From NCBI RefSeq assembly GCF_964213995.1, contig NC_135825.1:31930001-31994000 (forward strand): a stretch of 64,000 bases of DNA, in the 5' to 3' direction. The DNA comes from Mustelus asterias. Taxonomy: Eukaryota. Below are positions 1-64,000 of this stretch, one piece after another (positions within the stretch are counted from its first letter, which is position 1; each line of letters begins with the position of its first letter). Below the pieces are notes generated by a model. That model had not been told where the DNA came from and did no database searches. It saw only the letters and a program-made list of their open reading frames with translations. A program made the translations under genes and the position numbers.

Positions 1-479
1 ACGTGTGGGAAGCTGTTGATAATTCATGATGAATCAACGAAATTACTTGTCAACAATAAAAAAGTATCCAGTTCATTTCGTTACCGCTATGAGGGGGGGC
101 TGGGTGCCGAGTATATGATTCAGAATAACACCAACAGCATGGGTTCGATTCCCACTCTGGCTGAGGGAGACTTGGGGCGTGTCACCTTGCCCTGCCCTTG
201 CGAGTGGAAGGCGGTAGCAAATTATCCCTGATCAAATAGATAAAAGAAAACTGTTGAGGGTGCAACTAAGGACCTGCCTTTTGGTAAAGCAGACAGACAT
301 GAACAAGTGAACCCTATTCACACAACTAAAAAGATAAATTATAATGTTTAAAATGTCTCAATTTATTAATAATGAAATGTAGATTGGTAAAACCAGTTAG
401 AATATATGGATGATGCAATATTGGCAAATGCTTGTGTGATGATACAGGTGCAATCAATATAAATATATTTATATATGTT

Positions 480-605
480 GGGTGGGATTTTACAGCCTCG
501 CTCGTCCCAAAACCATAAAATCCCGCCCAAGGTCAATGGACCTTCCCGTTGTCCGCCCCTTGCCCTCTCCGATTCCCGAGGCAGGCAGGTGGTACAATTC
601 TGGCC
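480..605. mobile_element. Short PIF/Harbinger-type MITE
   Basis: GC-rich imperfect TIRs, 3-bp TSD GTT (477-479/606-608), several copies in the window. Confidence 0.7.
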
Positions 606-868
606 GTTGTTTTTTTCTGTTAAGAGAGAATATTTAAAATTCAACTTTTGCTGCAGGTAGTCAATGTGTCTGGTAAACATTTAGCTCAGATGCTGGGAGA
701 GCAGGATAATTATTCATTTTAGCCATGTATTGTTTACTTAGGATAGAGCTAATGGATTTTTGTTTGTAGAAGAAGATTTCCCCTGGGGGCTTTGATTAGG
801 TGTGTAGGGTCATGTGATGATGCAGTTAATGGGAGGGATTAGGTTCCTCCCATTAACAGAGAAACAGC

Positions 869-1633
869 AGCCACGATTCTCCCAAAAGTGCTGAATTGGT
901 GGGAGAACTGTTCTAAATCCCGACTGTTTTCTTAGTTCAGCTTCTCACCTGAATCTCTGCACTCTGTGCAATGCAGATGTCCCAGTCATGAATCTCATTA
1001 AAAACCTAGGGGGGGCGGGGCCTATTCGTACTGGAGTCTGACAGCCCCGGAACTCTGCGCATGCACAGTCGTCCCGATCTGTCAGACTCCCCGTTTGCTG
1101 GCCAGCTCAATTGCTGGCCAGCCCAGGATCCCCGCAGTCTGCCCCTCCAGCCTGCCTCCCCATGGCATGATCGCGGCCCCCACAGCATTTCCCAGGCCAG
1201 CCCTGACCGCCCCCCTGTCTTGGAACACCCCGATGCACAGCCCACCTCCCCCCCACAGCAGTGGCAATCCCCTCACCCCACTGCTCGACTCCCTGGGAGG
1301 CCCCGGTTGCCCCCTCTTCATTCCAGCGGGGTCACCCGCTAGTTCCCCGAACATGGGGAGTTAGTCTGAACCCTGCCAGAATGAAGTACTCCTGGCCGAG
1401 TGGGAGATTCAATGGTCTTGATAATGAACTAATATGCATATTTAAAACATATTTTAAAAGATTTAAATGACTTACCTGCCTTCCCTGTCGGTTTCCAGCA
1501 TGGTCTGACCGGCGACTGTTCGCCGGCTCTGGAAGATGCGCATGCGCTCCAAATCCTGTTCAAGGCCAGAGACGCAGGTCTCCCACCCCGACCTGACAGA
1601 AAAGTTGCGGGTCGCAATGGGAAAATCGCGGCC
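869..1633. mobile_element. Non-autonomous Harbinger-type DNA transposon (~760 bp)
   Basis: TIRs gccacgattctccc / gggaaaatcgcggc; homologous to 55228-55989 in the opposite orientation. Confidence 0.7.
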
Positions 1634-1799
1634 AACTTTTCAGTTCTGGTTGGGAATTGTTGAAGACAGGTTCTTTGCAAGCTGCTGAAACTTATTCTCT
1701 CTCGGAAAATTCAAGACTGTCTACACTCATTATAGCAAGTATATTTATGGGGGCTAACTGTATTCAAAGTGGCATTGTAAGTCTGTCAGAAGAATGTTG

Positions 1800-2080
1800 C
1801 TTATTTGGAACTGAAACAGTGATGTTAGAAATTAAAGTTGTTTCCTTTCATTTTTAAATATTGTTCAATTGTTAATAGTTAAGCTGCTTCATTTGTTCGA
1901 GTTTTAGTTAAATTGTGTTTTTTAATGAAGTTTGTTTTACTATCAAAGATCCCTAATTTGTCAATTGTATTCCTCCTGGAGTGAAGCATCCTATCCTCAC
2001 ATTTATGCCAATAGAGAAAAATTGTTGGGGTCTGGTCTGGCTTTCTAATATAACTCGGGGTTCTGGTCCAGGACCCTAAC
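1800..2080 (+). mobile_element. 3' part of a degenerate LTR
   Basis: Similar to the reverse complement of 16501-16700 (shared cctggagt, tatcctcaca, tgttggggtct, ccctaa). The 5' boundary is uncertain. Confidence 0.5.
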
Positions 2081-2639
2081 TCTTGGACAATAATTATCGC
2101 AACATCTTGTTTGAATTGCCTGTCCTGTGTGACCAATTAACTGCGTCATAAAATCAATTTATGTTTTGTGTTGAAAAATACAGCACATTTCATTGCTTAC
2201 ATGCTCTGGTTTTCATTTGCACATCTCTAAGACACATTGTGACTCAAATAACCTTATCATATCTCTGTGGCGAAGGTTACTTTCCAGGGCTGTGCAAACA
2301 TGGATGTGGTAAGTGCTTTGTTCCACAAGAACGTTCTAATCTAATAAAGAAAAACAAATTGCATAAAATATATTGAGTAAGTTAATCAACTTCTCCTTTC
2401 ATGAGAGATCTTGTGATACCCAATATGTAGTTGGGGAACTAATTTAATGTTTGTAAGAATTAGCATCTGAAGGTTATAGAATAAAGATAATTCATCACAT
2501 TCAATAGGTGAATGGATGACAGAGCAAGAGAATAGGGAAAAACCATGAAAAATATTTTTGAAAATGGGATTAGTTCAGACTAAGATAGGAAAATTTAAAT
2601 TTGCTTATAAGCTATTTTGCATTTGTGATTTTAGAATAA

Positions 2640-3420
2640 AAGAATCATACCATAAAACCTTATAGCAAAGGGAGTATTTGGCCTGATGTGTCTGTGTCAT
2701 CCTTTGAAAGGGTTGTCCAATTTAGTCCCATATCGCAGCTTTCTTCCCATTGCACATCATATTAGTCCCCTTTAGGTACCTACCCCATTTGCTTATGAAA
2801 ATTCCAATGAAATCTGATTGCAACAAGCTTTCAAGTAATACATGCCACAGATCTCAATGACTGTCAAAATATTCCTCCTCATTTCCCCTCTAGTTCATTT
2901 TCCCAATTATATTAATTTTATGACCATTTGTTACTGGCCTACTTTCCAGATGAAACACTTGCCTACTTGCCTTATCAAAACATAGAAATATAAATAGAAA
3001 ATAGAAGCAGGAGTAGGCCATCAGGCCCTTCGAGTCTGCTCCGCCATTCATTTTGATCATGGCTGATCATCAAATTCAATATCCTGATCCCGCCTTCCCC
3101 CCATATCCCTTCAGCCCTTTTGCCCCAAGAACTATGTCTAATTGTAAATATTTCTTTGAGGTCTCCCCTTAATCTTCTCTGCTCTAAGGAGAACAATCAC
3201 TGCTTCTTCTTTATTTGTTCATTCTTTCATGGGATATGAGTATCACAAGCAAGGTCAGCCTTTGCTGCATTTCTAAAATCTCTCCACATAGCTGAAGTTC
3301 CTCATCTCTGATATCATCCTTTTAAGTCTCCCCTGTACTCGCCCCAAGGCCTTGGCATCCTTCCCAAACTGTGATGCCAGGATTATACACAATGATCCTG
3401 CAGAAGTCTAACCAGTGATT
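2640..3420 (-). mobile_element. CR1 (HER1-like) LINE 3' fragments, with a nested CR1 tail at ~2980-3140
   Basis: FSLEQRRLRGDL motif and CR1 3' UTR with short tandem tail. Confidence 0.75.
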
Positions 3421-4806
3421 TTTCCATGCACTATGTCTCTCCTTTCTGCTGCTATGTGCTGATGTCCTTCCCTGTTGCAAAATTAGCTTAAACCCTTTCT
3501 CTGATTTTTGTTTGTGTGAAGCTTTTCAAAATGTACAGAGAGCTTGCAACAAGATGGTGTTATTTTGGCCATTATCAAAACATAACTTTGTGAAAGAATT
3601 AAATTGTCAGGTCTGAAAAGTCAGGATATTTCTCACTTTTGGAAATTCTCAACCAGAGAACAGAGCGGTAACATTGACAGTAAATAATTATTCCCTTAAA
3701 ACTAAAATCATTGCAACCCGAATAATTGATCATTTATAGAATGAGACATGTATGCAACTCTTTAGTGCAGAGATTTCCATACATTTCTGATTGGCCATTG
3801 TCCTTGCTGAGTTGCCCATTGCAGGATCCAGGATTGACCACACCTTGGGTGAATCGGCTTCACATAGACAACTTCTCATTTTTCAGTATCATCTTCCAGG
3901 AGTGACCTGTGCACAATTCCTTAGCAAAAATAGGAAGGCATTAATAAACCCACAGAATGAGAATGTAATTGGCAAGAAACCTCAGGATAGATAAGTCTGA
4001 GGGACAATAAGGAATAATATCTAAATGCTGTAAAGGAACAGAGGAATCTGGGTATGTGCAAAGCGCTGGGGTTTATTTCCAGAGGGATAGAATTGAAAAG
4101 CAGAGAAATCAGTTTAAATTTATAGCAAACCTCGTTAGATCATACTTGGAGTACTGTAACAGTTTGTCTTTCCAGATTATAAAAAGATAAAGAGGCACTG
4201 GAGATGGTGCAACAAAGATCTATTAAAATGATACCAGAACTGAGGTTACACCTAACAGAAAAAAATTGAACAGGTTGGAGTTATTTTCTCCAGAAACAGA
4301 TGATTAAGAGGTGATTTGATAGAGATAAATCTAACAGCTGCAGATCAGAAAGTTTAAACTGGGTATTGTGAAAACTTTTAGAAATTATATTCTGGGATAA
4401 AATTAACAGACGCTTAAACATGTGTGGCTCGATTAAGGAGAGTCAGCATGGATGTGTGAAAGGCAAGCCTTGATTAACCAACTTCAAATCCATAAAATCC
4501 ATAGAATCCACAGTGCAGTAGGAGGTCATTTGGCTCATCAAGTTTGCACTGACTCTCTGACAGAGTATTTCATCCAGGTCCTTTCCCCCATCCTATCCTT
4601 GTAACACCAGATATTTACCATGGCTAAAACATTTAACCTACACACTCGATTGAGTTTTTTAAATGAAATAACAGAGAGGATTAATAAGAGTAACATGGTT
4701 GATGTGGACTTCCAAAAAAAGCCTCATAATAGACCTGTCAGCAAAGTTGAAGCCCACAGAGTGAAAGGCACAGTGGCAAGATGGATACAAAGTTGGCTGA
4801 TTGACA

Positions 4807-4921
4807 GGAGGAAGTTTAACAACACCAGGTTAAAGTCCAACAGGTTTATTTGGTAGCAAAAGCCACACAAGCTTTCGGAGCTCCAAGCCCCTTCCAGTCC
4901 AACGCCGGCATCTCCACATCA
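4807..4921. mobile_element. Very short Penelope-like terminal-repeat insertion
   Basis: Shares aacaccaggttaaagtccaacaggtttatttggtagc and cagtccaacgccggcatctccacatc with 9059-9560; flanked by the direct repeat tgattgaca (4798-4806/4922-4930). Confidence 0.75.
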
Positions 4922-5312
4922 TGATTGACACGAAACAGAGTCATGGTGAACGGTTGTTTTTCAGATTAGAGGAAGGTAGTGTTCCCCAAGGTTTGGTACG
5001 AGAACCATAGGCTTGGGTATAGAGTACAATTCAAATTTTCAGGTGACATAAAACTTGGAAGAATGTTAAACTATGAGGATAGTGATAGAGTTCAAAGGAC
5101 ATGCACAATCTGTGGATGCGTGGCAGGTGAAATTTAATGCAGGAAAATGTGAAGTGATACATTTTGATGCAAAGAAAAGCAATACATATGAAATAGATAC
5201 AATTCTAATAGAGTGCAGGAACACAGTACCCTAGGGTTATATATGCAGAAATAGTTTGCAGGTTGTGAAAGTGGTTAAAAAGGCAAATGCGATCTTGAGC
5301 TACAGTGGCATA

Positions 5313-5436
5313 CGCTGGAATTCTACCGCCTTGTCTGCCATGGAATCAGAGTGGGCGAGGGGTTGACAACGAAATGTCTGTTGACCTCAGGTGGGAATTT
5401 CTGGTCTCGTTCGAGCGAGGCAGCAAAATCCCACCC
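5313..5436. mobile_element. Short Harbinger-type MITE inside CR1
   Basis: Same family as 480-605; 3-bp TSD ATA. Confidence 0.7.
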
Positions 5437-6351
5437 ATAGAGTCCAAAAACAAGAAAGTTTTGATGAGCCTTTATAAACCACTGGGTTAGCCTCAACTGA
5501 AGGGTTATGTCCAGTTCTGGGCCCTGCACTTTAGAAACTGGGGTTGTTCCCATTAAAGAAGAGTACATTGCAAGGTGATTTGTTAGAGGTATCCAAAATC
5601 AGGAGGAATAAGGACAAAGTGGATAGAGAAAAGCTTTTCCCATTGGCAGAAGAATTGAGGGCAAAGGACACGGATTTAAGGTGATTGACAAAGGATCCAA
5701 AGGCAACATGTGGGAAAGCATTTTTACACAGCGAGTGGTTGGAATCTGGAATGCAGCGCCTGAGAGTGTGGTGGAGGGAGATTCAATCGTGGCTTCAAAG
5801 GGGAATTTGGATAAGTACCTGAAGGGGAGAAAGTTTGCTGGGCTGCAGGGAGAAGGCCAGGGAGTGGGGCTAGCTAAATTGCTCTCACAGAGGGCCGGCA
5901 TAGACTTGATGGGCTGCATGGCTTGCTTCTGTGCTGTACCCATTCTATGATTTTATGATTCAACATTCTAGAGTTCATCATGGTTATGGAAGGTTTGATA
6001 GGATAGAGGTAGAGAAGATTTTCCAGGATTTTGCACCATAGATATAAGATGGTCACTCATACATCCAATTGGAAATTCAGACAAAACTCCTTTAGCCAGA
6101 GAGTGGTTAGAATGTGGAATTCGCTACTACAAAGAACAGTTGAAGCAACAAGATGCATTCAAGGGGAATCTAGATAGATGAGAGAAAGGAGTAAAGGAAT
6201 ATTTTGATGAAGTTAGACAGAGGAGGAGGGGTGCAAGGAGGCTCATGTGGGTCATTAACTCTGCATGGACGTGCTGGGCTAAATGGTCTGTTTCTATGCT
6301 ATATGTACTTTGTCGTGTCATTCTTTGAAAATTATATTAGAAAGCTATAAA

Positions 6352-7737
6352 CATCTAACTCAACACAGAACAAAAACCTTTGGTTTCCAAGGGCAGCGTG
6401 TTTATTCATGAACACATCGAGGGAGCGGGATCTTTTGTTGATCATACATAATTGTACAGCATCACATATTACTCTTAAACCGGACTTATGATTTATTTCA
6501 CAGAGTACATATCGTTCATCTCTGTTATGTTTGTTAAAAATTTGGCAGATGCTTTCCCCAAGGCAGTGAGGGTTCCTCTGCTCTGAGTTTGATGCTCACC
6601 TGTTTTTTTGGCTCATTGGCCAATGACAAAACGTAACGGATTGCCTCAAAACACTGTTGTTCTCTCCTGTGAGATCATATCACAATAGTTCATTCTTTTC
6701 ACTTAGCAGAGTTCGGAATTTCGAAAACTCGGATGGTGCCACCCATTTCAGAAGATTCCCTTTGAGTCAGCTTTTGCTGCATTTCTCTGGTCTGTCATTT
6801 GGCCTTGTACCTGTGAGTCCTGAAACCAATCCAGCTGGAGGATTTAGGACAGAAACGTTAAGTCCAATAAAGTCATTTGCTGAAACACAGGCCACTGTTG
6901 CTGCATGTCTTGAGATTTATCAGTTGGATCGAGCTTGGTGAAAGGTGACTCAGCCTCCCCGTTTTGTCTCTGATGCAGTGCCAAATCATTCAGCTCCATT
7001 ATGCTGACCACTTCAAATGAATGGATTGCGTACCAGAAGGCGTAGTAATGTTCTGTGCTAGTGCTTGTTCAGGTTCATTAATAAATTTCTTAAGTTTAAG
7101 CATTGGCTCATAATAAACATGTTTGCCTCAGGTGGCACAGTGGTTAGCACTGCTGCCTCACAGTGCCAGGGACCTGGGTTCAATTTCGGCCTCAGGTGAC
7201 TGTCTGTGTGGAGTTTGTACATTCTCCCAATGTCTGTATGGGTTACCTCCGGGTGCTCCGGTTTCCTCCCACATTCCGAAGATGTGTGGATTAGCTTGAT
7301 TGGCCATGCTACATTGCTCCTTAGTGTCAGGGGGACTAGCAAGATAAATGCAGGGTAGGGCTGGCTAGGATTTGTTTTCAGTGGGCCAAATGGCCTCTTT
7401 CTGCACTGTAGGGATTTTATGAAACTGTATGATTATAAAAGAGATTTTCAACACAAATATAATTCTCCATTATAATAATAAAGATTGTATGTAAGCTCCT
7501 CTAGCTCATTATATTAGTGTCAAGGATAGACTGCGTAGTAACAAAGCATAGTACAGGTGTAAATGAAGTGTGTAATCTTAAAGCAACTTCACATCTAAAA
7601 AAATATCAGTTAAATCTTGTGGAATGTCTTGTTTAAGAATATGTGACCCCGTATTATTATGTATGCTTAACAAAACATTCTTCTTCCTCAGTGTGCCCTT
7701 GGAAACCAAACCATTTTGTTCTGCGCTGAGATGGATG
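6352..7737. repeat. Segment bounded by 44-bp imperfect inverted repeats (candidate old DNA transposon)
   Basis: 6352-6395 versus the reverse complement of 7694-7737: 37/44 identical, ungapped. Confidence 0.6.
7131..7430 (+). mobile_element. HE1-type V-SINE (CR1 tail)
   Basis: tRNA-like A/B boxes, V-domain (ggtttcctccgggtgctccggtttcctccc-like), CR1-like tail. Confidence 0.88.
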
Positions 7738-8600
7738 ATCCCAGCGGGAGCAGATTTTGGGATGCTCCGAATGGACTAAGTGTCGCTGGGTTGAGAACTG
7801 CTACAGATGACTATCAGGTAGCTCCTGTTGGATAGTGTCTGTGCATTGTTGTCAGTTGATGTGTCTCTTAGATTGTCCAGGTGGACATGCCTCACATGTT
7901 TCAGCAACTATTTGACTGTGGAAGGCATAATAACTCACATCAAGAAAGATGATTTGGATATTGTACTGTGGAACAGCCAAGCGCATAGGAAACAACTCTT
8001 CTAAGAGTCAGCAGCTTCAGGAAAAAAAGGAGAAAATAATGGGATGATGAACACTGTGAGAAGTACCACTATGTGTATTCAAGTGCTTTGGCTATGCAAT
8101 GCATGCAGTCCAGTTGCAATGACACCAGGAGCAGGGCTCTTTAGGTGCTGCAGGTGAGTACAGCGCTATGTTCACATGTGAGGTCAATCATTTTGCATAC
8201 TATCGCTATACTCGTGGATCAAAGAACATGAAGCAATGGGTTTAACAATCCTGCAACTGCAGCTCTGAAATTGAGCATTAAAGTTACATTACTACAGAGG
8301 GGTAACAACAGCTACAACAAGGGAAAGATACCTTCCAGGATGCAGTTTTGAAGATTCTGCAAATGTTGGAGAGTGAAAAAGCTTTCACATAATGACCATT
8401 AGATCAGCCTGGGTGGAGGTAACAGGAATGCTCTCTTACCTGAAGGCAGAATCTGTAATCAGATGAGAAATATAAAATCTTGTAAGTAGCTCACCTTTTC
8501 CATAATTTTCCAATGGTTCCTTTAATATATCTTAGCAGCAATTCAGCTTGCTAGAGATCACAAAGGGAAAATGCACAGCATCCTGACAACTGTACAATTG

Positions 8601-8968
8601 GGATTGAATTTAAGGCCCCCCCAAGCCAGGAGTGGGCTGGGAAGCAGGGAGGGCCATATCATTGAGCAGGAAGGCACGGAATAGAATGCCCCTTTGCTTT
8701 CGTGACTTTCCCCAGTAAAACTGAGGTAGGGAACATCAAGGTCAGTGTTCCAATCCTGAGGCCACTTGAGAAGCATAAGTAGCCATTCAGGGTTACTTAG
8801 GGTCTTATCCATTGCCACTGGTATTCTATAGAGACTGAGTTGGGGGAAAGGGGGGTCCCATGCCATATGAACAGGCTGCTAGGGGCAAACAGGCTCGTGG
8901 GCCCCTCCTGATCTGGCTCCCTGTGCCCCATTGGACGGGACCACCAGCCTGGCCATTAAATTCAGCCC
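8601..8968. mobile_element. Harbinger-type MITE
   Basis: Termini ggattgaattt / aaattcagccc, GC-rich interior. Confidence 0.55.
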
Positions 8969-9119
8969 TTATTTTCAAACTGCACACACATACCATGTTT
9001 TAACATGGCAATTTGTATTGCTACCATGCCGATGCATTTACCCTGTCATCTCTGCAGTGCACAGTAAGAAGTCTCACAACACCAGGTTAAAGTCCAACAG
9101 GTTTATTTGGTAGCAAATA

Positions 9120-9156
9120 CCATAAGCTTTCAGAGCGCTGCCCCTTCGTCAGATGG
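9120..9156 (-). ncRNA. Minimal type I hammerhead ribozyme motif (PLE-associated)
   Basis: Minus strand reads ccat-CUGACGA-a-ggggc agc gctct-GAAA-gc-UU-atgg; stem II is closed by a G-U pair. Confidence 0.7.
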
Positions 9157-9422
9157 AGTGAAAATCTGTTCTCCAACAGTGCACAGACACAGAAATCAAG
9201 TTACAGAATACTAATTAGAATGCAAATCTCTACAGCCAGCCAGGTCTTAAAGGTACAGATAATACAGTACAATACACATCTCTTTAACCTGTGTTTAATG
9301 TTCCCTCCACCCACATTATCTGTACCTTTAAGACCTGGCTGGCTGTAGAGATTTACATTCTAATTAGTATTCTGTAACTTGATGTTGTGTCTCTGTGCAC
9401 TGTTGGAGAACAGATTTTCACT

Positions 9423-9459
9423 CCATCTGACGAAGGGGCAGCGCTCCGAAAGCTTATGG
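9423..9459 (+). ncRNA. Minimal type I hammerhead ribozyme motif (PLE-associated)
   Basis: ccat-CUGACGA-a-ggggc agc gctcc-GAAA-gc-UU-atgg: stem I ccat/atgg, stem II ggggc/gctcc, palindromic AGCU in place of stem III. Predicted cut after 9455. Confidence 0.78.
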
Positions 9460-9609
9460 TATTTGCTACCAAATAAACCTGTTGGACTTTAACCTGGTGT
9501 TGTGAGACTTCTTACTGTGCTTACCCCAGTCCAACGCCGGCATCTCCACATCATGACTACCATCGACTCTGCAGTGCAACAAGGATAACATCGAGCACAC
9601 TGCCAGCAC

Positions 9610-10492
9610 AAAGTAACTAAAGGTATGCAGAGGAACAGGTAGTATTGAGAAAGCAGGAGGGCTGCAGAGGACTTGGACAGGTTGGAAAGTGGGCAAAGAA
9701 GTGGCAGATGGAATACAATGTGGAAAAGTGTGAGGTTATGCACTTTGAAAGGAGGAATGGAGGTATAGACTATTTTCTAATGGGAAAATGCTTAGGAAAT
9801 CAGAAACACAAAGGGACTTGGGAGTCCTTGTTCAAGATTCTCTTAAGGTTAACGTGCAGGTTCAGTCAGCAGTTCGGAAGGCAAATGCAATGTTAGCATT
9901 CATGTCGAGAGGGCTAGATTACAAGAACAGGGATGTACTTCTGAGGCTGTATAAGGCTCTGGTCAGACTCCATTTGGAGTATTGTGAGCAGTTTTGGGCC
10001 CCATATCTAAGGGAGGATATGCTGGCCTTGGAAAGGGTCCAGAGGAGGTTCACAAGAATGATCATTGGAATGAAGAGCTTGTCATACAAGGAACGATTGA
10101 GGACTCTGGGTCTGTACTTGTTGGAGTTTAAAAGGATGAGCGGGGGTCTTATTGAAACCTACAGGATACTGGATGCTTCCCTGAGTAGGAACCAGAGGTC
10201 ACAACCTCAGGCTGAAGGGACGATCCTTTAAAACAGAGACGAGGAGGAATTTCTTCAGCCAAGGAGTGGTGAATCTGTGGAACTCTTTGCCGCAGAAGGC
10301 TGTGGAGGCCAGGGCATTGAGTGCCTTTAAAACAGAGATAGGTAGGTTCTTGATTAATAGGGGGATCAGGGGTTATGGAGAAAAGGCAGGAGAATGGGGA
10401 TGAGTAAAAAATCAGCCATGATTGAATGGCGGAGCAGACACGATGGGCAGAGTGGCCTAATTCTGCTCCTATGTCTTATGGTCTTATGGTCT
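9610..10492 (+). mobile_element. 5'-truncated CR1 LINE
   Basis: WQMEYNVEKC, LYKALVRLHLEYCEQFWAPY and LERVQRRFTRM motifs; tail of ttatggtc repeats. Confidence 0.93.
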
Positions 10493-12344
10493 AACTACAT
10501 GCTGTGTCTATGGGCTCACAAAGAAGGTTGACAGCCAGAGTTCTTTCCTACCATTGGTTGAGACCTGTTCCTTGCTACCTGTTCTCCTGTTCCTCAACAT
10601 CTGCACTGTCCTGCACTGCATGTCTCTTCTGGTTTCTCCAACAAAAAGCAACAAAGTCAGGGGGCTGGCCAGTCAGAGACAAGGACAACAAAAACATTTG
10701 TTTGCATAATGTAATGTGGTAAATGTAGATGCTTTACATGAATGATCATTACAAAAAATTCACACTCTGCATATGCCTACAATTTTGTATTTAGGTAGAT
10801 CTCAAAGTTATCTAATGGCCATAGATAGCAGTTGGAATTGAAACTTTAAGAAGAGGTGCAGTAATACTACCTGATAGCACCATTAAATAAACAATTAAGC
10901 AGCTACTTAATGAGATACTAATGAGATTCCTCTTTAACAGCTAAAGCAGCTGATCTGAAACATAGGAAACTTATTTTACTTAATGGCTGAGACTACAGGC
11001 TTCATTGATATTGTCCAGACAGTTTAGTGACCGCTCATGTACACCTGACACTCAGGCCCTCAGTAGCACAGGTGCTTCTCCACTGCATTCCATGAAAAAA
11101 ACAGAGGAAGACCCAGTGCTTAGTTTTGTAGGTAGTCCATAGGTAGCACATGAGTCCTAGATGCAATGAGCACCTGACTAGGAAACTCACAAGCAGAATT
11201 TTTACAGGTAAGTGGAGGAGTGTTTGGGTATATGTGGGGAGTTAACTCCCCTAAACATGACTTGGGATCTCAACATCACGCTGCCCTGTTCTGGGTTTCA
11301 CCCTGGAAGGTTTGAAGGGGAGTGGGGACCTTCCATGCAGTTGTTGGTTAAGGCATTTAAATATTCTAATAAGCAGTTCGGTTCAATTTTAACTCAGAGT
11401 TCTGGATTTAATAGGACTTTGGACCTACACACTGAGCTGTATGGAACTTGCCAGGGCCATCAATACAGCAGGGAAAGCCACTTCATTGAAACTAGCAGGC
11501 TGAGAAATTTTTGATCAGTGAAACTGAAGAGCTGCAGCCATGGCCAGATAAGAGTTTACAGCCCTAGAGGTATAAGCACAATTTTAGGGACTTTGTGAAA
11601 AAAAAAAATTACCCATCTGAAAAATACTAGGGTAAGTGCGAGATGTCCTGCCCAGTGAGAGAGGTCGACTACCAGTGGTGAAAGGAATGGGAGATGACTT
11701 TCTGTGAGTGCTTTACTTGCATCAGAACTAGGTACAAACAAAAGTAACGTTTACATTTGAGCGTTGGAAAAGTTAGCCCCAATGAAAAGGCCATAATTTC
11801 AGAATCACCCTGCAAACCTGTTGCATCCAGGATTCTTATCGAGTCAATGAGTGTTCAAATGCAAAGCTTGGCTAGAATGCTAGTCTTCCCTTCAGTGGGA
11901 AATTCTAGTTGCTTTGTGCAAGAGAATGCGATAGAGCCTAAAGCAGCGATAATACATTCCCAGTTAGCTGTCATGACATCAGAGGAAGGTTAACAGTCAC
12001 CTGGATGGTCATATATAAACAAGATTTCCAGTACAACTGTGAAGGAATTCCTGTTGATTATCTCCTAAATAAGAGGAGAAGAAAAGCCAGCCAGGCAGGT
12101 TCCACCCATGATGATTCCGACATAGGGCCTGCGATTGTAAAAGATCTCAAGCTATCACTAATATACACCTACACTCAGCATTTGGATACTGATGTTTGGA
12201 GAATGACATATCACTCGAGATCTCCTCAGGAATTCGACCAATTGGTGAAAATCCTGGATACGCTATTTGAATGCAGTGTGGCAGTTTTTCTGATCTCCCC
12301 AGCATCGGATTAGAGCTGGGGGTAGGGGGAGTGGTGATGGGGGG

Positions 12345-12424
12345 GGGAGGGGTGTGGAGGAGGGGGGACGGGAATTGGGGTGGGAGGGGTGTGGAGGAGG
12401 GGGGACGGGAATCGGGGTGGGAGG
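12345..12424 (+). repeat. G-rich 37-bp tandem duplication
   Basis: Units 12345-12381 and 12382-12418 differ at one base. Confidence 0.85.
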
Positions 12425-12796
12425 TACCCAAAAGATGCGGTGGGAAATCCCTATTAGAACAAGTAATGGTTGGCACGGCAATTGCCCAGAAGTGAACTGG
12501 GAAACATCCAAAAAGGCTAGCTAAATTTCTATATTCAGACGTTTCTGCCAGGGTTACATTAATATTTACTCCAAAAAATTAGAAGAATTAGAACCACTTC
12601 TAACTTCCGAGTAGGTATTATGAACATCCAGCCCAATCCCCCAAAGAGGACTCGCCCCACATCCCTGACTACACCCCCACCTCTGAATTCACTCCCTGTA
12701 GGCCCATACTCTCGACTCTGATCTGACACCCTGTTAAATATTTATTTAAGTAGTTGTATGATTGCTTTAAGAGCCAATTTGATGGTGATGTAATTT

Positions 12797-13284
12797 CATA
12801 GAATCCTAGGATCCTCCAGTGCAGAATGAGGCCATTCAGCCCATCAAGTCTGCACCAACTCTCCCACAGAACATCTTACCGAGACCCTATACCGGTAATC
12901 CCACGTGTTTACTAATCCTGCTCATCCCCCTAACCTACACATCTTTGGATACTATATTCAAAGGTTCATAGAATCCTACAGTGCAGAAGGAGACCACTTG
13001 GCCCATCGAGTCTGCACTGACCACAATTCCACCCAGGTCCCATCCCCATAATCCCATGCATTTACCCGAGCTAGTCCCTCTGACACCAAGGAACAATTTT
13101 AGCATGGTCAATCCACCTAACCCGCACATCTTTGGGCTGTGGGAGGAAACCGGAGCACCCGGAGGAAACCCACGCAGACACGGGGAGAATGTGCAAATTC
13201 CACAGATAGTGACCCAAGCCAGGAATCGAACCCCAGTCCCAGGCACTGAGGCGGCAGTGCTAACAACTGTGCCACCGTGCCACC
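12797..13284 (-). mobile_element. Two adjacent HE1-type V-SINEs (3' fragment 12797-12950; full copy 12967-13284)
   Basis: Reverse complement of the V-SINE head, V-domain and CR1 tail. Confidence 0.88.
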
Positions 13285-13903
13285 CCTTCTATTTTTTTTC
13301 TTTTTTAAAAAAAGAGTAAACACATTTTATTTTAGTGGAATTAGTATTATACAAATTGTCAATGTAAACTACGAGTGTGTGTGCGCAATAAGCCACAACA
13401 CTTAAAATAAAAAGACACACATTAAAACTCGAGATAAAACTAGGAAGCATTTGAAATTCACAGAATCTGAAAGAGAAAACCACTTGCCCCATCTTGGAAG
13501 GTAAATGCGTCAATTTTCGACTTCAAGTGTTCTTTTCTCGATTCAAGAGTTCAAAGTCTGATCCAGGCCAATGAAAGAAAATGAACCACCCCTCCTCCAA
13601 ATAAAGATTTGTCAAAATTGAGTTGACCTTCACAGATCCACAAGTCACTGGTTCCATCTTTGGTCTGGACTAACCTCAACTTGGGCACCGAGCATTGGGT
13701 GTATTGGAATTGGCATCAGTGCCCAGACCAAGGAGGAGGGAGAAATAAAGAAGAAAGGTCTTTATTTCTCGGTCTTTATTTGCAGCCTATGTGTGCAAAC
13801 CACATCTTTTGTTTTTGTTTTGAAACCCACAACCTTTAACATAATTAGTACATTGCAAAAAGAAAATTGGCAATGTCAGTTTTTTGTTTCATCAAGAACA
13901 TTT

Positions 13904-14036
13904 TTTGATTTGATTTGATTTATTGTCACATGTATTTACATACAGTGAAAAGTATTGTTTATTGCGCGCTATACAGACAAAACATAATGCTCATAGAGAA
14001 GGAAATGAGAGAATGCAGAATGTAGTCTTACAGTCA
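13904..14036 (-). mobile_element. Rex1/Babar LINE 3' UTR fragment
   Basis: (tttga)n tail and sequence shared with 34985-35467 and 63088-63630. Confidence 0.75.
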
Positions 14037-14143
14037 TCAAGAAAAGGTCCTCACACTTCGAAGGTTAGAAGGCTGGGGTAAATCAACAACATGGTTAAAG
14101 ATTGAAATGCTTGTACAGGAAGACCAAGTAAATAAAAAACTAT

Positions 14144-14271
14144 GGGGGCAATTTTCCCATCTCGCCCGCCATGGGAATTGTAGTGGGCGGGGGAGAGTAT
14201 CATGCAAAGGTCCATTGTCCTTGGGCAGGATTTTCTCGTTTTGGGGCAAGCGTGGCTGGAAAATCCCGCCC
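14144..14271. mobile_element. Short Harbinger-type MITE
   Basis: Same family as 480-605, reverse orientation. Confidence 0.65.
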
Positions 14272-14569
14272 AATGTATGGTTTTAAAAGAGAAGATTTTC
14301 CGAGCAAGGAGGTACGAGATTCCAAACAGTATCTGGAACATTGAAAAGAAGGGATGCTTTGCTGTACGACTGGGCTGTTTGGAAACAAATACTTCAAGCC
14401 AATGGTCTCCAGAGTAAAAAGGAGAGTACGAGGAAGGCAGTAAAAAATATGTACTGAGCAATCTCAAGTTGGGAGAGCCTGCAAGAGAAATGGTGGCTCA
14501 AATAGGCTCCATGGGTTCTTTGAATTAAGAAATTGAATCATGGAGTTCCTATGCAGAATGTTCCCAGTA

Positions 14570-15410
14570 CTTTCTACTGGATAATATTCTAATTACAGGG
14601 TCCAGTGGATGAGAGCACTTGAATCATTTAGAAGCAAAATTGAAACGTTTTCAAGCACATTGTCTGCATATCAAGAAAGGTGTGATGTTTTCCAGATGTT
14701 AGTCCAATATTTTGGTCACGTTATTGATAGTAAAGACCTACATAGAGCATCTAAAGTGATTAATGTTATTTTAGAAGCACCATGTCTGACAAACGTGATG
14801 CAATTGAGGTCTTTTCCAGGGTTAGTAAATTTTTTTTCCTACTTAGCTACATTATTGAAGTCATTGCATAATGAACTATGCGTGAAGCCGTCATGGGACT
14901 GGACAGCAAAATGTGAGAAAGCCTACAAGGAAGTCAAAAATTCTTTGCAGAAATCCGAAGTATTCGTTCATTTTGATCCGAAGCTATCATTACTGCTTGC
15001 TTGCAATGCTTCACCTTTAAAATTCAAAGTTAATTTATTTATTATCACAAGTGGCCTTACATTAACACTGCAATGAATTTACTGTGTAAATCTCCCAGTC
15101 ACCACACTCCGGTGCCTGTTCGGGTACACTGAGGGAGAATTTAGCATGCCCAATGTATCTAACCAGCACGTCTTTCAGACTGTGGGAGGGAACCAGAGCA
15201 CCTGGAGGAAACCTACGCAGACACGGGGAGAACATGCAGACTCTGCACAGACAGTGACCCAAGCCGGGAATCGAACCCGGGTTCCTGGTGCTGTGCGAAC
15301 CACTGTGCCACCGTGTAGGGGGCAGTCGTTTCACATATTACGCCTTTGGGAGAAGCATGACCAATAGCTTTTGCTTCACGCACTCTGACTACTGCTGAAT
15401 CTGAGTATTA
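14570..15410 (+). mobile_element. Gypsy/Ty3 pol remnant (RT thumb to RNase H), split by a SINE
   Basis: VQYFGHVID, QLRSFPGLVNF, WDWTAKCEKAY and HFDPKLSLLLACNASP; resumes after the SINE as GAVVSH...PIAFASRTLTTAE with an in-frame stop. Confidence 0.88.
15020..15315 (-). mobile_element. V-SINE with alternative (Rex1-like) 3' tail
   Basis: V-domain plus the cagtgttaatgtaag...ttgtga...aataaa tail. Confidence 0.85.
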
Positions 15411-15473
15411 TCAATTCTGCGTGCAACATCATAGTAATTTGTTGTCATGACCACAGAAATAAAGGGGGAGGGA

Positions 15474-15681
15474 TGTTATATATTAATTTTCATGATTTCT
15501 ATAAGTGCTGGTCACATGTTTTGATGGCAATGTCATTTGAAGAGCTTCTCAGGCTCCTGCTTTTAGTTTCAGTTTGTACTCTGTGCAGTGCAGAGAACAT
15601 CTCTTTCAACAAACTTATTGTGACTTACTTTAAACCTATGTGTGCGAACCATATCTTTCTTTTTGTTTAAAACCTCCAACA
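15474..15681 (+). mobile_element. 3' LTR of the Gypsy remnant
   Basis: Polypurine tract aaagggggaggga (15461-15473) directly followed by TGTT...AACA. Confidence 0.7.
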
Positions 15682-16500
15682 TAGTTAGGATTTTATACCT
15701 CCCCTCTCCTTCCCCCAACCCAAAGACCGCCTGAGCTGTGGACTTCGACCTGGTTTCCACCCACCTGTGGTTCGAATTGATGCCTCTCCAACAGGGATCT
15801 GACCTTAGCCCTCCCCCCACCACCAAACTCTAATCCAACCCCCCCTGCCTGACTTGCAAATCTGACCTGGCCTTCCAAACCACCAGCCCCTGATCCCCCC
15901 GACCTCTGAACCACCCTCCTGCCCAGATCCTGACCCGACTTCCAACCCTCCGACCGTAACATCATCATTAACACAAGTCAGTACTGGGTTTTCCAGAGAT
16001 TCTACCTTGTCTGAGATTTCTGCAGAATGAGAGTACCAACAAAGGAATGACAGGCAGGCCCAATTGTACAAGAGGTTATGTTCTCTGTCCTCTCACAATA
16101 TGCTTTCTGATTCTTCCCACAGTGCTTCTATGAAGGCCTGCCTTCTCGACCTTACCCATCGCCTGAGGTGTGATGATCCTCAGGTTAACTCACTACCATT
16201 CAGCTCTCTCCCTCAAAACAGATAGCAGTCTATGGTCATCTGGGACTATGGAGACCTTACGTTTGCTTCCATTCCACATTTTACTTCTGAAAAGACACAT
16301 ACTCTCTCTTGTCAGGGCAAGCAGCTGGACTTTAGCAGCATTTGTCCAAAAGAAATCCCGACCCCACCCCTTCTCCTAGCCAATCTGGTCCCATTCTAAC
16401 TTCCAAAAATAGTGATTATCTTTGGTTCAATATTAGCACATAGGCCTAAGACCTGTGTACAGAACGTCAGAATGAAGAGGAAAAATTCTGGTGTGGCTGG

Positions 16501-17340
16501 TATTAGGGACCGGATCATAAACCCCAAAGTATATTATGTAGCTCAACTAGACCCCAACAGTTTTTTTATTTTTGCATTAGTGTGAGGATAAGGTTTTTTA
16601 CTCCAGGTTGATGCTATTGACACACTAGGAAGCTTTTTATCAAACCAAACTCTTTTTAACGGTACAGTTTAACTATAATGAATGAATTAACTTAACTTTT
16701 ACCAATTGGAATACATAAACATGAAAAGATACAGTTCTTAACTGCTAACCTACCTCTATTAGTTCCAATTCAAGTAATATTCCTCTTATGGTCTCAAACC
16801 CCTTTTTAAAATCAGTTAGCAAACCCCATAGCTTATGTGCTTGTAATTGTTAACAGTCCTAGAGCCTTTAAATACCTCTGGAAAGAGAGATGGGGAGACA
16901 GTTGTCTTCTGCCAGCCCCAAACAGAAGACTCCAGAGAGAGAGAGAGAGAGACAGAAAGACCCCTCTTGCTTCTTTCAAGCAGAAGCTGACTGCTTTTTT
17001 CCCTGTAAGCTTAGCTCTGCCAATTAGCACATGATTGTGTCTGTCAATAAAACTAATCAAAATGCTCCTAATGTTCATGTTTTCTTTCAATTAGCTGCAG
17101 GTTATCCCATGAGCACATTATTATTGAAATTGTGACATTTAAACACTTCCAATAAGTGTGAATCCAATGGACAGTTTAGTTTTAGATTAAATGGCTTTTT
17201 AATAAAATGTGTAATTGTTTGGTACTATATACCTTTTGCTCCGAGGGGAAACAAAAAGTTCATTATAAAGATGTTGCAATCAATTCTAACTGGGTGATTA
17301 TTAACAGAATTGACTTAAACTTCGTAAAAGAAAAATAAAC
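16501..17340 (-). mobile_element. Degenerate LTR
   Basis: Homologous to 1800-2080; contains an (AG)n run. The far boundary is uncertain. Confidence 0.5.
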
Positions 17341-17707
17341 ATAATGATTGCTAAAAAGAAACAATAACAAGAGATTAGAGAAAATTACTTCTCTCAAAAT
17401 ATATATGAGAATGTTTTACCCTGACTGGTTTCAAAGCTGTATATTGTGTATGTCTATATTGAGTGCACAATACAGTTTTTAAAAATTGGCAATATATTGA
17501 TCAACTACTAACATTCAGCCAATTCTCGAACAATAAAGGTAAAATCACCATAGGCTTTGATGGGGAGAGCTGACTGGTGGTGATTTAACCTGAGGATCAC
17601 CACACCTCAGACGAGGGGCAAGGTTGAGAATGTGGGCCTTCATGAATAACCTCACCCTGTATGGGAATTTGAAGGAGGGCACAGCCTATTTTATTCTGTT
17701 ATGTGAT

Positions 17708-17973
17708 TGTGATAATCCCCAGGATTTATATGGGGATCATTGATTGACCACCCTGCAGGGCCTGTAGAATACAAGCTCCCTGGTGATTGGCAATTTTTTG
17801 ACCAGGTGGAGCTCGTATACAGAGCCCTTTATAAAGCAAGCCCCTGAGTGCGTCCATTGTGCATTGTCCTGGTTGGGACCTGCTTGTGTACATTACAGGC
17901 TTGTGGTTCTGCTTCACTTCATCTTGTGCAATAAAGCACTCTTCCTTTACAGCTGACTCTTGAAGTTATTATA
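17708..17973 (+). mobile_element. Solo LTR (Gypsy-like, 266 bp)
   Basis: 5-bp TSD GTGAT (17703-17707/17974-17978); termini TGTGATAA...TTATTATA; TATAAA near 17830 and AATAAA near 17930. Confidence 0.72.
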
Positions 17974-18400
17974 GTGATAATATAGAATATCTTCAAGTAT
18001 AGAATATAGACTTTTGCTTCCATACCTTGCCATGCTTTGCAAATGGTTTAGTTATTTTGAGGAAGTAGTGTATAATATATTTATTTTAAGTCACATTCAC
18101 TTAAATTGATATCCTCAACTTTAGCTTTCCTGCTTACCTCAACGTAATATTTGAACCTTATATTTTCTACTCGATTACTATTTCATATGACTCAGTAACT
18201 CAGCCAGTAATTCCATTCTTTCCTCACACTCATAGCTTAACTAAATGTATAAAAACAAAACTTGATGTAACCAATCATGGCTGCCTGATTATACCATCTT
18301 CCCTTTTGCTCTTTTTATGTTTGGCAGTGTCTCCTTCATGTAGGTCTTGTGGTGGTGAGTAGCATCCCTGCCTCTGAGACAGAAGCTCCAGGTTCAAGTC

Positions 18401-19655
18401 TGTAGCGGGATCCCTCTTTTTAACTACACTGGGCTTATTTTAGGTTTGGTTCTCCGTCACCCAAACCCCACCAATGCCCGAGTGATTCTCTCTCTTGCCG
18501 ATGAAACAATGGCCACCTTGCGTCTACTTCACTAGAGTAGCGCTCCCAAGAGAGAGAAAAGGAAACTGCTGCCTATCCACTACCTGGCAGCCTTTCCTGA
18601 GTGGGCGGTTTCGAAGCGCCCAGGGTACCCTCAGTTCTAGACTCCGGAATTATGGTAAGGAATATTTATATTGTGACTTAGTCAGAGATCATTGGTGAGA
18701 AATTGAAAAGATCAAAACGGACTCCAACGGAAGTCAAAGATATATATATGTATATATATTTATTAAAACATCAAGGTCAAAGGTCACCAAACACCAGGAA
18801 AACAACACACCATGCCTTATGCTCTATAAGACTATAACTATGGAAGGAAATACTAAAACGGACACCTCAGAATTCTTACTTTATACAAGTTTACCAGTGT
18901 CTTAAACTATGAAAGGTGCATGCAAAAGCCCCCCCACTTTCCCCAAAGCCTCATCCACTATGATGATCTCGGGAACTTCACGAATTACCAGGGGATACTC
19001 ACAATCCTAGTTTAAATTGCTCAGTGGGCTTCAGGCTGCGTACTGGAGACGACCGAGTGGAGAGTGCTGTCATGCTGGTCCGAAGAGAAAAGGAGGGAGA
19101 AATGGCCGACCTGACCATCCTTTTATATTGTAAACTTGAATTATTTTCCTGCCAACTCCGCCCCCCTTCCAACCGGCAGTTTCCACAGACAAAGGCTTGC
19201 TAGGGTTATCTGCAGCTGCGATCTTACAGTCCATAGAGACCAGATGGTCCCATCCCAGGTGATAGGTCCCTTGCTGTCCTGTATTGTTCCATCGGAGATC
19301 GTTTAATTGTTTTCCCATTAGGGAAATGGGCTTCTCCTCGCTCTGGGACAAGGCCATTATCACCTGTATTGAGTCCAGACCAGGTGCATTGTCTTGCTGC
19401 CGGCCTAGTCTGGTGATGTCGTCAGGTCCTTTTGTGCTGCTGATAACCTAATCAGCGGTCTGTCTGGTTTCTGGCTGCTTGCAATTTTTGGACTGGGCCC
19501 CTTCACACACACACACACACACACAGGCTGGCTGGGCTCCCTGGGACATTTTTGGTCAAGTCCTACAGCCAAGTGTGGCCACTTTCACAGTTCTTTAGGG
19601 TTCAAGTCCTTTTCCCAGCTCATAAAAAAGGCCTGAGTTGCTCGAAAAACTTACA
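18401..19655 (-). mobile_element. Large solo LTR (1255 bp) inserted into a tRNA-derived SINE
   Basis: TGTA...TACA termini; 4-bp TSD AGTC (18397-18400/19656-19659); minus-strand GC box, TATAAAA (19121-19127) and AATAAA (18759-18764). The host SINE has its B-box-like ggttcaagtc just before the insertion and continues after it. Confidence 0.82.
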
Positions 19656-19920
19656 AGTCTCACACCAAGACTTGCTAGCCATGGAAGGGGCATTCATAAT
19701 GCAGCCAATCAAGTAAAGTATCAATCTGCAAATCCTTCCAACACACGATAATTGCAGGTGGTAAGAGAGAGAGAGATTCTGGATCAGTCACACAATGGAA
19801 AGAAAATTGCAGCTTCTACTATCACTATTCATAGCTCCAGACTACAACATATGTGAAATAGTGCATGCTGCTACATCCATGTGGAGTCTTTGGGGAAACT
19901 GTTGGCTGAATGGCCAGTTT

Positions 19921-20227
19921 AAAGTTTATTTTATTAGTGTCACAAGTAGGCTTACATTAATATTGTAATGAAGGTACTGTGAAAATCCCCTAGTCGCCAC
20001 ACTCCGGCACCTGTTCAGGTACATTGAGGGATAATTTAGCATGGCCAATGCACATAACCAGTGCGTCTTTCGGACTGTGGGAGGAAACCGGAACACACGG
20101 AGGAAACCCACGCCAGACATGGGGAAAATGTGCAGACTCCGCACAGATGGTGACCCAAGCCAGGAATCGAACCTAGACCCCTGGCGCTATGAGGCAGCCG
20201 TACTTATCCCTGTGCCACCATGCAGCC
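19921..20227 (-). mobile_element. V-SINE with alternative (Rex1-like) tail
   Basis: Same structure as 15020-15315. Confidence 0.85.
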
Positions 20228-20472
20228 CAGTGTGAATCAGATTGGTTCCAACAGCATGGGGTTTCATACCCCGTTCCAGCTGGGGTGCATTTGGGACCTG
20301 CCTCCTTGCCCTTCTCATGGTGAAGATTGCAGTACTGTGGGTCAGACCTGCCTTTCGGCGGAGATCTAAGGAATAAGTGTCTCGCAGTACCACCACTTCA
20401 GGGGTGTCTCAACGTATAGTGATTGTGAGTCTCAGCATGCAAAGATTGTAATTCCAATATTGGGCAGCATAT

Positions 20473-21226
20473 TCTGACAATGCGGCATGCACTCAGTAGT
20501 ACCTATGATGTGTAGTCACTTCTGTAACGTAGGAAAATATAATCGACAAGTTGCACACAGCAAGGTTCCACAACCAACTTGAAATAAGTAACCTAGATAA
20601 CCAGCACCCACTGAATTATTGTGATTGAATAACCAAGAATATGGTTTGATTACAAATGATTATGGGAGTATTGGTGGTAACATAGTGAGAGGATTGCGAA
20701 ACATAAAAATAGAAGGAAATTACACCTGAACAGAGTCTTTCACACCTTCTGGAAATCCCTAAAATGCCTCTTGGCCAACATATTCATTTTCAAAATGTTA
20801 CTGTCCTTTTTATAAGAAAACATAATAGCCAGAAGCAAGGTTCAGAAACAATAATAAAATGAACAAACAAATAATTTCTGTTGGAGGATGAATGTTGGCC
20901 CCGACACCAAGATGACGATCTGCTCTTCTGCAACAAAAAGTTTCATAAAAAACATTTTTGTCTATTTGAACAATGAAACAGGGCCTGAAATTATTATCTC
21001 ATCTAATTGATGTAACTCTGACAATGCAGCACTCACTCAGTGGTACTAATGATGTGTAGTCACTTTTGTAATGTAGGAAAATGTTATCGGCAAGTTGCAT
21101 TCAACAAGGTTCCACAAACAGCATGAGATAACCAACCTAGATAGTCAGAACCCACTGAATTATTGTGATTGAATAACCAAGAATATGATTTGGTTATAAG
21201 TTATTGTGGGAGTTTGGTGGTAACAT
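20473..21226 (+). repeat. ~210-bp local direct repeat (20473-20683 and 21017-21226) containing Deu-SINE-like pieces
   Basis: Collinear copies sharing e.g. cccactgaattattgtgattgaataaccaagaatatg. Confidence 0.8.
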
Positions 21227-21977
21227 TTGCATCACAGAAGTGTCAGGCACTGATCATCTCCAGCAAGAAAGAATTTAACCATCGCCCCTTGACATTCAAT
21301 GGCATTATCATCACTGAATTCTCCACTATCAACATCATGAGGGTTACCATTGACCAGAAACTCAACTAAACCAGCCATATAAATACTGTGATTATATGAG
21401 CAGGTCAGAGGCTAGAAATCCTGTGGTGAGTAACTCACCTCCTGACCTCCCAAAGCCTGTTCACCATCTACAAGGCACAAGTCTGGAGTGTAATGGAATA
21501 CTCTACATTTGCTTGGATGAATGCATCTCCAACAGCATTCACGAAACTTGACGCCATCCACGACAAAGTAGCCCACTTGATTGGCACCCCTTCTACAGAC
21601 ATTCATTCTCTCCACCACTGACACACAGTAGCAGCAGTGTGTACCATCTACAAGTTGCACCATAGGAACTCACCAAGGCTCCTTATACAGCATCTTCTAA
21701 ACCCCAAATTGCTACCATCTAGTAGGACAAAGGCAGCAGATGCATGGGACCATCACCTGCTGGTTCCCCTCCACATGCCTTCCTGACTTGATATATATAT
21801 TGCCGTTTCATCACAGTCACTGGGTTGAAATCCTGGAACTCTCTCCTTACTGTGGGTGTAACTACATTATTGGACCACAGCAGTTCTAGAAGACAGCTCA
21901 ACACTACCTTCTCGAGGGCAACTAGGCAGGGGTATGAATGCTGGGCTCACATACATACTTTGAATGAATTATAAAAA
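21227..21977 (+). mobile_element. L2/Crack-clade LINE 3' fragment
   Basis: PLTFNGI, VTIDQKLN and YKAQV.SVMEYS motifs; 3' tail tgaatgaat. Confidence 0.7.
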
Positions 21978-22589
21978 GTTACACTTGAGGTTAAAATAAT
22001 TTGATTCTGTCCATATTTTTGGGGAAAATTGTAAGTCAGTGAGTATCTTTGATTAAGTGGCTTGTTTGTTTAGATCAACATTTAAATTAAGTTTTACCTG
22101 TATTTTAATGTTCTGGATCCAGTTGATTATGATGTGGGAGCAGTGCAGAAAAAAAATGAGGATGTGGAATGATGTGAATTGTAGTGTTGGCTAAAAAGTT
22201 TTTAGAGAAAGTTTTCCCCAGCACCGAGACAGAGAAAGGATGTTTCTGAAGCCTGTTTGCTGAGCTCAGATTTCAGTTTATCAGCCAAACCCAGACCATG
22301 GCAAATGACCAGCTGTTCAGTGCTGGTCATTGGAGACTCAATGGTGGGAAAAAATGCCCTGAGCTCTGCAGTCTTGGCAAGAATTATGGATACATCAAAG
22401 ACAATAAGGGGAGAAAAACATCCTTTATAATCCTGCATTTAGTTGGAAAAACATCTGTGGGAGCAAAGAGGAAAAAAATAAGCTAATCAAAAATACTTGT
22501 CACTCAAAATGTTATAATATAAATAATTGGAGTCAGATTATTTTCAGGGAATTACAGACTTTACATCTTAAGCTAGCTCTTTTGGTCTC

Positions 22590-23117
22590 CTGACTTGAGA
22601 AAGGATATGCTGGCACTGGAGGGAGTGCAGAGGAGATTCACTAGGTTGATTCCGGAGTTGAGATGGTTGAGAGGAGAGACTGAGTAGACTGGGTCTATAC
22701 TCATTGGAATTCATAAGAATGAGGGGAGATCTTATAGAAACATATAAGATTATGAAGGGAATAGATAAGATAGAAGCAGGGAAGTTGTTTCCACTGGCAG
22801 GTGAAACTAGAACTAGGGAGCAAGGCCTCAAAATAAGGGGGAGCAGATTTAGGACTGAGTTGAGGAGGAACTTCTTCACACAAAGGGTTGTGAATCTGTG
22901 GAATTCCCTGCCCAGTGAAGCAGTTGAGGCTACCTCATTGAATGTTTTTAAGGCAAGGATAGATAACGTTTTGTACAGTAAAGGAATTAAGTGTTATGGT
23001 GAGCGGGTGGGTAAGTGGAACTGAGTCCACAAAAAGATCAGCCATGATCTTATTGAATGGCAGAGCAGTCTTGAGGGGCCAGATGGCCTACTCCTGCTCC
23101 TAGTTCTTATGTTCTTA
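22590..23117 (+). mobile_element. 5'-truncated CR1 LINE
   Basis: RMRGDLIETYKIMKG...FFTQRVVNLWNSLP; tail of ttcttatg repeats. Confidence 0.93.
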
Positions 23118-23984
23118 TTTTCTTTAAGTAGAAGCCAAATTATATTAAATTCATAGATGTAATGGCTGCCTCTTGTAGTAACAGTAAAGTATTTTTACAT
23201 TTTGAGTTAAATGTATGGCACATTACTTCAGTGAATTTGTTGCACTGGCAATCACTTTTAAGCTACAGTAAGTCTTTGGTATACATTTCTCATATTTACA
23301 ATGACACTGTGAGGCCCACTAATAGTTTCATAAAATCAAGTTTGTTGTCTATGATTGAAATAAAAGCAAGAAGTGTGAGAAATAAAGAATAGATGTGTAG
23401 AGACAAATTAAGCTATAGAGCTACAAGAAATAATCTTATCCTCTCTCTTGTTTAGAACTGCCAGCATTTAAAAAAAATGCCCAAGTGTAATTCCTTGGTG
23501 ATTATTCAATATATTTATTTTGCCTTGTGCCAAAGACATGTTAAATCTTTAAAGTTACTTTGGCTAGCAAACTTTGTCAGACTTTTAAACAAAATGATCC
23601 AATGCTAGGTTCATGCACTTTTTACAGGATGTCGGACCATTGCTGATAGCTGGATACAAAATGTACAAAGCTCTCACAAAAAGTTAAATGCCGGAACAGA
23701 ACTTCTTTTGGAACAAGTGGGGAAAATGCCTGCAGATTGCCTTACATAATTTTCAGACAAGTCCCTCAAAACCTTTTATATTTTTAGGGGTATCTCCGGT
23801 GACGTTACTTATTGTATGTTGACCAGAAGGCCTATTTGGGGAAGAGGTGGAAGATGGGCCTGGATAATGTTAGGAAGGAGGGATGGAGTAGGCAAGCTGA
23901 GACAGTCCGGTCGAGCTCAAAGGGAAGGTTGAGATCTGAACACTGAGTACTCAAGCTGAAGCAGAGTGACATGGGTCAAAGTGG

Positions 23985-24292
23985 TTGGAGTACATGTGGC
24001 ACAGTGGTTAGCACTGCCACCTCACAACACCAGGGACCCAGGTCTGATTCCTGGCTTGGGTCACTGTCTGTGCAGAGTTTGCATGTTCTCCCTCTGTCTA
24101 TGTGAGTTTCCTCCAGGTTCTTCGATTTCCCCCCACAGTCTGAAGGACATGCTGGTTACGTGCATTAGCCATGCTAAATTCTCCCTCAGTGTAACCGAAC
24201 AGGTGCTGGAGTGAGGGGATTTTCACAGTAACTTCATTGCAGTGTTAATGTAAGCCTACTTGTGACACTGATAAATAAACTTTAACTTTAAA
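23985..24292 (+). mobile_element. V-SINE with alternative (Rex1-like) tail
   Basis: Head, V-domain and gtaagcctacttgtgacactgataaataaacttt tail. Confidence 0.85.
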
Positions 24293-24560
24293 AAAACTTT
24301 AAATTTTACTAGAAACACATGGAACTGGACTGAGCTAAGCAGAAAAGCACTCAGGACTAGTAAAGGGCATGCTTAGAAAAATATACATGCTAGGTAAGCC
24401 TACGTTGATGACATTGGGAGCCAAGGTTGCAAATGAATGAGACCTAGTAGAAGAATGTGTAAGCAAAAATTAAACCCTTGGTTCCTGAGTTTTCCCAAGA
24501 AAAATGTATGGAAGAATTTCAGCCAGGAGTTAGATAAACTTTGAGATAAGTTTAAAGATT

Positions 24561-24736
24561 TGGGTGGCACGGTGATTAACACTACTGCCTCACATCGTGC
24601 GTAAATCCCAGCTCAATTCCAGCCTCGAGTGACTGTGTGGAGTCTGCACGTTCTCCCAGTGTCTGTGTGGGTTTCCTTCGGGTGCTCTGGTTTCCTTCCA
24701 CAGTCCAAAGATGTGCGGGTTAAGTGGATTGGCCAT
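24561..24736 (+). mobile_element. 3'-truncated V-SINE
   Basis: Head and V-domain only. Confidence 0.8.
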
Positions 24737-24949
24737 CTATTTTGGGGGGGTTGTTCAAGTTGTTAAGTATGTATTGGGGTAACTGTGTCGGCATGCAAAT
24801 AATTTTCTTTTCGAACGATTTTTATGGGTGTCTCTGACATTCACCAGTTCCTTATTGACAATCTCGGTGCACAGATCTGATTGCTGGGTTTCCTGTGGAT
24901 TCCTGGTTGGTTCTTCATAAAGTGTTTCTTATCCCTCTGTTGGTTAATG

Positions 24950-25671
24950 ATTGGTAGCGTAGGGGGGCCAACATTTTCAGGTGGGCGGTTACTTTCGCTA
25001 TTTCCAGGTCTGCCTCATTTATCGCCACAATGAAGTGAAGGTTCATGGTTGGATGCAGAAGTAGAAAACCACACGAAAGTTTCGTTCAGCTCGCCCTTCT
25101 GAACGTTTTTATAGCACCCAGAATCACCCAACATCACGTCTGCCTCGAAACCGGAATGAGGACGATAACCTTTTAGCGTTAAATGTTGCTTTTTATCCAG
25201 AAGGTCACCGGTTCTGCCTGTTTTATTGCGACCAATGTTTGTACATGAAAGCGTCTGGCATTTCTTCACTTCCAGTGATCTCTGACCAGAGTCACAAGCA
25301 GGATTTAATTCTGTTTTGGGTTACAAAGGGGCGTTACTACTTGGTGATAAGAAGTTTACATCAGATACTGTAAAACTTCCTGTATTATTTTCTCTCCTTT
25401 GCTATTGGATGCAGGTGGCCACATAGCCGGAGGAGCGCTCATGCAAATATTTGCAGCTCCAGTACTGATCTCTCGTCTTTTCACAGTGTGTTGACAGTGC
25501 GGGGTGGAGAGGCAACGAAGGAGGCGACAACTGATTTCTTCCTGCTTTTCTGCGAAACTTTTTAAAAAACTTGTTCTGGTCTGTAGCAACTACATGAAGT
25601 CGCCCTGCGTGGGCTGATGTGAACCTTCCAACTCAAGAAGCAAGCGCGTCTGCTCCAGAGAGGCCAGAGCA
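24950..25671 (+). promoter_or_regulatory. Putative ITPR3 promoter/5' leader (CpG-enriched, repeat-free)
   Basis: CpGs are visibly more frequent than in the flanks. Reverse CCAAT (ATTGG 25404-25408), E-box CAGGTG 25412-25417, octamer palindrome 25441-25456. The TSS cannot be determined from sequence. Confidence 0.55.
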
Positions 25672-25760
25672 ATGTCTGAAATGTCAAGTTTTCTGCATGT
25701 TGGGGACATTGTCTCTCTGTACGCGGAAGGCACGGTGAATGGCTTCATTAGTACCTTAGG
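25672..25760 (+). CDS. ITPR3: Inositol 1,4,5-trisphosphate receptor type 3, first coding exon (suppressor domain N-terminus)
   Basis: ATG at 25672 translates [30 protein letters not shown] (89 nt, ends in phase 2), followed by a GTAAGA donor at 25761. The MSEMSSFLH start matches ITPR3 rather than ITPR1 (MSDKMSS, DICSLY) or ITPR2 (MTEKMSSFLY). Confidence 0.96.
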
Positions 25761-27021
25761 GTAAGAGCTCATCGACTCACATCTTTTGCACCCAGCTTTA
25801 CTCCGGGAAACTTTCCAAATCTCCAGGCAAACTTTGGCGATCTAGTGTTAATTACATGTGTGCAACTAAGTTCAACAGATAATGGTTAAAAAAAACCCTT
25901 CAGCTTAGTGACTCTACTAGGTCCTAAGTTCCGTCAGGTTCCCCCATGAAAGTCAGTGCCAATTGTGAATTGAAAGTTAGTGATGATGACAGGTTGCTGT
26001 GGGGCGATTGTTTCGAGATTTACAAATAGTATTACTTTCAGTGCTGTGCACTTAAGGCCTAGGGTGTCACATTCCTGGACCTGATTTTCAGATTCGCTTT
26101 GAAACAGTGCAATCAAAAGTGTTTCTCTTGTGGTTGCTTGTTTTATTACTGCCTCGTGTAACTTTCTGAAGGTTCCTGTCTTCTTGTATAGCACTCTGGG
26201 TGTCCGAAGACACAGGAAGGCACAGTTTGAATTCCTGTTCTTTTATATCTGTTCTGTCCTGCTTACTTTCTTGAGTTTTACATAGTTTGTTCACCTGAGC
26301 TATGCATTGCTCCTCCCACGAAATACATGGCACCTTTTGAATCGTGATGATTTGTAGAGGGTGTACAGTAAACAAGTCCCAGCCTTTAGAATAATAAAAA
26401 AGTAAAAGTTTATTTATTTGTCAGAAGTAGGCTTACATTAACACTGCAATGAAGTTACTGTGGAAAGCCCTGAGTCGCCACACCGGTGGACTGTGGGAGG
26501 AAACTGAAGCACTCGGATTTAAAGGAGCACTTGCTGTCTCCAAGGAAATGATTTTTTGTTGGTTTCTGGTGGGCAAGTGTCACATGTTCATTTCACCACA
26601 ATGACTCCCCATGCAAGAGGTTCGACATGATTCATGTTGTTAGTGGTTTGCAAATTTAAACGCTGCTCCTTCAGATGCCATTTTCGCAACATTGGTGATC
26701 GTGTCTCTCCAGCTTTCACAGTCTTTGGTGTGGGCCGACATTTAAGTGTTCTCATATCATTTGCCTGTTCTGCTTCTTCAGCTGCCGGTGTATTTCCTCC
26801 ATTGTCTCCCTTTTGCTGTGCTACTTTCAATTTTGCCAGCCACTACCAGGGGTTCTGGTTTCACCCTCCTAAGTACGAACGGAAAGTTGTGTCTTTAGTT
26901 GTGTTCATAGATAAAAGTGCTTGTCTATCCTCCTCCACATGTCCTCATTAGTTGTGTGTGTACTTTTTTATCAGCTTTATTAAAAAAAAATCTTTCATCT
27001 GAAACCTATCTGACCTGCATT

Positions 27022-27288
27022 AAAATTTATTTATTAGTCACCGGTAAGGCTTACATTAACACTGCAATGAAGTTACTGTGAAATTCCCCCAGTCGCCACA
27101 GTCTGGCGCCTGTTTGGGTCAGTGCACCTAACCAGCACGTCTTTCAGACTGTGGGAGGAAACCGGAGCACCCGGAGGAAACCCACACAGACACGAGGAGA
27201 ATGTGCAAACTCCACACAGACAGTGGCCCAAGCTGGGAATACGAACCTGGGTCCCTGGGGCTGAGAAGTAGCAGTGCTAACCACTGCC
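27022..27288 (-). mobile_element. V-SINE with alternative tail (another fragment at ~26400-26515)
   Basis: Reverse-complement V-domain and tail. Confidence 0.85.
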
Positions 27289-27613
27289 CTCCCCCCCCTC
27301 CCCCCTGCCCCCCTGCATTAGGTGCAGTGACAAGTCCAAGGAGCTTTTTACACAAAATGGTGGAAATTATAAGAAATTTGATCTACTATAATTCAAATAT
27401 TAAGAGAGATTGGGGATGTCCAGTTGTTATAATTTTCTATTTATAGCTAAGCAATGGATAGTGGAGGGTTGCATGGTAATTTGCTTGTCGCAATGCACAA
27501 AGGTTTTGATAGATATCAGGACTCTTTTAAAATAAATAAAGTCTTGCATGGATGTACTGCCCAAGGATGTCCCACAGTACTCTCAAAGTGTCTTCACTGA
27601 AGTAGGAATTACT

Positions 27614-27976
27614 CATAGAAATCATAGAAACCCTACAGTGCAGAAGGAGGCCATTCGGCCCATCGAGTCTGCACCGACCACAATCCCACCCAGGCCCTAC
27701 CTCCACATATTTACCCGCTAATCCCTCTAACCTACGCATCTTAGGATTCTAAGGGGCAATTTTTAACCTGGCCAATCAACCTAACCCACACAGGGCCTGG
27801 GTGGGATTGTGGTCGGTGCAGACTCGATGGGCCGAATGGCCTCCTTCTGCACTGTAGGGTTTCTATGATTTCTATGATTTCACACATCTTTGGACTGTGG
27901 GAGGAAACTGGAGCACCCGGAGGAAACCCACGCAGACACGAGGAGAATGTGCAAACTCCACACAGACAGTGACCCC
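27614..27976 (-). mobile_element. HE1-type V-SINE carrying a nested opposite-strand 5'-truncated copy (27792-27880)
   Basis: The nested copy is flanked by cacac direct repeats (27787-27791/27881-27885). Confidence 0.88.
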
Positions 27977-28327
27977 ATTTGTGTACAGCAAGGTCCCATG
28001 AAGTACACCGTGCTAATGACCAGATAATCCCTTTTCATATTTTAACAAGGTGTTTTAGTTTGAAATACAAGAATGACTACATATAAACTATATGATGTGA
28101 GGCCTGGTCAAAAGAAACATGAATCATATGACTCCACACAAGAGGTAATTAGCAAAAATGAGTGCACACTGAATTAGAGGAAGCCTTTTGGGTTGGAAAT
28201 TGGTTAGAAGGTAGGAGACTGAGAGTGAAGTTAAATGTGCACACTCTGATTGTCAGCATGTGACAAGTGTTTCCCGCAGGGATATGTTTTGACACCTTAA
28301 CTTTTCACCATATTTATCAATGACAAT

Positions 28328-28660
28328 GGGCGGCACGGTAGCACAGTGGTTAGCACTGCTGCTTCACAGCTCCAGGGTCCAGGGTTCGATTCCCAGCTCG
28401 GGTCACTGTCTGTGTGGAGTTTGCACATTCTCCTCGTGTCTGCGTGGGTTTCCTCCAGGTGCTCCGGTTTCCTCCCACAGTCCAAAGATGTGCGGGTTAG
28501 GTTGATTGGCCAGGTTAAAAATTGCCCCTTAGAGTTCTGAGATGCGTGGATTAGTGGGTAAATATGTGGGGGGAGGGCCTGGGTGGGATTGTGGTCGGTG
28601 CAGACTCGATGGGCCGAATGGCCTCCTTCTGCACTGTAGGGTTTCTATGATTTCTATGAC
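28328..28660 (+). mobile_element. Full-length HE1-type V-SINE
   Basis: A box, B box ggttcgattccc, V-domain, tail of ttctatga repeats. Confidence 0.92.
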
Positions 28661-30016
28661 TTGGATAAAGAAACAGAGATTTGTCTATCCAGGTTTGGAG
28701 AGTATACTGAGTAAGGAGCATATATATGCCCTTTATTATATTTGCTAGCTGATCTCCTGGGTTATTGCAAGCTAGAACGCGAGATGTTGCCTGACCCACT
28801 GAGTATGGTTAACATTTTCTGTTTATTTTTCTGATTTCCAGCATATGCAGTATTTGTGTTTGAGGTAGTCTAGAGCATGGTTGATGCATTAAGGCTAAGT
28901 TGTGTTCGACATGACCTGAATTTTGTAAAGCTGCAGGAGCCTCATGATGAAATTATCTCAATCAACACATCCTGATGACCTTTAGGAGTATGTGCAGAAG
29001 CAAGTAGCTGTAGCTTGGCTGTCTGTCAACCCTGAACTCTACTCTTGAGGAGAGGCTGGGTACCTGAGATTAGAAAATTAGCAGAAAATGACTGTCAGCT
29101 TAGTGAGTCATTGAAATATGGCATCTGACCAGCTACATTTAAAACAATAAATGTACCAGGAGTGCCTGTTGCTAAACAGGGTGAACCAATGATTATTCTA
29201 CAGTCTGTTGATTTGGTTGTTAGCTTGATCTAAGTGAACACGCAGCTGGAAGTTTCAAACCAATAAATCATGTGAATTTTAGCTGGTTATCTCTATAACG
29301 ACTCTGAGACTTTTGAGTCTTGACTCTTGCAACCAAACCAGCCAGCATCCAAATTTTCTGGCCTTATATGAATGGTATCTTTGTGAGAATATAATGTGCA
29401 TTTCATACCAGGCAAACAAAAACCATCTTCCATGAGTTACTGTGCCTGACAGTATAAGGGAGGAATTAATCATAGTTAATATTGCAATTGGCCTTGAGTA
29501 CCCTCTGTTCATTGATGTTAATTCAGCTTCCTGAACGTATAGAACCTTGGGCCAATTTGAATCTGTGCTTTTCAGAAAAGAGAAAAAAACACAGTTAAAA
29601 GGGAAATGAAAGCCCCACAATGTGGAATTAATGTTTTAATTGTCTACACTGGCACACTCCATTTGTGTCATCATGTACCAAAAATGATCTGAGTCATTGG
29701 ACATGAATGCAGGGTTCATTGAATTAGTTATAATTAGGTTCCAATCAAAAACAGAAGCACATAAAGCATTTGTTGTAGAAAGTAAAAAAATGACATGTAA
29801 AGCTGCCTCATATGTACATTTAAACAATTTTGAAGCAAAGGCAATTAAAGGAGCTTGATTTTCTGATGCAGTTTTTTTTGGAATTATACTTGTATTTTTT
29901 AGTATGAAGTATTTCTAAGGCAGGTTCATCAGAATTATCTCTACTCATAAAATCTGTAATCCATCACTGTCAAATTCACTGATCTAGAATTAGACAAATC
30001 AATAGATGCATTATTT

Positions 30017-30368
30017 TCCTGCTGCCTCAGAAAAGCAGCCAGCATAGTCAGGGACCCCACACACCCTGGACATACTCTCTTCCACCTTGTTCCGCCGGGA
30101 AAAAGATGTGAAAGTCTGAGCTCATGTGCCAACCGACTCAAGAATAGCTCTTCCCTACTGCCATCAGACTTTTGAATGGACCTACCTTATATTAAGTTGA
30201 TCTTTCTCTACACCTGAGCTATGACTGTAACATTGCATTACATTCTGTATCCTCTCCTTTCCTTCTCCTCTATGTACTCTATGAACGGTAGGCTTTGTCT
30301 GTGTAGCATGCAAGAAACAATACTTTTCATTGTATACCAATACATGTGACAATAATAAATCAAATCAA
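30017..30368 (+). mobile_element. Rex1/Babar LINE 3' end
   Basis: KAASIVRDPTHPGH...FHLVPPG...NRLKNSSFP motif and (aaatc)n tail. Confidence 0.82.
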
Positions 30369-30499
30369 AATTAAAAGTTCCAATTTTTTACCAGTTTAGC
30401 AAGTTGCAGGATGTGTAAGGTAGTCGGCAATTCTGGGCAATATTGAATTACAAGTGTATATTAAGGATTTGAATAAAATATCTCTCCATTTACAAATGT

Positions 30500-31150
30500 T
30501 ATAGAACAAAGAACAAAGAAAATTACAGCACAGGAACAGGCCCTTCGGCCCTCCAAGCCTGCACCGAACATGCTGCCTGACTTAACTAAAACCCCCTACG
30601 CTTCCGGGGACGATATCACTCTATTCCCATCTCATTCATGTACTTGTCAAGACGCCCCTTAAAAGTCCCTACCGTATCCGCTTCCACTATCTCCCCCGGC
30701 AGCCAGTCCCAGGCACCCACCACTCTCTGTGTAAAAAATCTGCATCTCTTTTAAAACTTGTCCCTCGCACCTTAAACCTATGCCCCCTAGTAATTGACTC
30801 TTGCACCCTGGGAAAAAGCTTCTGACTATCCACTCTGTCCATGCCTCTCATAACCTTGTAGATGTTTATCAGGTCTCCCCGCAACCTCCGTCGCTCCAGT
30901 GAGAACAAACCAAGTTTCTCCAATCTCTCCTCCTAGCGAATGCCCTCCATACCAGGCAACATCCTGGTAAATCTTTTCTGTACCCTCTCCAAAGCCTCCA
31001 CATCCTTCTGGTAGTTTGGCGACCAGAATTGAACACTATGTTCCAAGTGCGGCCTAACTAAGGTTCTATAAAGCTGCAACATGACTTGCCAATTTTTAAA
31101 CTCAATACCCCTGCCGATGAAGGCAAGCATATCGTATGCCTTCTTGACCA
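30500..31150 (-). mobile_element. 5'-truncated CR1 LINE
   Basis: LYRTLVRPHLEHSVQFWSP and LGLFSLERRRLRGDL motifs. Confidence 0.93.
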
Positions 31151-31361
31151 CTGTAGGCGCTTTCAGTATTACATTGTTTCTATCAATGGCATAGCTGTTA
31201 AATTTATGATACTGAGCCATACACATTAGATGCGGCTCTCTTTCATCTCTGCTCGGCATTGGATTGGTTCGTATCTGCAAGAGCAGCAACATTACTATAA
31301 TCGCTATCAATGTCTTTGGACCAGGGAGCTAAGAGGCAAATGAATGGGAGGGCAGCAGAAC

Positions 31362-31507
31362 TGGGGAAGGGAGGCAAGGCAAGGGGGGGAGAGGGAGGGT
31401 GGGAGAGAGGAAGTAGGGAAGGAAAGAAGGGGAAGAAGAGAAAGGGTGGAGAAGAGAGAAAGAAGGGAGGGAGGAGAACGGAGTAGAGAGGGATGAAGGG
31501 AGGAAAA
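31362..31507 (+). repeat. Polypurine low-complexity tract
   Basis: About 145 nt of almost only A/G. Confidence 0.85.
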
Positions 31508-32620
31508 TCTCAGGGTTTTCGCTTTGAACAGTTTCTCATTGATTCAAGCTGGGAGGTACACATCTTGACATTGGGTAAGGACAAAATTGGACACATGAAG
31601 GGCTGAATTTTTTCAGCTAATTGGCAATGGGCTAGGAGGCGGGAGGGGTGGCAGGAAGGCAAGGGGTGGGCACATCAGGCAGGTGCCTGATTGAGCCACT
31701 TAAGTGGTCAATTAAAGGCCACTTCCGGCCTCTGGGGACATTTTACGTGCATCGGGAAGGTGCGGAGACAGCCAGCCAGGGCCAGTGCAAGGGCATTAGG
31801 TGCCCGAGGTGAACCTTAAACTTTGGAAAAGGAGAATATTACAATACTTATTGGACATTGTCATTGCTCTACACTTTTCACGGGATATGTACTGAAATAA
31901 ATGCACATTATAATGTGTACTATGGTTCACATGATGTAAATCTGTATGTGCCTGCAATAATTACTAAATAATTTTATGTATAATTTATACAATCAATAAT
32001 CATTATGAAAAAGTGAGCTGGATTAAATAATATTCTTTGATATTATTTACTGGTTCACAGTTTTAGGATAGTCACTTAGATGTACAAATTTGTAATGCTG
32101 CCACAAAAACATAGTGAGGAATACATTATGCAATTTTGGGAAAGACTACAATGTAAATACATGGGAATCTATCTGTATATCGGTATATGTGGATGTATAT
32201 CAGTCAAATCCAGACCTTTCATTCTCACTGCTAAAGCCTGTTTGTTTACTTGTGTGGTTTCATGAATAGTTCATTCAGTGTCTTGCCATTACCCCCAAAT
32301 TTTGCTGCTCTAGATGACCACCTAGTTTGCCCAGTGGTTGTACCAGCCTCACAGCCATCTAAACTTTGCTGGCTGCCGGTGTCATTTCAAGTTGCGGACT
32401 TAGCCATCGTTCACAAAATTTAGCGTAAGTAGTCTGCTGATGCTCAGTGTTTGTGTTCACACATGAGGGACTGTTCACTCTATGCCACGATGTGGAGTAG
32501 TCACTTAACACTATCTTCAAAATAATGAAAGCGATGGAAAACAAGGATTTAGAAAAAACATAAATATTTGAGTTTCAATTCCCTTGTTAATTGTATATAA
32601 ATTCTGATATAAACTATAAA

Positions 32621-32925
32621 CGGGCGGCACAGTGGCATAGTGCTTAGTGCTGCTGCCTCACAGTGCCAGGGACCCGGATTCAATTCCGGCCTTGGGTGAC
32701 TGTGTGGAGTTTGCATGTTCTTCTTGTGTCTGCGTGGGTTTCCTTCCACAGTCCAAAGATGTGCAGGTTAGGTTGATTGGCCATATACTGTCCCTTACTG
32801 TCATGGAGATTAGCAGGATAAATACGCGGGGTTAAGGGGCTAGGGCCTGGGTAGAACTGTTGTCAGTGTAAGCTTGATGGGCCGAATGGCCTCCTTCTGC
32901 ACTGTAGGAATTCTGTGATTCTAAA
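32621..32925 (+). mobile_element. HE1-type V-SINE
   Basis: Head, V-domain, CR1 tail. Confidence 0.88.
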
Positions 32926-32976
32926 TGCATTCCTTCTGTTGCTGAAGTATTTACATATGGGATGACAATAGTTGAT

Positions 32977-33084
32977 GGGCGGGATTTTCCGCCTGCGCTC
33001 GCCCCAAAACCGGAAAATCCCACCCGAGATCAACGGATCTTTACATGGTCCGCCCTCTGCCAACTACGATGCCTGTGGCCCCCC
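32977..33084. mobile_element. Short Harbinger-type MITE
   Basis: Same family as 480-605; 3-bp TSD GAT. Confidence 0.65.
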
Positions 33085-34134
33085 GATGACTTTGTGTAAT
33101 TTAGATGACAGCAGAATATGAGGTAAATTTAGGCAATAGATTTTGCAGCATTCTTTGTGTGTTTTTGGCATTGTTAACATTTTTTTAGCTGTTCCAAACT
33201 GTGCAAGTTTAAATTACCTGTGACATCACAAACTACCTTGACCATTAGAATTCCATTGCATCTGAAAGCTGTACTCTTCCAAGTGCAACCTTTGGTAAAG
33301 GAAAATGAATGAATGAGCGAATTAGAATTTAGGAGGAATAAAATGTAAAGCAAGAGGTCACTGGAACTTCTCGAAAGGGACATGAGTAAAATTTTAAAAA
33401 CATCTAAAATCCACAATTATTTCCCACCTACAATGTGAGATTTTTTGGTATCGTCTCACTTCATTCATTTTACCTGCATTCTAAAGTGCATAGAAATGTG
33501 GCCAATAGTTGTATTATTCATTTGCTATGTCAGACATATTTGTGGCTATCTAGAAAATGTTCATATTATAATTTGATTTTGATCCCTCTGGCATGTTTCC
33601 TTTGCTTTGATGTGCTTTTAAAGAATTGCTATAAAATCCTGTAAATTACATACCTTGAACTGAAATGACACAAGGTCCTTCACCACCTATATCCAGCATG
33701 GAGAGTTTGGAGATTAGCACGTGAAGCAACAATCATGACCAATTTTTCTTTTTTGATTTACTTTTAGCAGAGATTGGTGCTTAAAGCTTATTCATTAGTG
33801 TCACAAGTTGGCTTACATCAACACTGCAATGAAGTTACTGTGAACAGAGGGTGACAGTAACCAATCAAGTAACTCGGAATATAGAATATGTTTGCATGAA
33901 TATCAAAGAGCCAGTGTTGCCCTGGAAGCTGGAGCGCTTACTTTCTTAGAGACTGAGGAACAGAACATGAACATTCAGAGGAAGTAACGTTATTTTGGAC
34001 CATGAGCTCACAGCTAGAGGGACAGAAGCATAAAGTTAGCTTTGCCACAGGCAAGTCTTTTAGGAGGAGTAATTCTGGTCAACCAAATAATGGATAAATA
34101 TTATAGATACACAGCAAGGTTCAGTGAAACTTCA

Positions 34135-34465
34135 TTGAATCCCTACAGTGCAGAAGGAGGCCATTTGGCCCATCGAGTCTTCACTAACTCTCTGACAGAG
34201 CATCTCACCAAGGCACTAGCCTTGTAACCCCTGTATTTACCCCACTAATCCCTCTAGCCCATACATCTTGGGCAATTTAGCATGGCTAATCAACCTAACT
34301 CGTACATCTTTGGACTGTGGGAGGAAACTGGAGCACTTGGAGGGAACCCACGCAGACACGGGGAGAACGTGCAACCTCCACACAGACAGTCACCCGAGGC
34401 TGAAATTGAACCCGGGTCCCTGGCGCTGTGAGGCTGCAGCTAACCACTGTGCCACCGTGCTGCCC
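34135..34465 (-). mobile_element. HE1-type V-SINE
   Basis: Reverse-complement head, V-domain and tail. Confidence 0.88.
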
Positions 34466-34984
34466 ATAAACTAGTTAATGTTGTTTAAGAACAGGACCGA
34501 TAGATACAAAGAGAATTACAGAAAAAAACCTCCTGAGGTGCTGAGATAATTAACTTTCATTCCAGGGAAAGCAAAACTGAAACCAAAACAATTAATAACT
34601 CATGGGTAAAGCCTTTTTAACCAACTCAAGTTTGTCCTATTAATATTCTGGTTACCCCAGTAGAGACTTCCAATGGTGCCTTATGAAGTCTGCATGTTTT
34701 ATTTCTCTTGGCTGGTTACCTCAGAAATGTATTTCTTTTATTACCTGTTCTGAACTTAAATCTAAATAGGATGTAAGATTGGAGCCATTCTGGAGTTCTT
34801 ACTCAATTTATCTTTATGGGGGAAGGGGGACATGGGGCAACAGTTTGTGGGGATGGGGAGGAGGGAGTGGGAGGAACATGCTTTAAATAACTTAAATAAA
34901 GCGAATAACTTTTCCTCAGGAGCTACCTGTTGGACTTTTCTCATGTTTCATTTTCAGAAATGAAGACTAATGTGTGGAATTCAT

Positions 34985-35467
34985 TTGATTTGATTTGATT
35001 TATTATTGTCACATGTGTTGGTATACAGTGAAAAGTATTGTTTCTTGCGCACTATCCAGACAAAGCATACCATTCATAGATAAGGAAAGGAGAGAGTGCA
35101 GAATGTAGTATTACAGTCATAGCTAGAGAAAGATCAACTTAATGTGAGGTAGGTCTATTCAAAAGTCTGATGGCAGCTGGGAAGAAGCTGTTCTGGAGTC
35201 GGTTGGTACGTGATCTCAGACTTTTGTATCTTTTTCCCGATGGAACAAGGTGGAAGGGAGTATGTCCGAGGTGCATGGGATCCTTGATTATGCTGGCTGT
35301 TTTTCCGAGGCAGCGGGAAGTGTAGACAGTGTCAATGGATGGGAGGCTAGTTTGAGTGATGGACTGGGCTTCGTTCATGGCCCTTTGTAGTTTCTTGTGG
35401 TCTTGAATAGAATAGAAGCCATACCAAGCTGTGATACACCCAGAAAGAATGGTTTCTATGGTGCATT
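34985..35467 (-). mobile_element. Rex1/Babar LINE 3' end
   Basis: CTIETILSGCITAWYG...KKLQR...PSGKRYKS...NSFFPAAIRLLN; (tttga)n tail. Confidence 0.88.
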
Positions 35468-37450
35468 CATGTAAAACTTCTTTCATCTTCTAGTCATGAA
35501 TAATATTTCTTTAGTTTTAAAGTACCTACCCATTTTAAACTTCCATTAACCAGAAAAATGGCAGGCATTTCAAGTTTGCTGCTCCTTTTCCTTTGACTTC
35601 ATAACTATACTTGGTTTGCTAACTATGATAAAGATTTTCTGTTCCTTTCCTGCACCTTTGTCTAATCTGTCCAGTTTATACCTGTATTCATCACCTTGAA
35701 CAAAATAAGACATTGCCTCATAAATTTGTTGCAATTTCCTCTTTGGAGGAGCTTAAATTATTGGATTGACATTAAAGCTTTAATGTCACCACCTTTAGAT
35801 CAGTAGGATAAGTAATGCAGTAGCTGAAAATAGCTTGGAGTGTGACTGAAGTTACCAGTAACAAAAATATATCTTTATAAGGGAAAATCAATCTATTTCT
35901 CAGTGCTTCTGAAATGAATGTAATACTTGGGGGGCCGTTATATTTATAGGATCTGTAAAGCGATGCATTGGAACTGGAAGAAAGTATTGTGGAAATGTAT
36001 CTAAGCAATTCATTGGCATACTTCAACAACCTGTCATCCCCTGAAATATATCTTTTATCCAACTCTTTATTCAACTGATTGATTGAAAAGCTCAGAGTTC
36101 AAAGGATGTAGGATTCATTGCAAAGAACCTTAGAAAAAACACCAGAGTTTGATTCAGAACCAGATAATTTTGAATTGATAATTGAAAGGCTCAGGAATGA
36201 TGTATGTTAAATTTACGCAAATGTACAAATATCCAAATTGAAAATTACCTGAGGCTTAGTGTTTCAGAATTCATTTGAAATTGTTCATGAAATTCTATTT
36301 CAAGGTGATGGGCTATAAATAAATGGAAGAGCTCAGCAATGATTATGTATTCCAGGAAGTCTTTTGCACTTAGAACAGAGCTCAATGGCGTACCAGCATG
36401 AATGGAGATGGAATCTTTGTGATCTTATACATAAGCCTACATCAAAATAGATGAAAACCATGTTCCTGAAATAATGTGATGCAAATTACACAAATATGTT
36501 CATGGGAAATTAAGAATAAATGAGTGACTGCCTTTGTCAAAATAGTGGACCATTGAATTTTGCATGATTTGTTAAACACTTGTACAATAGCATGTGCTGC
36601 CTGATTCCCCAGGATTATAATACTTAAGCTTGTTGACTTCAGAGTTCTTTAAAAATGTTTACTTGCTTGACTTCTGTTTAACTGAACAGTCCGTCAGCTA
36701 AGTGAAGATTTAGCGAGCATTTGTTAATCTGAACAGCTCCTTATATTTGGGCTTTGTAACCCTAATATCCCACTGCCTTGTTGCCTAGGGAAGAATGAAT
36801 TGTTACTCTTTTAATATTTGGCAGTAGTGTTTGCTCACCAACACTCAACCTTAATTCATTTCTCATTGCCACTTGATCTAAGTACAATCCAGCACTCAAC
36901 AATATTTTTGTGCAATACTATGCTTCTCCAGACTTTGAAAGATTTTTGAGTGGAGTTGGGGGTCATATATGTGACAAATCTTTCAGCAATAGTTAAGTCC
37001 TTTGCACTCTACCACCCCCCCCCCCCCACCCCCCCCCCCCGACATATAATGTACAAATAATAAGTATAGACATAGGATTACGACCATATTTAACTATAGT
37101 TCTGCAATGTCTGTTTTATATATCTTAAGTGTAAAATAACTCCCTTAATATACATTGGTTACCATTGCACTAATCATACATTCATACTGCTGAGTTCATA
37201 AGGCTTTGGAATATGAAGGCAGCTCTCTCATGAGGCTACTGTATTTTTCTGTTTATTTACTGTCATGTTACTTTTTGCAGTGCATTAATAAAAAATACTC
37301 ACCGAAATGATAACATGGTTTTTCTTTGGATGGTTGTTTTAGACAGTTTTTTGGAGATTAGCACTCCTGGGGAGTGTGGCAATATTTAGAGGGTGTACCC
37401 AGACTGAAAAGTGTCCCAACTGTAGTAACCATGCACTGCATGAGCGCATG

Positions 37451-38133
37451 GGGCAGGATTTTCCTTAACAGCGGGGAACCTCAGATCAAATGTGGGTCCC
37501 GACCTCACACTGTGCAGGGAGCAGGAACCAGGCTGTGGGTTTTGCCCTCTGGCTAATTGGTGGCCAGAGGGGCACACGCCAAGTTCGCAAAGCTGGAGGG
37601 CCAATAGGAGGCCTCCCAGCACTGAAGCAGCTGCAGTCTGCCATTGCAGGTAATGGAAAGGGAGGGCACTTCCATCCTGAGGCCCTCCCTCAGCACTTTA
37701 AAAAAAGATTTGAATGAAAACTATTAGCACAGCTGCTGGGCCACTGTTGTGGAGGGGAACCCCACCCCACTCACCCAACATGCCGACCTGCGCCTGCAGC
37801 TGTGACCAGAAGATGAGAGGTGGCTGGGGCTGAGGGGGAGCTTTGGAGTCACCCTGGAATATTGGCACTCCTCAGTGTGCTACCAGGAGGTCACTTCCAG
37901 GCAGCTGCTGTGCTGCCGATGCCATGTGGAGCCTGCAGACTGAAAAATTCAAGTTGACCTTTGATCAGTGGCCTTAATTGGCCTTTTTAATGACCTTACC
38001 TAGCGGCCTGCCCCTTCCTAAAACTGGCTCAGAGGCAGGATGACGCTGGTAGAGCAGCCTGCTGGCTGACAGCGCAAAAGTATGCCTCCACCATCTCCAT
38101 TTCCGCTACCAAATCTGGGTGAAAATCTTGCCT
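37451..38133. mobile_element. Non-autonomous Harbinger-type element
   Basis: TIRs gggcaggattttc / gaaaatcttgcct, GC-rich interior. Confidence 0.6.
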
Positions 38134-39170
38134 GTTGTGCCAAGGTGCTCTGCTGAAGTTCATGGCTTTATATCATAAATAAAAGTTCTGAAAATCTGGC
38201 TGGCACCGTTAGCACAACTATTCCTATGGCTGGGGAGGTAAAAGCATTAATTATTTGAGTCAACGCCCCAGGTGTGATCCCTAGCCTGGGCTGGTGTTAG
38301 CTGACATCAGTTGGAGCAATCAGTGGGAATGCTTCAGAGTTTTGGGCTCGGGAATGACATGTTGCTGATTGCAATTCTCTGAATCTTCTATGAAAACTTT
38401 TATGTGGTTGTTGGGTGAGAACAGGATTAGGCTTTGCTGTGATGTGGTGCCCCACCCTATCTGAATAACCTGTGGACACTCGTAGTCTAGACTTACAGGA
38501 AAATTGTGGTCTCTCTTGTGAGATACCGGAGATTGGCAGTACTTTAGTAGTAGTTTTGATCTGTAGCAAAGGAAGAAAATAAAATATTTTAAAAAGTGAT
38601 TGCATAAACCAGCCTTTTAAAATGTTTGATTTTCTTCACTTACACCCAGTTTTTGCTATTTAAATTTGTAGTATTATTAAAAAGTACAGTTGTAACCAAC
38701 CTGGAGCTACCTATATTTCATTTGCCCAGTCAAATACAACCCAGTATCTACTTGCTGCAGAAACTCCTTGATAGAATGTTGATGCGTATATAGATGTCCT
38801 GATGATTATAGACTGCATTTAATTTAACTTATTATAATGTATCTTCCCGAATACGTTGTTTTACTGGGCCTCTGAAGCTGTGTACAGTTTGACGAGAGAA
38901 AGAGGTGGGAAACAATGTCTTTAGTCCTGATTGCTATGAAACGTATTGAGACACTGGGAAAAGGATGATTGCAAGTGTTAGAGGTCTGATTATGAGGAAA
39001 GACTGGAGATACTTGAGCTTTTAAACCAAGGGCATAAATGAACAATAATCTTATAAAAGTATACAACATTGGTAAGAGTATAGAAAAGGTAACTCAGAAT
39101 ATTAACTTTAAATCAAGTGTAATGAATAGACCAAAGACAGTCTAGTGCAGGGTTTAGATTGGAGAAGAAG

Positions 39171-39495
39171 GGTGGCATGATGGCACAGTGGTTGGCACTG
39201 TTGCCTCACAGTGTCAGGGACCTGGGTTCGATTCCAGCCTGGGGCAACTGTCTGTGTGGAGCTTGGACATTCTCCCTGTGTCTGCATGGGTTTCCTTCGG
39301 GTGCTCCGGTTTCCTCTCACTGCTCAAAGATGTGCAGGTTAGGTGGATTGGCCATGCTCAATTGTCCCTTAGTGCCCCAAGATGTGCAGGTTAGACGGAT
39401 TAGCCAAAATGCCTGGGTAAGGTACTCTGTCAGCGAGAGTCGTTGCAGACTCAATGGGCCGAATGGCCTCCTTCTGCACTGTAGAGTTTCTATGA
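39171..39495 (+). mobile_element. HE1-type V-SINE inserted in an old CR1 fragment
   Basis: Head, V-domain and tail; CR1-like sequence on both sides. Confidence 0.88.
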
Positions 39496-40395
39496 AGAAT
39501 GCTTTTACAAAAGTTAGCAGTTGGTTCTTAGTCGAATTTAGTGATCAACATGTGGAACAACTGCCAGATAAAGTAGTGGAGGCAAAAACCCTGGAATAAA
39601 AGAGATTAATGGATGTTCCAGTGGGGAATAATCTGCCTGAATATGGCCTCCATCCTTGATCTCCAGGTCCAAGACTTGAGTGATCTGGTACAGGTGTTTG
39701 GTTATCCATCACTAATTATGGCTGGACCACCTCAGATATCATCGGCTTTGCTCTCTTTTGCCCACACTGCACACCACTCAGGATTATCCTGGAAAGCTAA
39801 GATCGCTCCCAGCTGTTTTGCTTCACCATAAACTGGTTCCTTAAACATCTCTCTTTCTCCTGCTTCCACCACCCTTATTTGTACCAAAAGGGTTGAAGAG
39901 CCTATAGACCTCTTTCTCATGAAAATTGAAACAACCTATTCAGCCTGACCACTGCCTTCCTGTTGCCTTCCCTCATGCACCAAGTGAAACATTCGCTGAC
40001 CCTCACACTGAACCTGTATCCTCCTCTAGTTTCTCACCAGTCTTCCCTTTATGCCCTCCCACAGTTCATCTTACCCATCAAACCCACCTCCTATTCCATT
40101 GACCCCAGCTCCCACTAAAATTTTCGCCACCTTACTTCCCCCCAGGGCTCCCATGCTAGCTGACAATGATCCCTTCCACAAACTCCAGTCCCATATAACA
40201 ACTACATTCCTTTCACTGGCTAATCATTCAGGTCGAACAAGATTGTATGAAACCTTAAATGATCTGATCTGGACCTCAAAGACCAATTCCAGCCATCAGA
40301 AAGACCTCATATTTCTGCGTGCCAAATGACCTTTGCCCTTTCTTTGTCCTTTCATTGCTGCATTCCTTACTTGTACTTTTTTTGAAATCTGGAAG

Positions 40396-40755
40396 GGTGG
40401 TGCAGTGGCACAGTGATTAGCACTGCTGCCTCGCAGCACCAGAGACCCGGGGTAAATTCTGGCCTTGGGTGACTGCCTGTGTGGAGTTTGCACATTCTCC
40501 CCGTGTCTGCGTGGGTTTCCTCCGGGTGCTCTGCTTTCCTCCCACAGTCCAAAGATGTGCAGGTTAGGTGGATTGGCCATGTTAAATTGCCCCTTCGTGT
40601 AACAAGATGCGTAGATTAAATGAATTACCCATGGGAAATGTGTGGGGTTACAGGGACAGGGCAGGGGGGTGGACCTGGGTAAGGTACTGTCAGAGAATTG
40701 GTGCAGACTTGTTGGGCTGAATGGCCTCCTTCTGCACTGTGGGGATTCTATGAAC
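40396..40755 (+). mobile_element. HE1-type V-SINE
   Basis: Head, V-domain, tail. Confidence 0.9.
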
Positions 40756-41009
40756 TTGATGACCTGATGTCTTCCTTATCCATACTCCACGCTGAATAGA
40801 GTGCGCAAAATGTGACAATCTCTTCACTCTTCCTGTCCCCCAACATATTAGATTTACTCTCCTGGTCTTTCTGATCCCTTCGGGGCCTTGCTGTAGCTTA
40901 TTGCTGCAGAGAGCTCCAGCTGTACATCCTGACCTCCACCCTTCAGTCATTCAACTCTGTTGCTTAGTGTGTTGAATCACACTTTCAGAAAACTCCTTCC
41001 AGTGTCATC

Positions 41010-41515
41010 GGTGTCTCTGAGTCACTGGGATCAGCTTCAAGTTCCGCTCCAGTGCTTGAGTACAATAATTAAGGCTGACACTCCCGTGCAGTAACGAGGG
41101 AGTGCTGCATTGTTAGTGGTGCTGACTTTTGAGTGAGACATTGGGCGGGATTTTACGGCCTCGCTCATCCCAAAATCATAAAATCCCACCTGAGGTCAAC
41201 GGACCTTCTCATGCTCTGCCCCTCACCTGCTCTGATGCCCATTTTGGGCGGGCCAGTAAAATTCCAGTCCATTATCTGAGTCTCTGTCTGCTTGCTTGGG
41301 TGAATGTAAATGATCCTGTGCCAGTCTGGCCAATGTGCAATCCACATCACAGAGAACTCCTGTTTGGGGGAGTGTGCAGTGTGCATTTTGGCTGTCATGT
41401 TTCCTGCATTACAACTCTGGCTATACTTCAAAACAAGTACTTTATTGGTTGTAAAGTACTTTGAGATGCCCAGTGGTGGTAAAAAGCACTAGATAAATGC
41501 AAACCTTTCTTTTAA
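41010..41515 (+). mobile_element. Deu-domain (SacSINE1-like) SINE interrupted by a MITE (41143-41270, TSD ATT)
   Basis: Similar to the reverse complement of 60120-60500; ends ...aaatgcaaacctttcttt. Confidence 0.6.
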
Positions 41516-41777
41516 AGCCCTCTGCCTCCAATTCTCTTTTAAGATTCCTTAGAACTTTTCCTTTTGAGCAAACCTCCTCACCTTTCTTATGACCATCTTC
41601 TTTCCTTTAGAGTACCTCTTCTTCATTGATATTTATGAAGTGCTCCCATTTTTTTTGCATGAAAGGAACTTCACAAATACAACTTTGATACCGGGCTGCT
41701 TGTCACACAGATTTTTTAGTGGACTTAGCACTGATACTTAATAGACATAAACAATGATAATTATTGCTTTACAATTA

Positions 41778-42130
41778 GGGGAGGCAGTGGCGTGGGGAGG
41801 CAGTGGCGTAGTGGTATTGTTGCTGGATTAGTAATCGAGAGACCCATGGTAATGCACTGAGGACCTGGGTTCAAATCTCACCACGGCAGATGGTGAAATT
41901 TGAATTCAATAAAAATCTGGAATTAAAAGTCTAATGATGACCACAAAACCATTGTTGACTGTCATAAAAACCCAACTGATTCACTAGTGTCCTTTAGGGA
42001 AGGAAATCTGATGTGGTCTACATGTGACTCCAGATCCACAGCAGTGTGGTTGACTCTTAATACCCTCATGGATGGACAATAAATGCTGACACAGCCAGTG
42101 ACGCCCACATCCCATGAACGAATAGAAGAA
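41778..42130 (+). mobile_element. tRNA-derived SINE with L2-like tail
   Basis: A box, B box ggttcaaatc; tail matches the L2-like 3' end at 57681-57760; the first 16 bp are tandemly duplicated. Confidence 0.78.
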
Positions 42131-42198
42131 AAGGTCGATCTGACTGAAAATTAATGTCTCAATCTTACTGAACCAAAATTCTAAATAGTTTGACCCCA

Positions 42199-42378
42199 GG
42201 ATGGTTTTCCCCGAGTGGAGGGGGCTCGCCATTGGTTGCTGGTGGGATCTTCCAACCTCACTGAAGTCGATGGCGATTTACATTCCTCATCTGCGCTGCC
42301 GTTGGGAATATGTAGCAGGGATCAGCTTTGGTGAGACTGGAAGAACCTGTCGGTGGGAAGGGCTGGAGAATTCCACCC
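42199..42378. mobile_element. Harbinger-type MITE (related copy at 56597-56802)
   Basis: GC-rich inverted termini and internal symmetry. Confidence 0.5.
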
Positions 42379-42896
42379 AGAGTTTGAGAGAAGGCAATTT
42401 CTCTTTGCTTATGACCAGCCTGATTTTTTTCTAGGTTTGCAATTGGAATTCTTGATTCAAGAAAGGGATTAATTGAAAGCTAGATAAGTCCATTTTACCC
42501 TCCTAGGAGGCTGCATACAAATCCCATATAACACACTCTTTCGCTATTAGGGACTTGTAAGTTAAGAATCTATTAACTACAGTGGAAAACTGTCAATTAT
42601 CCAACATCAATGTATCTCACAGTCTTTTGTGAAGGAGAGCGGTGAAGAATTTGAGACTACAGAGGATTGAGTATGTCCACATTTTATGCCTAAAGGCTTT
42701 GTGGTCTTATCCTCTAATTGACATTTCTATGGTTTGTTGGTTATTGTCGTGATTGTTTGGTTATTGCTGCCTCGATTGTTAAATACACAATAAATAATTG
42801 TGTGTCCTAACCCACACTAAGAGCTGCACACTCATACTGCAGTGCTCATTAACCTACATTAGCTTGTGGTCCACCAACAGATTTTAACATTTTACA

Positions 42897-44090
42897 TTAC
42901 GAACATACGAATTAGGAGCAGGAGTAGGTCACATGGTCCCTCGAGCCTGCTCCACCATTCAATAAGATCATGGCTGATCTGATTGTAACCTCAACTCCAT
43001 ATTCCCGCCTGATAACCTTTCATCCACATGTTAATCAAGGATCTATCTAGTTCTGCCTTAATAATATTTAAAGCCTCTGCTTCCACTGCCTTTTGAGGAA
43101 GAGAGTCCCAGAGACTCATTTGAGTGATAATAATTCTCCTACCTCTGTCTTAAATGAGCGACCCTCTATTTTTAAACAGTGACCCCTCGTTCTAGATTCT
43201 CTGACAAGAGAAATATCCTCTCCACATCCATCCTGTCAAGATCCTTAGGGTCTTAAAAATAGTGATCAAGTCACCTCTTACTCTTCTAAATTCTAATGGG
43301 TACAAACCTAACCTCTCCAACTTTTCCTCACAAGACAACCCACCCATTCCTGGTAATAGTCGAGTGAACCTTCAGTGAACTATTTTTAATGCATTTACAT
43401 CTTTCCTTAGATAAGGAGACCAATACTGTCCACAATGCTCCAGATATGATCTCGCTAATATTCTGGACAAATGAAGCATAAGGTCCCTACTTTGGCCATC
43501 AATTCCCCTCAGGAAAAACAATAATATTCTATTAGCTTTCCTAATGATTTGCTGTACCTGCATACGAGCCAAAAGATCCATTTATGCCAACTCTGTTTCC
43601 TGTTAGTTAACTAATCTTCAATCCATGCTAATATGTTATCCTCCACACTACAAACCTTTATTTTCTGCAATATCCTTTTGATGTGGCACTTCACCAAATG
43701 CCTTCTGGAAATCTAAGTATAGTACATCCGTTGTTTCCCCTTTATCCACAGCACAAGTAACTCCAATAAATTGGTTGATGTCTGCAAAAGGACTTAGGTA
43801 GGTTAAGTTAATGGGCAAAAATTTGGCAGATGGAGTACAATGTGAGAAATTGTGAACTTGTCCACTCTGGCAAGAAGAATAGAAAGTGGTGTACTATTCA
43901 GATTGAGGGAGATTGCAGAGCTCTGGGGTACAGAGGGATCTGGGTGTGCTGGTACATGAATCATAAGAAGTTAGTATGCAGGTACTGCAAATTATTAGGA
44001 TGACAAATGGAATGTTGCCATTTATTGTAAGGGAATGGAAAATAAAAACAGAGAGGTTTTGCTTCAGTTACACAGGGTATTGATGAGACT
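42897..44090. mobile_element. Two CR1 fragments, back to back (minus 42897-43770; plus 43780-44090)
   Basis: IRKANRIL...YLEHCGQYWSPYLRKD on the minus strand; WQMEYNV on the plus strand. Confidence 0.85.
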
Positions 44091-45413
44091 GAGGACTGAA
44101 TTTTCCCAAAAAGATTCAAAGGCCCTGATCTAACCGGCATGGCTGCCCCGAAATAGGGGTGGGTGAGGCTTGCAGAACGGCATTCCCCGTTGGCTTCGGG
44201 CGCGATCTTATGAGCCTTGGGCAGCTATGCCGGTAAAATCAGGGCCAAAGTGTCATAATAGCGAGAAACCGGGAGTCCTCCATGCCGGTCTTTTACATGC
44301 ATTCTAGATCGCAATCTTTCGATACTCAGTCACTTTTTTGGACAGCTGGGAGCTTGGCGCCAATACAGAGGGCACAGAGCCTAACATGCCGATGGAACCG
44401 GCTTCAGAGTGCCATTTTGCTAGGATGCCCCAATCTTCTGCCGGTGAAATGGGAGACCTTCTCCCACCCTCTAGGGACAGCTGACCCCTCCCCAAACTCC
44501 TCCCCCTCCCACCCACCCTCAACCTCTTCATGATGGGCATGTTCTCCCTCCACAGCGAATTGGGTCACCGGCATCAGGGTCCCCCTGCTGGGTCCCCAGT
44601 GGACTCCTGCCATGCCCCCCCACTATGCTGCACTGTCCCCATGACCCCCTTCGCGATCCACCCCTGCATGACCTCCTCCTGCATAGACCCCCATGGATAG
44701 GCACCGTCGTAGCCCCTCAATGGATAGGCACCTGTCACCTCATAGGGGGTGGGGGTTGGCCCTGGGTAGGATGCTTTGTTGGAGAGTTGGTGCAGACACG
44801 ATGGGCCAAATGGCCTGCTTCCATACTGCAGGGATTCTATGATTCTATCTTGGATACTGCTAACAACAACAACTTGCATTCATATAATGCTTTCAACAAG
44901 TAAAACAATGCAACAGGGATAGGCAGTTTGTTGAGAGGGATGTTGTTGTTTTATTTGGGTGTTTTTGGTTGGAACAACGCTGGAATGTTGAATTCAGTAG
45001 CTTTGGAGAATGCTGCTACAATGTATCTATTCCAGAGTGAGCTGCCTTTTAAAAAAAAATGACGTTTTAATTTAGCCATTAATTTCATGATGTGAATTTC
45101 AGCAATTTTGATGTAAGTCCTGATTTGGTGTAATTGTGTTGCTATTCCATTTTGCTTTGGGAACTACTTTTAAAATTATTTTTCGATGATTGAATTTCAG
45201 TTCCATACTGTCAGGTTCGGGCAACTGCCCAACTTCTGGATTGTGTAAGGCCCTTGGTAGCGACCTGTGGAATTGTTTGTTTTAGTGATTCTTTATCTTG
45301 GCTTCAGAATACTAAAGAACCTGAGCTGCGAGCTCGATTAACTTCTCATATAGATCTTATCCAGAAGAAACAGCTTTTATTGCATGGTGAGAAATATCTA
45401 TTTGTTTTTGCAG

Positions 45414-45484
45414 ATTGGTTGACGACAGATGTGTGGTAGAGCCTGGAGCCGGAGACCTGGAAATTCCCCCCAAAAAATTCAGAG
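45414..45484 (+). CDS. ITPR3: ITPR3 second coding exon
   Basis: Acceptor tttgtttttgcag (ends 45413). The 71-nt exon completes the Gly codon and reads [23 protein letters not shown](D). Donor GTAAAT at 45485. Phase is compatible with exon 1; VVEP is ITPR3-type. Confidence 0.96.
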
Positions 45485-45711
45485 GTAAATTTGGTTCATC
45501 TTATCATGCCACATAAAAGACAAAAGTGATGGATAATGTGGCAGGCCTATACCAGCTTCTTATTTGTTCAAACATAAAGAACATACATATACTTTTTAAA
45601 AAGTGATCCTTTATTAGAATTATATTTCTCAACTGCTTTTAACCTTTTGAAAATTAATCTTCAATTTTACTGTTATTCAGCCTTTTAGAATTGGGTGATT
45701 CTAGACACATT

Positions 45712-45836
45712 TGCTGGAATTTTATCGCCTTGCTCGCCCCGATTCTAGGGCGGGCGAGGCTCACAGAACGGTTTTCTCCATTGGCCTCGGGCGGATCTTG
45801 CAAGCCTTGGGCGGGCGGGGCAGTAGAATTCCAGCA
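45712..45836. mobile_element. Short Harbinger-type MITE
   Basis: TIRs tgctggaat / attccagca; similar to 51134-51248. Confidence 0.65.
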
Positions 45837-45882
45837 ATCATCATGGTTAAATGTTACAAGTTTGAGTTTGAAATGTTCAGAC

Positions 45883-46230
45883 ATCATAGAATCCCTACAG
45901 TGCAGGAGGAGGCTGTTCGCCCCATCGGGCCTGCACTGACCCTCCGGCAGAGCATCTTAACCCAGTCCACTCATCGCCCTATTCCCATTACCCCATGCAT
46001 TTACCCCACTAACCTACACATCTTGGGACACCAAGGGGCAATTTAGCATGGCCAATCCACCTAACCTGCACATCTTTGGACTGTGGGAGGAAACCAGAGC
46101 ACCAGGAGGAAACCCACATAGACATGGGGAGAATGTGCGAACTCCAGACCGACAGCCACCCAAGGTCGGAATCGAACCCGGGTCCCTGGCGCTGTTAGGC
46201 AGCAGTGCTAACCACTGTGCCACCATGCTG
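45883..46230 (-). mobile_element. HE1-type V-SINE
   Basis: Reverse-complement head, V-domain and tail. Confidence 0.9.
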
Positions 46231-47195
46231 GCCTATTTCCACACTCTCATTATCAGCAGTCCCTCAGTTCAAGGGTCACTAGCCTCTCCCATATGTCTTC
46301 ATGTGACTGAACAGGATCATTCTTGATACACGGATCTTTAGGAACCTGGTGTAGGGGTGCTATGATGTTGCAGGATCCAGAGTGCAGGATTTGATTCATT
46401 TTCTTTCCCCCTGTGCTGCTGCTTCCTGGTTAAGACACTGGACTCGAAGCGTAATGCAGCTGGGTGAACAAGTTGTAACCATTCTGTGCAAGTGATAGCA
46501 AGCTCCTCCAAGTCAATACTGTTACTGCTGCCGTGTGTCAAGAAGAGTTTGAGTGAACTTGAAGCATTTTCTTTGCCTTCCTCCAGAATATGGACTATTT
46601 GAGAGTTGAGAATACAAGATCTGGTGGGGCTGATGGGCTTTTGACCATCCGGGCAGAGTATCCAGTCCATCAAAGTTGATTTTGCAGGATATTTGCCTGA
46701 ATGCTTGTGGCTTCAAGAAGGACACTAGAGTTTGTTCAACAGTCCTTTTAAATCCAGAATGCATGACAGAGGCATCGCCGATTGAATTTCCCTAGCACTC
46801 GAATGTGTCACTGATACACAGTGCAGGATTCACTGCAATGCAGCAGTGTGGTGGCAATAACTGCTCTGTACATGAGTGATGCACTGGGGAATTCCTTTGT
46901 GATGCTCTGAAGGAAGGTTTACACGGCAATTTCGGAAGTACAAACTTGCCTGAGAACCAGAGCAAATGTCTGAAAATGTGATTTAAATTGCAAATTTCGG
47001 TTTTGACTGGGTTACATCAATAATTATCTACAAAAGGTTAGAACTAAAACATTTTCAAATGTCTGGGGAGCTATTGCACAGATCTATACCAAACCCCCTC
47101 TACAGGAGTATCCTTATACCCCTGAACTCCAGGTGCTTCCCCCAAGTCTCCCCATGGGTCTCCCTGACCACCACCATCCCCCACCCGCCCGACAC

Positions 47196-47758
47196 CACAG
47201 ACCCCATTTGGAGTATTGTGAGCAGTTTTGGGCCCCGTATCTAAGGAAGGATGTGCTGGCCTTGGAAAGGGTCCAGAGGAGGTTCACAAGAATGATCCCT
47301 AGAATGAAGAGCTTGTCGTATGAGGAATGGTTGAGGACTCTGGGTCTGTACTCTTTGGAGTTGAGAAGGATGAGGGGGATCTTATCGAAACTTACAGGAT
47401 ACTGCGAGGTTTGGATAGAGAGGTCGTGGTGAGGATGTTTCCACTAGTAGGAAAAACTAGAACCAGAGGGCACAACCTCAGGTTGAAGGGATGATCCTTT
47501 AAAACAGAGATGAGGAGGAATTTCCTCAGCCAGAGAGTGGTGAATCTGTGGAACTCTTTGCCACAGAAGGCTGTGGAGGCCAGATCATTGAGTGTCTTTA
47601 AGACAGAGATAGATAGGTTCTTGATTAGTAAGGGGATCAGGGGTTATGGGGAAAAGACAGGAGAATGGGGATGAGAAAAATATCAGCCATGATTAAATGG
47701 CAGAGCAGACTCGATGGGCCGAGTGGCCCAATTCTGCTCCACTGTCTTATGGTCTTTT
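47196..47758 (+). mobile_element. 5'-truncated CR1 nested in the RTE region
   Basis: HLEYCEQFWAPYLRKDVLALERVQRRFTRM; same subfamily as 9610-10492. Confidence 0.92.
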
Positions 47759-48195
47759 GGTCACCCTCCATCCCTCCAAACCACCCACCAACTGGGACTC
47801 CCCCTATCCCCAGACAGGAACTCCTCAACCCATGGGTTATCACCCACCCCATGGGGGCTCTACCTCCCCTCCCAGGCTCGTAGCTCACCCCCAAACCTCT
47901 TCCCCCGCTGATCTGAGGTTGGATTTTTTTCCGTCAATTATGACTTTTTGAGAGAGGTGGCTGCCAAGGGATGGGAAGTGCTTAACATATTCCAGAGTCT
48001 CTCCTTTGACATACATGGAAAGTGGAATATTGCCCGATTGGGTGTGGGTTAATATGAGTTTTGTTTTGGCAACATTCAAGGACAGGTTGAATTGTTTGTG
48101 TGCAGAATTGAAGAGACCGACAGTGTCTTGCGAATCTGGTGGAGAGCGAGCAACAAAGCTGTAGTCATCGGCAAACTGTAGATTGTGTATTCTTA

Positions 48196-48505
48196 AGGTG
48201 TTGCTGGGCACTGGGCGCTGGCCTGGGCTTGCAAAATCCTACTAACAGTCCTGGTTTGAGACAATTCACACCTCTTTAGCCTGAGATTATCCCTCTCTCC
48301 ACACGTATTGTTTGTACCTGTAGAGAGTTGATTACCTGCAATGGCTCGCATTCCAACCATTATCTTGCAATTGAGTCTCTATCTATATATGCCATGTTTG
48401 TGAATCCACCTCTCCACTCACCTGATGAAGGAGCAGTGCTCCGAAAGCTTGTGACACCAAATAAACCTGTTGGACTTTAACCTGGTGTTGTGAGACTTCT
48501 TAATA
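48196..48505 (+). mobile_element. Penelope-like terminal repeat inserted in the RTE
   Basis: Ends ...aaataaacctgttggactttaacctggtgttgtgagacttct as at 9470-9512; flanking repeat tattctta (48188-48195/48506-48513). Confidence 0.8.
48418..48454 (+). ncRNA. Minimal type I hammerhead ribozyme motif (PLE-associated), intact core
   Basis: tcac-CUGAUGA-a-ggagc agt gctcc-GAAA-gc-UU-gtga; stems I and II fully Watson-Crick paired. Confidence 0.8.
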
Positions 48506-51500
48506 TATTCTTATGGTAGTCTGTTTAGTTTTGGCACAGAAGCAACCGAGGTTCAAGAGATTTCCATCTGGACAGTATTTAATGCTAATGCCAAAGGGCA
48601 GTTGATCTTTGAAGGGGTGAATAACCGATGTGAAGTAAATTGTAAAATGTACGGGGCTATCACACAGCTTTGCTTCACCTCAGTCTAGATTTGTTTCAGA
48701 TCTCTCCTCGCGGCAGTTTCAGTCATACCATCATGAAGCAATTGCAGAGTTGTGGCAAAGGATTTTGTACATCCAAATCTTTTGAGTACAATCCATAGAG
48801 ACTTGCGATTTACTCAGTCAAATGCTTTGGTCAGGTCGATGAATGCAATGAAGTGTTTCTGGTGCTGCTCTCGATGTTATACGAGGATTTGTCTGGCAGC
48901 ATAGATCATGTCAGAGGTTTCTCCGGAAGGGCTAAAGCCACACTGTGTCTCTGAGAGCATTCCCTCAGCCACAGGATTAGGCAATTCAGGAAAACGTGTG
49001 TCAGGATTTTCACTGCTATCAAGAAGAGTAAAATGTCTTTGTAGTTTCCACAGCATGATTTATTGCCCTTCTTGCAGTTACAATTGTCGCATTCTGAAAG
49101 TTGTGTGGGGGTGGAGAGGTTAATGGTAGTGGTGGCGGGGAGTGGTGGCGGAGCTAGTTTTGCTCTCACATCAGTAGGATGAGTGTGTGGAGCCTTGATT
49201 TGAGCAAAAATACTCTATCCCAGCTGGAAAGCCATGGGCTTTGTTGTTTTTCATCTGTTTGATTCGTGTTGCAGCCCTCCCATCAATGGTGGATTCTACC
49301 AGAGGATATTGGGGGAATAACAGGGTGAGTATTAGCTGCCAGTGTGGATTCACGATTGAGGAGTTGTTGAAATTGTTATTTTCAATATTGCCAGATGGCT
49401 TTGTCATCCTTACGAAGAGAATACACACTCCTGTGAGTGAAACAAACTTTGTCTATGTAGGACCTTAGTCTACAGATGATCCTGCTGGTTTCCAATAAGC
49501 TTAGCATGCCATGATGATCAGCACATTGTTTGATCTCTTGGGCTTTCTCTTCCCACCACCTTCTCCTTGTCTTTGTGCAACAGCCTTAAGCTGTTCAAAT
49601 GTTGTCTTCTTGACCTGCGACTTCAGGTTGTTCTGAAAGGAAAGCTACTTGTTTTTGTTCCAGGATGTCACACATTGGAATATCATTTTTGTCAAATTAA
49701 TCCTGGTAATGTCGATGCTCAAATCCAATGGCCTGGACACAGCTGACTTCATTTGATCCCACTCTTCTGGAAATAAATGAAATGCGTGAAGATTTTCCAG
49801 ATTTGTCATGAGCTGCACTTGGAATTCCTATCTGGTTGGGCTGCTTCAGGGCTGAGACATTGATCTTCTTCCGCTGGATGTTTGGGCCTTGCGATGTCTT
49901 GGTGCTATGTGGATGTTCACCATTGACCAAACAAGTCAGTGGTCTGTCTCGCTGATATCAGTCCTCTGCATGGATCGAGCGATACAGATATCACTTAGAT
50001 CTTTGATCCAAACAACGACATATCCAGGAGGAGCCAATGTTTTGATCTAGGATGCCTCCCTGTGTATTAGCCCTTCTGTCAGAAGAGTGTGTTTGTTATA
50101 ATGGGGCCATACTGAGCACACTTTGTCAGCAGGCAGACACCATTTGTGTTGACTTTTTCCACCCCGTTTCTCCCAGTGGTTTCACTCCAGACATTGGAGT
50201 GATGGCTAAACCTGGCAGTAAAATACCACAGAAGGATGACCATTTCTTCTTTTGGGATGGCACTGAGGACTTCATCAATGCCAAAAATAACTTTTCTTTT
50301 ACGTCTTTGCCAGAGTCAAAGTTTGGGGCATAAGCACTGATGGCGGCAGCAAATTGGTTATGACTGAACTGTAGGTGAGATGTCATGAGTCTTTCATTTA
50401 GACAACTGGGGAGTTTTTACATTACATCAAACACCCTATTCTGGATGGCAGAACCAACCCTGTGATACAAGGCTCACTGTCAGCCCTCGCTTCCCATTGG
50501 AAGGTGTATCTCCCTGCTTCTCCATTCAGCTGCCCCTCCCCAGGAAGCCAGATCTCATTGAGGGCAGCGATTTCAATTTAGAGTCTTGATATCTCACGTG
50601 ATGTGACTGCAGTTCTTTCTGGACTTTCACTCTTGAGATTCTCCACACGCGTCTAACATTCCAGTTGTAAAATTTAACCAGAAAGATGATGATTCCACAG
50701 GGTGTCGTTCACCAATCTGGAGAAAGTGAGACTGCCTATATTTAGGCCCCCTTTACTAACCGCCATTGCATTTGAGGTGAACAGAGGCTATCCTGAAGCG
50801 TATTGCTCAGTCACAGATGCTGCTGTCCAAAGACACGTCTGTCCCACACAGGTGACCTTCATGTATCCGACGCTTGTATGCACAGTTTTGACTAGAGACT
50901 CCCAGTTTCACAGCCCTATCCGTGTGGCCAATGCTCCACCACCACAGAACTTTGCAAATGGATCCTGATAGAAGCCTGCACGTGACTCTGTATAACCTGG
51001 GGACTTGGGGTACCATCATTGTCCACGCAATTTAGACAGATTGGTGATCAGATTTCATTGATGTGTCAAATTACCATGTCCAGGACCACCTTGCTGCTTC
51101 AACCATCTTCTCCCTGCAGCGGCTCAGACTCATGGCCGGAGTTTTACCGCCTCGCCCACCCCGAAATCGGGGTGGGCGAGGCTCGTAGAACGGAATTCTC
51201 CGTTGGCCTCAGGTGGGATTTTACAAGCGAGGTCGTAAAATACCACCCATAATCTTCCTTCACCGATTCTGCTTTGAGGACTTTCAGGACTGCACTTTGT
51301 TTGGCCCTTCCCATCCACCTTGCCAAAATGGGTGGCCCAACAGGAACAAGGGGTCCCAATAGTATGACTCAAGGCATCATCAGAGCTCACAAGTCTCTCC
51401 ACCATATCAAGGTGGCGATCCACAGAGAAGCCATTTATATAAAATATACCCTTGCAACTTCTCTAATCTTCAGTTTAAATACCAGAAGGGACATCAAGGC

Positions 51501-52306
51501 AATCTGTATCCTTTTTTCCATATACATTGATAAACCAGAAAGGATTTCTATTAAATACAATGAATGCTTATAGGTGCTAACATTTAGTCCACTTCTGACC
51601 CACTTCAAACTATCTATCTCGCCCAGTTTAAACCAATTGCACTATTGAGTAAATTGAGTAATTCCTAATTGCTAGAAGAAAGTAAGGTGAGTTTTCTTAA
51701 CACATTTATGGTAACATATGTAACACAGTATAGGAGGGATTAGTAATCAAAATCTCCACTGTAGAACTGCAGTCACTCAAAATGAACTGACACATTTGAT
51801 ACTAATATCATTGTGTAAAGACTGAATTTCCTGTTGTGTTGCTCAGAGTGAGTCAGAGGATATGGAAACTCATAGGCGAGACCTTTCTTTAGTATGAAGG
51901 TAAGATGGAGTGGGGAGGGTGAAGTGGGAAGGTGGGGGAAAGCCATTAACGAATGATCACGTCATGTTTATATTTTCCATCATGACTAACAAGTGTTGTA
52001 ATTTTCTCCATGGGATTTATTGAGGAGGTTTTAGATGGCTGCCAACGATATCTAAGAACCCTCAAAAAGAAAGTCTCATCAGCCATTGGTAGGATGTTGA
52101 ATCAGTGGAATTCTGTTGCAAATAATTTAGAAGCTAGCGAGAATCAAGATGAATCACTTGAGTTCAGCTTTGCTATAGCACCGGAGAGTATATTTACACT
52201 CTACCTCTGGGGTTGGTGAAAAGCGCGTTCAGCTTCGTGACGACAGTAAACCGACAGTATAAATCTATGAAGTCAGGGCCTGACACGACTGGAGTGAAGT
52301 TTTTTT

Positions 52307-52604
52307 AAAGTTTATTTATTAGCGTCACAAGTAGGCTGACATTAACACTGCAACGAAGTTACTGTGGAACTCTCTTAGTCACCACGCTCTGGCGCCTGTT
52401 CGGGTACACTGAGGGAGAATTTAGCATGGCCAATGCACCTAACCAGCACGTCTTTCGCACTGTGGGAGGAAACTGGAGCTCCCAGAGGAAACCCATGCCT
52501 ATTCGGGGAGAACGCGCAGACTCTGCCCGTGACCCAAGCCGGGAATCAAACCCAGGCCTCTGGTGCTGTGAGACAGCAGTGCTAACCACTGTGCCACCGT
52601 GCCG
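52307..52604 (-). mobile_element. V-SINE with alternative (Rex1-like) tail
   Basis: Same structure as 15020-15315. Confidence 0.85.
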
Positions 52605-55227
52605 TGAATAACATTCCCTGAAGGATGCACACACCCACTGCTTCAGCTGAAATTACATGGAGCACAAATCCAGTTTGAGGTCATACCTGATTTGCATCAT
52701 TGTTTTTTTTTCGAGGAGAGTAGACATTCTCAACGCCCTGCTGATCAAATATTTAAATGTTTAACTTTTGGCTGTCACACACAGATCACCCACCTAAACA
52801 GGCAGTTAAAATTCCAGTCAGGAGTCAAGGAATGTGATCAGGTTCTGCCTGTCTGGACTGCAATTACTGCTGTCATGTTATAAGCCTGTTTAGTTATGTA
52901 GCCTGAGGAGTGTGGAGTGAGAACTTGGGTGTGGTCCTAAATATTTGCAAGGTACTGACATGCATGTTTGATGTACAGTAGGACACTTAGACCTGAATGT
53001 TACGTTCTCCCACTGTTGGGCTTCAGGCAAGAAGGGAACATAAAACAGAAGGGAGGGAATTGTTAAGGGCCATTTCCCACCTAGCCTCAAGTTTTAGCCT
53101 GGAGGCAGGACTTACCTGGTTTGGGGCAGTCCCAAAAATGAATGGCCTCAGGACTCGGGAGGGAGGGTGAGTGGGGGGCCTCCATCAGAAGACCCCTTCT
53201 GACTTTGGGTGCCCCACTCGCTTAAGATCCACTGGCCTCTCCCTGACACCCTGCTTTCCTCACCACAAGACCTTTCCAACCTCCCTCCCACCCCTGCCCC
53301 CATTGTGGAGGTCCAGAAACCTACCTGGTCGTTCAGTCCCAGGACTTAGGCTCAGGCATCTTCTGGAATTTCCTCTTCTGATCAGATTAGCTGGCAGCTC
53401 TCGAGGGTGGAACTTCCAACCGAGTGAGGGACGGCAATCCCACCTGCAGCCAATTGGCATTCATTCGAGCGTAAAATGGCTGCAGGGTGGTCAAGAATCA
53501 GCGGGGGGCGGGGGGGGGGGGGGGGTGGGGGGGATGGGCGGAGGATCCCTGCCAACTCTTCAAATGGTGAGAAAGGAAACCCCACCATCCAAAATACTCA
53601 GGTCTAAGTGTCGGTAAGGACACTGAGGGCCAGTAACGATATAGGCATAATTATCCAAAACGTATTATAATGAGAAACAAATCAAACAATGGAAATGTAG
53701 GAAAAGAGAAGAAAGCAATGTCTCGTACTGTGAGAAAGGGAAGACATGGAATGACAATAGTAATTTTTAGGTATTCGAACATGGGATGTGCAGGTTTATT
53801 GTTAAGCTTTGTTTTTGCAAGTATTTCATTCTTTACAATGATGAAATTAACTTCACAGAACTTACAAAAATATGAAAAAGGAACAGGAGTAGACTACTGG
53901 CCCCTCATGCCTGCTCCGCCATTAATTAAGATCATGGCTGATTTGATTTTAACCTCAACTTTACATGGTTTATCATGCTAACAGTAACTTTTACAATTTT
54001 AATCTCTGCCCTTTCTCTCTACTCCTGTTCCTCCTTTTCAAATACATTTCCAATTTCTCTTCAAATACTGGGCAAAACTTTCCCTAAGTTGCTGGATCAG
54101 GTGAGAAAAGCAATGTGAAACTCGCTGGTTACACAGCTGCCTTTTTGCCACCTGATCAAAGAGCACTGTGTGCAATTTCAACGTGCTGGCGAGGATGACA
54201 CAGCCATCTTGGGTGTTGATGCCTAAACTCGCTAGGATTCTGAGATCAGGACACTCTTTTTAAAGAGCACCCGATCTCAAAGTAAATTGAAAGGCCCCCC
54301 CTACTCCAGAACATCCGGGACTCTTCTGAACATGGTGATCATTCCCAACACTTGCTCACAGAAGGGCAACCCCCACTCCCTGCCCACATCACGCATGCCT
54401 CCCTCCCCTCCTCTGCTGGCATCGCGGCACCCTCCTCTCACAGTCTCTGTTTCCCCCCCAGCCCCAATTGAGACACTAGACCCCCGCCCCGTCATCCCTT
54501 GCACCCCCCCCATATGTAAAGGGATAAAAAAGGAACCGCCCGCCCCCCAATGGTGCACCACTGAGGGTCCACCCCTGGCATTGCCAACATGTCCCTTACC
54601 ACCAGGGGGCTATGATCACCTCCGCGCCCCCAGCATGGCCATCATGACTGGTTTCTGTTTTTGAAAAGCAGCCATCGGGAACATCTTACACCCCTAGAAG
54701 CAACGGTGTTAAGCTGTTTAATAATATGATGGTGCATTCAAATTCATGGAAGTCTGATTGCGCCACTGGGGAGGCGGAGAAGATGTCAAACTGATATCAG
54801 GCCACAAGTCCAATTATGGCCCTCACAGGAGATTTAACGGAATTTATACCTGCGGTGAATCACGCCCACAGTAACAGCTACCTCAAAAACCAGATGATAT
54901 GCTGAAATTAACATGTGGATTCTATGGTTCTATGATTCTATGGTTCTAAAACAAAAGTTATTTTCACTTCTTCCTTAATTCCTCTAGTGACAAGCCCATG
55001 CCTCCTTGGCACTGACTGGCCAATCAGTGAAAGCAATTGCTCACTCTGTACAGTTTTGTCTCAACACCGTTTGAAATTCCTTATAGATTCCTACTTCATC
55101 TCTGTTCCTGTGAAAATGGCCAGTTTTTCAAGTCTTTCTTCATAACCAGAAGCCTGTCATTCTTGGCATTATTTTGCTGACTGTTTTAAGTCACAGAATT
55201 TATTTGTTGGTTGGGACAAGAAATAAT

Positions 55228-55989
55228 GGGCGCGATTCTCCCTTCGTGATCCGCAACTTTTCTGTCCCCCAGGGGGTTGGGCGGTGGGAGGGTGGTGCCC
55301 CCTGGGCATGAGCACCCTGGCAGTGCCAGCCTGTGCCCCCTGGCACTGTCTAAGGGGTAAAGTGCCCATGTGTGCACCTTAGCACTGCCCACCGGGCATC
55401 GGGCAGTGCCAAGGGGTGGGGGGCCTATTGTGGGTGAGGCCTAGAGGGCGAACAGTGGGTATGAGGGTCCTGCTGCCACTCTGCAGACCGGAGGGATGGA
55501 GGGAGGGCAGTGATTGGGGTGGGGTGAGAGGGTGGTCTGCCGGGGGAGGGGGGGCCTGCCTCTTGGTGGGGGGGGGTCTGACCCCAGGAGGGGTCGGGAG
55601 GGGGGGTCTGCTGGAGTGAGGAGGTGGTGGGATCGCCACTGCAGGGATGGGAGGGAGGATGTGCATCGGGACACTCCGGGACGGGAGGCGGGGGGTCAGG
55701 GGCTGCGATCAGGTTGGGGGGGGGGGGGGGCTGGAGGGGCAGCACTGCGGTGGTCCCGGGCTGGCCAGCAAACGGGGAGTCTGACAGGTCTGTGCATGCG
55801 CAAAGTTCCAGAACTGTCAAACTCCGGCGCGAATAGGCCCCGCCCCCCCTGGGTTTTTAATGAGATTCATGGCTGGGACCTCTGCAGTGCACAGAGTGCG
55901 GAGATTCAGGTGAGAAGCTGAACTGACAAAACAGTCGGGATTTAGAACAATTTTCCCACCAATTCAGCACTTTTGGGAGAATTGTGGCC
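55228..55989. mobile_element. Non-autonomous Harbinger-type element
   Basis: TIRs gggcgcgattctccc / gggagaattgtggcc; TSD AAT; homologous to 869-1633. Confidence 0.75.
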
Positions 55990-56825
55990 AATATTGCTGA
56001 TAAAACCCAGGAGAATTGGGTGTTTTAATTTTCTGAAGGCTCACTGGGAAATGAGACAGTCACGTGTTCTCTGTCTGAAGGCAGGCTCTTGGCACATCAT
56101 CTGCTGATACTTCATCCTGGCAGTGCTAGCTTGTCTTCCACTCTCAGGGGAAAGGGTGAGGGTGATCCCAAGTCTACCACAGCTGGAACAGCAATCAAAC
56201 CTGCACTGTTGATGTCATTCTAAACAATATGCTTGCTATCTTGCTGAAAGGGCTAACTAGCCCTCTAAATGCGAATGTATTCCAGATACTTCCATAGCCT
56301 AAAATATTATCAAGCGCCTCTAATGTCTATTAGATGTAAGGTATATAGATGCAAGGCAAATAGTTCTTTGAGCTATTCAGGGGAAGAGATTTGTTCATGT
56401 GGCGCTACTTCTATTGAGTCCCCGAGGGCCATGATCTACGTACTATTCCTTGATGATATCAATGAAGGATGCTACATGGCCCAGAGTACTGATCAGTGGT
56501 AGTGCCTACTCCAAAGATATCAATGTCAGTCTCCATAATGCCATTAGAAGCAACACTATGTGAACATATTAAAAACTGCTTCAAATTAAAATCAGTGGCC
56601 AGAACTCGCCGACCGTTCACGCTTATGGGGTTTTCCATCCCGCCGACGGAGCAACCCCACTATGGGTTTCCAGGCGATGAGGGGTGCATTCAATGGGAAA
56701 CTCTATTGACAGCAGCAGAACTAGAAGATCCTGCTGCCGGCCAATGCCAGGCCGCTTCTGCCACCGCGAAACATAAGGCAGATTGCATGGAAAATCCTAC
56801 CCAAGCTGTGTTCACGCAACTTAAC

Positions 56826-57105
56826 GAAGAACAATACAGCGCATGAACAGGACCTTCGGCCCACCAGGCCTGTGCCAATACATGCTTTCTATCCCTCTGT
56901 TTGCTCCCCATTCATGTGTCTATCAAGGTACCCCTTGAAAGTTGCTAATGTGCCTGCTTCCATCACCTCTACTGGCAGTGCGTTCCAGGCACCCACCACC
57001 TTCTGTGTGAAAAGATTTCCCCGCATATCTCCCCTAAACTTAACACCTCTCACCTTAAACCAGTGCCCTCTTGTAGTTGACTCTTCCACCCTGGGAAAAA
57101 GCCTC
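56826..57105 (-). mobile_element. CR1 3' fragment
   Basis: TRGH.FKVRG...FTQKVVGAWNALP motif. Confidence 0.88.
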
Positions 57106-57680
57106 TTTGGAATTTCTTGTCCAGTAAATTATCTATAGCAACAACAGTTTGTTCTTGTGTAGCAATTTTTAGCGCAGTGAATTATCCCAAGGTACATCGC
57201 AGCAGTGTTAACAAACAAAACTGAGCCAAATATAACGATGTTAGGAAAGCTGACCAAAAGCATGGACAAAATGGGAGATTTTAAGGAGCGGATGAAAAGA
57301 GGCAAGAGTGGCAAAGAGGTGAAGAGGTTTTGGAGAGGGAATTCCAGATCTTAGGGTCTAGGCAGGAACTGTGTATTTCTGAATCAGTAACTGTCAGCAT
57401 TTCACACCTCTTGGTGCAGTGGACCAAGAACACACCTCTATTTGGACCAGGACAAAGTTTTTGTTCAATCCAGGTCAAGTAACAATGGATTATTGGGTCA
57501 GTGAAAAGATGAATTAGAATTGAATGAGGAAAAAAAAATCATTGCTAGTTCATAATGATCTTTTGTTCTCTGATTTCAAAAGAAAGAAATAACCTATGCT
57601 TTTGTCCAATTTTCTCTCATTTCCTGAAGGTGGCCACTTGCTTAATGTTTGTTACTGTCTGCCTGCCATCTTCCCTAAGT

Positions 57681-58470
57681 GATGTGGGCAATGCTGGCAA
57701 GCCAGTATTTGTTGCCCATCCTTACTTGCCTTTAAGAAAGTGATGGTGAGCCACTTCAATGAGAATTCAGAGTGGACCAGTTAATGTGGCGGATCTGACA
57801 AATGAATTGCCTGAGCCTCACAAACTCGTGCAGGCAGAGACTGGCTCGTAGAGTCATAGAGATTTACAGCATGGAAACAGGCCCTTCGGCCCAACTTGTC
57901 CATGCCACCCTTTTTTTTAACGACTAAGCTAGTCCCAATTGCCCGCACTTGGCCCATATCTCTCTATACCCATCTGCAACTGTCTAAATGCTTTTTAAAA
58001 GACAAAATTGTACCCGCTTCTACTACTACCTCTGGCAGCTTGTTCCAGACACTCACCACCCTCTGTGTGAAAAAATTGCCCCTCTGGACACTTTTGTATC
58101 TCTCCACTTGTCAGCCCAAGCCTGAATGATGTCCAGGTCTTAATTCATATGGTGATGGACTGCTTCGTTAGGGATTGCGAATGCTGCTGAACTTGTTCGA
58201 TCATCAGTAAACATCCCCACTGTCTCCTTATGATGGAGGGAAGGTCATTGATGAAGCAACTGAAGATGTTTGGGCCTTGGACACGCCCCTGATGTGCTCC
58301 CGCAATGCTGCCGTGGTACTAAGAGGATTGACTTCCAACAAGCGCAACCATCTTCCTTTGTGCCAGATGTGACTGATTCCCATTGACTTCAACTTTGCTA
58401 GGGCTGCTTGATGCCACCCTGGGACAAGTGCCTTGATGTAAAGGGCAGTCATTCTCTCTGCCCTGACTTG
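57681..58470 (-). mobile_element. L2-like fragments with a nested CR1 3' end (57849-58110)
   Basis: LYIKAL..WHQ..LAKLKSMGI RT-like peptide; CR1 tail in between. Confidence 0.65.
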
Positions 58471-59387
58471 TCAGATGGAGGTGGGACCAACGCCTCCACA
58501 TTGAATCCCGGCTGACATTTCTGTAACAGTGTTCCCTTTCTTTTCTCAGTCAGGATCTTGACTGTGGCTGGGCAATGTCATCCCACTTCATTCGAACTCT
58601 CCGGATTCTTCAGATTTTTTGGCTTGCTGCCTTATCTTCATCTTAATAAGTGAAGCAGAAATGAATAAAACATGGGCCACCATTGCAGAGTTCTATTGCT
58701 GTGTAGATATCCTACCACATTAACCAAAATGCAATTTTAACAACTGAAAGATCCATTATTCTTGGGAGCGAATTGCAAACAAAAACACAATTGTGAAAGA
58801 ATGCTTGAAATCAACATTTTAGTGTCTGAGACCTGTGGACCTCTTTAAATCTCCTCCTTAAAACATTTTGCTCCATGTGTTTCATATGGGACCAAATAAT
58901 GAATAATTGAATAAATATGTCCACTAGGCCACGTGGCATCCTATAAAAGTACAAAACATTTCTGTGGAGATGCTGTCAGTTCTGTTCAGCCGATGTTTTT
59001 ATCTTAACCAAATGCCTTCTTATTATCAATAGTTTATTACCAAGGGATACATAAGCAACCCATATGAACGTTTTGAGAAAGAGGCAGAGATTTGCTTATG
59101 GTGGACATGACAGAATAACAAGATTTGGAAATGAACAAAAATGTGTGATCAGGGAGCTCTCAAATATGATCACCGAATATCTGGTAGTGCAGAACTTGAA
59201 TATTGCTGAAACCAATAACAGAATTGTTAGAGTGCAGAAGGAGGCCATTTGGCCCATCGCATCTGCACCAGAGAAACATGCTGTCGAAGCATTTCACCTT
59301 GCCTTCGTGATGAATACAAAACAACAAGCTTCAGCAGTATGTTTCTCTTTTTAGTAACATCTGGCAGTATTTTGACCAGTACTTTCG

Positions 59388-59715
59388 GGGCGGCACGGTA
59401 GCACAGTGGTTAGCACTGCTGCTTCACAGCTCCAGGGTCCCGGGTTCGATTCCCGGCTTGGGTCACTGTCTGTGTGGAGTTTGCACATTCTCCTCGTGTC
59501 TGCGTGGGTTTCCTCCGGGTGCTCCGGTTTCCTCCCACAGTCCAAAGATGTGCGGGTTAGGTTGATTGGCCATGCTAAAATTGCCCCTTAGTGTCCTGGG
59601 ATGTGGGGATTAGCGGGAGGGATATGGGGGTAGGGCCTGGGTGGGATTGTGGTTGGTGCAGACTCGATGGGCCGAATGGCCTCTTTCTGTACTGTAAGGT
59701 TTCTATGATTCTATA
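59388..59715 (+). mobile_element. Full-length HE1-type V-SINE
   Basis: Very similar to 28328-28660. Confidence 0.92.
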
Positions 59716-60119
59716 CTGGATTGTTGTCACATTTAATTTAAAAAGTAAATGGTAATATACAGCAAGGTTGAAAGGCAGACAACATTTGGTGATGGCTCGG
59801 GGAGCCTTGCATATCAGAAAGGCCTGATTGCTTAAATAGCCTGACCTCTGCTGTTTTCTAATCTGAACATCGATTTTTCATAGGAAAGGCCATTTTCTTG
59901 CCCATTTCTCTTATTTCGCATTGTCCCCTGTCCAATTAGAGCAGATTTATTTGAATTGGGTTAGTTTCCACTTTCTTTTTAAGAGAATTTTTGATAACCT
60001 TCTGGAACTGAGGTAATGGTATTTGCCTCGCCCGGGCCTGATGTGCCCACTGGTTGATTTTTCTTGTGATTTAATAAGTTTGGAAAATGTTGATGATTAG
60101 TTAGGTTGCAAAAATGATA

Positions 60120-60500
60120 ATGGAAAGAAAGAAAAAGACTTGCATTTATACAATGCTTTCCATGACCCCTGGACATCTCGAAGTGTTTCACAACTAATGA
60201 AGTAATTCTGAAGTGTTGTCACTGATGTAGTGTAGAAAATGCGGCAGCTAATTTGTACAGAGCAAGCTTCGGCAAACAACATTGCGATAATGAGTGGGTA
60301 ATTTGTTTTTGTGACTCTGATCATGGGAGACAAATTGACCAGGACATGAGGTGGGGCTTCGGTTTCACATCTCATCCGAAAGACTCTGATAGTGCAGCTC
60401 TCTCTCAGTACTGCTTTGGAATGTAGGCCTTGGTTGTTGTACTCAAGCCCTGGTGTGCAACTTGAACCCGGAACCATGTGACTTAGAGGGGACAGAGGGA
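60120..60500 (-). mobile_element. Deu-domain (SacSINE1-like) SINE
   Basis: Deu-like core gttgtcactg...gcggcagctaatttg.acagagcaagc; B-box-like ggttcaag on the minus strand. Confidence 0.65.
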
Positions 60501-60744
60501 CGCCATCTTCTTTTTCTTGCAATGTAGAAAAATAATAGCAGGTCCCAAAGCAGGTAAATAGACTATTATTTTGTGGAGGAGCAGGGGAATTTGGACTTTG
60601 GGTTTAAAAGCTAATGAAATGCTAGGTTTTATGGCAAAGGCTAAGGAAGATAAATTTGAGGGTGCTTCACCTGCATGATTTTAACCATCGGCACTCAAGT
60701 GACGAAGTCCAACCTTCCTGAATTTTGGCCCTTTGATTGCATTA

Positions 60745-61130
60745 AATTTTTTTTGGTTATTCGAGAGACGTAAGTGACGCTGGCTGAGCTAGCCAGCATT
60801 TGTTGCCCATCTCTTTGAACTGGCTGATTTGCTAGGCCATTTCAGAAGGCCTTTAAGAGTCAAGCATATTGCTGTGGGTCTGGAGTCACATGTGGGCCAG
60901 ACCGGGTAAGTGCAGCAGAGTTCCTTTCCTAAAGGACATTTGAGACCCAGTTGGGTTTTTACAACAATCAGTAGTGATTTCATGGTCATCATAAGATTTC
61001 TAATTCAGGATTTTTATTGAATTCAAATTTCACCATCTGTTGTGGTGGGATTCGAACACAGGTCCCCAGAGCAATAGCCTGAGTCTCTTGATTACTAGCC
61101 CAGTGACAATACCACTACACCACTGCCTCC
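60745..61130 (-). mobile_element. tRNA-derived SINE with L2-like tail
   Basis: Same family as 41778-42130. Confidence 0.78.
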
Positions 61131-61242
61131 ACAGTGGATGGTTTAGATGGTGGAGGAATTTGATCAGAGGATTCTGGAAGAGGAATGAATGGACCTCAGA
61201 GTCCATTATTGGCATTCAGTGAAGTGTCTGGTAAGGGGATTA

Positions 61243-61372
61243 CATGATGTGGAGATGCCGGCGTTGGATTGGGGTGGGCACAGTAAGAAGTCTCACAACA
61301 CCAGGTTAAAGTCCAACAAGTTTATTTGGAATCACGAGCTTTCGGAGCGCTGCTCCTTCATGAGGTGAGTGG
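61243..61372 (-). mobile_element. Penelope-like terminal repeat fragment with a mutated hammerhead (61332-61368)
   Basis: Reverse complement of the 9423-9553 segment; the core reads CUCAUGA. Confidence 0.8.
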
Positions 61373-62181
61373 CCAGGAGATTCCAGGCCTCGGGAACACT
61401 GTTGCCAGTTTAGGCTTGGAGATTGCAAGCCTCCCGGGCAGTAGATATATGCAAATTGTCTAACATCTGCTTCAGACACGGGGAAAGCAGGCCTCTCAAT
61501 TTCCCTCATCAAGAGGGCATCCGGCACATTTCCGTTGGTATAGTCTGGTGGTGCGGAATGGAGTCAAATTTCTCCTCCATAGAATTTAAAGGTTGAGATA
61601 TAATCATAGATCCTGGAAAAGTCCCATCAGATTGGAAAATAGAGAATGTGAAGGAGGGAGACAGAAAGCAAAAAACCTCAGGCCAGTTAACCTGACATCT
61701 GTCATAGGGAAAGGTTAGTATCTATTATTAAGGAGGTTATGGTGGGGCACTTAGAATATTCACTGCAACAGACAGAGTCATCATGGTGTTGTGAAAGGGA
61801 AATCATGTTTGACTAATTTATGAATATTCTTTGAGGAAGTAACAAGCACGATAGATAAAGGAGCAATCTGAAGATGTGGTGTACTTAGATTCCCAAAAGG
61901 GGTTTGATAAGGCACCACATCTAAGGTTAATACACAAAATAAGAGCTTATGTGTAGGAGGTAACATTTAGAATGGATAAAGGATTAGTTAGCTAACAGGA
62001 ATTAGAGAGTTGGAATAAAGAAGTCACTTTTGGGCTGGCAATCGATAACTAGTGGATTGCCATAAGGATCAATGCTGTGGCCTCAATTATTTACAATTTA
62101 TATCAATGATAACATTTGCTGATGGCACAAAGTAGGTAAGTAAATTGTGAAGTGGATTTAAGGAATCTGCAAAGGGATATC

Positions 62182-62565
62182 CCTGAATTTTGGCCCTTTG
62201 ATTGCATTAGAATTTTTTTTATTCATTCAAGAGATATGAGTGACGCTGGCGAGGCCAGCCAGCACTTATCACTCATCCCTTTGAACTGGGTGGCTTGCAA
62301 GGCCATTTCAGAAAGCCTGTAAGAATTGTCACTGGATTAGTAATCCAGAAACTCAGGCTATTGTTCTAGGGATCTGTGTTCGAATCCAACCACAGCAGAT
62401 GGTGAAATTTGAATTCAATAAAAATTCTGAATGAAAATTCTTATAATGAAATCATTACTGGTTGTTGTAAAATCTCAACTGGTTCACAAATGTCCTTTAG
62501 GAAAGGAACTCTGCTGCACTTACCCAGTCTAGCCCACATGATTCTAGACTCACGGCAATATGCTC
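62182..62565. repeat. Partly inverted local copy of 60717-61110
   Basis: The 28-bp flank is identical; 62210-62325 is direct and 62326-62565 is inverted relative to the source. Confidence 0.8.
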
Positions 62566-63087
62566 AAATGAATGGGCAAAACTTGGCAAATGGAGTATAT
62601 TGTGGGAAAAAGTGAACTTGTCCACTTTGGTAGGAAGAATAAAAAGACAGCATATTATTTAAATAGTGAGAGATTGCAGAATTCTGCAGTATGGAGGGAT
62701 CAGGGTGCTCTGGTACATGAAGTATGAATAGGCAGTATGCATGCAAATGATTAGGAATGCAAATAGAATGTTGTTGTTTATTGGAAGGGAAATGGAAGAT
62801 AAAAGCCGGGAAGTTTTGCTTCAGTCGTACCGCATGTTGGTGAGACCACACCATAGAGGGCTGTCGGTCAGTCGTCTCTGCGCTGGCTCCCTGAAGGGGC
62901 AGTTTACCAATTGCCACCTCCCTGCCTTTGCTCCGTAGCCATGCAAAGTTTTTCCCCACTTGGGCATGGAACAGGGCAGGAGGTCACCCTACCCCCACTC
63001 CCCTGGTTACACGTTACATACATGACTCACTTGGCTCATTGTGTACAGTTTTGGTCTCTTTACTTAGCAAAGCATATACCTACAGTA

Positions 63088-63630
63088 GATTTGATTTGAT
63101 TTATTGTCACATGTATTAGTATACAGTGAAAAGTATTATTTCTTGCGTGCTATACAGACAAAGCATACCGTTCATAGAGAAGGAAACGAGAGAGTGCAGA
63201 ATGTAGAGTTACAGTCTTAGCTAGGGTGTAGAGAAAGATCAACTTAATGTGAGGTAGGCCCATTCAAAAGTCTGATGGCAGCAGGGAAGAAGCTGTTCGT
63301 GAGTTGGTTGGTATGTGACCTCAGACTTTTGTATCTTTTTCCCGACAGAAGAAGGTGGAAAAGAGAATGTCTTAATTATGCTGGCTGCTTTGCCGAGGCA
63401 GGGGAAGTGTAGACAGAGTCAATGGATGGGAGGCTGGTTTGCGTGATGGATTGGGCTACATTCACGACCTTTTGTAGTTTCTCGCGGTCTTGGGCAGAGC
63501 AGGATCCATACCAAGCTGTGATACAATCAGAAAGAATGCTTTCTATGGTGCATCTGAAAAAGTTGGTGAGAGTCGTAGCTGACATGCCAAATTTCCTTAG
63601 TCTTCTGAGAGAGTAAAGGCGTTGGTGGAA
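63088..63630 (-). mobile_element. Rex1/Babar LINE 3' end
   Basis: QRLYSLRRLRKFGMS..LTNFFRCTIESILS.CITAWYG motif; (tttga)n tail. Confidence 0.9.
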
Positions 63631-64000
63631 GCAGTTCATGGGATGGGGTGTTATCTTATGAGGAAAGGTAGGACAAGCTGGGCCAGTACCTATTGGGGGT
63701 TCAGAAGAGCAGGAGGTGATCTTATTCAAACATATAAGATCCTGAGGGGACTTGACAGGGTGAATGTCGAGATGTTGTTTCCCCTTTGGGAGAGACTAGA
63801 ACTAGGGGGATACAGGTTAAAAATAAGGTGTCTCCCATTTAAGACGGGGATGAAAAAAAGCTTCTTTTTCTCAGAGGATTGTTAGTCTGTGGAATTCTCG
63901 ATCCAAGAAAGCAATGGAGGTAGGGTCATTAATATTTTTACAGCTAAGTAAAATAGATTGTTAATTGACGAGGGAGTCAAAGGGCATAGAGGGTTGGTAG

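Follow-up and report, generated by a model that had tools for sequence, protein, structure and literature searches.

Two inverted stretches of hammerhead-bearing sequence, enclosed by one short target site duplication (TSD), occupy positions 9050-9578 of a 64,000-nucleotide piece of the Mustelus asterias genome (hereafter the window, meaning the whole stretch that was analysed), and they raise the question of what kind of element leaves such a palindrome and by what route. The locus itself is ordinary, one stub among tens of thousands and of a known class: it is a 5'-truncated, non-coding, back-to-back insertion of an abundant autonomous Penelope-like element (PLE) that encodes a reverse transcriptase (RT) and a GIY-YIG endonuclease (EN). 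Its likely origin, to which we assign a probability of about 75%, is that the element's enzyme cut the two DNA strands, with 12 bases between the cuts, and that the RNA of the element was copied from both cut ends.

Anatomy of the insertion and its parent element

The inverted arms (9059-9263 and 9315-9520; 205 and 206 bp) lie 51 nt apart and differ by four substitutions and one indel, and the 12-bp TSD, CTCTGCAGTGCA, stands at 9050-9061 and again at 9567-9578. The features are as follows.

9050-9061, plus strand: left TSD copy; its last 3 nt (GCA) match the element too
9062-9263, minus strand: short-end arm, an antisense pLTR/3' UTR copy that ends at the "short" site (equivalent to 9517) and has no tail
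9102-9107, minus strand: AATAAA of the short arm
9120-9156, minus strand: minimal type I hammerhead motif of the short arm, in which C11.1 has become U at 9132 and the closing pair is G-U
9264-9268, no strand: 5-nt junction joining both 5'-truncated arms, from comparison with sister copies
9269-9566, plus strand: long-end arm (3' UTR/pLTR), beginning 55 nt past the parent stop codon
9423-9459, plus strand: minimal type I hammerhead motif of the long arm, predicted cut after 9455
9472-9477, plus strand: AATAAA of the long arm
9518-9566, plus strand: one-sided PLE "tail", with the ATG of the parent ORF at 9553-9555 (MTTID...)
9567-9578, plus strand: right TSD copy; its first base also continues the parent ORF

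Contigs from three of four other runs (X9, X16, and X17; X5 gave no contig) follow the left flank to 9060/9061 and then continue in the right flank. The TSD is genuine, since the 12-mer is single in these orthologous empty sites, and the insertion is recent, since three other runs carry the empty site; inverted arms of about 205 bp, a 12-bp TSD, and a young insertion had all been put forward in the original prediction, and all three stand. Arm divergence was rejected as a dating tool because lineage variants make up three of the four substitutions. The right flank of the insertion holds, at 9640-10000, a high-copy repeat by read depth, which from its resemblance is likely a LINE fragment.

The 30 closest loci have the 3' end in common and a 5' extension that varies, with the entire ORF as its upper limit; two of them share a stretch of 1,531 nt. 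In sister loci an RVT_1 match (E 5e-07) and a GIY-YIG match under the Pfam cut-off lie directly upstream, and the parent ORFs (892 aa) contain RVT_1 (E 7e-10), DKG and YIDD motifs, and VVYLIRC..C..WYIGET, with a Pfam GIY-YIG score of 18.7 bits against a cut-off of 22.6; PF01541 is annotated on many homologues, and the closest named homologues of the parent protein are shark proteins (84-92% identity). A Penelope-like origin, as had been proposed, is thus borne out by the RT and GIY-YIG ORFs of the sister loci, and the suggested search for an autonomous PLE with the same ends succeeded both in these 892-aa ORFs and in a copy, L054, that has an 898-aa open RT-EN frame and a pLTR 99.6% identical to the long arm of the window. 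As the long arm matches this pLTR and starts 55 nt past the stop codon, 9269-9314 is 3' UTR, 9264-9268 is the sole junction, and 9553-9567 is the start of the ORF. The 51-bp "spacer" of the original prediction is therefore correct in length but not in nature, 9269-9314 being element sequence common to sister copies, and its statement that RT and GIY-YIG coding sequence is missing holds at the locus, except that the first codons of the parent ORF are there. The P0001 protein contains a CHSNLCKTC linker (CX4CxxC) and RCKKGC, and the parent is assigned by this cysteine linker motif to the Neptune/Nematis type, which an excerpt of PMC8557442 defines by a CX2-5CxxC linker before GIY-YIG and two cysteines within the core.

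The family is large: a first look at the RT part in the genome gave 26,023 candidates, with all 150 that were scored at 97-100% identity, and two hammerhead patterns gave 64,467 and 38,678 exact matches (more than 100,000), controls giving 0. Locus L053 has the layout pLTR-ORF-pLTR plus an inverted arm, its long arm agreeing with the internal rather than the terminal pLTR, and the 3' ends of the family form two clusters. Elsewhere a PLE ORF within a tandem repeat yields a 1,918-aa stop-free frame (L058:633-6389), and near-identical 3.2-kb loci on several small contigs (L002-L005; L007, L009-L011, L013), are PLE copies in segmental duplications or arrays. Frames beside PLE copies at L051:6307-7422 and L054:5698-7999 resemble LTR-retroelement pol.

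Hammerhead motifs and the ends that they predict

Both hammerhead motifs and both AATAAA signals are present where they had been reported, in the minimal type I form with palindromic AGCU. The plus-strand copy has every type I feature considered (CUGANGA, extra nucleotide, GAAA, UH, G10.1-C11.1, palindromic stem III), as stem I CCAU/AUGG, CUGACGA, an extra A, stem II GGGGC/GCUCC, GAAA, and AGCU; the minus-strand copy has G10.1-U11.1. The reported stem I change to TCAC/GTGA at 48418 and 61332 was also confirmed and is compensatory, and the copy at 61332 has a damaged core (CUCAUGA). Among 198 downstream-anchor sites, the strict core was found in 134, stem I CCAT/ATGG in 90, and TCAC/GTGA in 14; in a sister subfamily stem II is longer and shows further variants. 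In 131 distinct variants, 93.7% of cells were paired and two stem I pairs changed on both sides (87 cells; 0/500 shuffles), the number of covarying pairs was not above shuffles (326/500), and stem II changes were one-sided. Since the pair count does not exceed shuffles and a single subfamily split is involved, the claim of covariation holds for the two stem I pairs and goes no further. The bare core pattern occurred 5 times in the 64-kb window against 7.7 expected, which is not above chance. A covariance-model scan, proposed with the original prediction, was negative for hammerheads: Rfam returned nothing at the gathering score, no hammerhead family at E<=10, and only generic hairpin matches. 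The monomer fold had a z of 0.33, and when two ribozyme copies were co-folded, the hammerhead dimer was not the lowest-energy form. These putative ribozymes are identified by their full anatomy and by family comparison, and at this locus they are passengers from the parent pLTR, where selection on them is likely. A CGGAUGA core variant, with 18 exact matches in all (L125-L142, chosen for the variant), occurs in several two-armed copies in the short arm only.

In a read-through transcript from either strand, the antisense arm is made first, and computed folding gave -384 kcal/mol for the full hairpin against -10.5 for the hammerhead fold. Because the antisense arm leads and the hairpin far outweighs the hammerhead fold, masking would be the default and the proposed self-silencing switch is not borne out; by this modelling the ribozyme of this copy would be masked in any read-through RNA, and with one sense ribozyme per strand a cis dimer is impossible.

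The predicted cut was set against the 5' ends of genomic copies by counting matches that begin at the cut or at upstream and downstream control points, with 30 loci inspected per subfamily. In the GTGTGG subfamily, 1,732 matches began at the cut and 437 just upstream, about a threefold difference after allowing for letter sets; in 13 of 30 loci all element sequence upstream of the cut is missing, and by eye 58 among 100 matches listed lacked U at -1, where evenly spread breaks would give about 14. Part of this pile-up could come from RT stalling or microhomology. The ATGG subfamily, to which this copy belongs, had no clear pile-up, with 454 matches upstream, 786 at the cut, and 1,386 at a downstream control that takes in a microhomology hot spot and covers more subfamilies; the break falls exactly at the cut in 5 of 30 loci.

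Paired ends, a symmetric target, and how the insertion may have arisen

Across the family, 3' ends fall into two classes, 209 of 429 lying at 9505-9527 (short) and 194 at 9546-9566 (long), with 14 between. All 93 TSD-bounded divergent pairs combined one long and one short end, as did the 88 that were left once 5 rows in tandem or duplicated flanks had been removed; 35 of 35 later loci followed suit, giving 123 of 123 TSD-bounded two-armed insertions, many of the loci having been picked for their two arms. When adjacent divergent pairs were counted with or without a TSD, 107 of 113 were long plus short, and the other six (long plus long or short plus short) included none with a TSD. Apparent TSDs measured 10-18 bp (12-13 bp in 65 of 93). 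Junction microhomology was absent in 14 of the 62 short and 6 of the 36 long ends that could be scored (88 of each). In the window, older one-armed copies at 48261-48502 (plus strand) and 61243-61371 (minus strand) end one at the short and the other at the long site.

The targets of the family are two-fold symmetric and read (C)TG-NN-[12 bp]-NN-CA(G). Merging homologous targets reduced the 88 to 73 unrelated ones, 30 of them with an exact 12-bp TSD; these 30 had T-4 in 26, G-3 in 25, C+3 in 26, and A+4 in 25, with no strong signal in the interior, and in 13 later sites, which were not homology-merged, the same positions agreed in 11, 11, 12, and 13. CTG and CAG at 16-nt spacing occurred in 16 of 73 targets (control mean at random sites, 0.04), and a CAG peak 11-14 nt outside the ends appeared with no TSD required. 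The motif is a preference, both full half-sites being found in only those 16, and the window locus fits it poorly (T-4, A+4, and G+5 agree; C-5, G-3, and C+3 do not). One homologous site, judged from flank translation to lie in a LINE RT-coding region, accounts for 14 of the 88 targets (L019, L021, L032, L050, L053, L057, L061, L063, L102, and others); its W-L-x-x-R-x-Q-R codons supply TG and CA at the preferred spacing, and a 121-bp two-armed copy at 4804-4924 of the window appears at the same hot-spot site. Neither a symmetric PLE target motif nor the long-plus-short rule was found in the paper listings and excerpts that the literature search covered.

The long-plus-short pairing and the symmetric targets favour a staggered double-strand cut primed from both ends, and if both 3' overhangs serve as primers, divergent arms within a TSD would be the predicted outcome. 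A dimeric RT-GIY-YIG protein would nick the two strands, in each case about 2 nt 5' of CA(G), so that the 3' overhangs are 12 nt long. One 3'-OH would prime around 9512-9523 and the other around the start codon (9548-9567), with 1-3 nt of microhomology as an aid; the two cDNAs would stop early and be end-joined at the centre. A model of residues 1-330 of the parent protein supports an N-terminal homodimer through residues 42-77, with a score of 0.47 against 0.00 for the best control, runs agreeing in at least 49% of contacts, and pLDDT of at least 61; it covers the N-terminal third, was built with the alignment unused, is silent on nuclease geometry, and may owe its pass to memory. Among homodimers, 21 of 30 microbial and 17 of 29 eukaryotic ones attained the pass mark (7 of 16 for animals), as against 0 of 23 and 0 of 30 single chains.

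Other routes to a palindrome must be weighed against this double-strand cut. Fold-back self-priming, in which a single cDNA folds and copies itself, has been proposed for PLEs in an excerpt of PMC3846280, and it would account for arms that are mostly of one lineage (55 of 75 pairs agree fully in stem II and loop, against 5.9 expected) and for the many centres that join without a gap or with a short overlap. We nevertheless judge it improbable. Folding back from the tailed arm predicts that this arm is always the longer, whereas the short-end arm was longer in 39 of 88 and the long-end arm in 20, and that either can be longer argues against it; folding back from the short, tail-less arm cannot supply the tail. 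Furthermore, the same half-site and microhomology are found at both outer junctions, and 25 of 77 pairs, this locus included, differ at non-CpG sites shared within lineages (about 7 of the 25 are alignment artefacts across the centre of tiny palindromes). The arms in the window differ at three such sites, each allele being common to 7-51 other loci, which makes it unlikely that either arm was copied from its partner. The same short/long-arm allele difference, in the same direction, recurs between separate insertions (L001/L012, L042/L061, L167/L174, and L168/L177), as if the parents carried two non-identical pLTRs.

Arms that differ at lineage-shared sites would also suit a site hit twice by independent insertions, or an inversion-duplication that came later, and the hot spot was indeed hit repeatedly; we find this very hard to sustain, since the two arms lie within a single TSD, whose 12-mer occurs once in the empty site, and neither the strict pairing rule nor the excess of divergent over convergent pairs within 4 kb (29 versus 1 by eye in the first 100 matches listed) would be expected. 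The original prediction of a distinct, young, non-autonomous palindromic family, its hairpin a ribozyme-masking or siRNA switch, drew on the missing RT and EN, the very stable hairpin, and the abundance of short palindromes, and now has little to recommend it: its closest relatives encode RT-EN, sister copies share only a 3' end and extend 5' variably, and the long arm is the pLTR of an RT-EN copy. A fixed dispersed unit, MITE- or SINE-like, was not seen among the sampled sister loci, two-armed spans running from about 140 to 7,600 bp with differing centres and the breakpoint pair of this locus recurring in none other of the 30 closest; with the antisense arm transcribed first on both strands and C11.1 lost from the minus-strand motif, a switch is no better placed. 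That the palindrome was created in assembly is barely conceivable: none of the run contigs compared spans the whole element, and those of X3, X4, and X8 leave the junctions uncovered, but the arms differ at five places, one of them is tailed, the TSD matches the empty site, and contigs from X1, possibly the assembled sample, cross both outer junctions without differences.

Having thus preferred a double-strand cut primed from both ends, we lean, by a narrow balance, towards a fuller account in which the shark Neptune-type PLE is sequence directed: a homodimer would read the inverted (C)TG-N16-CA(G), make a break with a 12-nt stagger, and prime both ends at two fixed, non-equivalent RNA sites, one reaction thereby explaining why Penelope elements have an inverted arm, a tail at one end, and a TSD, and sister-subfamily copies that start at the hammerhead cut would be a genomic record of a minimal ribozyme working in vivo. 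The symmetric target, the 12-nt stagger, and the two fixed priming windows offer a precise substrate design for tests of mechanism. If the account is true, this retrotransposon breaks both strands at preferred sites and writes its copy in from either end.

Comparison with known systems

In the twin priming of L1, both target strands prime RT to give an inverted 5' part within one TSD, the second primer annealing internally so that the two parts do not overlap. By contrast, both arms of the shark locus start near the same 3' region, so that the 3' region is duplicated.

The typical EN+ PLE insertion is 5' truncated, with an inverted pLTR, a one-sided 30-40-bp tail, and a TSD (excerpts of PMC8557442 and PMC3846280), and the shark insertions share the inverted 5'-truncated arm, the one-end tail into the ORF start, and the TSD. 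Those excerpts describe TSDs of 8-10 bp or targets in microsatellites and mention no symmetric motif, whereas in the shark family the core is 12 bp, (C)TG-N16-CA(G) is preferred, and the long-plus-short rule is near-absolute. The origin of the tandem and inverted structures and tails of PLEs is stated there to be undefined (PMC8557442), and the family data bear on it.

Such an architecture is already published, down to the pair of minimal hammerheads, one per strand: dual motifs of this kind, 100-700 bp apart and probably from truncated PLEs, were reported in 2014, when monomers did not cleave and dimers cleaved weakly (excerpt of PMC4209133). The shark motifs resemble them in the short stem I, the extra nucleotide 9/10.1, G10.1-C11.1, the palindromic 15.2-16.2, and the high variability within the genome; they differ in a stem II of 5 bp in the shark copy and in being a predicted ribozyme, and that excerpt does not name shark elements. 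Non-LTR retrozymes (excerpt of bioRxiv 10.64898/2026.07.22.740005) are likewise non-coding, carry a type I hammerhead, and derive from PLE pLTRs, but they consist of head-to-tail tandem units with at least two sense ribozymes; the shark locus, where one pair of divergent arms carries a lone ribozyme motif on each strand, was on this ground rejected as a retrozyme.

The closest experimental parallel is with PAc, a Poseidon element of Anolis carolinensis studied in vitro by Frangieh et al. (2024; excerpt of PMC11167929), which cleaved and extended both strands; two RT start sites bracket its tail, and its ribozyme needs protein. This sole in vitro PLE study left TSDs and inversions unaddressed in that excerpt. 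The shark element shares with PAc two start sites that bracket the tail, a cut and extension of both strands (inferred in the shark), a predicted dimer (through an N-terminal helix in PAc), and a pLTR hammerhead. PAc belongs to the Penelope/Poseidon clade, uses AT-rich ATT sites, starts 111-118 nt into the ORF, and primes without homology (excerpt of PMC11167929), whereas the shark element has its long site at the start codon, a spaced inverted target motif, and 1-3 nt of junction microhomology.
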